A DNA stretch of 64,000 nt from Carcharhinus amblyrhynchos. Its lineage: Eukaryota. Position 1 is the stretch's first letter; each line of letters begins with the position of its first letter. Below are positions 1 to 64,000 of this stretch, one piece after another. The notes below the pieces were generated by a model. That model had not been told where the DNA came from. It saw only the letters and a program-made list of their open reading frames with translations, and did not search any database. The stretch is from positions 30,690,001-30,754,000 of the forward strand of contig OZ336872.1 of assembly GCA_965287045.1 (NCBI GenBank), in the 5' to 3' direction. Made by a program: the position numbers and the translations under genes.

Positions 1-160
1 GCTTCCTCCTGCAGTCCAAAGGATATGCTGGTTAGATGCATTGGCCATGCTGAATTCTTCCTCAGTGTACCCAAACAGGTGCTGGAGTGTGGCAAGTATG
101 GGATTTTCACAGCAACTTCATTGGAATGTTAATGTAAGCCTACCTGTGACATTAAACTAT
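1..160 (+). mobile_element. V-SINE-like element, 3' part
   Basis: V-core 'cagtccaaaggatatgctggttag..ttggccatgct'; tail shared with 47565-47815. Confidence 0.65.
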
Positions 161-2369
161 AATGCAATCTTATTTACAAGACATGTATTGAAACTTTGTA
201 ATTAGCATTAACACTGACAAGATGTACTTGACATTTTTGATGCTAAGACCTGTTATTATGCAATCTTGAGCCCCATCAGTGGTGTCTTCACACCCTACCA
301 TGTTCTCTGGTTTTTATTTCCACTAAAGAATAGAGCAAACTGTAACTGGAATAGCTACACTACCTGTGCATGAAGTTTCTATTTAAAAGCCAAGCACAGT
401 TCTAAAAATATGGTGAATGGAAACTGGAAAACAATGACTCTGAAGTGCTTTGCTGCTGCAGCTGTCACATGTTCAGTAGTGCATTTAAGTCCAGTGCCCT
501 GGACATCTTAAAGGTTTCAGCTTGACATTTGTAATGTATTTAAATGGTGTTTTTTCTGTTTAGTTTACAATGGTAGAGGAACACTTAAAAGGTGACTCCA
601 ATTACCTTTTAAATATTGAGTGAGCAGATGAATAGCCTAAAGGAAACTAGGAAGTGTATAATCTAGCATTTTAAAAAGAAAACTCGCCCAATCTTTAAAT
701 GACTCATTCTTGTCTACACTTTTGGATAATGTTGCTATGTCAACGTAGATGGTTTAGAATTTTAAATAGCTACAGTTTAAAAGCTCACCCCTTTGCCTGC
801 AGTGTGCGCCTGAGAAATCCCTTCAAACTGCAACTGTGGTGCACAAGAGTATTGATTTTAATACCTTCTTAAATTGAGAGGAAACACGAGTGATCCCTTT
901 TGGAGAATTTAAGACAACTTGAAGCATCAGCCTTTTTTACTGTTTTTGTCCTGCCCTTTTGAAACTTGTACAACTTAAATTTTGCAATGTTTTTTTATTT
1001 TCCTGGATGTTTGGCCGCTTCGCTTTATGATTTGAAATCAGTTATAAAGAAACTAATGTCTTGAGGTTTGGACCTTGTGGTATGGCATTTCTTTCCTCTC
1101 TACCTGATAATGATGTAGAATTCATTCATGGGAAAGCAAGACTGCTCCAAATAAAGATGTCTCCACCTAGAATCTTTCTTGCTCAGTCACTGAGCAGGAG
1201 TGTTAGATGGAGTGACAGCCACACTAAGGAAGGGGAGGAATTCATACCCTAGAGCAAATTGCAGCCTTGCTTGCAACTGATGGGGAGCCAGGTAGACGGA
1301 TCTTGGTGAGGTTCAGAAACAGGTCCTGCAGACACTAACCTGTCCGATTAAGTTATGTATTTGTAAGGATGGTGAATGGTTCCAATATAGACCAAGACCA
1401 TAGTTCAGAAGACTGCCCAAGAAGAGGGAAAGTAGACTAGGAATGGGGTGGGGGCATGGGTGTCAGGTGGCACCCTTGCAAATTAAAATCTGAATGACCT
1501 GTTGCCAGGGTGAGGGACATCTACCCGCAGCTGCAGGGTAAATCCAATTGCTGTGTTAAATGTCAGAACAAAGCATTGAATCAAAGGCATTAGTTATGGC
1601 AGTTTTGGGTGTCCTTTTTTAAAAATGTTTCATTAGATGACTGGGCTTGAAGCTTGAGTCGTGATGGAGACTTGGGATGATTTTCTTCCCATTTGAGAAA
1701 GGAAAGAGGATGAGAGCCATTTTTATGAAGGCTGTCTTTGCTTTGGAATCTAAGCCTCAGGATGGTAGGAATGGCTTCACTTAATTGAGAATGGAATGGT
1801 TTACCTGGGGAACAATGAGGCAGGCAATTGCTGCTTTTCAAGAAAAATTGAGTGGTGAATATGATACAGGGTGGGAGTGCATCGCAATGTTCTGGGTCTT
1901 GTTCTACACCAGAACCCCTGCCCTTCAAATACATGAAGACACACGTTGGTAAAATGGTTAATCATAAATAGAAATCTTTTCCAATACTATTGAAATGATC
2001 CTTCCTGCTTCATGTTGGCTGTGGTCACTTAATTCAATTATTTGGAGGAGATGTAAAACTAGCTTGCACCTGTCCAGGCTTGCTTTTTGAGGCTTGGTTT
2101 GTAACTTTAGTACTAATGCAGACAGTCGAAAATGGTAAGCAAACAAAAGAATTTCAAGCTTTCATGTGATAAAAAGAGCCTGAGCTCATTCTGCAGCCTA
2201 ACTACTTGTGTTTCCAGCATTTGCTTTTTCTTCCAGAAGTGGTGCTATGTTGTGATCTGGCTGCACCATGGAATGAAGCATTGAATTTGCACATGAATTT
2301 TAGCCCACCATTGACTGCAATGTTATCTACTTAGAACTTGTCAACTACATCCTGTAAAACAAATGTGCT

Positions 2370-2755
2370 GTTTGGAGGGGAGATTGCAAGTGATGTTTCC
2401 ATGTATCTGCTTTCCTCCCCTTTCTAGGGAGTAAGAGGAGGTGGTGGGTTTGGCAGGTGCTGTCAGAGCTTTGAGTTGTTGCAATGCACCTTGTTGGTAA
2501 TACTGCAGACACTTGTGGTAGATGGAGTGACTGCTCTGTCCTGAACAATGTCAACTTGTGTTGGTGGAGCTGCACTTGTCCAGCAACCAATGAGTATTGC
2601 AGCGCTCTCCAGACTTCTACATTATAGATGGTAGGTGAGCTTTGAGGAATCAGGAAGTGAGTTAATTGCTGCAGGATTTCTGGCCTGCTTTCATGGCCAT
2701 GGTATTTGTGGCTGATCCAGTTTGGTTTCTGGTCAAAGTGAACACCCAGTATAGG
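2370..2755 (-). mobile_element. L2/CR1-group LINE fragment, same family as 31420-32110
   Basis: Shared blocks 'ttgcaagtgatgtttccatgtatctgct', 'gagctgcact..ccag' and 'tagatggt..ctttgagga.tcag'. Confidence 0.55.
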
Positions 2756-4669
2756 GTATTAATCTAATTGAGGAAATGTAAATCTAATAGTCAGTTGGGT
2801 CAGCAGTTTAAAATTGAGCAAAGCACTTGAGTTCTATAAGCACTGTTCATTAACAATGACAAAGGCGTAGAGTTTGAGCTTGTTCCTGTGGAATTGGTGA
2901 TGCATCCTATCCAACTGATTTGCATTCTGAAATTTATGCATTTGAATGTGCAAGTAAACCCATTATAAAGTCTAGAGGATAAACATAATTAACACTTTTT
3001 TGAGTAACTTCCTGTCTCTGTGTAGTTACATTCCTTTAATCCAGAGATCTCAATATTGCTGAGCAATAAGTTTGAAAAGAAATGTTGCTTTTGTGTATCT
3101 GGAAGATATTGAGCAAATGAGCAACAATTTGTGATTCAGTTCTGCATTTCTGAAATTCTTGAAGCTTGTGGAAAATGTCTGCCTATTAAAGTCTATAAAC
3201 ATAGAAATATCTGGGGAGTGGGGGAAAGGTAAAGGTGGGTGGGGTGTGAGTGGGAATGTAGAGTTCTAATTAAAATCAAATCATCCATGATCTTATTGAA
3301 TGGCAGAGCAGCTTCAGGGCTTTGTAGCCTACTAATGTTCATAGATGTTTAGTATCAAGTTAAAACTTAGTATCCAATTTTCTGAAGTGTTTTCAGTTTG
3401 AAATATTCAGATTTTTGGGAAAGGAGTAGGTTGCACATCTACAAGTGGGATAATTGTTTTGAAGCTCATGGCTCCATTTAGCTGGATAATTCTATTAAGG
3501 TGGATAGCATTTGCTGACACTTTTGTAAAGTTAGTGAAAACAAAGAATTTAAGGGATTTGTATTGGTTAATAGAAAAGTGATATAATTTTGAGTTTGGAT
3601 AATCAGGGAAAAATTAAATTAATGTGGGGGTTGGTTCAGTTCTGACTGTTTAGAGAGATTATGGTGTGAAGAGTAAATAAACTGACAGTGGTTGCTCAGC
3701 AACTGGGGGACTTGTAAGGTAAAAAGCTTAAGTTTTTGGCTAGTATATTGTAGTTGAGGAAAGACAAAGTGAACATCTTTCAACTCTGCCAGTCAAATTT
3801 GGACAGGAGCTGCAAAGAGGCTTCCATTAGAACCAGATAACCAGGGAATTGAGGCAGTGTCTTAAGACTGAAGTCAAGCGACCAAGGTCGTCTGAAGAAT
3901 TCAAGGAAGAGTAAACAAATGAGCTAAACAATTGCAGTAACCAAATTTAGTGGGAGCAGAATCGGGCAAATCAAAAGTTTGATTTTAGTCTGAGAATGGA
4001 GAGTTAAAGCAGTTGCAAACAGTTTGTATAGCAGTCCAGAAAAAAATCCTAAAGGAATGGCTTAGAACCTGCATCTGCAGAAACTTTAAGTTCATTTGGA
4101 AAACCTGGACTGGATTTTAGAATGCCAACCACCTAATGTGGAGAAGGTTTTAATGTGTTTTAGGAGTGGAGTTTGGAAATTGAAGATCATGTGGGGGAAT
4201 TGAGGAAAAAATCCATAGAGTTCAAAGAGGAGTCTATTTGACCACAACCAATCTGTTTAAACGGACTTAGTTACTGAATCACTGTAGTTTAAGATGTACT
4301 TTGTAATTCGTGGTAATCATAAAATCAGTGTATTTAAGTTGAGGGGCAAGTTGCATTACAACCCAATTCTTACATTTTTAATGTTTTCTCTTTGCTTAAA
4401 ACTAATTAGTCCTGTGACTATTCTACACTTGCAGTCTTTTGAGCCAGAGTTCCATTCTGGGATTTCTTCCACGTCAGTTATAACACTAGGACTGTAACAG
4501 TGATCTCTCCAGAGACAGTAATAGTTCCTTATGCACAAATTTTATTTTTTCTGATGGCTATCTAGTGGGATTACATGAGTTTCAAGTGAGACTCTTACTG
4601 TAATGAAAACAACATTGACTCACCATTATTATTCAGTACACAACTACAGAAAAGGTCCTCCTGTGATCA

Positions 4670-4968
4670 TGTGGCACTGTGATTAACACTACTGCCTCAC
4701 AGCACCATGAACCCAAGTTTGATTTCAGCAATGGGTTCTGAGTCTGGGTTTCCTTCAGGTGCTTGGCTTCCCTCCCACAGTCCAAAGATGTGCAGGTTAG
4801 GTGGATTCATCATGTTAAATTGCCCCTTAGTGCCCCAAAATGTGTAAATTGGGGGGGATTAGCAGGGTAAATGCATGGGGTTATGGGGATAGGGTCTTGG
4901 TGGGATGCTTTGTTGGAGTCACTGCAGACTCACCAAATTGCATCCTTCTACACTGTAGGAATTCTACT
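4670..4968 (+). mobile_element. HE1/V-SINE-like tRNA-derived SINE
   Basis: A/B-box-like head plus core 'ttccctcccacagtccaaagatgtgcaggttaggtgg'. Confidence 0.8.
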
Positions 4969-5194
4969 GTAGACATTTAATGAAAATTCCATGCAATGTT
5001 TACACCATCCCTTTTTGTTTCCAGATAATTGAACATTTGACATTTTCTTCAGTGGCTTGCTTCCTTTTTTCTAGGAAACTTTTCTAATCGCAGAACTGAT
5101 TAGGCAACTTTGTTTCGAATGCCAGAGCTGACTTTGAATGTGTGATTACGCTGGAGATTGCTCCTTGCTACCCAGGTGTGAGCATCTTGCGCCA

Positions 5195-5262
5195 ACTCCA
5201 GTCTGAGTGGCTTGATTGCCACTCAGACTGGAGTGGCTTGTTCCATAGTTGGAACAAGCCAC
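5195..5262. repeat. Two adjoining perfect inverted repeats (17-bp and 13-bp stems)
   Basis: ACTCCAGTCTGAGTGGC-ttgatt-GCCACTCAGACTGGAGT and GTGGCTTGTTCCA-tagt-TGGAACAAGCCAC. Confidence 0.9.
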
Positions 5263-5654
5263 ATGTCACCTTTTGTTTTAATATAAAATGAACTTTACAT
5301 TTGTCAGTGTTCCAGATTTTTTTAAAAACTGAGCAATGTGTTTAGTGTGCAGGATATGTATTCTGTGCAACAGCTTTGAAATGCCTAACTTGTATGGCTA
5401 AACTTGACTGTTTAATTTTGGACTCCATGTATGGAAATTTCCCATATACTGAGCAAAAAGCTCCTATCTTTAAGATTAAGACTAAATATAGTGACCATTT
5501 GTGAGGTATGACCATGATCTTGCTGAACCCTGACAATGTTCAGTAGTAGGTGAAGTATCATGTAGTCCTGGTAATTTTCAGGAGCAAAATTTTTCTTGAC
5601 TTTGTGCTAAGGATGAAATTCAGTGTTAAAGATGGGGTTTTAACTTTTCCCTTG

Positions 5655-5850
5655 TCTGGTCCAAAGATGTGCAGATTAGATTGGCCATGTTAAATTGCCC
5701 CTTGGTGTCCAGATTGTTTAGGTGAGGGGCAAATACGTGGAGTTACAGGATAGGGTGTAAGGAGTGGATAGGCATGGGAAAGATGCTCTGTTAGCAAGTT
5801 GTAGACTTGATGGACAGAACAGCCACCTTCTACACTTTAGGATTCTGATT
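5655..5850 (+). mobile_element. HE1/V-SINE-like SINE, 3' half
   Basis: 'gtccaaagatgtgcagattagattggccatgttaaattgccc' through 'aggattctga'. Confidence 0.7.
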
Positions 5851-7179
5851 TAACATTTGAGTCCCCTCGCCTAAATTGGTGTATAGGTACACTTTTTGTG
5901 GAAATTGATGTTGACTTCTCATCGTCCCATGTCTCCATGTCGTCTGCATTTGCCTCTTGATTCCACTGAAAACTGCCAATACTGTACTGAGCTATTATTT
6001 GAGAACTATTATCCCTAAAATGCATTGAATTGCTCCATGGTGCCACTTCAACCTAGGTATCTAAAATAAACTTTGACCTTTTTTCTGTCCTGGTGCAATT
6101 ATGTCAAACCTAACTACTCCCAAAATTGTTATGAAATGTCTCCTCTACCATGCAGCCAGAGCGAGGGGAGGGAGTGGCAATATTGCAACAGAAGTTCTTG
6201 GAGTTTGCCCAAGTGCAGTGATGTATTTTGAGAACAGCCATTTTCTTAAAACCAGACCAATCTGTCATCTGCATTTGTAGGTATTTTGCGGCAAAACTAG
6301 AGAAATCTATGTACGCAATTGTAGTTTCAAACCCTAGTGTTAAATTATACACCTGCTGTTTTAGTCCCAATGACTCTACATGTGTTCTGAATTTACTGTT
6401 ATCCAATCTGTAATCAATATATAGTCACCACAGGTCTTCTGGCACCTCCCAGTCAAAACCTTGAAAACCAAAGGCAGCAGATGCATTGCCATTGCCTCAA
6501 GCCTCATCCTGATTTGGACATGTATCACTTTGTCTTTGTCAAAATCCTACTGTGGGAGCTGTTTTCAGTACATGGGAGTGGTTTCTCTTGATCTATAAAT
6601 ATTTCAGTACGTGGGAGTGCAGGGGCTTAAGGTCCACCAACTTTGTAGGGATGAAGAGCCATGCAAGCACTGTCATTGCAGACCATATTGAGAATTTAAA
6701 TAGCTTTCTTTTGATGTGATGCTTGCTTGGGTTAAACATTTAACCCAATGGAGCTTTTCCCATTGACTGTCAAGTGAGACTTTTAACCATTTGGTTTACA
6801 AAATCAATTGGTCACCAGAAATATTTGATTCCGGATGTCATGAAGATTTTGTCTCAACGTTTGTTTTGATGGGATGTTGGAAGAAACTTATCTTTCAGTT
6901 ATTTGAAATAAGTTGTGTTTGCAATAAGTAGCACATTATATCAGGAGCAGCATTGCAAAGTAACATTCAGCTGTGTTTTATGTACCAGGTTTGTGAAACC
7001 ATTTGAGAGCTTAAGAAATACAAGTGGAGATTTTGGGCAATGCTCTCTACTTGAAGCAGTAACCTCTTGTCAAAGACTCCTTATGGAAAGGCTTGCTATA
7101 TCTAGGCAACTTTAAACATTAAGTGCCTCCTGACTGAGTTCAGCCAAAAATTAATGGGGCTTCATGGCTAAATTTGAAC

Positions 7180-7466
7180 GTCATGTGGAGATGCCAGCTT
7201 GTGATTGGGGTAAACACAGTAAGAAATCTCCATCAGGTTAAAGTCCAACAGGTTTATTTGGTAGTAAACCCTGCTAGCTTTGGGAGCGCTGCTCCTTTGT
7301 CAAGTGAGCATTCTAATCAGTATTCTGTAAACTGTGCCTTTATATGCCCTGTTTGTGATCAGAACTCCCCACTCACCTGATGAAGGAGCAGCACACAAAG
7401 TTAGTGGGGTTTACTACCAAATAAACCCATTGGACTTTTAACCTGGTGTTGTGAGACTTCTGTCTG
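7180..7466. mobile_element. Fold-back Penelope-like short element, copy A
   Basis: Inverted arms ~7221-7308 and ~7372-7461; direct repeat AATTTGAAC at 7171-7179 and 7467-7475. Confidence 0.75.
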
Positions 7467-7571
7467 AATTTGAACAGCAGAAAAGCATACAATGTCTTGA
7501 TCTTTGGGGAAAATGGCCTTTGTGTAACTTTGTCATTTTTGTAAAATGACATCCTCCGTTCCAATTATCAT

Positions 7572-7855
7572 GAACATAAGAACATAACATAAGAAATAGG
7601 AGCAGGAGTAGGCCATCTAGCCCTTCGCGCCTGCCCCGCCATTCAATAAGATCATGGCTGATCTGTCGTGCCTCAGTTCCACATTCCTGCCCTCTCCCCA
7701 TAACCCTTAATCCCCTCTCATCAAAAACCCATCAACCCGCGTCTTAAAAATATTTAGTGAGGCAGCTTCCACCACTTCAACGGGCAGAGAATTCCAGAGA
7801 TTCACCACCCTTTGAGTGAAGAAGTTCCTCCTCAACTCCGTTCTAAACCGTTTCT

Positions 7856-7886
<31 letters not shown>

Positions 7887-8169
7887 CTTTATCTTGAGGC
7901 TGTGCCCCCTAGTCCTACTGTCCTTTCTGAGCGGGAAGAGTCTCTCCACCTCGATCCTATCCATCCCATTCATCATCTTATGTCTCAATGAGATCTCCCC
8001 TCATTCTTCTAAACTCTAATGAGTACAAGCCTAGTTTATTCAGCCTCTCCTCATAGCTCAACCCCCTCAACTCCGGTATCAGCCTAGTAAACTTCCTCTG
8101 TACTCCCTCCAAGGCCAAAATATCCTTGCGTAAGTACAGCAACCAAAACTGCACACAGTACTCCAGCTG
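7572..8169 (-). mobile_element. Young CR1/HER1-like LINE, 5'-truncated 3' end (copy 1)
   Basis: Minus-strand peptides LEYCVQFW...[10 protein letters not shown]...RTRGHSLK...FFTQRVVNLWNSLP; tail gaacataagaacataacataagaaatagg. Confidence 0.93.
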
Positions 8170-10345
8170 GATTGAGGTTCTTAAATATCTTGGTCCATAG
8201 GAGTGATTCTGGATCTGTTCTTGATGTGAGTTTGGTGTTACTGATTGCATTCCCACTACCAGACAAAATGAAGCTCTTAGTGGCAGAAACAAGTGAATAC
8301 CTTATGCTAAAATGTTAGTTGGTGCATGAGCAAACTGAACTTGAACTATTTTAATTTAATGCAATGAACCCCAAGTGGAACAATAGGTAGATGAAAGGAA
8401 TGCTAACTCTTTTTTGACACTACTGGACTGGGTGCATACCTGATGCTAGTTGTGATTTTTTTTTTGCATTTAATAACACAGCCATGCCCATTAAGTGCTA
8501 CCAAATGTAATTGGTGTTTTGATTTTGGCTTTTGTCCGTTTTAGTGTAGTAGCAATAACTGGGTGTCAGAAAGTAGTCTATGGCTGAATGCCAAACCATC
8601 AAAATGACCTTAACATCCGCCAAAGTATTTTTATCCTGATGCTGCAGTCCTCTCCAAATCAGAACGTTTACAGTTCAAGTTGCATGTTCGCCAGTTCAAG
8701 GACTGAGCCAGATAAGTGCTCCTGTGCAATAAAATACTAATAAATTGGATAAAAACCAAGCTTGTTGTAAAGCTAGAATATGTCTGGAGCTCTGTAATCC
8801 AGACAGTTGTTGATCTCTTGGCATCTGACAATCTTGCCCTGTTGCAAGCTATATTTGTATGGAAAGCTTGCTACTCACAACTGAATCAATCCAGATAACT
8901 CTTGTACTCTGTTTTGAAATCTGATCTTTTTGGTGAAGTTTTTTAACAGACTTGGCTCTTGCCTTGAACAGAAAATTAAATGTTACTTTTCAAATGATGC
9001 AGAAGCTTTAGTGCTGCAGCACCACACCATTAATGCTGAAAGAGCAGTGGGAAGGGTTGCTGGAATGTTAACATCTGTGGAATTTCATTCTTGCAGGTCA
9101 ATATTTTGTGATCTGGTGGATCACATGTTCTTGTAAGTTAGGCTGGCCTATTGATCTAAACAAATGCCAGAGTTGAAGGGTGGGTCCTTTGCATCAAGGG
9201 AAGTAGGGAACATAAGGAGCCCAAGATAACCAGTCAATAGTGGTTGTTACAATCATGGCCATGATTGTCAGGTATAAGTAATGACTTGCAGGATATGACA
9301 ACAAGAAGTCAAGGAAATGCCTTCAGTTGCTTAATGGTTTTTCCTTTGTGTATTAGTCAGGAGTGAGACTTTACTTCAGCTCTATCAATAATCCTCCTCC
9401 AATAAAGCAGCTCAAAATAGCCTAGAAGAATCAGGATAATATTTGAGATGGTACTTCACTGAGCTGTCAACACAAACTTCCCTGATCACTTTTATATCAC
9501 TGGGGCCCTGATTGGACTGGAAAACTAAAGACACTGGTTACAATAGAAGCTTGCTTCAAAAGAAGTTGGAACATTAATATGACCCATTTATTCCCTTCAA
9601 ATCTCTCTATGCTGTTCCTCTTGACAAGTTTTTAAACTTGTAGTACTCAGTGCTATTAGCCCAAGTGCAATAATTTTAGGAGAAGAGCCATGTAATGATG
9701 CATTTTCAGAATTTCAGGGAAAAACTGGGTAGAGATCAACAGCTCACTGGCTGCCCCAGTCCCTGTGTCTTTTACATGTCTTCTAGATGTCTTCTGCCTA
9801 ATCCCCTTTTTATATTCCAATTGATTTGCCAAGCCAGATGACTCCCTGCTGCTGTTGCTTTTGCAGGTAATCAGCCCAGCTAGTCAGATAGTAACTATCT
9901 AGCTTTTCAAACATCAGTCACATTAACAAATTTAAAGGGGTTGGGTGGATAGAAGTTTGGTGCTGGCACAGAAGATTGCACTTATTTGAATTCATTCAAC
10001 TATCTCTTAAACCATTCATGTTCTAGAAAGTAGTGTACTACAATTGATCCTTCAACTGTCAGCTCTCCCCAATCTGTGTATAATCTTGATGCACAGTAAG
10101 AGTTATGCTCTTACTAATTAAAGTAAAAGGTGCTGTTTTCAGTATGAGCCAGTAGTGCTTGGTGTGCCAGATAGGCACTGTTTAAACTGTTAACTAGCTT
10201 ATCCTGAATTGCTTTTCAAACTTGTTTCAGATTATTCATTTGGATGTTCATACATTGCAATAAAGAAAATGCAACTGCTAGCTATTTCAAATAATTACAA
10301 ATAAGAATAAACCACAATGAAATTTGGGCTTGTTTAATCAGTTGC

Positions 10346-12011
10346 ATCTTTGTTTCGGTCTTCACGGAGGAGGATGTGAATAATTTGCCGGGTGTTAGCA
10401 ATGAAAAGGTGGTAGGACTGGAGGGTCTCAATGACATTGTTACTAGAGAGGCGGTGCTCGACAGACTGGAGGGACTGATTGTGGACAAATCCCCAGGACC
10501 GGATGGAATGCATCCGAGGGTTCTGAAAGAAATGGCGGAGGTGATAGTGGATGCCTTGGTTATTTTCCAGATGTCGCTGGATTCCGGGGAAGTGCCGGAA
10601 GATTGGAAAACGGCTAATGTTACGCCGTTGTTTAAGGGGGGTGCCAGGCAGAAGGTGGGGAATTATAGGCCGGTTAGTTTAACGTCTGTTGTGGGTAAAA
10701 TGTTAGAATCCATCATCAAGGAGGAAATAGCGAGGCATCTTGAGGGGAATCGCTTGATAGAGCGGACGCAGCACGGTTTCGTTAAGGGGAAATCGTGTCT
10801 GACAAATTTACTGGAGTTTTGAGGATGTGTCTAGGGCAGTGGATAGAGGAGAGCTGGTGGATGTGATCTGTCTTGATTTTCAGAAGGCGTTTGACAAGGT
10901 GCCTTGGTTATTGCAGAAGGTCAGGGGACATGGAGTTGTGGGTAGGGTGTTTAGCGTGGATAGAGGACTGGTTGTCAAATAGGAGGCAGAGAGTGGGGGT
11001 CAATGGGTGCTATTTGGATTGGCGGTTGGTAACAGTGGAGTGCCCCAGGGGTTGGTGCTGGGGCCTCAGCTATTTACCATTTATATAGATGATCTGGAGG
11101 AGGGAACCGAGTGAATGGTATTGAAATTTGCTGATGACACCAAGATTGGTGGAACGGCAAATTGCGTGGAGAGTCTGCAGAAGGATCTGGATAGGCTGGG
11201 CAAATGGGCCAGGAACTGGCAAATGGAATTTAATGTTGGCAAGTGCGAGGTGGTCCACTTTGGTAGGAAGGATTATTACTTACATGGAGAAAAACTGCAG
11301 CAGGCAACAGTGCAGAGGGACCTCGGGGTCCTTGTGCATGAGTCACAAAAACCCAGCTTGCAGGTGCAGCAGGTGGTCAGGAAGGCAAATGGGATGCTGG
11401 CCTTCATAGCGAGGGGGATTGAATATAAAAGTAGGGAGGTCTTGCTGCGGCTGTATAGGGCATTGGTGAGGCCGCAGCTGGAGTACTGTGCAGTTTTGGT
11501 TGCTGTACTTAACGCAAGGATATTTTGGCCTTGGAGGGAGTGCAGAGGAGGTTTACTAGGCTGATGCCAGAGTTGAGGGGGTTGAGCTATGAGAGGCTGA
11601 ATAAACTAGGCTTGTAATCGTTAGTTTAGAAGAATGAGGGGAGATCTCATTGAGATGTATAAGATGATGAATGGGATGGATAGGATAGAGGTGGAGAGGC
11701 TCTTCCCACTCAGGACAGTAGGACTAGGGGGCACAGCCTCAAGATAAAGGGGGGGCAGTTTAGAACGGAGTTGAGGAAGAACTTCACTCAAAGGGTGGTG
11801 AATCTCTGGAATTCTCCGCCCGTTGAAGTGGTGGAGGCTACCTCGCTAAACATTTTTAAGACATGGGTTGATGGGTTTTTGATAAGAGAGGGGATTAAGG
11901 GTTATGGGGAGAGGGCGGGAATGTGGAACTGAGCCACGACAGATCAGCCATGATCTTATTGAATGGCGGGGCAGGCTAGATGGCCTACTCCTGCTCCTAT
12001 TTCTTATGTTA
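10346..12011 (+). mobile_element. Young CR1/HER1-like LINE, 5'-truncated, frameshifted RT (copy 2)
   Basis: KSPGPDGMHPRVLKE, NYRPVSLTS, KSCLTNLLEF, KFADDTK; same 3' UTR as the other copies. Confidence 0.95.
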
Positions 12012-13199
12012 TCTTGTGATTAATCTCCATTTATTTCAGAAAAGCTACCTAATTTGACAGCTTGTTGCCTTTAGTAGGAAACAGACTAAATGCTAATATA
12101 TGGTGGTTTAATCTTTAAAAGTTACTGCAATATATTATGTTAAATAGTGGTAATTATTAGGCTGCTGCTAAGTTTATATGATGCCTTAAGAATAGAAAGT
12201 GCTGAAGTGCTTCATTAGATCATTTTCAAACAATTTGGCACTGCATCTCATGGTTTAAAAACACATGGAATTCATAATTTTGGAACCTTGGTGACGAAAG
12301 GCACATCCACCAATGGTGAAGCAATGGAAGTCTGATGTGCAGGAGACTAGAAGTGGAGGATTGCAGAGAGTTTGATTCACTTGCAGGCAGTTGGGCTCCT
12401 GATTTTTAACCTTGGAGAACACATCTGTCAATGCAACATTGTTAAAGTGTTAAAGTCCTAAAGCCCACATTCTGTGAATGTGAATGCTAAACCAAGCTAG
12501 GAGTGATGGACAGACAAAGCTTGGAAAACTGGCATGTTGTGACTGTCTAGCATCTAGATTTGATTCTAAATGACTTTGTAGTGATGGCCTGTGACAGTTT
12601 GTTGCTGATCTCTGACCAGAAGAAATTTGGTAACTGGTTGTAGTGTCCTTTTTAAGAATTCTCAATCCAGTATGTATTGTCAAGCTGGCCGATCAGCCAC
12701 AATTCTACAACAGTCAATGAGTAAAAGTAATTAAACCAATCTTAATTTTGCACAAAGTAAAATAACAATGGGAGATTCTCATGAAGTAGGAACTCCCAAT
12801 GTTGCAACATTTAGAATAAGTTGTTTTAAATCTTGTCAAAAAACTCTAATTACAACTTTTTTCAAGGCCAGATCTTTTCATCAATAGTTCTTACTATGTT
12901 CACAGCATTTTAAAAACCCTTCTAATGCCCATGAGAGCAATAAAGGGGCTCCTTATTGATGAAGAATGTGGAGTTCCAGAATCCCTTGACTGCCAACCAA
13001 AATATTCTTGATCTTAATGGGTGATCCTTATCACTGCCTTCCTGTCAGAAAAACACTCTTCTATTGCTACCCTGTCTTCTATGACCAAGCTAGTTCTGTA
13101 TGCACCTCACCAGTTCTCCTCTGATCATGTGACTTCACCTTTTCATATCACTCAATCATGAGGTACCTTGTCAAAGGCTTTGAGATTGACAATTTCCTT

Positions 13200-13858
13200 T
13201 GTTTTGTTGACAATGACTTCAGGAAGTGTAAAAGGAGAATGTGCCCATCTATATCAATGGGGACAAAGTAGAAAGGGTTGGGTTTCAATTTTTTAAATGT
13301 CCAGATCACTGACCTGTCCTGGTGTCCCCATCCATGTTGACACTACAGTTAAAGCCCACCAACACTTCTACTTTTTGCAGAAGATGAAGGAAATTTGGCA
13401 TGTCCACTAAAACACCAACTTTTACAGATGCACCATAAAAAGCTGGTTGTATCATAGCTTGGTATGGCTGCTGCTCTGCCCAAGACCACAAGGTTATGAA
13501 TATGCCCAATTCATCAAGTAAACCAGCCTCCTGTCTGTTTGACTATCTACACTTCCTGTTGCCTCAGCAAAGCAGTCAGCATAACTAAGGACCTCACACA
13601 CCCCAAACATTCTCTCTTCCACTATCTTCCATCAGGAAAAAGATACAAAAGCGTGAGGTCACATTCCAACCGACTCGAACAGTTTCTTCTCTGCTGCCGT
13701 CAGACTTTTGAATGGAAAAACCTTGCATTAAATTAATCTTTCTCTACACCCTAACTATGACTGTATCACTTTTTTTCTGCACTCTTTTCCTTCTCTGAAT
13801 GGTATGCTTTGTATAGCACACAAGAAACAGTACTTTTCAAATACATGTGACAAAATCA
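13200..13858 (+). mobile_element. Rex1/Babar-like LINE 3' fragment
   Basis: Decayed PIYINGDKVERV...FYRCTI...CIIAWYG...KDLTHPKHSLFHYLPSGKRYKS, typical of the Rex1 C-terminus. Confidence 0.75.
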
Positions 13859-14803
13859 AAAAGTCCATGTATACATTATACACTGCCTTTCCCTCATCTT
13901 CGTCACTTCCTCACAAAACTCAAGTTGGTGAGGAAGTCCCTGTTCACAAACATGCTGTCAATCACTAATGTCTATTTCCAAATTTGAGTAAATCCTGTCC
14001 CTAAGAATCTTTTCAAATAATTTCCTACCACTGATGTAAAACGCACTGGCCAATAATTTCCCTGGATTATCCCTGCTGCTTTCTTTTAAACGAAGGAGCA
14101 ACATTGGCTATGCTCCAGTCCTCTAGCTACAGTTGAAATTCTAATGAGGGTACAAAGATTTGTCAAGGCCACAGCAATTTCCACCCTTGCCTCCCTCAGT
14201 ATTCTGGGGTAGATTCCATCAGGCCCTGGGAGCTTGCCTACTTTAATATGCCCTGTACCTCTTTCTGATTGAAAATGATCCAGAATATCTATACACCCTA
14301 CCCTAGGCTCCTCATCCATCAAGTCTGTTTCTTTGAATACTGAGGCAAAGTATTCATTTAGTATTTCACCCATTTCCTCACTTCCAAGCATAGATTCCCA
14401 CCACTATCCTTGAGTGAACCAACCCTTTTTTGGCTAACCTGTTGCTCTTTACATACGTGTAAAATGCCTTAAGATTTTCCATAATCCTGTTTGCCAGGGA
14501 CTTTTCATGATCCTTTTAGCCCTCCTAGTTCCTTCCCATGTTTATATTCAAGGGCTTCATCTATCCTAAGCCTTTTAGACCTTAATGCTATTTTTATCCA
14601 TCTGAGCCTTGTCAGAAAGAAAATGAGAACCCTCATTATCCGGGGTTCCTGATACTGGCCACACTTATCCTTCATCCTCATAGGTATATGCTGGTCCTGA
14701 ATGCCAAATAATTGGCATTTGACACTCCCACATGTCAGATGATTTGCTCTCACAGCCTCCATCAATCTACAATCTCCAGATCCTGCCTAATGTTGTAGTT
14801 AGT

Positions 14804-14806
<3 letters not shown>

Positions 14807-14872
<66 letters not shown>
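14807..14872. repeat. (TC)33 microsatellite
   Basis: Read directly. Confidence 0.98.
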
Positions 14873-14876
<4 letters not shown>

Positions 14877-15524
14877 CCCCCCCCCCTTATCCACAAGCAC
14901 TTTTAAAACTTAAAGAATTATTATCACTGTTCCCAAAATGCTCTGCTATGGAATCTTTGATCATCTGGTCTAATATGCTTCTTCAAATTGGGCTATTTAC
15001 ATACTGTTTCAAATACTCATTCTGTTCTTTGACATTTTGGGGTTGTAAACTGTGACTGTGTACATACACATTCTCACAAGTAAACTTGCAGTGGAGGGGA
15101 TTACACATGACCAGAGTCGGCTGCACTGAAGTGCTCATTGAGAAGTCTGTGATTCACTTCAAATTCTGATTTGATTTTTAACCTATTTTCCATTGGGATG
15201 ACCTAATTGTGGGGGGAAAAAAACTGGCTCAAAGGAAACCTGCCATGCTTTCTTGATCCAGCTTGCATATGACTCCAGTTCCACACCTAGCCAGAGTTGA
15301 GGCATGGAGCCATGCCAAGCTACATATTTGTATTAAATCACCACCTTGACCTTGGTGACAGGGATGGATAATAAATCCCAGCTGAACCACTGACTCCTAC
15401 ATGGCATGCAAATGGTCAACAAATGAGGGGAGCAGGCACCTTATTTTGATCCAATCTTTCATGAAATCTTTGAAGTCACTTCTTCAAAATGCTAATGTAG
15501 TTCTCCTGCATTTTTATTTTTCAG

Positions 15525-15773
15525 ACAGCAAAGCCATTGTGGATGGAAATCTGAAACTCATTCTAGGTCTCATATGGACTTTGATTCTTCACTACTCTAT
15601 TTCCATGCCTGTTTGGGATGATGAAGGAGCTGATGACACTAAAAACCAGACACCCAAACAGAGGCTGTTGGGATGGATTCAGAATAAATTACCAGATTTG
15701 CCAATCACCAATTTCAGCAATGACTGGAAAGATGGAAAAGCCTTGGGTGCTCTGGTTGACAGCTGTGCTCCAG
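15525..15773 (+). CDS. FLNB: FLNB exon 2 (CH1 end / CH2 start), 249 nt
   Basis: ttttcag|ACAGC...CCAG|gtagga; [29 protein letters not shown]...DSCAP. Confidence 0.97.
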
Positions 15774-16997
15774 GTAGGAATCATGTTGAACGCAAACTGG
15801 TGCAGATTGGAATATTGCAACCTGCTTTTTTTTAAGGTTCACCTTTTTTCCCTTTCATGCAGTTAGCCAATAGTGGGCTGAATGAGCTGATGTTCCTCGA
15901 GCTTGTTTAAGTGGGAACGTTCTGGATTCTAGTTAACTTGCCTGATTACCAGATGTGGTAAAGTTTAAAATTGTGCATGTGTGGGCCCATAAGGGGAGAT
16001 TAATTCATGATCTTTTTGTCTGAGGATGTGCTATCATGATTCCTGGCTTGCACCTACACAGTTCATTTACAGGGTTATTTTCAAAATGCATTCTCTCTCA
16101 ATGGGATAATTGTCAAGTTTTATACTTGTGCCATCTTTTTGAGCCTAAACTTGGGTGTCAGCCTTGGAAAACAATGTGTTTTGTGTTAAAGTGGGCAAAG
16201 TTTTGAAATTCAGGATGTACAAGATTCCACTAGTTTAGAGCAAACAAATACTAGATAGAAAGTCAAAGGTGGAACTGTTTATTGTATCAATTTGTCCTCG
16301 CCTCCCAGAATCGGAGAAAACGGGAAAACTGTGGTCAAATGTAACCACACACATTAAATGGCAGATGTGACCAAGACAGATTTTTCCATAACTAAGTCAG
16401 ATATCAGTAAGAGTTGACCAGTCTCATTGAAACTCCTGTCTCTAAGGGACCTTCACCTTCAACAATCTCTCCTCGCTCTCAAAGTTGCTTCAATTTGGGT
16501 GGCATGGATGACAGCCTGTCATCTGAGATGCCGTGTTCCCCAGATTTAAAAACCAACTAGAGTACAATGTCAGTTCTCCAGCTGTACTGAGCAGATATTG
16601 CTGTCCCAAAGGGATCTCGCGCACGCGCACGCGCACACACACCCACCCTGCTCGGATCCTCAGGATTCTGCTGAGCACTCTTCTCAAAAGTTTGTTAACC
16701 ACAGTTCTGCTGACTTAATTGGGATCTCACTGTCCCCTCCCGGGACTCTTCTCTGATTTATGGTGCCCTAATTTGGAATCACATGACCCAGTTTTCTTTT
16801 GCACCTTTGCACTGAGCCCATCTTTGCTCAAAAGAACTTGCTGAATTGTGCATGTGCAGCCCATTCCTGATCCACACGTGGAAACACTTGAACTACCTTG
16901 AGTTCTGACCTCCTGTTCACTGAAGTCTGGCTTTTGCAGGGAGGGGAATATCACTGCTCTTAGTTGCATTTTATAATAAGAGCACTTTCTTATTTAG

Positions 16998-17095
16998 GTT
17001 TGTGTCCTGACTGGGAGATCTGGGATGCGGCCAAACCAGTGGATAATGCACGTGAAGCTATGCAACAAGCGGATGACTGGCTTGGAGTTCCACAG
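16998..17095 (+). CDS. FLNB: FLNB exon 3 (CH2), 98 nt
   Basis: tttag|GTTTG...ACAG|gtaaaa; [33 protein letters not shown]. Confidence 0.97.
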
Positions 17096-18783
17096 GTAAA
17101 AAGTAATCCATAACTCTTCTAGTAAATCTTAAGTCCTACTGTAAATATAACCAATGTAATGATTTGAGGCTTGGATTGAGTAATACATGTGCAATTTCCC
17201 AATAGCTGAGCCATGGCTTGGGAGTGGTAGGGTAGCAAGAGTTATCTTCCAGGATCTGCATGTGTGTGCAGACAGGCGTGGGTCTTTGCATCACTTTCCC
17301 ACAGTGCCCTCCAATGTAAACCTAGGGTGGGATACTTGAGCAGTGAATGGTTCCTGTGTTTAAATTTGCAAACTCAGTGTCTCAACTTGATTTGCCCATT
17401 GTCACACATTTACTGCAATAACTTGCTGTAGAATTGAAAACTGTATTATGTTAAGCAATTATCCTGTGGTTCATGTGTCACCGTACATTTTATCATTGAG
17501 CAGTTAACCTGAGGCTTGTTACTGCTCTTGTTTTTGTGGTCCTCGCTAAGGTTAGAACTTGGTTTGTGTTGTAAGCAGTTCTGGTTGCTTCATTATAAAG
17601 GAGCTGCTTGCAAATGAGCTGTGTATAAATATTCTGTGGTCTAAACTTTTGTTTCAAAATCCAATATGGGTACTGTTTTACTTCAGATTGATCAAGTGCT
17701 GGTCTTTCAGCCACAAGCTGCTAACATTTTCTGAATGTCTTTTTTAAAACTATTGTTTCTCAATACAGTGGCACTAATTAATGCTGTCCGTTGCAGTGAT
17801 GGTTTTGCACCAATTAAGTTGCTTATTCTTTAACATCCCACTCATTTCCTGCCTATTAGGGGAAAATATTTTAATAACGTCTTGACTAATTGAAATTGAG
17901 CACGATAGAAATACTGCTTCAAGAAAGTGAAAAATCAATCAAAAACAAGCTTAACAACACCCACACAGTATTTGATGTGCAACACTTCAATTATTGCAGA
18001 AGAAAAGCTTAAATCTTTGGCAGATAATTGGATGCCCAGTTAACAATGAGTGACCCAACAGGTCACGCATACTAAGACAAGTGTCTACAGATTGCTCTCC
18101 AGATATATTTAGCATGACTTTAAGTAGTTTCCAGCTTATTTGATGGCAAAATACCCTCCTGTTTGTAATGCCCCCAGGGCCAAGATGAGATAGCAAAATT
18201 GGTAATCATCTTGGTCCCAACCCTCACTGCACCTTCAGCATTGATTCATTTCCCAACTCTATGTAACTACACTGAGTTGAACCAAGCTCTTTTTGTAACT
18301 TCGCTCCATTTAAACTCTGGTAGAGTTTGCAGCTACACAACGTCTCCTGTCACTAAGGCCACCGACTTCCTGTCTCTGTCCTCCTTTTATATCCATGTAC
18401 TGCTGACACCATCATCCTTTAAGTGTCCAGACTTGACTGCTAGTGCTGCCCAGTCCAACCTGGCATGTGCTACTCTATTTAAAGCTTATCTGAAACTGCT
18501 TTTCCTAAACTGCAACAAATTCTGCCTGCTCATTCCTTGTATTTATTGTTGCTCTTTGCTTTGGCTTGTACCTTGAGTAAAAGTCACCATGAATACAAGT
18601 AGGTCATTTGGTTTACGATGTAATGAGCCTGCAACTTCTGACAGTGTCAGGGTTGATCTGGATCAACCCAACCCAGTATTTTTTGGCTTAGTGTATTGTT
18701 CTACTCTGATTTGCCCATGATTCTCTGACATCAGTCCAAAATTGGTAAATTCTAGTGGCTGAATGAATTAATGGAGCAGTGCT

Positions 18784-19092
18784 AGGTGGCACAGTAGTTA
18801 GTACTACTGCCTCTCAGCACCAGGGACCTGAGTTCAATTCTGGCCTTGAGTAATTGTGTGGAGTTTTCACATTCTTGCCATGTCTGCCTTGGTTTCTTTC
18901 AGGTACTTCAAGTATTCCTCCAATACTTCAAAAATGTGCAGATTAGGTTGACTGGCCATGCTAAAGTGCCCTGGTGTTGGGGAATCAGCAGAGTAATTAC
19001 TTGGGGTTACAGGGCTAGGGTCTGGGTTTGGATTGTTATTGGTGTAGGCTTGATGGGTCAAATGGCTGTCTCCTGCACAGTAGGGACTGACT
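18784..19092 (+). mobile_element. HE1/V-SINE-like SINE
   Basis: 'ggtggcacagtagttagtactactgcctc..gagttcaattc' head plus V core. Confidence 0.8.
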
Positions 19093-19277
19093 CTGGTTAT
19101 CTCAAAAAAAAATAGTTTATTTGGAAGAAGTCCTTCATATTAGATTTATAACAAACCTTTTCCTTGAGTAAATATTGCAACTGACAGTAGTGGTTTAGAA
19201 CCTGATCCAAAAGTTGTGATTAGATTGAAAATCTACGTTTGATTTTTAAAATTGTTTAATATCTATTTTTCTTCCAG

Positions 19278-19425
19278 GTGATTGCCCCAGAGGAAATCAT
19301 AGATCAAAATGTCGATGAGCAATCAGTAATGACTTATTTGTCACAGTTCCCCAAAGCCAAACTTAAACCTGGAGCTCCCTTAAAACCTAAGCTGAATCCT
19401 AAGAAAGCAAGGGCTTATGGTCCAG
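19278..19425 (+). CDS. FLNB: FLNB exon 4 (CH2 end / Ig1 start), 148 nt
   Basis: ttccag|GTGATT...CCAG|gtaagt; VIAPEEIID...[19 protein letters not shown]...ARAYGP. Confidence 0.97.
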
Positions 19426-19586
19426 GTAAGTCTCCAGCTGAATTTGAAGTATCTTGCCATCTGTACCTTGTATCTGAGTCCAAAACCTCCCTTCAGGTCA
19501 TGCTCGGAAGTTAGCTGGGGCAATTCCTGGCTTGCATCGATATTCTGAAATATTTCACTTGCACTTTTTAAAATTTTATTTTGTAG

Positions 19587-19705
19587 GAATTGAGCCTTTG
19601 GGTAATGTTGTTATGCATCCTGCTAAATTCACTGTTGAAACAATCAGTGCTGGGCAAGGTGAGGTGATGGTCTTTGTGGATGACCCAGAAAATCAGCGAG
19701 AGGAG
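19587..19705 (+). CDS. FLNB: FLNB exon 5 (Ig1), 119 nt
   Basis: ttgtag|GAATT...GGAG|gtaatt; [40 protein letters not shown]. Confidence 0.96.
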
Positions 19706-20068
19706 GTAATTTCTTAACATTGTATTTGTATTCTAAATATTAACTTTGGTAGAAAGTAAAATGATTGCACAAGGCTTTAATAGGATTGAGAGCTGTAGGT
19801 AGGGATATGACCAGTGCAACTTGTGGGTGGCAGGGCCTGTTTGTGCTGTGGTTTTTCTGTTCTAAGTCTGTCATGGCATCAAATCTTATCTCGCTTTTCC
19901 TCATTGTATTACCACACCTCACTTCCAGCAAACTACCTAAGGCATAGAGATAAATGACATTTTTATTTTGCCTGCTCCCAGCCTGGAGGTGTTCTAATGC
20001 TTTCCAATTATTTATCTTGACCAGAAATTGTTGCAAACGTTCTTAAATTCCTGCTAGCTCTCTGTATT

Positions 20069-20552
20069 GAACATAAGAACATAAGAAATAGGAGCAGGAG
20101 TAGGCCAACTAGCCCTTTGAGCCTGCCCCGCCATTCAATAAGATCATGGCTGATCTGTCGTGGCTCAGTTCCACATTCCCGCCCTCTCCCCATAACCCTT
20201 AATCCCCTCTCTTATCAAAAACCCATCAACCCGCGTCTTAAAAATATTTAGCGAGGTAGCCTCCACCACTTCAACGGGCAGAGAATTCCAGAGATTCACC
20301 ACCCTTTGAGTGAAGAAGTTCCTCCTCAACTCCGTTCTAAACACCCCCCCCCCCCCCCCCCCCCCTCTTAATCTTGAGGCTGTGCCCCCTAGTCCTACTA
20401 TCCTTTCTGAGCGGGAAGAGTCTCTTCACCTCTATCCTATCCATCCCATTCATCATCTTATACGTCTCAATGAGATCTCCCCTCATTCTTCTAAACTCTA
20501 ACGAGTACAAGCCTAATTTATTCAGCCTCTCCTCATAGCTCAACCCCCTCAA
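20069..20552 (-). mobile_element. Young CR1/HER1-like LINE 3' end (copy 3)
   Basis: Nearly identical by eye to 7572-8070 and 35108-35580. Confidence 0.93.
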
Positions 20553-20654
20553 CATTCTTGTTATCAATGGGTACTTGGGTTTAAGTGAATTCTGTAGCAG
20601 GCTAACGAACATCTCAAATGTTATGAATGTAGATAACCTCTGATTCTAAGAATC

Positions 20655-21460
20655 TTCATTTACAGCATGGAAACAGGCACTTTTGCCCAACTTGTATATG
20701 CTGCCCTCTTTGCTAGAACGCCTAAGCTATCCCATTTGCTCGCATTTGGCCCATATCCCATTTATACCAATCATACCCATGTAACTGTCTAAACATTTTT
20801 AAAAGACATAATTTTACCCATCTCTACTGCCTTTTGGCAGCTTGTTCCAGACACACTCCACCCTCCATGGAAAAAAAAATTGCATCCTCTGGACCCTTTT
20901 GTGTAGCTCCCCTCTTTCCTTAAACTTATGCCCTCTAGTTTCAGACTCCTACTTTTGGGACAAGATGTTGACTATCTAATGGATCTATGCCCCTCATTTT
21001 GTAGATCTCAAGATTATCCCTCAGCCTTCTATGCTTCAGAGGAAAAAGTCCCAGCCCCTCCTTGTAACTCAAACCAAATCCCAGTAGCATCCTGGTAAAT
21101 CTTTTCTGCAGTCTTTCTAGTTTAATATCATTTCTATAATAGGGTGACCAGAACTGTACACAGTATTCCAAGTGTGGCCGTATCAATGTCTTGTACAACT
21201 TCAAGACACCCCAACTCCTGTATTCAATGTTTGGACCAATGAAACCAAGCTTGCTTGAATGCCTTCACCACTCTGTCTACCTGCGACTCCACTTTCAAGG
21301 TCAATGAACCTGTATCCCTAGATCTCTTTGCTCTGTAATGCTCCCCAACACCCTACCATTAACTGAGCAAGTCCTGCTCTGGTTCAGTCTACCAAAAATG
21401 CATCACCTTGTGTTTATGTAACTTAAACTTCATCTGCCATTTGTCAGCCCACTGGCCCAA
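20655..21460 (-). mobile_element. Older CR1-like LINE 3' fragment (different subfamily)
   Basis: [33 protein letters not shown]; WADKWQMKF. Confidence 0.85.
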
Positions 21461-21794
21461 GATTATTCTCATTAAAAGATCTGTTGGGTTCAGAATGAAG
21501 TCAAACTCAGGTTCTGTTTGTATTCTAAACTGTTTAATTTTGACTAGATCTTTAATTAAAGTTCCAAGGTGCAATTGCATATGTGATCCTACTTTTCATT
21601 AGATGCTGCTGATAAGATTTTAACTTTCATGCCTGAAGTTTTGTTTTATTTTAAGTTGAACGGTAACTGTTGCTATGATCTGTCAGCATCAATAAATAAA
21701 AGGTCAATCACTTCATACAGATATAGTTGCTGAAATCGTTTTTAAGCAATAGTTTGTTACATCATACTGTAATTGCGTTAGCGTAGCAAAGTCA

Positions 21795-22070
21795 ATAATG
21801 GGTCCCAGCCCCACTTGACAGATGTGGAATCTTCAGTGCAGTACTAAGTACTCTTTTTAATGTTTAAACCAAGGTCCTATTTCCTTGTTCAGATGGATGT
21901 ACAAGATGCTACAGCACAATTGAGCTGGGGTTTTCACAGTGACATAGCCACTATTTGTATTTAACCAGTAAACACCTCCCAAAAAAAGACAGGCTATCTT
22001 GCCATTTTTCTCGTTACTATGTGTTGGATCTTAATGTAGGGAAATAATTGCTCTGCAGCTGCATACAAGT
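21795..22070 (+). mobile_element. Decayed Deu-domain SINE-like element (related relic ~42010-42240 on -)
   Basis: 'ttaaaccaaggtcct..tcagatggatgtacaagatgc.acagcac' resembles the DeuSINE core. Confidence 0.4.
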
Positions 22071-22170
22071 TGAGTTGTTCTTGGCCTGAAATGTGTTCTT
22101 GTGAAATAATCAGTGGTTTTGTATGAGTGAATACATTGCAAAGGTTCTAATGTTCTTAAATTCCTGCTAG

Positions 22171-22248
22171 GCAAAGGTGACCAATAACCATGACAAGAAC
22201 AAGACTTACTCGGTGATTTATATACCAAAGGTTGCAGGATGTCATAAG
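22171..22248 (+). CDS. FLNB: FLNB exon 6 (Ig1), 78 nt
   Basis: ctgctag|GCAAAG...TAAG|gtgaat; AKVTNNHDKNKTYSVIYIPKVAGCHK. Confidence 0.95.
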
Positions 22249-22696
22249 GTGAATATATACATTTCACTACAATTGTTCCATCTCTTTTGGAATATTTTGG
22301 TGCAGGAATGTTGCCATCATCCTGATTACAAGGTGTTACTAGGCTGTTCTGTTTGTGCTGTGAAATAATTTTTTTATTTTAATAACCAGGTTACTCTGCT
22401 GTCCTGTTCCATATCTAAGAGCTGGGGCATGTCTTTGATTTTTTTTTTCTCTGTGGAAATATTGTGATCATGTTAATGGCCCAGGGATCTGAAATTCCAG
22501 TGCTATCTGATAAGGAACACTTTTATCCTCTTTAGAAAAACTCAGTCTGTCTGTAACCCTGAAGGGTGTGGGAGTAAACAATATGTTTTAATAAAACAAG
22601 AATAAGATGTTGCATTTCCTAGCTCAAGTCCTTGTATTGCCACTGGACATTTGTTTCTATAATGGCTGACCTTGCCATATAATGGTCTCTCTCCAG

Positions 22697-22859
22697 GTAA
22701 CTGTTTTATTTGCTGGACAGCACATATCCAAAAGTCCTTTTGAAGTCAACATTGACAAGGCCCAAGGTGATGCCAGTAAAGTGACGGCACGAGGACCTGG
22801 CTTGGAATCTGCCGGAAACATTGCTAATAAGCCAACCTACTTTGATATTTATACAGCAG
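22697..22859 (+). CDS. FLNB: FLNB exon 7 (Ig1/Ig2), 163 nt
   Basis: ctccag|GTAACT...GCAG|gtatac; [17 protein letters not shown]...[10 protein letters not shown]. Confidence 0.96.
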
Positions 22860-23402
22860 GTATACTTTTGAAGTCTGTGGGTAAGGGAGGAAATAAAAAG
22901 TTTCCTCTTTATATAAATTGCTCTTCAAAATATTAGTGTTGGTTATTGGTGTAAAATTGCATGTTACAGTTAGGAATGTGAAGAAATTGTATTAATATGG
23001 AAGGCTAAATTACTTGAATTGAGGTGACCCAGAGATTTTGAATATATTGTAGCTACCTATTAAAATGGCTGGAATTTAAAATCACAACGCACACATTAGC
23101 ATTTTTATGGCGCGCTTCCTTTAGAAGGCTGGCTAGCACTACACATTGGGGGCAACTGTACAAAACAGCATGCTATAACTGATATTTCTAATATTGCATT
23201 TGGGTAGTCCATATTTGGCATGCTTGACTTGTGTTAAACTTTGATTTGTAGCCAAGCACTGCTTGTTAAAATACTGTTGTAGCAATTTAATCTGAATGCT
23301 TTGAGGTTTTTGAAATAACAGTTGAAGGAATTAAGTGTCAAAATCAGAATGAAAGCTCCTTTGGTATAAATAAGAGTCTTTCTTTTCTTTGCCTTTTAAA
23401 AG

Positions 23403-23600
23403 GTGCTGGAGTTGGCAATATTGAAGTGGTGATAGTGGACCCTCAGGGTAAAACTGATACTGAAGTAATGATTGAAGACAAGGGGAACAATAATCATCGG
23501 TGCAGTTACAGACCCTTGCAAGCAGGGCACCACACAATCCAAATTGCATTTGCTGAATCGCCAATACCCAAGAGCCCGTATTCTGTCACTGTAGGTGAAG
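23403..23600 (+). CDS. FLNB: FLNB exon 8 (Ig2), 198 nt
   Basis: tttaaaag|GTGCT...GAAG|gtgggt; GAGVGNIEVVIVDPQGK...PIPKSPYSVTVGE. Confidence 0.95.
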
Positions 23601-24818
23601 GTGGGTGATGTGTCTGCTCATCTGCACAAGTGCTGATTACATTCTTCATTGTGTTTTAAAACCCATAAGCTCAAGATTAATGTTTTCTTTGGGGAAAATC
23701 TTTCAATGAGCATTTGAAGTCTTGCTACAAATCTTTTACAGATTCACTCAAGTATGAAAGATAAGGGGGAAGGGAAGACACAATGCAATCTCTCTCGAAC
23801 AGCAAGAAATTTAAATGCTAACTTAAAAATCTGGAATTGTAAAGCTATCATCAATAATGGCAACTAGAAAATGATTAGACTTTTGATCGTAAACCCATCT
23901 GGTTTGCTATCCTCCCTTTGTGGGGGAGGAGGCAATCTGCCATTCTTACCTGTGCCAACTCCAGGCTCTCAGCAATGTAGTTGACTCTAAATTGTGCTCA
24001 AACAGCCTAGTAAGTCATTCCTAATCTGTAGAAAAAGACACATCCTGTGAAGCCCTTTTTAGTTGAGATTTGTTTTTTGATTGCCTCATGTATTAGCAAT
24101 GTCAAACTTATCTGTTTCTAGCAGTTTGTGATCTGTTCATGCAGTTCAGTATCTACTCTGCAGTTCCTTTTGTCTACAAAATATCTTTTTTGATCAAGGT
24201 TTATTCTGAACATGCTCAATATTTACTTTCAATGCCAATTCAAGGCATTTAATGTAGCTAGAAACTAAAGGAAGTGTTTGTTTCATTTACACTTGTTTCA
24301 TTATTGCAAAAGGAAGTTGGCATTGGTTAATCTGGAGTGTGCATAAACAATTTGAGCAATTGATCTGAAAAAATCCATTGTCACACACTTCAAGCCAGTT
24401 AATTTGGTAGCACATAGCAAAATAATCTTTACTTCAAACTCAGTTTTGGTTTTCAGATTGGCACTGGAATAAGTGCAAAGGTATTAACCAATTCCATGTC
24501 TGTATCAGATCCAAGTTCCCAACTCTTTTCATCCTTGCCCTAAAAAAATTGGGAATGAAATACCAGTGGTGCCTTGCGTTCCCTGTAATTGATCAGATGT
24601 CTGTTTTGGTTGGTACATATCCCTTTGTACTTCCAGTGACTTGCAACTGAGGGTTTTCTCTCTCCATGTTAATTGTCAACTTTAAACTTGCCAGTTACAG
24701 TTGGTACCATTTTGTCTCCACTGGGTCTATTCACTTTATTCTGTTGTCCCATTCCCCTTAGCCTGAAACACAACTCCACAGGACTCAGTGGAAACTTCAA
24801 TTTTTCTTTCTGTTCCAG

Positions 24819-24956
24819 CTTGTAATCCCAATGCTTGTCGTGCTACTGGGCGCGGCCTACAACCTAAAGGACTGAGAATTCGCCAAGTTGCTGACTTTAA
24901 AGTTCATACTAAAGGGGCTGGAAGTGGTGACCTGAAAGTGACAGTGAAAGGACCAA
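24819..24956 (+). CDS. FLNB: FLNB exon 9 (Ig3), 138 nt
   Basis: ttccag|CTTGT...CCAA|gtaagt; [18 protein letters not shown]...[12 protein letters not shown]. Confidence 0.96.
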
Positions 24957-25844
24957 GTAAGTTTTTTTTGCTGAAAGGATGGGTTTTGTTGGAACAAATA
25001 ACCTGGTTAATTGTCCTCTTAACCTCTTTCCCCAAAGTTTAAAAAAACTAGCAAGACATGAACTAAGAGGGAACTTCGAGCAATTCAGCAATACAGGTTT
25101 GCTCTCAGACTAGGATCCCTACTGCTTGTCTTTTCTTTTAACTTTGGAATAGCAATTTGAAGTTGAGTCATAAAGTCAGGTATATGGCACAAAAAAGCCC
25201 TTCAGCCCATCACATCTGCACTGCTCAAAGACAAACCAGCCAACTGTTCTAATCCTATTTTCCAGCATTTGAATGATCAAGTCTATGATTCTGCCACACG
25301 TCCCAGACTGTTTCAGTTTTGTGCTTACCTTGCTCGTTGGGGTCAAAGGGCCAAAAAGAGTAACACCATCATGATTAGCATTATTGAGGTCTTTGTCCAT
25401 GACCATGTGACTGTCATTAATGAGACATTGAATTCAATTTTTGTTCTGTTAATTAGCGAATAGACCCTCATTAAATATTTTGCTAAATCTAAAACTTGCA
25501 GTTTGGTTTTCCACCATTTTTAAAGTTTGTGAATGTTAATATTCTGTAAATGTACTTCCTGTTAATTGTTTGTGGTATTGCTTTCTCAGAATTAACAATA
25601 CACATGGGCAACAAGTGAGATTTGTTTTCGCTAGCAATAAAGTAGTAGATAGTTTAGTTTTAAAATTGGATTTTGTGAATTGTGCTGCTAGACAACCTTA
25701 TCTTTAACACTGAATTTCCAGTCCCTTTATTTAAAATGTGATTTCATCAGTGACCTTAACACTTCCCCTGTGGCACATAAAATTGTATATTGCTCTTTAC
25801 TACTTTTTTATAGTTACCTGCTAAGAGCCTTGAAACAATTATCA

Positions 25845-26335
25845 AGAGCGGAGGATGCTAGAAAAACTCTGCAGGTCTGCCAGCATCTATTAGAGAAACC
25901 TGAGTCAGCGTTTGAGTCCTTTTGACTCTTGAGGGAGAATGTGTTAGTGCTGTAAGAGATTGCAACTTTAAGAACAAAAGTCTCCTGTGGGAGGGGGATA
26001 ATTTGAATTGTGGCAATACATGTTGGGTCATTTTTTTAAGGGGTTTTAAGACAGAGTCTTGAATCTAAAGTTGAGCTCAAATCCCAAGGACTGCAATGTA
26101 CCCAATCAAAAGAGATGCTGCTCCTCCAGCTTGCACTGGACTTTACCTGGAACATTGCAGCAGGTCAAGGACAAGACGTGGGCATGAGAGCAAACTGCTC
26201 CATTTGCACACGTGACCAACTTTTTCCTATTGCAAGCAACAGGAAAGTTGGTCATGTGTGCAAACAGTAAACGTTTTCCACTAAGTAGTCACTGCATCTA
26301 TATTTAATGTAGCGGAGACTGCATTGATGCAATTA
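25845..26335 (-). mobile_element. Penelope-like element relic (GIY-YIG C-terminus plus terminal repeat)
   Basis: 'gatgctagaaaaactctgcaggtctgccagcatct..cgtttgagtcc' terminus; minus-strand remnants of EEQHL and LGTLQ. Confidence 0.5.
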
Positions 26336-26398
26336 ACTTTGGTTAATCCAAGTTCTGTTTGCATGTCTCAAAGTCTGTTGGTTATACCTCCTTGACAG

Positions 26399-26531
26399 AA
26401 GGGTTGGAGCAGCCTGTGAAACAAAAAGATCTCTTGGATGGCAGGGACGCCTTTTCCTATGAGTACTACCCTGTCACACCTGGAAAACACATCGTCACTA
26501 TCACCTGGGGTGGTCATAACATTCCCAGGAG
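26399..26531 (+). CDS. FLNB: FLNB exon 10 (Ig3), 133 nt
   Basis: ttgacag|AAGGG...GGAG|gtgagt; [45 protein letters not shown]; not in the ORF track. Confidence 0.95.
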
Positions 26532-27193
26532 GTGAGTTTGTCCGTCTTGCAAAGCTCAGTTGATACATTCAAATGAGGATAACAAATTTTAAGTTTATTT
26601 CTAGTTCAAAAATAAATCAATTGTTTCTTTGAAAATTTCCCCTCATAGCCACTTTTCTTTTTGAAACAAGTGAACTGCTTAAAACTCAGGCCCCTCTATT
26701 CATCTACTGTTGTAACTTTTTGTATATAGCCTTAAAACTATTGTGCATTCCATCTAACTATCTGGATCTTTCCCCTGTCCCAACCCCAAACTAAAGCAAT
26801 GGGATATTTTTGAATGAAACTTCTCCCTTTAGTGAGTAACAGATGTACTGTTCGGCAAGAAAAAATGTTCCTGATTCATCCTCAAATGATTGTGACTTTG
26901 CTTCCGTTGGTGTAACTATCAGCTCTTCAATGTGACCAGCTGCAGGATGTTTAGTCCTCAACTGCTTTTGGATATGTTGGTCTAATGTAAAACAATTTGT
27001 ATGAAACATTGTATTTTTTCAATTTCCTGTTGTGTTTACATGAATTACGCTTTAAATGTTGGCAAGATCATTCTTAACTGTTAGTGCACGAAATGTAACA
27101 AAATTCAATGTTAAACCCTTTGGTGTAGTGCAAATGATGAGAATATTGTGATAGTGGTTTCAACCTGAACACAAATATTTTCCCTTCTATTAG

Positions 27194-27330
27194 TCCTTTT
27201 GAAATTCAGATTGGACCTGAAGCAGGTATTCAAAAGATACGAGCCTGGGGACCTGGCCTTGATGGAGGAGTTGTTGGCAAGTCGGCAGACTTTGTCGTAG
27301 AAACTATTGGGACAGATGTTGGTGTGCTAG
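27194..27330 (+). CDS. FLNB: FLNB exon 11 (Ig3/Ig4), 137 nt
   Basis: tattag|TCCTT...CTAG|gtaaag; [37 protein letters not shown]. Confidence 0.96.
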
Positions 27331-27779
27331 GTAAAGTTAGTTTTGCAAAATGTTTTTACATTAAATACTATAGTAGTTATGATTTGAGACCAAGACTGGT
27401 GTTTCTATATTGGAGTTGCAGGATTAACTTGCTCCCAAGAACTCCACTTAAAGAATGTTCTTGTTGTCATGCACCTAGATGTTACATCCTCAACTGCACA
27501 CTCTCTTTCAGGCTTCACAAATTTCACATCAGATTTGCTTTAGAAGGCACTTGCGCTGTGTGGAACAGCTTCAGATTGTTAAATACATTTATTTGGCTTG
27601 TTAAAATGGAATATCACGCTGAGTGAGAAGTGACTACAATGACAAGATCATCCAGTTATAGATGGACCAAATTTTGTTTAACATGCAAGCAACTTCAACA
27701 CTTCTCTTTGTGATAGTGATAATTGTAACTTCATTTTGAATTTGAGCTACAAATGTTGAAAGATTAATCTGTTTTGCAG

Positions 27780-27973
27780 GTTTTGCAGTGGAGGGTCCCT
27801 CTCAAGCCAAGATTGAATGTGATGATCAGAGTGATGGCTCCTGTAATGTACGCTACTGGCCAACAGAACCTGGTGAATATGCAGTGCATGTTTTGTGCGA
27901 TGATGACGACATCGTGGATAGTCCTTTTATGGCCACCATTCAACCTGCATCAACTGCCTTCCATCCTGATAAG
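27780..27973 (+). CDS. FLNB: FLNB exon 12 (Ig4), 194 nt, non-canonical GC donor
   Basis: ttgcag|GTTTT...TAAG|gcaaga; [16 protein letters not shown]...[18 protein letters not shown]. Confidence 0.92.
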
Positions 27974-29043
27974 GCAAGAGTCCTTTTGGGATCAAGTATG
28001 ACTTGTTCCCATTATTTGATGGGTTCTGAGATAGTAATAGTACACCTCTGTGGGGCAGTTGGTGTTTAGATGGTCGAGTAGATGGGTTGAGAAGTTTGTA
28101 CACACTTTGGAGCTTCACTTCATCTTTGTTCCTGACAGTCTCTCATTTTGTCATGTCCCAAATAAATCTTTTCTAGGGATTACCATGTGTCAATGGGGAT
28201 GTTTAACCACCATTGATGCTTTGAGGAAATCTCTGAAAGCATCTCCACTATCCTCCTGGAAGTTTTTTGCTGCAAGTTGAGTGGAGTAGTTGCTTTGGGA
28301 ATGTGGCCTCAGCATATGAATGTCCTATCCAACAGAACTGTTACATGCCTTAATGCTGGACATGTTGGCTTGGAGGGCTGTTGTTGGAACACTATCTTGC
28401 CAACAGATTTGCAAGATTTTACAATCTCGCTGCTGGTGATACTTCAGTATTTTGAAGTGTCTGCTGTAAATTGTCCAAGCCTTAAATAGGAAACAAAATC
28501 ACTCCAATGTACTTCAATTGTTGAGTTCCAGTATGCAGGTGACACTTGTGCTTGCTCAGACTGAACTCCAGGTCATTGTAAACACCACTTCTGAAGCATA
28601 CAAAGGGCAATTCAATAAATGCACAACTTCCAATGCATTAAATGTTTGTCTTAATTCATTTTTATAAAATCTGATCATGGCATATATTGTAAGGTAGTTC
28701 ATAGAAGGCTGCCTCCTGTCTCTTGCTCACACACTCTGGCTAATTACTTGAGGCAGGTGCAGAGGAGATTAAATCATTTTGATGCATATCCTGAATATAT
28801 TAAGAACACAACAAGCCATTAAGTTATTAGCAAAGCAAAATTCTAACACTCAAGAATGATCAATACTTAAAGTTGGTTGCAGTGCTTTTTATTCAAGATT
28901 ATCAGGTCTGTTGGGATGTATGTTGACATGGAACCCATTTCACAACTTGGTGTAGCTTGCTCATTTCTGTCTAACTGTATTGTATGTGCTTGATGACCAG
29001 GGCTTTCCCCCTTATTTAGTAACAGTCTGGCTCAGCCATGATA

Positions 29044-29243
29044 CAGTAAGAAGCCTCAACACCAGGTTGAAGTCCAATAGGTTTATTTGATAGCAAAATC
29101 CACTAGCTTTTGGAGCATCTTCTGCTCCATCAGGTGAGTTCACCTTTGCTCATCTGACAAGAGCAGCAACCTCCTGTTGGACTTCAACCTGGTGTTGACA
29201 CTTCTTACTGTGTTTGTCCTAGTCCAATGCCAGCATCTCCACA
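29044..29243. mobile_element. Fold-back Penelope-like short element, copy B
   Basis: Arms cagtaagaag..caacaccaggttgaagtccaa / ttggacttcaacctggtgttg..cttcttactg; flanks TCAGCCATGATA / TCAGCCGTGATA. Confidence 0.75.
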
Positions 29244-29573
29244 TCAGCCGTGATAGCCAGATAAATGTGGAAAGTGGCTAAATAAGCATGTATAGGTTTT
29301 CTAAGCTGCATTTTACAATGTAGATGATGCATTGGTGCTGTATGCTGCAAAGATCAGTAAATAAAATGCAAAGTCATTCAAATATAAGCTTAAAATACCT
29401 CTTAGTCCTATAGTTGACATTTCTAGTTTAGGCTAATTTGGTAATCCTGAAAGGGATATCTATATATTAGATATTTTAAATGGCAGCTACGATATTGTAT
29501 ATTCTGAAGAATGGAGGAATCTATTGAACGGTGACTTTTTGTTACAAGATGTGGTGTTTTCCTCCTCGCACAG

Positions 29574-29687
29574 GTTAAAGCCTATGGTCCTGGCTTGGAG
29601 AAAACTGGCTGCATTGTTCACAAACCAGCTGACTTCACAGTGGATGCTAAAGATGCTGGGAAGGCACCACTAAAAATTTACGCACAA
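29574..29687 (+). CDS. FLNB: FLNB exon 13 (Ig5), 114 nt
   Basis: gcacag|GTTAAA...ACAA|gtaaga; [38 protein letters not shown]. Confidence 0.96.
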
Positions 29688-30235
29688 GTAAGAAGAACCA
29701 ATTCTGCATTTTGTTCCTCCCACTATTGATGCAAGTCTTATCATCGTATGAACTTTCCAATGCAATTTGGAAAATATGCCCTTGCCAACTATCTAATGAA
29801 GCAATAGAAAACTGGTTATCTTTTTAAAAAAAAGACAGGTTGACGTTCTTTGGCAACAGAATAGAAAATTGGCCCCAGACGCTCTGGTTCAGAGGCTGCT
29901 TAGTACAGTGAATTAGTAACACCTGTTTGTCTGTACACCCATGACACATGCACTTGCATGGATTGTAATCCTGTAATGTGCAGTTTTGGGGTGGATGGGG
30001 GGGAGAGGGGGATGGAAATCTTTTTTGTCTTGAACACGCTGCCTGAGAAGTAGGATCCCATTTCTGGCTTAAAATTTGTTTAGATTTGTGACATTTAGTG
30101 TTCAAAGACTTAAAGTTCCTCCCTGCAGCTGAATTCTTATCACCTTTATAAGTGATATTGTTGAAGTTTTAATAGCACTGCTAGATAAAGATCCTGCTGC
30201 ATAAGGCAATCTTTAATGTAAAAAGCTTTTCCATT

Positions 30236-30470
30236 GGATGGCACAGTGGTTAGCACTGCCTCACAGCACCAGGGACCTGAATTTAATTCCAGTCTTGAGT
30301 GAATGCCTTGTGTGGAGTTTGCATGTTCTGTGGGTTTTCTCCCACACTGAAGATGTGCAGGTTAGGTTAATTGGCAGAGTAAATATGGAGGTAGGGTCTG
30401 GGTGAAATTATTGTCGATGCAGGGTCGATGGCCCAAATGGCTACCTTCTGCATTGTCAGGATTCTATGAC
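30236..30470 (+). mobile_element. HE1/V-SINE-like SINE ending ~20 nt before exon 14
   Basis: 'ggcacagtggttagcactgcctcacagcaccagggacc' head plus V core. Confidence 0.8.
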
Positions 30471-30492
30471 TGTTTGTATCTGCAATTTATAG

Positions 30493-30636
30493 GATTCGGA
30501 AGGCATTCCTATCAATGTTCAAGTAAAGAATAAAGGTGATGGATTAACAGCCTGCTCCTATATTCCGACCAAACCAATCAAGCACACTGTTGCAATTGCA
30601 TGGGGAGGAGTCAATGTCCCCAACAGCCCATTCAGA
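30493..30636 (+). CDS. FLNB: FLNB exon 14 (Ig5), 144 nt
   Basis: ttatag|GATTC...CAGA|gtaagt; [17 protein letters not shown]...[12 protein letters not shown]. Confidence 0.96.
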
Positions 30637-31169
30637 GTAAGTTGGCATTCACTTCTGTCATTCCCTTGATCTTGCATGTAGTAGGAAGATGGTGTTCCTG
30701 TCAATGGCCTGTACCCTAATGTCTGTTCTTGCTTTGCAAGACATAACTACCGAAAGCAAAATTGAAGTTGTAACTATGTATAAGTAGTCACTTTGCCCTT
30801 TTCCTCATGCAGATGTGTTGATACTTGCCAAGACTTAACTTCTGACACAAATGGTTTCAGGATTTTGATGCTCTTTTTTTATTCTCCATAATGACCAAGT
30901 CTTAGCTGGAGCCAGTGTTGTGCTGAACTCCTTGCTATTTGGGAATTTCCCAAGTAGCAAATTTAAATTTGAAATCTGTTTGAAACTCATTCTTTATGCC
31001 AAGAAACTTTTAGGAAATTAGTTATGGCCCCTTTGGGATGATTTGTGACTCTTGCATAGTTCAGTACCACACACAAGTGTATATTTATCTACAGAGTTAT
31101 GTGAAGCACAGGCATGTTTAAAATGACTGCTTAGCTGTTTCGTTTTTCTAAATTAACTTGTGTCTTTAG

Positions 31170-31293
31170 ATTAATATCGGCCAGGGGAGTCATCCACAAA
31201 AGGTGAAGGTTTTTGGTCCTGGCATTGAAAGAACTGGTTTGAAAGCTAATGAACCGACTCATTTTACAGTGGATTGCACAGAAGCTGGGGAAG
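31170..31293 (+). CDS. FLNB: FLNB exon 15 (Ig6), 124 nt
   Basis: ctttag|ATTAA...GAAG|gtaagg; [41 protein letters not shown]. Confidence 0.96.
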
Positions 31294-31419
31294 GTAAGGA
31301 AAAGGCCTGGAAAATGTATGCTACTTATTTCTTGTTTTCCCTCAACCATTTCTGCACAGTTGCTCTTCCAGTTGTGGTCATACCATAAGACTGACTCTCT
31401 CTATATTTATTTGTTTACA

Positions 31420-32110
31420 GGATGTGGGTGTTGCTGGCTAGTCCAGCATTTATTACCCATCCCTAATTATCCTTAAAGGTAATAGTGAGCCACCTCCCAA
31501 CTTCTGCAGTCCATGTGACGCAGGTAGACCCACAGTGCAGTTAGGATGAGAGTTCCATGACTTTAACCCAGCAAGGGTGAAGGAATAGTAGTATATTTCC
31601 AAATCAGGATGGTGTGTGGCTAGGAGAGCTTGCAGGTGATGGTGGTGTTCCCATGCATTTGCTGCTCTTGTCCTTCTGAGTGATATAGGTTGTGGGCTTG
31701 GAAGGTGCTGCAGTGAATCTTATAAACGGTATGCAGTACTGGAGGGAATGAATATTTAAGTTGGTGGGTGAGGTGCCAATCAAGTGGGCTGCTTTATCCT
31801 GGATGGTGTCAAACTTGAGTGAAGCTGCACTCAACTAGGCAAGTGGAGAATATTCCATCACACTTGTGACTTGGGCTTGTAGATGGTGGATGGGCTTTGG
31901 AGTCAAGTGAGCAACCATCTGCAGAATTTTACGTCTGTAGCGTGCCCTTGTAGCCACAGTATTTGCATTGAGTCCAATTGCATCATTGTTTGTCAATGCA
32001 AACTGCTAAAGTAGGGGATTCAGTGATAGTCATGTCACGAGGGGATTCTGTCTTGTTGGAGTTGTCTGCCTCTTGTGAGGTGTGAATGTGACTTGCCACT
32101 TGTCTGTCCA
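31420..32110 (-). mobile_element. L2/CR1-group LINE 3' end (second family)
   Basis: LKFDTIQDKAAHLIGTSPTNLNIHSL; a related copy lies at ~2370-2755. Confidence 0.65.
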
Positions 32111-32717
32111 ACCTTTCTTGATCATGCATTTTTGCTCTGGTTTGGAATAGACCAGTTCATTGGTGGTGAGCAAACATTTGGCTTTAAGACTTTTTCTGAA
32201 ATCCTAATCCTAAAAGAATAACAATTGAACAGGATGTCAGATGAAACAGTCCACATGAGTCAATGACTTCATGAATTTTCAGTATTCACCAAACTGATGA
32301 GACTGGGGTGATCTCTGGTTTCATCCCAAGTCCATGTTGATCTCTTCAGATGACTAAAATAGTAAAATTAGTTTAATGTTCCCATGTTGAAGAGGAAAAA
32401 ATTGGCAGGATTCCTGAACTTTGCTCTTGTGATTTGTGCGCGGGTATGTCACAGGAACTCTGATTCCTGTCATAGTAATAAGTCCAACAAGTTTACTTGG
32501 TAGCAATAGTCAGTGGTCAAACCCTGTTAATATTACTAGCCAAGACTGATGCATCCCCATTACCACTCAGAATGCGGAAGGCCAAGCAGAAATGCAAATG
32601 TGCAATATGGAAGGAAATTTGTATTTGGTTATCAGGAAAATGTGATACTAGCTAAGCAGATTTACAGATGTTTCCAGTTGAGGTCAATTGTAACTTCTCT
32701 TCTACGCTTGTCTTCAG

Positions 32718-32878
32718 GTGATGTCAGTGTTGGCATAAAATGTGATGCTCGTGTGATTAGTGAATCTGAGGAGGACATTGAGTTTGACATCATTACAAAT
32801 CCTAACGATACTTTCACAGTCAAATATACACCACCTGCTGCTGGTCGGTACACCATTAAAGTACTGTTTGCTGGTCAG
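32718..32878 (+). CDS. FLNB: FLNB exon 16 (Ig6), 161 nt
   Basis: cttcag|GTGAT...TCAG|gtttgt; [26 protein letters not shown]...[10 protein letters not shown]. Confidence 0.96.
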
Positions 32879-32967
32879 GTTTGTATCCTGTAACTAAAGC
32901 TACCCAGTATTACACCTTGGCTCTTGTAGCTTGTGCAATTGGCTAATCCTCCATCCTTTTTTAATAG

Positions 32968-33058
32968 GAAATTCCCATGGGCTCTTTCAGAGTTAAAGTG
33001 GATCCATCACATGATGCCAGCAAAGTTAAGGCTGAAGGTCCAGGGTTAAGTAAAACTG
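32968..33058 (+). CDS. FLNB: FLNB exon 17 (Ig6/Ig7), 91 nt, after an 89-nt intron
   Basis: taatag|GAAAT...ACTG|gtaaga; [30 protein letters not shown]. Confidence 0.95.
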
Positions 33059-34681
33059 GTAAGAATCAACACTTACTCCCATGAGAGCATTTGTAGGTCA
33101 GTTCAGCCTTCTGATCTTTGTCTATTTTGCACCTTGTTCTGTGCTATTAAAAGTTTTTTGCTAGTATTCACAGCTTATAACATAGTGTATCAAATGTTCC
33201 AAAGCATGCATGTGAACTTGGTAAAATATCTTGGGACTTGCTAAATAAAGCAGGGTACATTCTGTTTTGTTTTGAACCATTGCCCAGGTTTAGTAGATCA
33301 AATTGAAATTCCTCAACCTGTAAGTCTTTGTTGCTTTTGCAAGCAATCTTAATCAGTTCCCTGAATTGTAATTGAATATTTTGGCCTCTTTCTTTGTCAA
33401 TGAGAAGCTTCTCCTTATGGTAGTCCTGGAAAAGAACTCTGATCCACTATCTAATGCATGTCCATAGCTAAGAGTGATGTATTATGATGGAAGTATTGGT
33501 TCCACAGCTGTCTTTGAGCAACTTCAGAGTGCCTTAATGTTGATAACAAATTTGGTGCTTGCTGCTGGTTGCAGTTTTTTAAAAAAACTAAGCAATCAGA
33601 TTTAAGTAATTGAGGCTGTGTGGTTCTGTGGTGTGAAAAAATATTGAAATATTTGTGTTACTGCAGAAATGCAGTATGAAATAATTATGGTTAAAAGGCT
33701 ATTTATGTCAGTGCATGACTTGATTGTTCAAAATAGGCAGCTCCATATGTCTTTGTCATTGAGTAATGTAATGTGATAAATCTGAAAAGACTCTGGAAAC
33801 CATGTGGTTTCCTTATGACTTAAAATAGTGCTGTTCTGTGCCCCTAACCCCCATGGCGATCTTTCCTTTTTCAACCACTATGTAGCTTTTGTCAAAGAAA
33901 GCTAACCTGGGCCAAAAGACTGTCTGCTTTTGGTTTGCCTGGTATGTTCTTGTGGAGTATAATTTTTAACGTAATGCCTATTACTTGAGTAAGCCTCAAT
34001 TCATTCTGGAAATCTCTGCAGGGAGCAACTGTAAATAATCAAGGTACTTCTAAGCAGATGTTAAAGTGGTATTCAACTCTATCATTCTGTAGTATTTTAT
34101 ACTGTTCTTGACTCCAGAAAATGAAGAAAACCGTGCTTGCCTTGAAAGGATAATGGTCAATGCACGTAATCAGCCATGGTAAACACATGTTTGCCTTAGT
34201 TGTCAGGGTTATCCAATATTGTATTCTTTTTGCTCGAATGGACAAGTTGAGATTTTGGGTGTGCATGTTTTTGTTGTGAGTTTGATTGAGGGGACAATAC
34301 TGGACTGATGTTTGTGCTCAATGTAATGCTTATACTCAACTGGCCATCTTTTTGCAAACTTGTTCAATGGTTTCAAATTCAAATACTCATTAATTTTGGC
34401 CTGGAATAAGGTGCTGTCAGCTCTAGCTGCTGGCAGTCATTCCCATGTTTTACCAGTGGTCTCAGGCTACCTGGAAGTACAGACCTCTGAAGGAGTAATC
34501 TCATTGTGAGGGAGCAAGGATCAGTGGTAACTTATTCAGTGGAATATTTTGAAATTGTATTCTGCAGGGCAAATTTATCATTTTTGGGGGAATGCTGCCC
34601 CTTTCCCATTAGTTTCCCTGTTGTCTGATATCATTTGTTGCATAATAAGCTCTAACTGAGTAATGTTTTTTCAATGGACAG

Positions 34682-34851
34682 GAGTAGAACTTGGGAAGCC
34701 AACCCACTTCACCGTCTTTACAAAAGGTGCTGGGAAGGCCCCACTTCAAGCACGTTTCAGTGGACCTGCAAAAGGAGATGCCGTTGCTGATTTTGAAATT
34801 ATCGATAATTATGACTACTCGCAGACAGTCAAGTATACACCACTACAGCAG
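34682..34851 (+). CDS. FLNB: FLNB exon 18 (Ig7), 170 nt
   Basis: ggacag|GAGTA...GCAG|gtgggt; [20 protein letters not shown]...[16 protein letters not shown]. Confidence 0.95.
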
Positions 34852-35107
34852 GTGGGTACTGGTATTCACCTGTCATACTTCATTGATTCTTACATGGAAT
34901 CAAGATCTTTGGGATGGTTTCTTGGAACAGCAACAGAGCAGGTAATACTAGCCTGGTACGGTGCAATGAGTGGGATTGATGACCTCCTGAAGGTATCCCT
35001 AGGTAGCATAATCATTACTATGATTGAATTTTGCATTGTTAGACCAATAGGATATTGGAGGCAAAACTAGTATTTTAAACTTGAATGACAGTTATGAGGG
35101 CATGAAA

Positions 35108-36728
35108 GAACATAACATAACATAAGAAATAGGAGCAGGAGGAGGCCATCTAGCCCTTCGAGCCTGCCCCGCCATTCAATAAGATCATGGCTGATCTGTT
35201 GTGGCTCAGTTCCACTTTCCCGCCCTCTCCCCATAACCCTTAATCCCCTCTCTTATCAAGAACCCATCAACCCGCTTCTTAAAAATATTTAGCGAGGCAG
35301 CCTCCACCACTTCAACGGGCAGAGAATTCCAGAGATTCACCACCCTTTGAGTGAAGAAGTTCCTCCTCAACTCCGTTCTAAACCGCCTCCCCTTATCTTG
35401 AGGCTGTGCCCCCTAGTCCTACTGTCTTTTTTGAGCGGGAAGAGTCTCTCCACCTCTATCCTATCCATCCCATTCATCATCTTGTACGTCTCAATGAGAT
35501 CTCCCCTCATTCTTCTAAACTCTAACGAGTACAAGCCTAGTTTATTCAGCCTCTCCTCATAGCTCAATCCCCTCAACTCTGGTATCAGCCTAGTAAACCT
35601 CCTCTGCACTCCCTCCAGGGCCAGAATATCCTTGCGCAGGTGCGGCGCCCAAAACTGCACACAGTACTCCAGCTGCGGCCTCACCAATGCCCTATACAGC
35701 TGCAGCAAGACCTCCCTACTTTTATATTCAATCCCCCTCGCTATGAAGGCCAGCATCCCATTCGCCTTCCTGACCACCTGCTGCACCTGCAAGCTGGGTT
35801 TTTGCGACTCATGCACAAGGACCCCGAGGTCCCTCTGCACTGTCGCCTGCTGCAGTTTTTCGCCACGTAAGTAATAGTCCTTCCTACCATTCTTCCTACC
35901 AAAGTGGACCACCTCACACTTGCCAACATTAAATTCCATTTGCCATTTCCTGGCCCATTCGCCCAGCCTATCTAGATCCTTCTGCAGACTCTCCACACCC
36001 TCCGCACAATTTGCCTTTCCCCCAATCTTGGTGTCATCAGCAAATTTCGACACCCTGCACTCGGCTCCCTCCTCCAGATCATCTATATAAATGGTAAATA
36101 GCTGAGGCCCCAGCACCGACCCCTGGGGCACCCCACTAGTCACCAACCGCCAATCCGAATAGCACCCATTGACCCCCACTCTCTGCCTCCTATTTGACAA
36201 CCAATCCTCTATCCACGCTAACACCCTACCCCCAACTCCATGTCCCCCTGACCTTCTGCAATAACCTCTTGTGAGGTACCTTGTCAAACGCCTTCTAAAA
36301 ATCCAGAAAGACCACATCCACCGGCTCTCCTCTATTCACTGCCCTAGACACATCCTCATAGAACTCCAGTAAATTTGTCAGACACGACTTCCCTTTAATG
36401 AAACCGTGTTGCGTCCGCCCTGTCAAGCAATTCCCTTCAAGATGCCTTGCAATTTCCTCCTTAATGACGGATTCTAACATTTTACCTACCACAGACGTTA
36501 AACTAACCGGCCTATAATTCCCCGCCTTTTGCCTGGCACCCTTCTTAAACAACGGCGTAACATTAGCCGTTTTCCAATCTTCCGGCACTTCCCCGGAATC
36601 CAGCGACGTCTGGAAAATAACCACCAAGGCATCCACTATAACCTCCGCCATTTCTTTCAGAACCCTCGGATGCATTCCATCCGGTCCTGGGGACTTGTCC
36701 ACAATCAGCCCCTCCAGTCTGTCGAGCA
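35108..36728 (-). mobile_element. Young CR1/HER1-like LINE, 5'-truncated, best-preserved RT (copy 4)
   Basis: ORFs 36295-36765 and 35367-36317: SGVPQGSVLGP, KFADDTK; broken by one stop (LDF*) and one +1 frameshift. Confidence 0.96.
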
Positions 36729-37399
36729 GAAGTGAATTGGCACATAGAGTTAAAGGATACATCAATTGAGATGCAGCAACAAATATTTTGGAATAGTCAA
36801 TATCTATAATCTATATAGATACAATCCAGTGAAGAATTTCACTGAAAAACTTACCATCTGTTAACTAGTGAAAGATATCAAAGAAAAAAAGCATTTTGCA
36901 GTGAAGTGAATGGTAGGTCAGAAAATTGAACAGAATATAAATGACTAAAAGATTGAGGGAGTATTAAGACAAGAGTTTCTAAGTGTTGGTCATTTAGAAA
37001 GTGAGTATGGAGAATTAATAATGTAAAGTGAGGAAATGACTAACAAATTGAAATAGGCATTTTGTATCCCTCTTTTACTATAGAGGATGTAGATATAAGT
37101 AACATTCCAGAAATAGTCCATCAGGAAATGGGAAAAGGAACTCCAGAAAATTAGACTTGCCAGAGAAATGGAATTGAGCAAGTAGTTGGAGCTATGGGGC
37201 TGACCTGAGTCCTGAAACTTCCTGAGTCCTCAAGTAGTAGTTAGTAAAATAGTTGTTTAGTTTTAATTTTCCAGCACTCACTAGATTTGGGAACGATTCC
37301 ATTAGATTGGAAAATAGCACATACCCTATTTTTAGTCAAAGGAAGACCGGAAACTACAGGCCAATTATCTTAACATGGGCAGGGGAAGACAATTGTATT

Positions 37400-37675
37400 G
37401 TTGGATTAGGAATCCAGACACCCAGCATTGTGCTGGGGACACTGGTTCAAATCCTATCACTGCTAATGGTGAAACTTGAATTAAATATAAATATGGTAGT
37501 TAAAGTCTAATGACCATGAACCCACTCAATTGCCATAAAGTCTAGTTCACTAATATCCCTTGGGGAAGGAAATCAGGCCTACATGTGACTCCAGATCCAC
37601 AGCAATGTGGTTGACTTAGTTGCCTGCAGTGATGGGTAATAGCCAGCAACCCCACATCCCATGAACACAGTAAAA
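37400..37675 (+). mobile_element. Second SINE family (tail related to the 31420 LINE); related copies ~15230-15400 and ~23810-24050
   Basis: 'ggttcaaatcc' B-box, 'ggaaggaaatc..tgactccaga.ccacagcaatgtggttgact', tail 'ccagca..ccacatcccatgaa'. Confidence 0.6.
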
Positions 37676-37821
37676 AATGTGCCACAGGGAACATGAAAGA
37701 AGCTACTATTAAATGCCTTGCAATAGGTTTGGAAATGTTTTCAGGTGATTGGATAGTGTTAACATGTTTTGATGAAAGAGAAATCCTGTTTAATCCATTT
37801 ACTGGAGCTCTGTCAAGGAGC

Positions 37822-38145
37822 TGGCAACACGACAGCTCAGTGACTATCACTGTGCAGATACATGTACCTGGGTTGGATCTCTGACTTGGGTCAGTGTCTG
37901 GGAGTTTGCACATTCTCCATACTTGTGTGGGTTTTCTGGGGTGCTCAGGTTTCCTCCCACACACCAAAAATGTGCTTTTTAGGCTGATTGGTGTTAACAA
38001 ATTGTCCCTAAATTAGACCTCCCTAAATCTGGTGGAGAAAAGTCATAAGTAAAAAGGTAGATGAGGCAGCCACTGAATGTTAAAATGGCAGCATGGGCTT
38101 GGGCTGAAGGGCCTGCTTCCTGTGCTGTGTTCTGAGTCACATGCT
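37822..38145 (+). mobile_element. HE1/V-SINE-like SINE
   Basis: 'gagtttgcacattctcc..gtgggtttt..ggtttcctcccacac' core. Confidence 0.65.
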
Positions 38146-39228
38146 GTACATAAAGGAGAACTGTTGGATGTACAGTGCTTGGATTTCTAGAAGACACATG
38201 ATTGTGCCACAAAGGTTATTGCAGAAAACAAAGTTCATGTTATAGGGAGGTAACATTGGCATGAATAGAAGATTTGACTTGCTAAAGGAAACTGGGGCTA
38301 ACCATAAGTGGGTCTTTTCTAGCAGAATGTAATTGGCCTACCAGTCTGGGCCAGGACCTAATTTATGTAAATGAATTGGATGAATGCACAGATGATATTG
38401 AGACAAGATGGGTAGGAAAGCAAGCTCTGAAGAGGATGCAAGGAGGCTACAAAGTGACAGTCGTTAAGTGAGTGGGCAAAGATCTGACAAATGGAGTATC
38501 ATGTGGGCAAGTGTGAAATTGCCCATTTTGGCAGGAAGTATACAAAAGCACATCATGGTGAGAAATTGCAGAGCTTGGATTAGGAAGAGTATGGATGTCG
38601 TAGCACATGAATTGTAAATGTTAGTATGCAAGTAAAGTAATTGGGAAAACTAATAGAATATTATTTATTCTGAGGGGAACTTTTTACAAAAGTTCACTGG
38701 TGACGCATCTGAAATAGTGTACCATATTGATTTCCTTTAAAGGAAATAAATGCATTTGAAGCAGTTTGACAAAGGGTTACTGATATCTGGAATGAACAGT
38801 TTGTAATGAAGGTTCAGCTTGTAAATGGTGGGTACATGAGTAAGAGGTGACTTGATTGAAATCTTAAGTGTTCTGAGGGGGCTTGGCAGTGGATGTGGAA
38901 AAAATGCCTCTTGTGGGAGAACCTAGGGGTCACAGTTTAAAAATTTAGTGATTTAATTTGAGGCTAATGAAGGGGCCAGGTGCCTTTTGAACTTCTCAAA
39001 AGGCAAGCTGGGCCTTTGAATATTAAGGCAAAGATAGGTATATCTTTGTGCAAGGTCATTGGGATAAGCAAAAAAATGGGATTTACAATCTGATCAACCA
39101 TGATCTTGAATTTCTGAGCGAGCTCAATGGTGGAGTTGCCTGTCATATTCATGTGAAATCTATTTGGGTAAAACTGCTCTAGCCTGTTTTGTAAAATATA
39201 CAAAGTGTTATTCTGATGTGTATTTCAG

Positions 39229-39346
39229 GGTAAGATGGGAATTGCTGTGACCTATGGTGGCGATCCAATTCCCAAGAGTCCCTTTGGCATAGAGGTAGCA
39301 TATCCACTTGACATGAGCAAGATCACGGTTAATGGTCTTGAAAACA
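39229..39346 (+). CDS. FLNB: FLNB exon 19 (Ig7/Ig8), 118 nt
   Basis: tttcag|GGTAA...AACA|gtatgt; GKMGIAVTYGGDPIPKSPFGIEVAYPLDMSKITVNGLEN. Confidence 0.95.
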
Positions 39347-40552
39347 GTATGTACATCTCTTAATTTGAATTGCTTCGAAAGAAATGTATTTGTACTTGCA
39401 AATCAGTTGGTTTTGATTTGAACAGTGTTACAGCCTATTTCTGTGCTTAAATGCTTCACATAACGTGCATTACAATTGCACTACTTCTAGTCCAGTGTCT
39501 AATAGAATTGATTCATCAACGTTTTTTCTGAAGTCAATATTTAAACTGAGTGCAAATTTGAGTACCTGGAATATGTATTCCATCTGAATTAGTCTTCAGG
39601 TTTTACATTGGCTAATCTATCTAATCCTGCAGAGTTGCCCAACATAACCATTTGGTACTTCACACGTATGTAAAGCAATTTTGCAATTCAGAATAAAATT
39701 TATTTCAGCGTAATACATTATGTATAATTGTCTTCAATATGTTTTCAGCTGTCATTGCTTTTCCCTTTTTAAGTTCCCTTTTAATCATCATATTTTTGGA
39801 ATGGCTATTGCATTGTTTTGTCTAAATTTTTGTTTCATAATTTTCTATTTCAGATCCTTTTCACTGTCTTTTTAGTATGCCTTTAACTAAAACTGGCAAC
39901 CCAACAAAAATACCATTTTCCCCATGTCATATTTTTAGTTTGCATTGTATTTTTGTGTTTTGGACCACCTTTTTTAGTGATGGCTAAATATCAGTTTTGA
40001 TCTGTTTTTTGAATTTCTGCTATTCTTTATGGTGTTCTAATTGTGTGTTTGTGGTGATCGGTTCAAGGGTGACCTCTGAAGATTCTTGATTAGGCACAAG
40101 ACTTTTTTAGGATGTTACTGAGGCTGACTACAGGTCAGATTTTGTAATGAATGCACTTTGGACAGAGCTAATCACGTGCAAAATGCTAACCTAGTTCACC
40201 ACCTCTGGTCTCCTTAAAGACAAACACTGCCAATGTGAATTCTGAGATGAAATGTAAACTTAATTTTGTAGTATTGGGTGTTGGGCAGAATATTCAGTGC
40301 GCCCACCAACACTTTGTTTCAACATGCACACAAACCCTCTGCTGCCAGGAAACTGTCAGTAGGTTTTGCCATTGGTAGGACTGCAATATCTTGCCAGTGT
40401 GAATGGCCAGATAATGCCCATCTCTGGGTGCATGTTTAGAAAATGTCCCTATTCCTGAATTCTCTTGTCTGAAGAGTTATACACTAGGTAACTGTTAATA
40501 TGTTCATGGTTGCCTGTTTGCATGACAAATACATTTTTGTTTCTATTATTAG

Positions 40553-40815
40553 GAGTAGAAGTTGGGAAAGATCAGCAGTTCAGCATAAACACAAAAGGAG
40601 CAGGGGGGCAAGGTAAAGTGGATGTGACCATCTCAAGTCCTTCACAGAAACCTGTGCCTTGTGTAGTAGAGCCAGTTACTGGTAAGGATGCTTGTGTTGC
40701 CAAGTACATCCCCAAGGAAGAAGGGCTATACACAGTAGACGTGATGTATGACAGGAATCCAATTGTAGGCAGCCCATTCACTCTGGAAGCTGCACTACCT
40801 CCAGATCCTTCCAAG
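40553..40815 (+). CDS. FLNB: FLNB exon 20 (Ig8), 263 nt
   Basis: tattag|GAGTA...CAAG|gtaagt; RVEVGKDQQFSINTKGAGGQG...GSPFTLEAALPPDPSK. Confidence 0.96.
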
Positions 40816-41204
40816 GTAAGTGGCTACTAATTTTAGATTTTTGCTGTGGCATTTTGTACCTTTTTTCAAGCTTCTAGATTCTTTTCGATTATAAAAACCA
40901 CCAAATTTAGGAACTGAAGAATTGAGCAAGTAGAGGTTCTCTCCCTCTACACTGAAAAGCAAGCCAATTTAGAATGCAGTTGATGGCACAGTGCAGTTGA
41001 GTTTCCAATCCAAGTTGAAACCTGAGCACTCCCATTTTTGTAGCATGCAAGACAAAGATTACTCTTGGAGGTTTCCTAGTCAGGATAAGCCATTCAGCTG
41101 TTAAATTAGTTGCTATTCTATTAAGACTTGAATCTGAATTGGGGTAGGTGATATCTTTAGCTTTCCACTTGTGACTGCATCTCGTTGCCTTGTTTGCTTT
41201 GTAG

Positions 41205-41802
41205 GTAAAAGCGTATGGGCCAGGCCTCAAAAATGGTGTTGTCGGCAAATCTGCTGAATTCACTGTAGACACCAAAGGAGCTGGCACAGGTGGGCTGGGT
41301 CTCACTGTGGAAGGTCCATGTGAAGCCAAGATTGAGTGCTCTGATAATGGGGATGGAACATGCTCAGTCTCCTATTTACCAAATGAAGCTGGTGAATATC
41401 TTATTAATATTTTGTTTGAAGAAGTTCACATTCCGGGTTCTCCATTCAAGGCAGATGTGAAACTGCCCTTTGACCCCTCCAAAGTTATTGCCTCTGGTCC
41501 TGGATTGGAACGTGGAAAAGTTGGAGAAGCTGGACTTTTCACTGTTGACTGTTCTAAAGCTGGCCCTGGTGAATTGACCATAGAGCCAGTATCAGAGAAT
41601 GGTGTTCAGGCTGAAGCCCACATTCAGGATAATGGTGATGGCACTCACACAGTCAGCTGTATTCCACGTCAGCATGGTCCTCACACAATTGCACTGAAAT
41701 ATGGAGGGCAGCCTGTGCCCAATTTTCCAGTACGGCTGCAGGTGGATCCAGCAGTGGATACAAGCAGCGTTAAAGTATACGGACCTGGAATTGAAGGACG
41801 TG
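41205..41802 (+). CDS. FLNB: FLNB exon 21 (Ig9-Ig10), 598 nt
   Basis: ttgtag|GTAAA...CGTG|gtaagc; VKAYGPGL...[24 protein letters not shown]...[11 protein letters not shown]. Confidence 0.97.
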
Positions 41803-43981
41803 GTAAGCTGTTTGTATTTCTTAACCTTTTTGGCTATTCTTGTGGTCTTTTAGCAAGCATTTTTCCACTTTGATATTTATTGTATCCCTGCCAATAAAAT
41901 CAGCGTACGATATCACGTGACGTGAAATTGAACTATAGCTAGAGTCAATTTAAATAAAATATTCTGCAAATTAAAATAGGGATATCCCAAAGCAATTTGC
42001 TTAGCACTGCTTTATTTCAGAAAATGTAGCAAAAAAACCTGTGCACAAGAGTGCATTGACAATAGCAATGGTACAAATAGCCAGGTTTTCATTGTATAGT
42101 TGAGTGGTGGAGGGCCAGTCAGGGCAGGTTCACTGTTCTTGAGTGATTCAAAATCTTTTACATCTGCCTTTTTAAGGGCAGATGAAGACTAAGAGGTCAT
42201 GTTTTGAATGAGGTTAACTAACAGTGCAGCATATCTTGGATTGTCAACAAGCCTTTGAGCCCAGACCAATGCTTTGGTTCCTGCCATCATTAACATTTTT
42301 TTGCGGGTTTGAATGGTTAGTGGTGAATTAAATTGGCCGTCACATGTACCTGCTATTCTTTGGAATATGTTTATTTGTGTAATCTTATTCTAATTCTAAA
42401 ATTAGCTAGCTTTAAAGCTGTCTGTATCAAGTTAAACTTTATTTTAACCATTGTTATAGATAACCTGATCATTTTGTCAGTATTGTGTAAGTTGACTGAA
42501 CAAAGTTCAATCTGAACTACAATTACATGAGGCAGGAAATCTTTATTTCCATTTTGTGCACAACTTGTACGATAACATTAAGTGTTCCAACATTTCATTT
42601 TGTGATCAGTATACAAAGCTGTAAACCTGTCGCATTCTATCATGTTTTTATTTCTAATATTTTGGAACAGCAGAGAGCAAACCGTTTTGGAAAATATTTG
42701 CCATTTTTTTAACTTTGCTTCCCTATTAAAAGGAAGCTACTTCCTTTAAAGTAGGTTTGCTGCAATCATAAAGACCTAATTCATGTACACTATAGATTTT
42801 TTTGATCGCTACTTAGCCTGTCTAAATGTATGACTATTTTGGAGTTATGCTAATCACTGTCAGATGTTTCATGTTGGGGGCAGGGCCTTCACTAATTATT
42901 GGTGGATTGAGTCACTTAAGTGCAGTAAAGTGGTTAACAATTTGAGTATATGAGGCTGAACATTATTCTGACAGAGATAATAGCTGAACTTGTAGAGTGC
43001 ACTGGTTTGACGACAGCAAGAGCCCTGTGTATAGGCCTGATTTTCCCTAAAATAGGAACGACACAAGCTTTGGAGATGGCCAAACGTAATCTGGACAATG
43101 GATTAAGGAATCTGGAGCGGAAGACCTTTAACAAACCTTGCCAAGGAATGTAGATCAAATCTTAAATTGACATAACCACAAATTCTAGCCAAGGGACCCT
43201 GATTCCAGCTCTGAGAAGGGGCTATTAAGAGAAGTTCTTTATTTCCATGGATGACAAATGGACAGTCAAGCAAAAGCAAATTCAAAGCATGACAAGATGT
43301 ATCATGAGACATTATGTTCCCAAGCAGAGTTTGTTAGTAAGCTTTGCCAGTGCAATAGTTCAGTACTATAATTGTGGTGGTTACACAAGTGCTTGAAACT
43401 TCATGAATGCACCAAGTAGATTTAGTGATTTGTGTCATAACTTTGTAAAAATTCCCTTCCTTATTGTCTCAATCTTCTATTAATGGGACTCTAATGTCAG
43501 TTAGAAATCAATTTTGAGTAATTGTTAAATCTGGGTATATATTTGAATTTCATGAATCAGCTTGTGCTAGATCTGTCATTCAATATTTGTGTTTTAAGTT
43601 ACAATTCCCATGATTATTTGTAAACATTCTTTCCAGTTGTTTTGTATTGGTGCACACAGCATGCCTGAAGGTTGCTGGCAGTCCTCATACTCAAGTGCTA
43701 GCTCAGGCAGAGCATTACAGCTGACCTTATTGTGAACTGAGGTCCTTCTCTGACTTTGAGCAAAAGAGGAGAACTTCAGACTTGCTAAGTCCAAGAAAAT
43801 GTGTAGTTTTAATGTTCCAACATGGGACTTCTCCAAACCAGTTGATCTTGAATGCACAGAAGTGAGATTTTCTGGTCCATAACACAATACATTGTACAGC
43901 TAAGGCTAAAAAGTGGCCAGGATGGTAATGGTCACTTTTTACTTGGTTGGATTTTACTTAAAGCTGCATTGCTTTTTGTAG

Positions 43982-44155
43982 GTGTTTTCTGTGATGCTAC
44001 AACTGACTTTATTGTTGATGCAAGTTCACTGACCAAGGTGGGAGGAAACCATCTCAAAGCAGGTGTCATAAATCCTTCAGGATCTCGCACAGATTGTCTG
44101 ATTAAGGATAATGGAAATGGGACATACGCAGTGGAGTACACACCATATGAAAAGG
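43982..44155 (+). CDS. FLNB: FLNB exon 22 (Ig11), 174 nt
   Basis: ttgtag|GTGTT...AAGG|gtatga; GVFCDATTDFIVDA...NGTYAVEYTPYEK. Confidence 0.95.
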
Positions 44156-44883
44156 GTATGATGGAAATTCACTGTGCAGAAGGCATAATTAATTGTACTA
44201 ATTTGAGTCCAAACCCTTGAGACCTGATTCCATGGATGTCCTTTAACTTCAGCTTTATCTAACCCCTCCAGCTCTTCAGTATGCAAATTCTTTATCAGTT
44301 AAAGTATTTCAATTTCTGGATAGACAAGAGGCTACATTCCACACCAACATTGTAGTAATAGTAGCTGCCACTCTGTTTCAGGTTATAAATTAATAATTGA
44401 CTATCATTAACCCTGATTTTGTTTTCCGATCAGTCCACAAGTGCATGGTTAAGATCAAAGCAGCACCCACAGCAGAAAGATTCTGATTCTGATCAGGTTT
44501 TACAGGCTAGCCTCGAACATGCAATCTCTGGATAAGGGGTGGTTATTTAGCAAATTATTTCACTCGGGTGTTTGGGAATCTTTAGAATTCCCGACTCCAG
44601 ACAGTTGTGGGTGCTCCATCTTTGAATACATTTTGAGCCTGAGACAGGGAATTTTGGGATAGTTGGAAAAAGTGGCATTGACAACTTCAACTATGGTTGT
44701 ATTGAATGGCTGAATAGCTTACTCCTGCTCCGTTATGTTGTACTTTCTCACTTACCATTGTCACAGCCAAAACTCCTAAAAATGCTGTTTCTTGTTAAAT
44801 GAAATCAATGTCTTGCTATTCCCAGTATTAGAACATGGTAAGGGTTTAACCACAACTTTCAATCAATTTTTTTTTGTGTACAG

Positions 44884-45046
44884 GTGTACACTCTATTGAT
44901 GTAACCTATGATGATGCACCAGTTCCGAAGAGCCCATTCAAGGTAGGAGTCACTGAAGGTTGTGACCCTTTGCGTGTCTCAGCAAGTGGACCTGGACTTC
45001 AGGAGGGCTTGACTAACAAAGTGAACAAGTTCTCTGTGGTAACAAG
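44884..45046 (+). CDS. FLNB: FLNB exon 23 (Ig11/Ig12), 163 nt
   Basis: gtacag|GTGTA...CAAG|gtattt; [27 protein letters not shown]...NKFSVVTR. Confidence 0.96.
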
Positions 45047-45547
45047 GTATTTGCTTTGGACTGGAGAGTTCAATTTATTCCATTTGGGATTTTAAGAGAC
45101 TGGATTCATTTCACAGCAACTACATTCCCATACTGAACACACAAAAGCTACCCTCATTCTTGATCAAAAACATAGTTGAATCAATAGAAGTTGACTCATG
45201 AAATAAAACAGCATGCATATAGTGATCTACAAGTTTATTATATTTACCAGTGTTGATGTCAATGTTTGTGACCCACAAACATCTGAACTGCAGCTATTTG
45301 TCTATTGAACCTTCATTTGAGACATGTTCCATTTTCCTTGGGTCTAGATGTGGGTTTGACTACTGACCTGTCAATTTATTACCCTACAGCAATAGGCATG
45401 AAAGTTTGTAGGCTGCACCACTTTTAACTGTTCACTGCCAAGGAACGATTCATTTTGAATTGAATAGTGGCACAATGCTAAACTCGGGAATTGTAATATA
45501 TTTTTCATACTCTAACAAAGCTAGTAACTAAAAATCTTGTGATGCAG

Positions 45548-45708
45548 AGGAGCAGGTACTGGTGGCCTTGGTATTACTGTTGAAGGACCTTCAGAGGCAA
45601 AGATCTCTTGCAAGGATAACAAAGATGGCAGCTGCAGTGTTGAATATACCCCTTACACCCCTGGAGATTATGACTTGAATATTACTTATGGAGGACAGCA
45701 CATAACTG
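45548..45708 (+). CDS. FLNB: FLNB exon 24 (Ig12), 161 nt
   Basis: atgcag|AGGAG...ACTG|gtaagc; [33 protein letters not shown]...YGGQHIT; pyrimidine-poor acceptor. Confidence 0.95.
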
Positions 45709-46359
45709 GTAAGCCTTTACATTTGTTTTGCTCAATCTACTGCTTTAAATCAACTGTAGACCAAAGTTAAGGATTACATGGGTATTATTTAGAACAAGTC
45801 ATTTTTTCAATAATTTTAGAGCTTATTTCAAAGGTCTAGTCATAGGAGGAAACTGTTAACATATTCAGCTCTGTTCCTAAGGTACTGAACTCCATCTTTA
45901 TCTCCCCTTATTTATTCAGAATGTTTTCATTCTACACTATTTTCAAATGGCAGTGCTTTGTCTAACAATAAATTTTGCCTCTTTCCTGTATAATGGAGTC
46001 ATCTCTTGGCTAAACCCTGATTTAATGTACTTCATATAATTTATGATGCAAGCAGAATTTCCTAATCTGATTAAATTTTTCATTGTTTTTACTGTTGGGA
46101 TGAATTTCCTATTAAATATTGAAATTTAGAATGGATTGTGTGAAAGGTTGATTGGAATTCATTTCAAGTATTTGTACAGTGACTTAGCAATATTTAGATT
46201 TGTGGATACTGCATTTTCTTGGGTCAGTTGCAGATTTGTCTAATTGTCCATTTTAACATTCACCTTTTTGAGTGAAAACTGAAATCTGTACTTTTTTCCT
46301 ACATTGTCATTTAAAATGATCCAAAGTGCAAATCATTGAAGTTTTTTTTTTGTTTGTAG

Positions 46360-46527
46360 GCAGTCCATTTAAGGTGCCAGTCAAAGATGTTGTGGACCCA
46401 AGCAAAGTGAAGTGTAGTGGGCCTGGGCTGAGTTCAGGAGTACGAGCCAAAGTTCCACAACACTTCACCGTGGACTGTAGCAAGGCTGGAAAAGCTCCCC
46501 TCCAAGTGACTGTGCTGGGACCAAAAG
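46360..46527 (+). CDS. FLNB: FLNB exon 25 (Ig12/Ig13), 168 nt
   Basis: ttgtag|GCAGT...AAAG|gtacaa; [24 protein letters not shown]...LQVTVLGPK. Confidence 0.96.
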
Positions 46528-46852
46528 GTACAATCATAACCTCAGCAGTTTTAATTAGCCATTGATTAAAAATGCTAACTCATGATACAGGTTTATACAT
46601 ACCTTTCACTCTTTGGATGTGAGGATGAGGAGTCCGAGTCTAAGATTGATAATTCAGTTATATGATACAATGCTTGTGTGCCAGGTACATGCTTTGTATG
46701 ACTGTTAGGAGTGGATTTTTTGAATATTAATCATAAGTTTTTGACCAGTTGCACAGCTACGAAGCATTGTGCTCTTTTGGTTAAGGGCATCACTTGTCAC
46801 CTTTTTGAGTGACTGTTCAGATTTGCTGCAAGTTAAAGGTTTTCTGTTCTAG

Positions 46853-46945
46853 TTGGTGAGGCACAGCCCCAACCGTGGCGCAGCCCTTTGAAAACGATTG
46901 CAGACTTCTTTAAAGGAGAGACCAAGAACGATGACAGTGAGACAG
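46853..46945 (+). CDS. FLNB: FLNB alternative cassette exon 25a, 93 nt / 31 aa insert in Ig13
   Basis: tttctgttctag|TTGGT...ACAG|gtttgg; phase 1-1, stop-free; VGEAQPQPWRSPLKTIADFFKGETKNDDSET; resembles the optional human FLNB insert as I recall it (..WRSPLKALSEFFKG..). Confidence 0.85.
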
Positions 46946-47565
46946 GTTTGGATTTGAACTACTTAATCTCCAAGGCAAGAAAGGTGGTGGGCGTATATGG
47001 CCGGGAACAACTAAGCTGGTCCTGTCTGCTTTCATGTTAAGAGCCAAAGAGCTAGGCCTAATGCTTCAAGTAGAATTTTACTTTCCGTGTTGTCACTCTT
47101 AACAAGACCTTGTGTTAATTTTGTATAAAGGATTTTTAAATCACATTCCATTTTTATTTGGTAGCCCCTTTCTGACTAGAAAAATCTGGTTGACCATTTT
47201 CTAAAGTGAAAATCAGTATTTAAAATGGCACGTTTCTGTTGTATTTCATGGCAAATTTTTGCATGACCTAGTTCAATTCATTTCAAATTCCAGACATAAA
47301 TTTTGAAGAATCCTGAATGAGCAGATTGCTTCACAGCTTTTACTTGGTTGTGATTGTCTTGATACTGCAGAACTGGTTAAAAAAAATTTAAATATTTTGC
47401 TCATTGAAAGTTGTTTTTTGGGTTTGCTTCAATGTGTTTTAATTGAAGTGTAGACTGCTCAACATGGGCTGGTTTGTGAATCTACTCAAAATTAAAATGT
47501 GATTTGATTTTCAGTTGTAGTATTTTGTGTTGGGGCTGTATTAAACCCACAAGATTATGCCTTAT

Positions 47566-47812
47566 TGGGTAGCACAGTGGTTAGCACTGCTGCCTCAGTG
47601 ATGGGAACCAATTTTAATTCCTGACTTGAGTCACTGTGTGGAGTCTGCACATTTTCCCCCTTTCGTGTGTGGTTTTCCCTTGGTGCTCCAGTCTCTTCCC
47701 ACAGTCCAAAAAAACATGCTAAATTCTGTGCACCCAAACTGGTGCCAGAGTATGGCAACTAGGGGATTTTCTCAAACTTTATTGCCTTGTTAATGTAAGC
47801 CTACTTGTGACC
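47566..47812 (+). mobile_element. V-SINE-like SINE (tail type shared with 1-160)
   Basis: 'gcacagtggttagcactgctgcctca' head; tail 'aatgtaagcctacttgtgac'. Confidence 0.75.
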
Positions 47813-48282
47813 TAGTGATGTTTCATTTATGGCCAGGTAGTTTAGAGTAGGTGCACAACATTGCCACTCTAAATCTACTTCAGTACTGCTCTGATTTAAA
47901 GCAAACCTTAAAATGTGCATGAAACTTTGAATGAGTAAATCACAAAATTAATATGAACTCAAGTAGCAATGTTTGCTTAACTATGGAATACCAAGAGCAA
48001 ATGACTCCAAATGGATGTCTCTTTTTCCCCCTGCACTCATTTTCTGCAATGGCTTAATATTAAAAATCTACTAAAGCTAGTGAAATGGCCTGTCTTGACT
48101 CTGCTTTATAGTTTTGTAGCATTTAGTACTGTTAGATGGCAGTGCATTTAGTTAAAAGACTAACCAGCTTTTTGTGCACAGCTGACTACCTGGATGAATG
48201 AAAAAGGTGGTTACTTTATTTAACCTTTTTTGCTTTGGACTGATGTGCACGAGTTTTGATATTTTCATTTCTTCTTTTGCAG

Positions 48283-48406
48283 CCATAATTGAGTCTGCTG
48301 AGGTTATTGACAATGGTGATGGCACGCACACTATCAGCTACACACCTTCAGTCGAAGGGCCATATTCTGTTTCCATCCAGTATGGAGATGAAGAGATTCC
48401 TCGCAG
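48283..48406 (+). CDS. FLNB: FLNB exon 26 (Ig13), 124 nt
   Basis: ttgcag|CCATA...GCAG|gtaaca; [42 protein letters not shown]. Confidence 0.96.
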
Positions 48407-49180
48407 GTAACATCAAACTTAAACCCTCAAGGCTAAACAGTGTTGCTGTCAACCTTGGCTTTTTACAAATAAGACAACAGTTCCATAATCTAAAAACACC
48501 AACCCCTGAATAAACAGATTGAAAACATCAGACCAGGATTCAAAGGAGAAGTAATTGTCCTGATTCAAGGTTGTATTCTACCAATATTTTGCTCTGGGTT
48601 AGCAGGACTGAACAGAAATCTACCTTGTGGTGTTGGAAATCAACAATGATCTCAAATTTTAATTGTCTAAATTTCATTAGTGCTTGTCCTTCTATTTACA
48701 ATCTATTTGACCCTTTATTCATGCCAATAGTAAGACTATTTGTTTTGTTTAAATTTTCAATTTGAAGTGCCTAATTTTAAACCTGTCGTATTCATACACA
48801 TGCTTGTGTTCATGTGTCCATGAATGACATCTTTTTGTAAATTCAATTGGTCCAACTTGATTGTTCCATTTTACAATTAATTGGATATTCCAAGTGCCAA
48901 ACAAAACTACATAAGTGGCATTCTGATCTAGCTGAGTATTAGCTAAGTATGCATCTGACTGCACCTGAGGGGTGCAATTTGTTTTTGGAATAAAAATATA
49001 TATCCATCAGTATAAAAAGAATTGAAAACATTCCAGTTGGATTTTCTCCCAAAAAATAACATACATGCAGTCAGACATCTTAATCTTTTACTGATGGTAA
49101 ATATCGTACAAGTTGATAGTGATGTTCATAATTGATTCCAGTCCTTTGTGTGTCAGATTAATTATCATCTGTTTCTTTAG

Positions 49181-49337
49181 TCCTTACAGGGTTAAGGTTC
49201 TGCCAACTCATGATGCCAGCAAAGTGAAAGCAAGTGGGCCAGGCCTCAATTCTTCTGGTGTTCAAGCTAGTCTACCTGTAGAATTTACCATTGATGCCAA
49301 AGATGCTGGAGAAGGACTCCTTTCAGTACATGTAACT
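49181..49337 (+). CDS. FLNB: FLNB exon 27 (Ig13/Ig14), 157 nt
   Basis: ctttag|TCCTT...AACT|gtaagt; [22 protein letters not shown]...[12 protein letters not shown]. Confidence 0.96.
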
Positions 49338-50593
49338 GTAAGTTTCAAATGTTTCCCTTCCAAGCAAATAAAGGATGAATGTGCATCAGTCTTAAAAATC
49401 TTTCCCTGCAAATAGTGGTTTTACAAAAAGGGAACAGCATGGATAAATTGGGCCAAAGGACCTGTTTCCTTGCTGTAAACCTCTTTCTCTAAATGGAAAG
49501 TGGGCAAGTAAGCCTGTTGTCCTACTTGCTTCTGCAGCAGTGTTTTGAGTTGACATCCTAGTCTTCTAGTAGTATTAAACTCCATCAGAATCTTTATTGC
49601 ATTCTGATAGGGACAACCTATAATTAGTTGAACAATAGAAAGCTTGATCTGCAATTTGGCCAGTGACAGCTAAGATTGCCTGCTTCATTCAGCTGGACTT
49701 TGATTTAAATTACTGTAGGATTTGTTTTGATTTTATTTTGCTGCCTTAATACTGCTATCTTCCTAAGAATAAAGAGAGAACAATTTCCAAGGTATATTAA
49801 ACTAGTTAGCTTCCAAACAAGTTTTTTTCCTTTACTTACAATAACTCAATTGCACACTGGTTCAAATAGACGTGCAACTCTTGCCATATTGCTCCTCAAC
49901 TATGCAATAATACCTTTTTAAAATAAGCCTTTATTCTGTTTAATAGCTTATTTCATGAACCTGTTGCTGATCCCAGTTTAATCATTGTCCTTTTTTCCGT
50001 AATGTAAGTGCTGCACAGTAGTTGTCTTTCTGATAATTGGCAGCGAATCACAAGAGCTAGGATAGTCTGACACAACAATATGCCTGTTGAATACTGATTT
50101 GTCTAAGTGTCATGCAGTACTAAGTCTTAACAACTCCCACATCTGATCTCTTTAATCCATTCTTAAAAGTACCTGCAAAAACTTTTTTGCTGCAAGACCA
50201 TTTTTACTCCTTGCTTTATCTATTTCTGGCTGTAAGGATGTGCAGAAGACTGTAGTTGCCATTGTAATCTTGGTGTAGGTTGTTCACTGCAACTAACTGA
50301 GCACATCTAGGGTGAAAAGGCTTTCTGCCATTGTTAACACCAACACTCAACCATCTCCCTAGAAATATCCTACTTGTTTTAAATAAATCAGAACCATTTT
50401 TCCTAGACTTGAGCATTTGCTTTAAAAGGTTGTATATTAACATGTTTGTTTTTTTTCTGGATGAATTGTACAACTGAGCTGTAAAATTCCAATGTTAAAA
50501 TGATTGTACTTTTTAGTGACAGTTGTCAGAAGTGGCTTATTTAAAAAGCTTGATAATACATTTTAGTAAAGCTGTTTTTTCTGTTGCCTGTAG

Positions 50594-50783
50594 GATCAAG
50601 AAGGGAAGCCAAAGAAAGCTAATATCCACAATAATAATGATGGCACCTACAAGGTTTCCTACATACCAGACAAGACTGGACGTTACACCATTGTGATCAA
50701 ATATGGGGGTGATGAGATCCCAGCATCTCCTTACCGAATCCGTGCAGCAGCTACTGGTGATGCCAGCAAGTGTACGATGTCAG
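50594..50783 (+). CDS. FLNB: FLNB exon 28 (Ig14/Ig15), 190 nt
   Basis: ctgtag|GATCA...TCAG|gtagct; [19 protein letters not shown]...[19 protein letters not shown]. Confidence 0.96.
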
Positions 50784-51167
50784 GTAGCTGTCTACTTTCT
50801 ATGTACAATGAGACTGTCCAAAATGGGCTAATAATTGCCATGCCTGGCTTTGCGCTGGAGAAGCCTGCAGCATTGGAGTAGAACCAGGAAAAAAGCACAC
50901 TTGTATTTCTGACCAATGCATTTTGCAATATTACTTGACTGTCCTAGTGCTGAACAGAACCACCACCTGCAAGTTAACTTTCAAGCCAACATGCCATCCT
51001 ACCAAGTGGTACTGCTGTCATAATTCCTTCATCACGGCATCAAAAACCTGGACTCGTTTCCTATCTAGATGGTCCGTTGTCCAATTGCAGTGCAAATTAT
51101 TACTTCAATTGCATGATTTAATTTAAAATAAATTGTAAATTGCATAGATATTAACTTTCTTTTTAAG

Positions 51168-51415
51168 GTTCTGGTCTTGGACCCACTGTTCAGCTGGGAG
51201 AGGAACTGGGAATGAAAGTAGATGCAAAAGCTGCAGGCAAGGGCAAAGTCACCTGCACAATCTGCACCCCTGACGGGACCGAAGTGGAAGCTGATGTTAT
51301 TGAAAATAATGATGGAACTTATAACATCTACTATACAGCACCTGAGAAAGGAACCTACATTGTTTATGTTCGCTTTGGAGGAGTGGATGTTGCCAACAGT
51401 CCATTCACTGTAGTG
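51168..51415 (+). CDS. FLNB: FLNB exon 29 (Ig15), 248 nt
   Basis: tttaag|GTTCT...AGTG|gtgagc; [13 protein letters not shown]...AGKGKVTC...[14 protein letters not shown]. Confidence 0.96.
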
Positions 51416-52989
51416 GTGAGCCTCTTCCTATTTGGGTTCTTTTTAAATTATGGGAGATGAAATATCTACTGCTTGCAATTGGAATTGTCCAAAAGGATCA
51501 ATTGCCTTTAATACTGTCACTTTTGTTTTAATTAAAACAAGTGAAAATTTATTCAGTCAAGATTGCTATCTGCAGATTTGTTCTGTTTGTCAGTCTAACA
51601 GTCGAATCTTAGCTGTGGCAGACCAAGTAATTTAAAAATTGTGATTTAGTTCATTTTGACCTCCCAGCTCTTGATAATGAAGCCTACTTAACATTTAGTG
51701 TATTTCAGCTCCTTATCTCAAAGCAGAGTTCTGCTGACTTCTAATCTGATAACTAGCCTGTCTGCAATCTAATGGATCCAAACTAATCCCAAGTCTGATT
51801 TAATTTGCCCAATTCTAAACCAAATGCTCTTGTTCAATAAAACCATAATCCTTATCCTGTCCTTGCAATATGGTGCCATCCTCCTCTAATGTTCAGGATG
51901 AATATTGAACATTAAGAGGTTTTGTGTTTGATCTATAAATGAGGTGTGCACCAATTTCTAGTTTCTGAATATGCAGAAAAAATATTGGCAAATGGAGCAA
52001 TTTTGAAATGTGCCATCCAAACTTGTTTGCCATTTAAGCCCAAACTGAATTTATAATGCATCCTTGTATAATGGACTGCTTTGAATTTCTTATTTTGATT
52101 TAAGAATTTGTCCATTAACATTGAAATATTCAATTCTACAACACCAAAACATGTGTGTAACACCCCCTGATCATGAGGTCATTGTAGAAAAGTTTTGGAA
52201 GTTGAGTTCTTCATGCTGAACACTACACTTATAACCTATTGTTCCCACATATCCTGCCATCAATCCTTCTTATTGCACTAAGTTTAAATGCCTAAAGATT
52301 TTGAAAAATTGTGGTCAATGCCTCCACCATCACTGGTCCAATCTTCCAACATTCTGGAATGAATAACAGCTGAGCTTTGACATTTTTCTTCCCTCCATTT
52401 GATTTGAATGCAGCTTCCATTTTGAATACTTATCTCCAGCAGTGCTGCTTCCATATCCACCTGAATCTTTTATCTTTCGTAGACTGGAACCAAATAACAT
52501 GTACTATTCTTTGACATAATTACACAGGAGTCTCTTTTTTGTGCTATTATCAAAGCCTTCATTATCAGCCTTGGCATATCTTCTAGTTTCTCCTGCATTA
52601 TCATTGAGCTAATTTATTTTTGTTCCATCAAAACCCCAACCTTTGTTCTCCCCAGGTTGGGTTAGATGTACTTTATTAAGCTTGTCATTAAATATTTAGC
52701 ACTATTGATCTACTGTTTGGTTTCCATTGTTACCAATTAACAGCTTTGAGTTCAGCGTTTCTAATCACGTCTGCAGACTAATTACACACCCATGTCTTCA
52801 TTCTACCTACTTATTGCTCCCTTGATTGTAATTTTATTCTCTCCAATGGTCCTTAAGTATAAAGAACAGTTGGTGTTCTCCAGTCTAAATAAAAAGTGCT
52901 CTGTTCGTTCTTAAATTTTCAAATGTGGTGTCCTACCTACATCTTGAAAATATAATCCCAAATGGCTAAACGTAACTACATTTGGCTGG

Positions 52990-53250
52990 ATTTTCTCTTG
53001 ATAGGTGTAATGATAGAGGAGGATTGGGAATTTATTTCTCATCCAGCGAGTGATGGTGGTCTGGAACTTGCTGCTGGAAAGGGTGGTAGCTGCTGCAAAC
53101 CTTAACACATTTAAACCTTTTGGATATTCATTTGAAATGTTGCAGGCTACTAACCAAGAGTTGGAATGTGCAACTATGCCTGATGCTGCTTTTTGGCTGG
53201 CATGGGCATGATGGGCCAAATGACAGCCTCCTTCAGTGCTGTAATCTGAG
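52990..53250 (+). mobile_element. Old CR1-like 3' tail
   Basis: 'cagcgagtgatggtggtctggaac..agggtggtag..catttaa..atgggccaaatg..cctccttc'. Confidence 0.55.
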
Positions 53251-53588
53251 TATGAATAAGTTTTTTTTTAAAAAAGACAATTGTTCAGGAGTGAAGTTTT
53301 AGAAATCTCCTCTTGCATGATCAGAACCTGAAACCAAATGACAGTTGAGCTAGCAAAAATAATTGATAGATATTAACTGATGCAGTCACTGGTTTTGCAA
53401 ATACTAGTTTTATACCAAGGTTTTTCATGCTCATCTCCCATGGCATGAGTTGGAAGATGTCACTTTACAATGAAATTTGATTGTGAAAACTATCAATTTA
53501 ACATGAATAATGGTTGGTCTTCTACACATGGATGCTGATGCATTTTTAAAACTACCTGAATTATTCAATACAAAATTAAATGTATTAC

Positions 53589-53673
53589 TGCATGTAGAAT
53601 TTGAGTACATTTTTGAACAGCTAGTTTGAATATTAACTCAAATTATTCAAATATGTTTTGAGAAAGAACTAAC
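53589..53673 (+). promoter_or_regulatory. Candidate splicing silencers of hinge exon 30: RBFOX TGCATG (53589-53594) and QKI/branch-point ACTAAC (53668-53673)
   Basis: Motifs read directly, 21-105 nt upstream of the acceptor; function inferred. Confidence 0.5.
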
Positions 53674-53694
53674 TTGCTGTTTACCATTCACTAG

Positions 53695-53784
53695 GCCACA
53701 GATGAAGTTCCAGTAGTGCCACAGCAGATGGTACAACAGCAGCAGCAATCCCTAAATGCATATCCCCCTGGCTTCCAACCCTGG
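53695..53784 (+). CDS. FLNB: FLNB exon 30 (hinge 1, probable cassette exon), 90 nt
   Basis: cactag|GCCAC...CTGG|gtacag; phase 0-0; ATDEVPVVPQQMVQQQQQSLNAYPPGFQPW; not in the ORF track. Confidence 0.9.
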
Positions 53785-55749
53785 GTACAGATTTTAATAT
53801 GTTGAACTTCCTATTCTCCTGTTTTCTTCCAAAGCTAGTGTTCACGCTTGCTGGGATCTGCCATTTGGACTGCTTGATTTTCTTTTTTTCTATTCAATTA
53901 TCCAACTATTTTAGCTACTGTGAATTGTACTTTCATTACGTGATGGATGTTAAACGCTCTATTTTAAACAGGTGAATGCAGTGTCTGCAGTTTATTATTT
54001 TATCAGCGACTTTTAATTTTGGGTACTCAACATTTATTTTCTAACCACACTCTCCACTAGTAGCAGGCTGGTGAAATGTAGTTTGCCTGTTGTGTTGGGC
54101 AGTTTAAAGCTGTAACAATGCCAATTAAAGGTCACTAACTTTAAAAAGGTGCAATCTCCTTCTAAATACTAAAAAATCACTTGACCAGTAAGTAGCAACT
54201 TCATAAATGACTATTGCATTTTTAATCAGATTTCAAACATCTTGGATGGTGGGGTAGGGACTGTTTCAGTATTCCCCTTTGCAGCTCAGACACTTCAATT
54301 GAAATATAGATTGAAGGAAAGAAAAGGTTTGGAAAATTTCCATTACTTGCATGAATTAAATAAAATCTAACACATTTTTTGACCAGTAGAAAATATAATG
54401 TTCATCCTGATTATGGTGACTTGATGTTGGGAAACAATATTTCCCAAGAGTGAGGTAACATGTCAATATTGTCATTCACAGTTTAGCAGTTGAAAGGATT
54501 GACCACTGGGCTGCTTGAAGGTTTTGTAAATAAATGTCAGCTTTTGGGATTTTTGCCAGCTGCCTTTCCCCAGTGCTAGTAATTTTAATGCAGATATCCT
54601 CAAAGCTGTAAAATGAATAGCTTGTGATAGGACATTTGAAACTACGATCCTTAATTAAGCTTGTAACCTGAAACATTACAAGCATTGTGCTTTTGATTTG
54701 TTGTGGAGATTAGAGAAAATAAGTTGGTATAAATGTTGCCAACTTTATTGTTTTATCTACTTAAGCTTTATTGCCACTTCTGAAAAGTAACCAATCAATA
54801 ACGTTAATGTTAATTTGAATTTCTTTAAACAATCTTTCAGTTATCTCCGAAATGAGCCCATAAAGGGGTATAATAGGCTAACTTTTTTCCCCGTTTACCT
54901 AAAATTACACTTGCTTTGCCTGCTTTGACATTGTTGCAGAATCTAATCATTTGTCATGAAAAAAATATAAATTTGAAAGGCTGCTCATTTTAACTGCTGT
55001 CCTCCACCTCAATTATGAGGAATGTCTGTCTCCCCATGGCACTGGTGAATCTGAATTTGGTTTCTTTGAGGATGCAAATCTGGTTTTTAACGTTAAATAA
55101 TAATGCAGTTTAATAACCTCCCTCAAACTCAACAAATGGGCGCAGCACTGCTTGTTAATTGAGATTGCACTTTGATCCTTTTACTTACTTTCTATTTCTT
55201 TTGCTGCTCTACTGTTCTTTGCAGGCACAAGCCAAGAAGAACCTTCTCTAAATGGATTGACATCTTTAGCTCCTGTTTGTTTTTATCTCTGTACACTGCA
55301 GTTGAAATGTAATATTGTCTGTAAATAGCTGATTAACTATTTAAAACCTCTTGGTTACAGCTAACTTAGTCCAGTTGGAGCTGAGCCTCTAGAGCAGTGA
55401 AGATAGCCCACCTTGTGTACTGCCATTTGGAAGCCTTTTTCTAGCTCTTGGTGTTTCAGATTTAATTGCAATTCAAACAGCTGGTGGGAGATTTTTCACA
55501 TTGTGAATGCCTCGCATTGATAACCTGGGAATCCATCCATTCCATTGAACACAATGTACCTTCTATTTCAGAAACTGACATGAAATGGCTTTTTTCTTGA
55601 AGAATTGTATAGTAATTCTTTAAATTTTTGTGAACCACTTGTTCTTTCATGTCACATAGGCAACAATGGCAAGCTAGCATTTTTTTATTGCTCTTGAGAC
55701 TTTGACTTGGCAATGTAGGTTTCAAATGATTTTTCATCCTGTTTCCAAG

Positions 55750-55852
55750 GTTCTTGATAGTGCCTACACACCAGTTGATGGAATAGATGGCTTGGGCTTG
55801 AAACCTTTTGATATCGTCATTCCTTTTGCTCTCAGGACAGGGGAAATCACAG
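55750..55852 (+). CDS. FLNB: FLNB exon 31 (hinge 1 / Ig16), 103 nt
   Basis: tccaag|GTTCT...ACAG|gtaaaa; VLDSAYTPVDGIDGLGLKPFDIVIPFALRTGEIT. Confidence 0.93.
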
Positions 55853-56534
55853 GTAAAATCTGCCATTATTAATGGAAAATAAGGTTGCTGGGGGTCTCTG
55901 TAGTGCAAAATTCTGTGTTCAAAAAGTTTGTTTTTTGGACTGTTGAAACCACCCAAATTGTCCCCTCCTTTACAAGTTTCTTTTAAAACGTATTTACTAC
56001 TTGGGCACCATTTTTGCCTCTTGAGATTGGAGTAATATTTTAACAAATTTTGAGCAGGGGTAGGTTTTGCTTGAAGACTGACTTGAGTGCTATCTGACCC
56101 TTGCTTTTGTGTCTGTCATTGATCCTTCAGGCACTGTTTTACCATTCTTTCCTTCCATCTGCTGGTTATAGCTTTTTATGCTTGCCAAGTTTGTAAGTAA
56201 TTCAGAAATCCAATTTGGTTGCGTAAGTCCTGTAATTTAGCTTCAGCAATGAGATGGATTTTCCTCCCCCCTCTCTGGTATGTTTCACTGTGGTGAAGAC
56301 AGTGCGCTGCTCACTGGCAGTGTTCTTATGATCCTGCTATTGTCAATGAGGTTTCCTGTTGGGAAACCTGTGGCAGGGGTGTACTGTTGGCAGGATGTAA
56401 GATCCTGCCATTGTAACTCCAGCAAGATTTCAGCAATTCTATCCATCACACAAGTAATGTGGTATATGAATCAGTGTTAGTGTAATGCTAGGTATGTTGG
56501 CTTCACATAGGATTGATAGATCTAATCAAACACC

Positions 56535-57193
56535 ATGGGCCTGATTTTACCATTAAGTTGTCTGTTTTTGGGCATGAAAGATTGGTAGTTAGACACGAGG
56601 CAAGTAGTGTGATCCATGCCTGCCTCCACACCAGTTCCTCCTCTTATCAAGGCCTGAAAATGGCCATGATCGGGCACGACAGCCATTTGAATGCATTTAA
56701 ATTGGCTTAATAGGCTGCACGCCTGACTTTACCAACACTTCCCCCTTTACCACTGTGCTCACCCATCCAGAATTGATGTGGAGCTGTTTGTTTCACAAGT
56801 CCAATTTGGGCATTTGTTAGTGAGAAGTGAGTGCCGAGCAGGGGACGAGATATCAAAGGGGCCCGTGGTCAATCTGGGTGGTGGAATGGAGTAGGGAGAT
56901 AAGGGGGTCAGTGTTCTGGGGGAGCCAGAGGAAGGCATATCCAGCCTGGGAGCAATGTGGCAGGGATACTGCATTAGCATTTTTTCCCTGCACATGTGCA
57001 GGGAATCTGAGCTGCAGGATTTTGGATGTTAAGCCCCACCCACAGGCTTGTGCAGCATGATTCAGAATTTCTGATGCTTTTTCAGGCAGTGTGTATGGGG
57101 GTTCTCAGGCACCCCTATACAAAGTTGGATCTGAAACACTCAGTTTCAAGTCTGCCCAGCACTTTGAATCAAAATGGTAAAATAGGACCCCAT
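56535..57193. mobile_element. MITE / non-autonomous DNA transposon (Harbinger-like termini)
   Basis: Imperfect terminal inverted repeats (TIRs) ATGGGCCTGATTTTACCATT ... AATGGTAAAATAGGACCCCAT; GC-richer interior; no credible ORF. Confidence 0.55.
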
Positions 57194-57977
57194 ATCCCTT
57201 CTGTTCACAACTGGCCAAGTGTAGACCATATGCAAACAAAATGCAAAACTGTGTCCAACATTAGATATGAATCTGCAATAGACGACATTTGCAAGATAAT
57301 ACTAAAGTGTGCTTAAAAATTTAGGATAGTCAGATGGACTCTGATTTGCATGTGCTGGATGCGACATGTATTAACATGCAGAACTTTCTTCTTTGACAGA
57401 AGAATATATATCCACACTGCCTGTTTCGGCTGATAGTCATTCACTGGTTCATTCCTCAGCAATGCCTTGACCAGAGTCTAGCTGCCTGGTTCAAATTTCA
57501 AACCAAGCCTTGTAGGCTAGCTCAGTTACCATCAGCTGGTGCATTCTCCCATGATGACACATCTACCCATCTGCACCCTTCCCATACAGTGTAAAGTTGT
57601 TTCCCCTGACATTGGTATCCTTACAATTTGTCGTGATAAGTGCAACCATGTCTTTTTTCACCGATATTGAAATCCAAAGTTTTGTCCAGTTGTTAAATGT
57701 AACATTACGAAGCAGTAATAGAAAACCTAAGCAATCTGTCATCACCTTAGCCAAGTTATTAATCAGTGACTAATTAACACCAATACTTCTGAGACACCAT
57801 TTGCTTTCTTCCCATTTTCCCTACCCTTGTTCCCTTCCACTAGGCCCAGTTTCCTAAATGGGTCAGTGATTTGCCTCTAATTGCAAACTCAATCTTCGGC
57901 CAACAGCCTCTTATGGAGAACTTCTGTCATATGCATTCTGTGGCATCCATCAACATTCCCCTGATTGCTAATTAGTA

Positions 57978-58170
57978 TAGTAAGAAGTCTCAACACCAGG
58001 TCAAACCTGCAGCGCAGACTATGCTGAGACTTTGCCATCACACCCCCTCACACTCAAGCATCTCAACCAGCTCTGCTGCAACCTGGAAACAAAGATAGTC
58101 CATTTGGATTTCAACCTGGTGTTGAGACTTACGGTACTTATCCCAGTCCAACGCCAGCATCTCCAAGTCA
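57978..58170. mobile_element. Fold-back Penelope-like short element, copy C
   Basis: Arms aagtctcaacaccagg / cctggtgttgagactt; CTAATTAGTA at 57968-57977 and 58171-58180. Confidence 0.75.
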
Positions 58171-58909
58171 CTAATTAGTAGCCACAAAAAATTCAATCCC
58201 ATTTGTTTGGTGCCACCAAAGCTTTAAGAATCTATTCTAGCACTCATGGTTGGAATTAAGATGTTCAGTCATCTCTATATCCTTCATTACAGACTCTGGT
58301 CTGTCAGTGACAGATGTCGGATGAATCCTTCCCCTTTAAATAGAGCAATGACAGTTTTCCAATTGAGAACTTTGCAGATGCCCTAACTGTAATGTTTTCA
58401 ATTACTTTGTTTGAAACCTACCCAAAGTAGCTAGAATGAAAGCCCATCTGCCTACTGCCAGCTTTATTCCTGTAATGTGAAAAGGCAAACCTAATTATTC
58501 AAGTTGAGAACTTTTTGAAATAGCTTGATGTGAAATAATATTTTGGCAGCTTGATCCCTATGACCCAATAGTTGGCCATGATGCAGGATCAAATGTTAAG
58601 ATTGTAGAGGGTGCAATAACCACTGTACACAGTACTTTCTTAATAATTAAGAGGAGCTAGGATTGCAGTATTTATAACATGGTTATGGGGTGGGGTAAAG
58701 CTCACTAGCTTCTGAATTTTTGCGTACAACTGGTGGTTATACACTTATTGCCTGCCTTTGTTACCTGTTTTTCACAAATGATGCATTTTGGAAGTTGAAT
58801 GATTTTTTTGTGTTGGATTTTTGAAAAGTTTTATAGTTTAATATTTGGAATTATTTAACCTGCCTTTTGCAGCTATCTTGTATTTGACTTGTATATAATT
58901 ATTACATAG

Positions 58910-59050
58910 GTGAAGTTCACATGCCTTCAAAAAAAACTGCTAAGCCAGAAATTATTGATAATAAGGATGGTACCGTGACTGTCAAATATGCGCCAACTGA
59001 GGTTGGGCTACATGAGATGCACATCAAGTACAATGGCAGACATATTCCAG
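58910..59050 (+). CDS. FLNB: FLNB exon 32 (Ig16), 141 nt
   Basis: acatag|GTGAA...CCAG|gtattc; [41 protein letters not shown]. Confidence 0.96.
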
Positions 59051-59571
59051 GTATTCACTTTCTTTTTAGGCCTGTCTGGCATACGCTTTTCTTTCCTGCA
59101 TGTAATACAAATCTCAGTAGCATAAAAGAAATCTTGAGCTAATGTAATATTTAAGCACATGCCCAAGAATAAAAGTTCCAAATTTAAGCTCAGATGATGC
59201 AGAAGTTGTCTCCATTATGACTTTGGGTGTTTTGAGTTCTGATGTTTTACCTAATCCACCCTGAAATAAAAGTGGAGATTGAGGACTCGGCAATGTAGTT
59301 GATAAATTAACTTCCTTTTATACCATGTCATAAACCTGAGTAAAAATACTGCATTTAAGATGAACCAATAACTACCAAGCTGAGTACATTTGAATTCAGA
59401 CTGGGGTAGGAGAATCTATAAGTAATGCTGATTTAGTTTACTGCATTCAACCATACTATATCTTGCCTATAGATGTCATTCTTCAACATCTTTTGGCATT
59501 ACCTTTTAGTAGAGCTAAACTGCTAATTATCTAATTGACTCAATTTTGACCATGTATTTGATTACTTTCAG

Positions 59572-59700
59572 AGAGTCCACTACAGTTCTTTGTGAATTAT
59601 GGAAGTAGTGGACATGTGTCAGCATATGGTCCAGGCCTTGTCTATGGCGTTGTCAACAAACTAGCTACTTTTACAATTGTAACTGAAGATGCTGGAGAAG
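59572..59700 (+). CDS. FLNB: FLNB exon 33 (Ig16/Ig17), 129 nt
   Basis: tttcag|AGAGT...GAAG|gtaagc; [43 protein letters not shown]. Confidence 0.96.
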
Positions 59701-60070
59701 GTAAGCATCAAACTATTAATACTCTGCAGAACATTATAGAATACGTGTGCATGCTGATTCAAGTCAGCTATGAAACCACTAATGGGTCTTTGATCTAAGA
59801 ACTGTTTACCAATTGGTGCTCAACTGCTTGTAACACAACCTTAACAGTTGTCAGTTAACAATTTTGCTCCAATAATTGTGTTCTAACAGCAATTTGGAAG
59901 TAACATGAGCTACCACCTGATTTTTCAAGGTCTATCTAGTATAATCCATATTAGTTGGTAATGTTTTCTCTAACATGCAGGAAGATTTTCTTCCTTCACG
60001 GTGACTATATAAGGTCAGTCCAAGTGTTCTAAAGTGGAGTTTTTGTCTTGTCTCCTCCCCCACTGCATAG

Positions 60071-60244
60071 GAGGTCTGGACTTGGCCATTGAGGGACCTT
60101 CTAAGGCAGAAATCAATTGCACAGATAACAAGAATGGCACTTGTACAGTCTCTTACCTGCCAACCCTGCCAGGTGATTACAGTATCGTTGTCAAATACAA
60201 TGAAAAACATATTCCTGGAAGCCCTTTCACTGCCAAAATTACAG
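60071..60244 (+). CDS. FLNB: FLNB exon 34 (Ig17), 174 nt
   Basis: gcatag|GAGGT...ACAG|gtaata; [31 protein letters not shown]...GSPFTAKIT. Confidence 0.96.
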
Positions 60245-61249
60245 GTAATAAATTATCTACGATGAAATTGCAAATAAATTTCAGTAGGTTAAACCTAAAT
60301 ACCATTTCTAATTGTGAAATGGACTTGATCTATGACATGAACCTAGTCTAGTACTAATGCTAATTGTGTAGCATAACAAAAATGCTTTGAAACTTTAGTT
60401 ATACAAGAGAGCTGAAACTGGGAAGATTAGTGTAGCTGGGAATTCTGAACTGGTAAAATTGCAGTCATGACTTAATTGGGATGACAAATTTTGGTTCTAG
60501 TTAACTAATTTTGTTTGGACTCTATTCATATTCAAATGTTAGAACTTATGAAACTCAATTACAATTGGATGATTCCTAACTTAATGACTACTGCAAAGTA
60601 GCTATCTTGTTTGTTCACCTTGTTTGTCACTTAAACGAGCAGGAATTATAGTATGAGGTCAACTGACCTCATTTAATGAGGCCATTTGGCTCATTGTGTC
60701 TGTGCCAGTTGACCAAAAACACTCCATTCTAATCCCACCTTCTGACACTCATGCAGGCCATAGCTCCCCAAGTAGACATCCAATTTTTTTTGTGTGGTGT
60801 CTCTACCACCTTTTCTCAGGCACTGAGTTCCAAGTTTCCCCCAGCCTTGTTTATTTACCCCTTTTGAGCAACTTATTGACCTTTCCTTAATTGGTGATCT
60901 ATCCATCATTCTTCCTTTACCAATTTTTTTTCCCCCCACCTTTCTGTGACTTACCTGCTGGTGAATTTGCTCCTTTTTTTTTACAACAACCACTTCTCTC
61001 TCTCTCACACCACAAGTGTGTCAGAATCCAAACAAAGGGATTCAGAATGTTCCTGTACTGCCATCAGCTTGTGCCTGCTGCTGAATGAAGTACCGGATGG
61101 TGAACTTGCTAGATTAGAGGGCTAGTGTTGGAGCACATTCACCATGAAATCCTACAGCAGGTCCATCAAGCTGGGCAAATATTTATTTACTTTTTTTTTC
61201 AAAAAAATTGCTGTAACAATATTAATAACACGACTTCCACTGTACTCCA

Positions 61250-61527
61250 ATCATAGTATCCTACAGTGCAGAAGGAGATCATTCAGCCCATTGAGGCTGA
61301 ACTGACTGCAATCCCACCCAAGCCATTTCCCCATAATCCCATGTGTTTGCCCTGTCTAGTCTCCCTGACACCAGGGGGCAATTTAGCATGGTCAATCCAC
61401 CTAATCTGCACATCTTTGGACTGTGGGTGAAACCCATGCAAACACAATGTGCAACTCCACAGACACCCAAGCTGGGAATTGAACCCAGGTCACTGGTGCT
61501 GAAGCAGCAGTGTTAACCACCATGCCT
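61250..61527 (-). mobile_element. HE1/V-SINE-like SINE
   Basis: Reverse complement of the V core, 'ctgcacatctttggactgtggg'; B-box 'ggaattgaacccagg'. Confidence 0.8.
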
Positions 61528-62296
61528 ATCCACCTTTTTAGACACTTGTCTAATTTGTCTCCACGTCAGATGTGCTATCTTGCGACACGTTATCTACAGC
61601 TCCTCAAAAATGGCTTGTCAGGTTTCTGTTCCATTTTGTCCTGGCACAATTGTACTAGGTTTGGAAGTTTTGAAGGCTGAAGTTCATAATTGTACTGATT
61701 TTTTGGTTTGTTGCTTTCTTGGTGTAATATCTATTTTCTAAATGAAAGCTCAAAGTGGAACAAGTTTTAGTCTTGCTATAAACTAGTTTGTATTGGGAAG
61801 TGATTGTCGAACAACCCAAGTACGTTTAGTTTGAAGTGCACGTGAGGTATATCGCTAAGGACGTGGTAACATTTTAATTTAGTCACATTTATGTGATAGT
61901 CTGGATTTTGTAGTAGTAATAATGGTGAGACTGTCAGTATTCAATCCACTGCAACAGGACTTCAGTAACGTGAAATCCAAGTTGTTTTTGCTTGATTCTG
62001 TTCTTCAAAAGGTGTGCTGTTAAGGCAGAACTACAAAATCAGTGCATAACCTTTTGAATTGATGTTATACTGCTGGTCTCTTTTTAAAAACTCTTAAAAT
62101 TGAGATACAACTGGGTTTTTGGCAACATGGTAAATTCATCTGTTGATAAACACTGGACCTAATGAATCTTATTTACAGGATATCAGCTTCATTGTGATGC
62201 ACTTTTGTTCTAAAAACTCTTCAGCTAAAGAATTTTAACATAAAGATCTGTTCTGTATCATAAATTTCTGGACTAAATTCATTTGGCTGTTTTCAG

Positions 62297-62455
62297 ATGA
62301 TAGCAGACGAAGATCACAAGTTAAGGTTGGTTCATCTGCTGACATCTCTTTGGACATCAATGAAAGTGACCTTAGTTTGCTATCCGCCAGCATTAAATCT
62401 CCATCTGGCCAAGATGAGCCATGCCTGCTGAAGAGACTGCCAAACAATCACATTG
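62297..62455 (+). CDS. FLNB: FLNB exon 35 (Ig18), 159 nt
   Basis: tttcag|ATGAT...ATTG|gtaagt; [53 protein letters not shown]. Confidence 0.96.
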
Positions 62456-62943
62456 GTAAGTGCCTGAAGTTACATTTCTGTGCCTCCAAGGTAACATTTT
62501 AAGAATACTTGTGCAACTTGGTTAATTTTTTGTTTTTAATTGATTTGTAAATTGAAATATGCCATGACTGAAGAAATAAAAACCTTTGATTTCTGTGCCA
62601 AATCTTTTGTTTTTAGCAAAAGAATGTTGAATCTAATATCTCAATTCTTATGTGGAATTTGAACTTGACCTGTGTATTTACAATGTGTGGAATACTTTTA
62701 TTTCAGTATTGTAAGGACATTTTCTCCAACTGTAAGAGGGACAAAATAGGCTTTGAGCCAAAGAAGGAACTAATAAGGGAGGCATTTTAAGAAGGAAGTT
62801 GCAGATTGTAGAGACTGTTGGCTGCATAGGTGTATCTAACGGGAGTGAGATGTATGCACAAAACCATTTAGGATTGGAGCGATGGAGAGGGATTTTTCTG
62901 AATTATGAAATGCTGAAAGGTGTGATACCTTTTTGATCAATAG

Positions 62944-63147
62944 GTATCTCCTTTATCCCACGGGAAGTGGGTGAACATCTTGTCAGCATAAAGAAAAATG
63001 GAAGACATGTGGCAAATAGCCCGATTGCCATTATGGTTGGCCAGTCTGAAATTGGAGATGCTAACAGAGTTAAGGTCTCTGGCGAAGGTTTGACAGCAGG
63101 ACGTACATTTGAAATGTCTGACTTCATTGTGGACACGAGGGATGCAG
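62944..63147 (+). CDS. FLNB: FLNB exon 36 (Ig18/Ig19), 204 nt
   Basis: caatag|GTATC...GCAG|gtaaga; [20 protein letters not shown]...[13 protein letters not shown]. Confidence 0.96.
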
Positions 63148-63198
63148 GTAAGATGAGCCTTTGCAAACCAATGGTTCTGAGGACACTGGATATGCAGT

Positions 63199-63204
<6 letters not shown>

Positions 63205-63238
<34 letters not shown>
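63205..63238. repeat. (AT)17 microsatellite
   Basis: Read directly. Confidence 0.98.
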
Positions 63239-63241
<3 letters not shown>

Positions 63242-63689
63242 GTATACCTGTATCATATTTTAAAACTTCATATAACCTTGCAGTAGTGAAACAGGCCACT
63301 GAAATCTTGCCCAACTGACTCAAGTTGGGAAAACAGACTCGAGCTGTTCACACCAGCAGGATTCTCTCATCCACTGCAGTCAAGAGATTTGGCTGACTGC
63401 CAGATTCTGTCCTTGCTGACAGCAGGGTGCAATTGGCTGGAAAGTATAACCCTTGCTCTTTGTGCTCCCATTGCCTTAAAGTGGCCAGCCTCAATTGTGA
63501 TGTGGAGCAGGCAAGTCATAATTTCCGTTCCATGGAGTGAACTAACTGTCTAGAGTGGCAAGTGCTGTTTATACACCTAATAATAGTGATGGTACAATAA
63601 ATGTAGCCTTAAACATGTAGCTAATTGTTTCCACAAGAACAACATTTAATCCTTCTCTACTGAGCAGAGATGGATAGATAGGGGGGAAA

Positions 63690-63912
63690 AACTTGTCTGC
63701 ATGAGTTTCCTTCAGTGTTCCCAGTCCAAAGATTTGTAGGTTAGCGAGATTGGCCATGTTAAAATTGCCCCTTAGTGACACAATGTGTAGTTTGGGAGGA
63801 TTCGCAGGGTAAATACATGGAGTTACAGGAGGAGTCAGATGCTGTGTCGGAACGTCGGTGCAGATTCAGTAGGCTAACTGGCCTCTTCCTCACCCTGTAA
63901 GAGATTCTGATT
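63690..63912 (+). mobile_element. HE1/V-SINE-like SINE, 3' part
   Basis: 'cagtccaaagatttgtaggttag..ttggccatgttaaaattgcccct'. Confidence 0.7.
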
Positions 63913-64000
63913 TTACCCAGAAACTTGTAGACTTAATGGAATGTCCGTCCTCTCTCTGAGAACAGTCCTATGTTTCATCATTCCATTGGCTGCAACATGT

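Follow-up and report, generated by a model that had tools for sequence, protein, structure and literature searches.

FLNC carries an 82-aa insertion in repeat 20, a non-Ig peptide peculiar to this paralog that adds a binding site to the Ig repeat in which it lies: it binds myotilin and sets localization at the Z-disc (PMC7216277, partial text). The optional insert described here, in a shark filamin B (FLNB), is likewise a paralog-specific non-Ig peptide within an Ig repeat, but it belongs to another paralog and another repeat and differs in length, and the muscle Z-disc role is that of the FLNC insertion. FLNB has a well-studied optional in-frame exon of its own, hinge-1 exon 30 (QKI, RBFOX1, ESRP2, RBPMS), which also encodes a non-Ig peptide and is present in the shark gene, but this peptide lies between repeats instead of inside one and its sequence is loosely conserved. 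The shark counterpart of human exon 30 (positions 53695-53784; 90 nt, 30 aa) contains a Gln run, and an internal GT could yield a short form as in mammals. The tetrapod filamin-B isoforms with an insert in Ig13 share site, length and core with the shark cassette; examples are XP_066474122.1 from a skink, KAM4721012.1 and XP_075039379.1 from frogs, and XP_030888187.1 from the Weddell seal.

The FLNB splicing events in the literature covered, which includes PMC2199218, bioRxiv 2024.10.05.616792, PMC13217883, PMC12801440 and PMC5112600 (each available in part), are those of hinge exon 30 or of repeats 19-20. All FLNB events in the accessible supplements are hinge-exon sized, 39 or 72 nt (7/7 rows in PMC6613909, 2/2 event rows in PMC6788855 and 2/2 rows in PMC6103745). 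The proteome table of PMC13600778, in its accessible part, lists an 'Isoform 8 of Filamin-B' and gives no sequence for it. Our literature search, with subscription papers mostly outside it, returned no paper on an FLNB Ig13 cassette, and this exon is apparently unstudied, though annotated in tetrapod isoforms.

The window, a stretch of 64,000 nt from Carcharhinus amblyrhynchos, covers the greater part of a plus-strand filamin gene. In a tree built from 14 window exon stretches and 20 chordate filamins (21 rows), the gene grouped with FLNB with a support of 100/100, as sister to eight bony-vertebrate (teleost and tetrapod) FLNBs and not with FLNA or FLNC. Separate FLNA-like and FLNC-like loci were found in the same genome, and the FLNC-like locus is identical at 292 of 308 residues to named shark proteins, for two of the eight compared. 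PDB 2dj4, the 13th filamin domain of human filamin-B, was the best match of the host domain by both sequence and fold. The gene and the repeat are thus those named in the preliminary description, FLNB and Ig13, and the number 25 given there to the host intron fits the exon chain if an exon 1 upstream and an exon near 39226 are counted. The introns also contain near-identical repeated reading-frame fragments (11125-11406 and 11886-12020, and on the minus strand 7441-7731, 35070-35252 and 35744-35971), which are probably pieces of a LINE-type retroelement. ARAGORN detected no tRNA gene in the window.

The cassette and its surroundings are listed in Table 1. Intron 25 contains a stop-free, phase 1-1 segment of 93 nt, preceded by ttctAG and followed by GTttgg, which is translated in the frame of exon 25 into the 31 residues VGEAQPQPWRSPLKTIADFFKGETKNDDSET; the codon of Val1 is made of a G from exon 25 and the TT of the cassette. 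Exons 25 and 26 also join in frame without the segment. The sequence agrees with the preliminary description on all these points, but we rejected splice geometry as proof of an exon, as it is no more than chance would give: intron 25 has 67 stop-free phase 1-1 segments of 30-240 nt bounded by AG and GT, one of which is 93 nt long. The cassette is taken as real because of the RNA joints and the match to a profile of tetrapod inserts, both described below.

Table 1. Features of the FLNB Ig13 cassette and its neighbourhood (positions in the window).
Feature	Position	Strand	Evidence or remark
FLNB cassette exon, phase 1-1, 31-aa insert in the Ig13 C-D loop	46853..46945	+	sequence, inclusion and skip joints, tetrapod orthologues
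Codons for residues 9-22, the conserved core (WRSPLKTIADFFKG)	46876..46917	+	conservation, hydrophobic moment
Codon of the core Ser (Ser11)	46882-46884	+	
Predicted helix Pro12-Lys21 within the core		+	modelled on the seal orthologue, pLDDT about 36-51
Cassette 3' splice site, weaker pyrimidine tract	46828..46852	+	pyrimidine fraction 0.55 vs 0.68-0.77 for exons 25-27
Cassette 5' splice site CAG/GTTTGG	46943..46951	+	without the +3 purine of neighbouring donors
FLNB exon 25, Ig12 end plus Ig13 strands A-C	46360..46527	+	
FLNB exon 26, strands D-F of Ig13	48283..48406	+	
Single TGCATG, 315 nt downstream of the cassette	47260..47265	+	may be chance

The RNA evidence comes from contigs of four (X1, X2, X8 and X9) of 23 listed runs, which carry four organism labels and no tissue labels. 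Their RNA status was guessed, and it is supported by spliced GT..AG joints and by empty intron bins beside the cassette. We detected the inclusion joints 46527>46853 and 46945>48283 in two of the four runs, X1 (depth 4.2) and X9 (57.2), the supporting contig sides being short (28 and 31 letters). The skip joint 46527>48283 was present in three runs, X1 (13.7), X2 (70.3) and X8 (29.1); X1 is the run that carries both kinds together. X2 and X8 showed skipping only, with no inclusion joint. In X9, the inclusion depth compares with 74-96 on the flanking exons, contig depth being a poor measure of exon inclusion, and the skip joint was not among its listed joints, its contigs breaking at both exon ends. 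The intron bins adjoining the cassette had zero depth, and the other intronic depth fell on repeats except for one X1 bin. All three junctions are exactly those predicted beforehand, and the proposal of an optional cassette exon is borne out by the coexistence of inclusion and skipping. The TGCATG downstream of the exon has the form of an RBFOX-type element, and its presence there may be chance.

The same contigs revealed two further features. Thousands of contigs from all four runs pile up on high-copy repeats at about 47560-47810 and 49435-49484, which look SINE-like. At position 48326 in exon 26, the window has G and the contigs of X1, X8 and X9, but not X2, have T, which is an allele or species difference.

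The comparison with vertebrate FLNB isoforms suggested in the preliminary description yielded 24 database proteins, from frogs, reptiles and seals, with the same insert at the same site in the Ig13 C-D loop. Its length is 31 aa in all 24 carriers (23 from one spacing survey and one more). Isoform pairs of a skink and two frogs differ by 31 aa, and sister isoforms without the insert exist in species that carry it. When the skink insert was used as query, 15 of 18 candidates proved to be hits, from geckos, lacertids, turtles, a boa, a tailed frog and two seal species, with no bird or teleost among the 15; the insert was absent from the initial 121 proteins examined. Among 270 proteins with Ig13 at at least 50% identity, the loop was normal in 220, extended by the 31-aa insert in 23 and of other spacing in 4, while the pattern left the remaining 23 unparsed, those printed being without such an insert, truncated or mis-modelled. 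When a profile of 14 distinct tetrapod inserts was run against the window, the shark segment matched with an E-value of 3.6e-10 and the next of 2845 six-frame segments with 0.65; against 473 proteins, the profile matched the shark peptide and the 24 carriers and nothing else. The long human FLNB isoform presumably also has a 31-aa insert at this position. The cassette is thus the shark counterpart, by orthology, of an exon that tetrapod FLNB isoforms already have in their annotation, and conservation from shark to mammal, as claimed earlier, holds for site, length and core, the mammals being the two seal species.

The insert was not seen in 10/10 elephant isoforms, 6/6 caecilian isoforms or 6/6 readable teleost FLNB proteins, a count that leaves out seven other teleost proteins that were unanchorable or other filamins. 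Its lack in elephant, caecilian and teleost proteins may reflect loss or missing annotation; for these and for birds, absence from annotation is not absence from the genomes. Nor was the insert found in FLNA or FLNC proteins, and the profile matched no FLNC protein among the 473. In the shark genome, the FLNC-like (C19, near 32609000) and FLNA-like (C15, near 77788700) paralogs keep the intron position in Ig13 and have no comparable exon in that intron. A paralogous exon was rejected: a 32-mer matches the genome only once, and the best three-frame score against the inserts, 94 for the cassette, reaches just 29 for the FLNA-like intron and 18 for the FLNC-like one of 170 nt, these scores alone being used because the paralog-intron slices are off by a base or two. 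These results indicate that the FLNB cassette exon at 46853-46945 is real, deeply conserved and FLNB-specific.

Conservation within the insert was assessed on 13 representative sequences, the shark and 12 tetrapod rows with duplicates dropped. E3, R10, S11, P12, L13, F19 and F20 are invariant in all 13, and K/R14 (13/13), I16 (12/13) and G22 (12/13) nearly so; little variation is seen at K/R14, I/L16, D/E/N18, K/R/N21, G/S22 and D/E23. The preliminary description had named a WRSPLK....FFKG core, of which RSPL and FF stand in 13/13 inserts and Trp9 does not, being present in 9/13 and absent from all four frog rows. Between shark and seal, the core is identical at 11/14 residues and the flanks at 6/17 (2/8 and 4/9). 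The identity in the adjacent Ig exons is 63/89 (37/49 and 26/40), and the core thus equals the Ig domain in conservation.

This pattern bears on whether the cassette is merely a non-functional or noisy exon. Its splice sites are weak, two of the four runs have no inclusion joint, and the exon is unseen in the annotations of several lineages. On the other hand, the inclusion depth in X9 is 57 against 74-96 on the flanks, and shark and seal agree in length and core but have diverged in the flanks. A noisy exon is largely refuted by the conservation pattern, and we consider it very improbable.

The hydrophobic moment of the core is 0.69-0.71 at 100 degrees, the helical angle, against 0.14-0.16 at 170. 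This value of about 0.70, together with a low-confidence AlphaFold helix, supports the amphipathic helix proposed earlier. Such a helix might bind membrane as a weak lipid anchor on the filamin rod, for which the moment, the basic residues at both ends and the Trp of 9/13 inserts would be suited. However, only about 10 residues are helical, the net charge of the insert is 0 to -4 and several residues are invariant; lipid-binding helices usually keep pattern rather than residue identity. Membrane binding is therefore quite improbable.

The structure prediction on Ig13 with the insert, also suggested in advance, used two inputs with shallow alignments, the seal Ig13 with the insert (15 rows) and Ig12-14 with the insert (9 rows). 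In the former model, the Ig fold was kept (rmsd 1.2 to 2dj4), and the insert was placed between strands C and D, in the C-D hairpin, at a pLDDT of 43-51. A low-confidence helix of 10 residues was drawn over PLKxIxxFFK, starting at Pro, just after Ser, and ending at Lys, just before Gly. In the Ig12-14 model, the insert had a pLDDT of 36-47 and did not pack confidently on its neighbours, a lack which is weak evidence given the shallow alignments. According to these models, the Ig fold would stay intact and the loop would not pack on Ig12-14, so that Leu13, Ile16, Phe19 and Phe20 would be exposed. A PDB sequence search with the 31-mer gave no hits at E-values up to 10, and the ESM Atlas search gave no usable hit for the insert.

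The insert could instead act in cis, folding on the C-D face of Ig13 or on a neighbouring repeat, where it would mask a ligand site or change the stiffness of the rod. It sits in the C-D hairpin, and the C-D cleft is where ligands attach to filamin (PMC7216277, partial text). Against this, neither the Ig13 nor the Ig12-14 model shows confident packing, and the pattern of the core is helical and not strand-like; action in cis seems unlikely.

Motifs that become folded when they bind typically show up as a conserved island whose surroundings vary and are modelled with low confidence, and the insert, with its conserved core between such flanks, is read in this way. We favour, at a probability of roughly 55%, an optional docking helix on flexible tethers, whose Leu/Ile/Phe/Phe face would fit into a groove of a partner and whose Ser11 would be a proline-directed phospho-switch. 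Alternative splicing would choose which cells carry the docking site, the flanks would serve as tethers, the core would fold on binding to the hydrophobic groove of a partner protein, and Ser11, at the helix N-cap in S-P-x-K/R, would act as the switch through Cdk-type phosphorylation. The 'binding or regulatory motif' of the preliminary description is likewise inferred from conservation. The FLNC repeat-20 insertion offers a precedent for an insert that binds a partner.

As noted there for SPLK, the core fits the CDK consensus S-P-x-K: a Cdk-type S-P-x-K/R site is present in 13/13 inserts, in a region of low pLDDT and hence flexible. S/T-P-x-K/R is common, with 11 hits in FLNB without the insert and a frequency of 6.4% in shuffles. 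S-P is also an ordinary helix cap, and the conserved S-P of the core may be structural rather than regulatory. We found no report of phosphorylation at the Ser11 site in the literature, phosphoproteomic supplements not being covered at scale.

Cdk phosphorylation is described for a paralog: cyclin B1/Cdk1 phosphorylates FLNA at S1084, S1436, S1459 and S1533 (PMC11346442, partial text). An S/T-P in Ig13 near an S1459-like position is found in 4/8 FLNA-type proteins, against 0/5 FLNB and 0/3 FLNC. In tetrapod FLNA it sits in the loop after Ig13 strand A, and we infer that it maps to S1459; the lungfish, paddlefish and shark FLNA-type proteins do not have it. The cassette may therefore give FLNB Ig13 a Cdk site that is constitutive in tetrapod FLNA, though in a different loop. 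Loss of FLNB alters Cdk1 signalling in chondrocytes, indirectly (PMC3925234, partial text).

The leading named receptor classes for a docking helix are those of PIP-like motifs and the APC/C's D-box receptor, two specific cases of the docking-motif explanation; a cytoskeletal partner not yet described is at least as likely. In the first case, the core would be a PIP-like motif of non-canonical type (L-K-x-I-x-D/E-F-F), recognized by PCNA or a different PIP-like receptor, and the adjacent Cdk site would gate access. It shares with p15PAF and other non-canonical PIP boxes the I-x-x-F-F hydrophobic trident and an acidic position 6, which is D/E in 12/13 inserts, and the amniote octamer LKAISEFF is identical at 5/8 residues to the p15 PIP box QKGIGEFF (PMC7225939, partial text). 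According to the same source, Gln1 of the PIP box may be missing, and acidity at position 6 is favourable. The pattern [ILM]xx[FY][FY] occurs in 13/13 inserts, nowhere in the 2603 aa of FLNB without the insert and in 0.35% of shuffles. FLNB containing the hinge is partly nuclear (PMC6103745, partial text), although the protein is mainly cytoskeletal, an actin cross-linker. All 13 inserts have Leu in place of the canonical Gln1 and thus fall outside the canonical PIP box, the model shows a 10-residue alpha helix and not a short 3-10 turn, the invariant R-S-P is left unexplained, and the pattern was picked after the sequence was seen. We regard a PIP-like function as not likely.

The R-S-P part is addressed by a second case, in which R-S-P-L-x-x-I-S-D/E/N would be a phospho-regulated APC/C D-box; as long as Ser11 carries no phosphate, the long isoform would be open to degradation or would bind the APC/C. 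This explains together why R, S, P and L are invariant, and RxxLxx[ILV] occurs in 13/13 inserts, in 0.2% of shuffles and once in FLNB without the insert. With the D-boxes of Dbf4 and KIFC1 the core has in common R at P1, Ser-Pro at P2-P3, L at P4 and a hydrophobic P7. P3 is often Pro, and Cdk1 phosphorylation at P2 blocks D-box use in Dbf4 (PMC5717348, partial text); KIFC1, securin and CDC6 are listed as phospho-regulated D-boxes (PMC9713472, partial text). The strict consensus RxxLx[DE]PhixN is found in 0/13 inserts, however: P6 is Ala or Thr instead of acidic, Asn at P9 is present in 1/13, and P10, a position at which small polar residues would be expected (PMC5717348, partial text), is Phe without exception. 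In addition, D-boxes bind in an extended form while the core is predicted to be helical, the invariant FF is left unexplained, and, unlike the D-boxes of Dbf4 and KIFC1, the core is part of a loop internal to a protein of 280 kDa. A D-box is accordingly improbable as it stands. The shuffle frequencies for both motifs concern post hoc patterns with residues in common and serve as leads only.

Two other motifs were rejected. The PP2A-B56 motif LxxIxE has its Glu at position 6 in 7/13 inserts and is absent in shark, frogs and one turtle. A Fip1 motif (PF05182) at 46852-46944 scored 12.3 bits in shark (E 0.13) against a Pfam cut-off of 22.7, a weak match confined to shark, with 0/9 among the insert-bearing tetrapod Ig13 stretches.

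FLNB underlies human skeletal dysplasias. The Ig13 cassette gives FLNB a second optional exon, whose core is as constrained as the folded domains and marks out R10, S11, L13, I16, F19 and F20. A bolder and rather unlikely reading is that, through an exon kept optional since the split of sharks and bony vertebrates, FLNB is the one filamin in which a Cdk site, a D-box and a PIP-like motif overlap, its long isoform being a cell-cycle-gated filamin. If so, APC/C or PCNA would bind the long FLNB isoform in its dephosphorylated state and Cdk1 would release it, and splicing would control a direct link between the actin cortex and the cell-cycle machinery in selected tissues.
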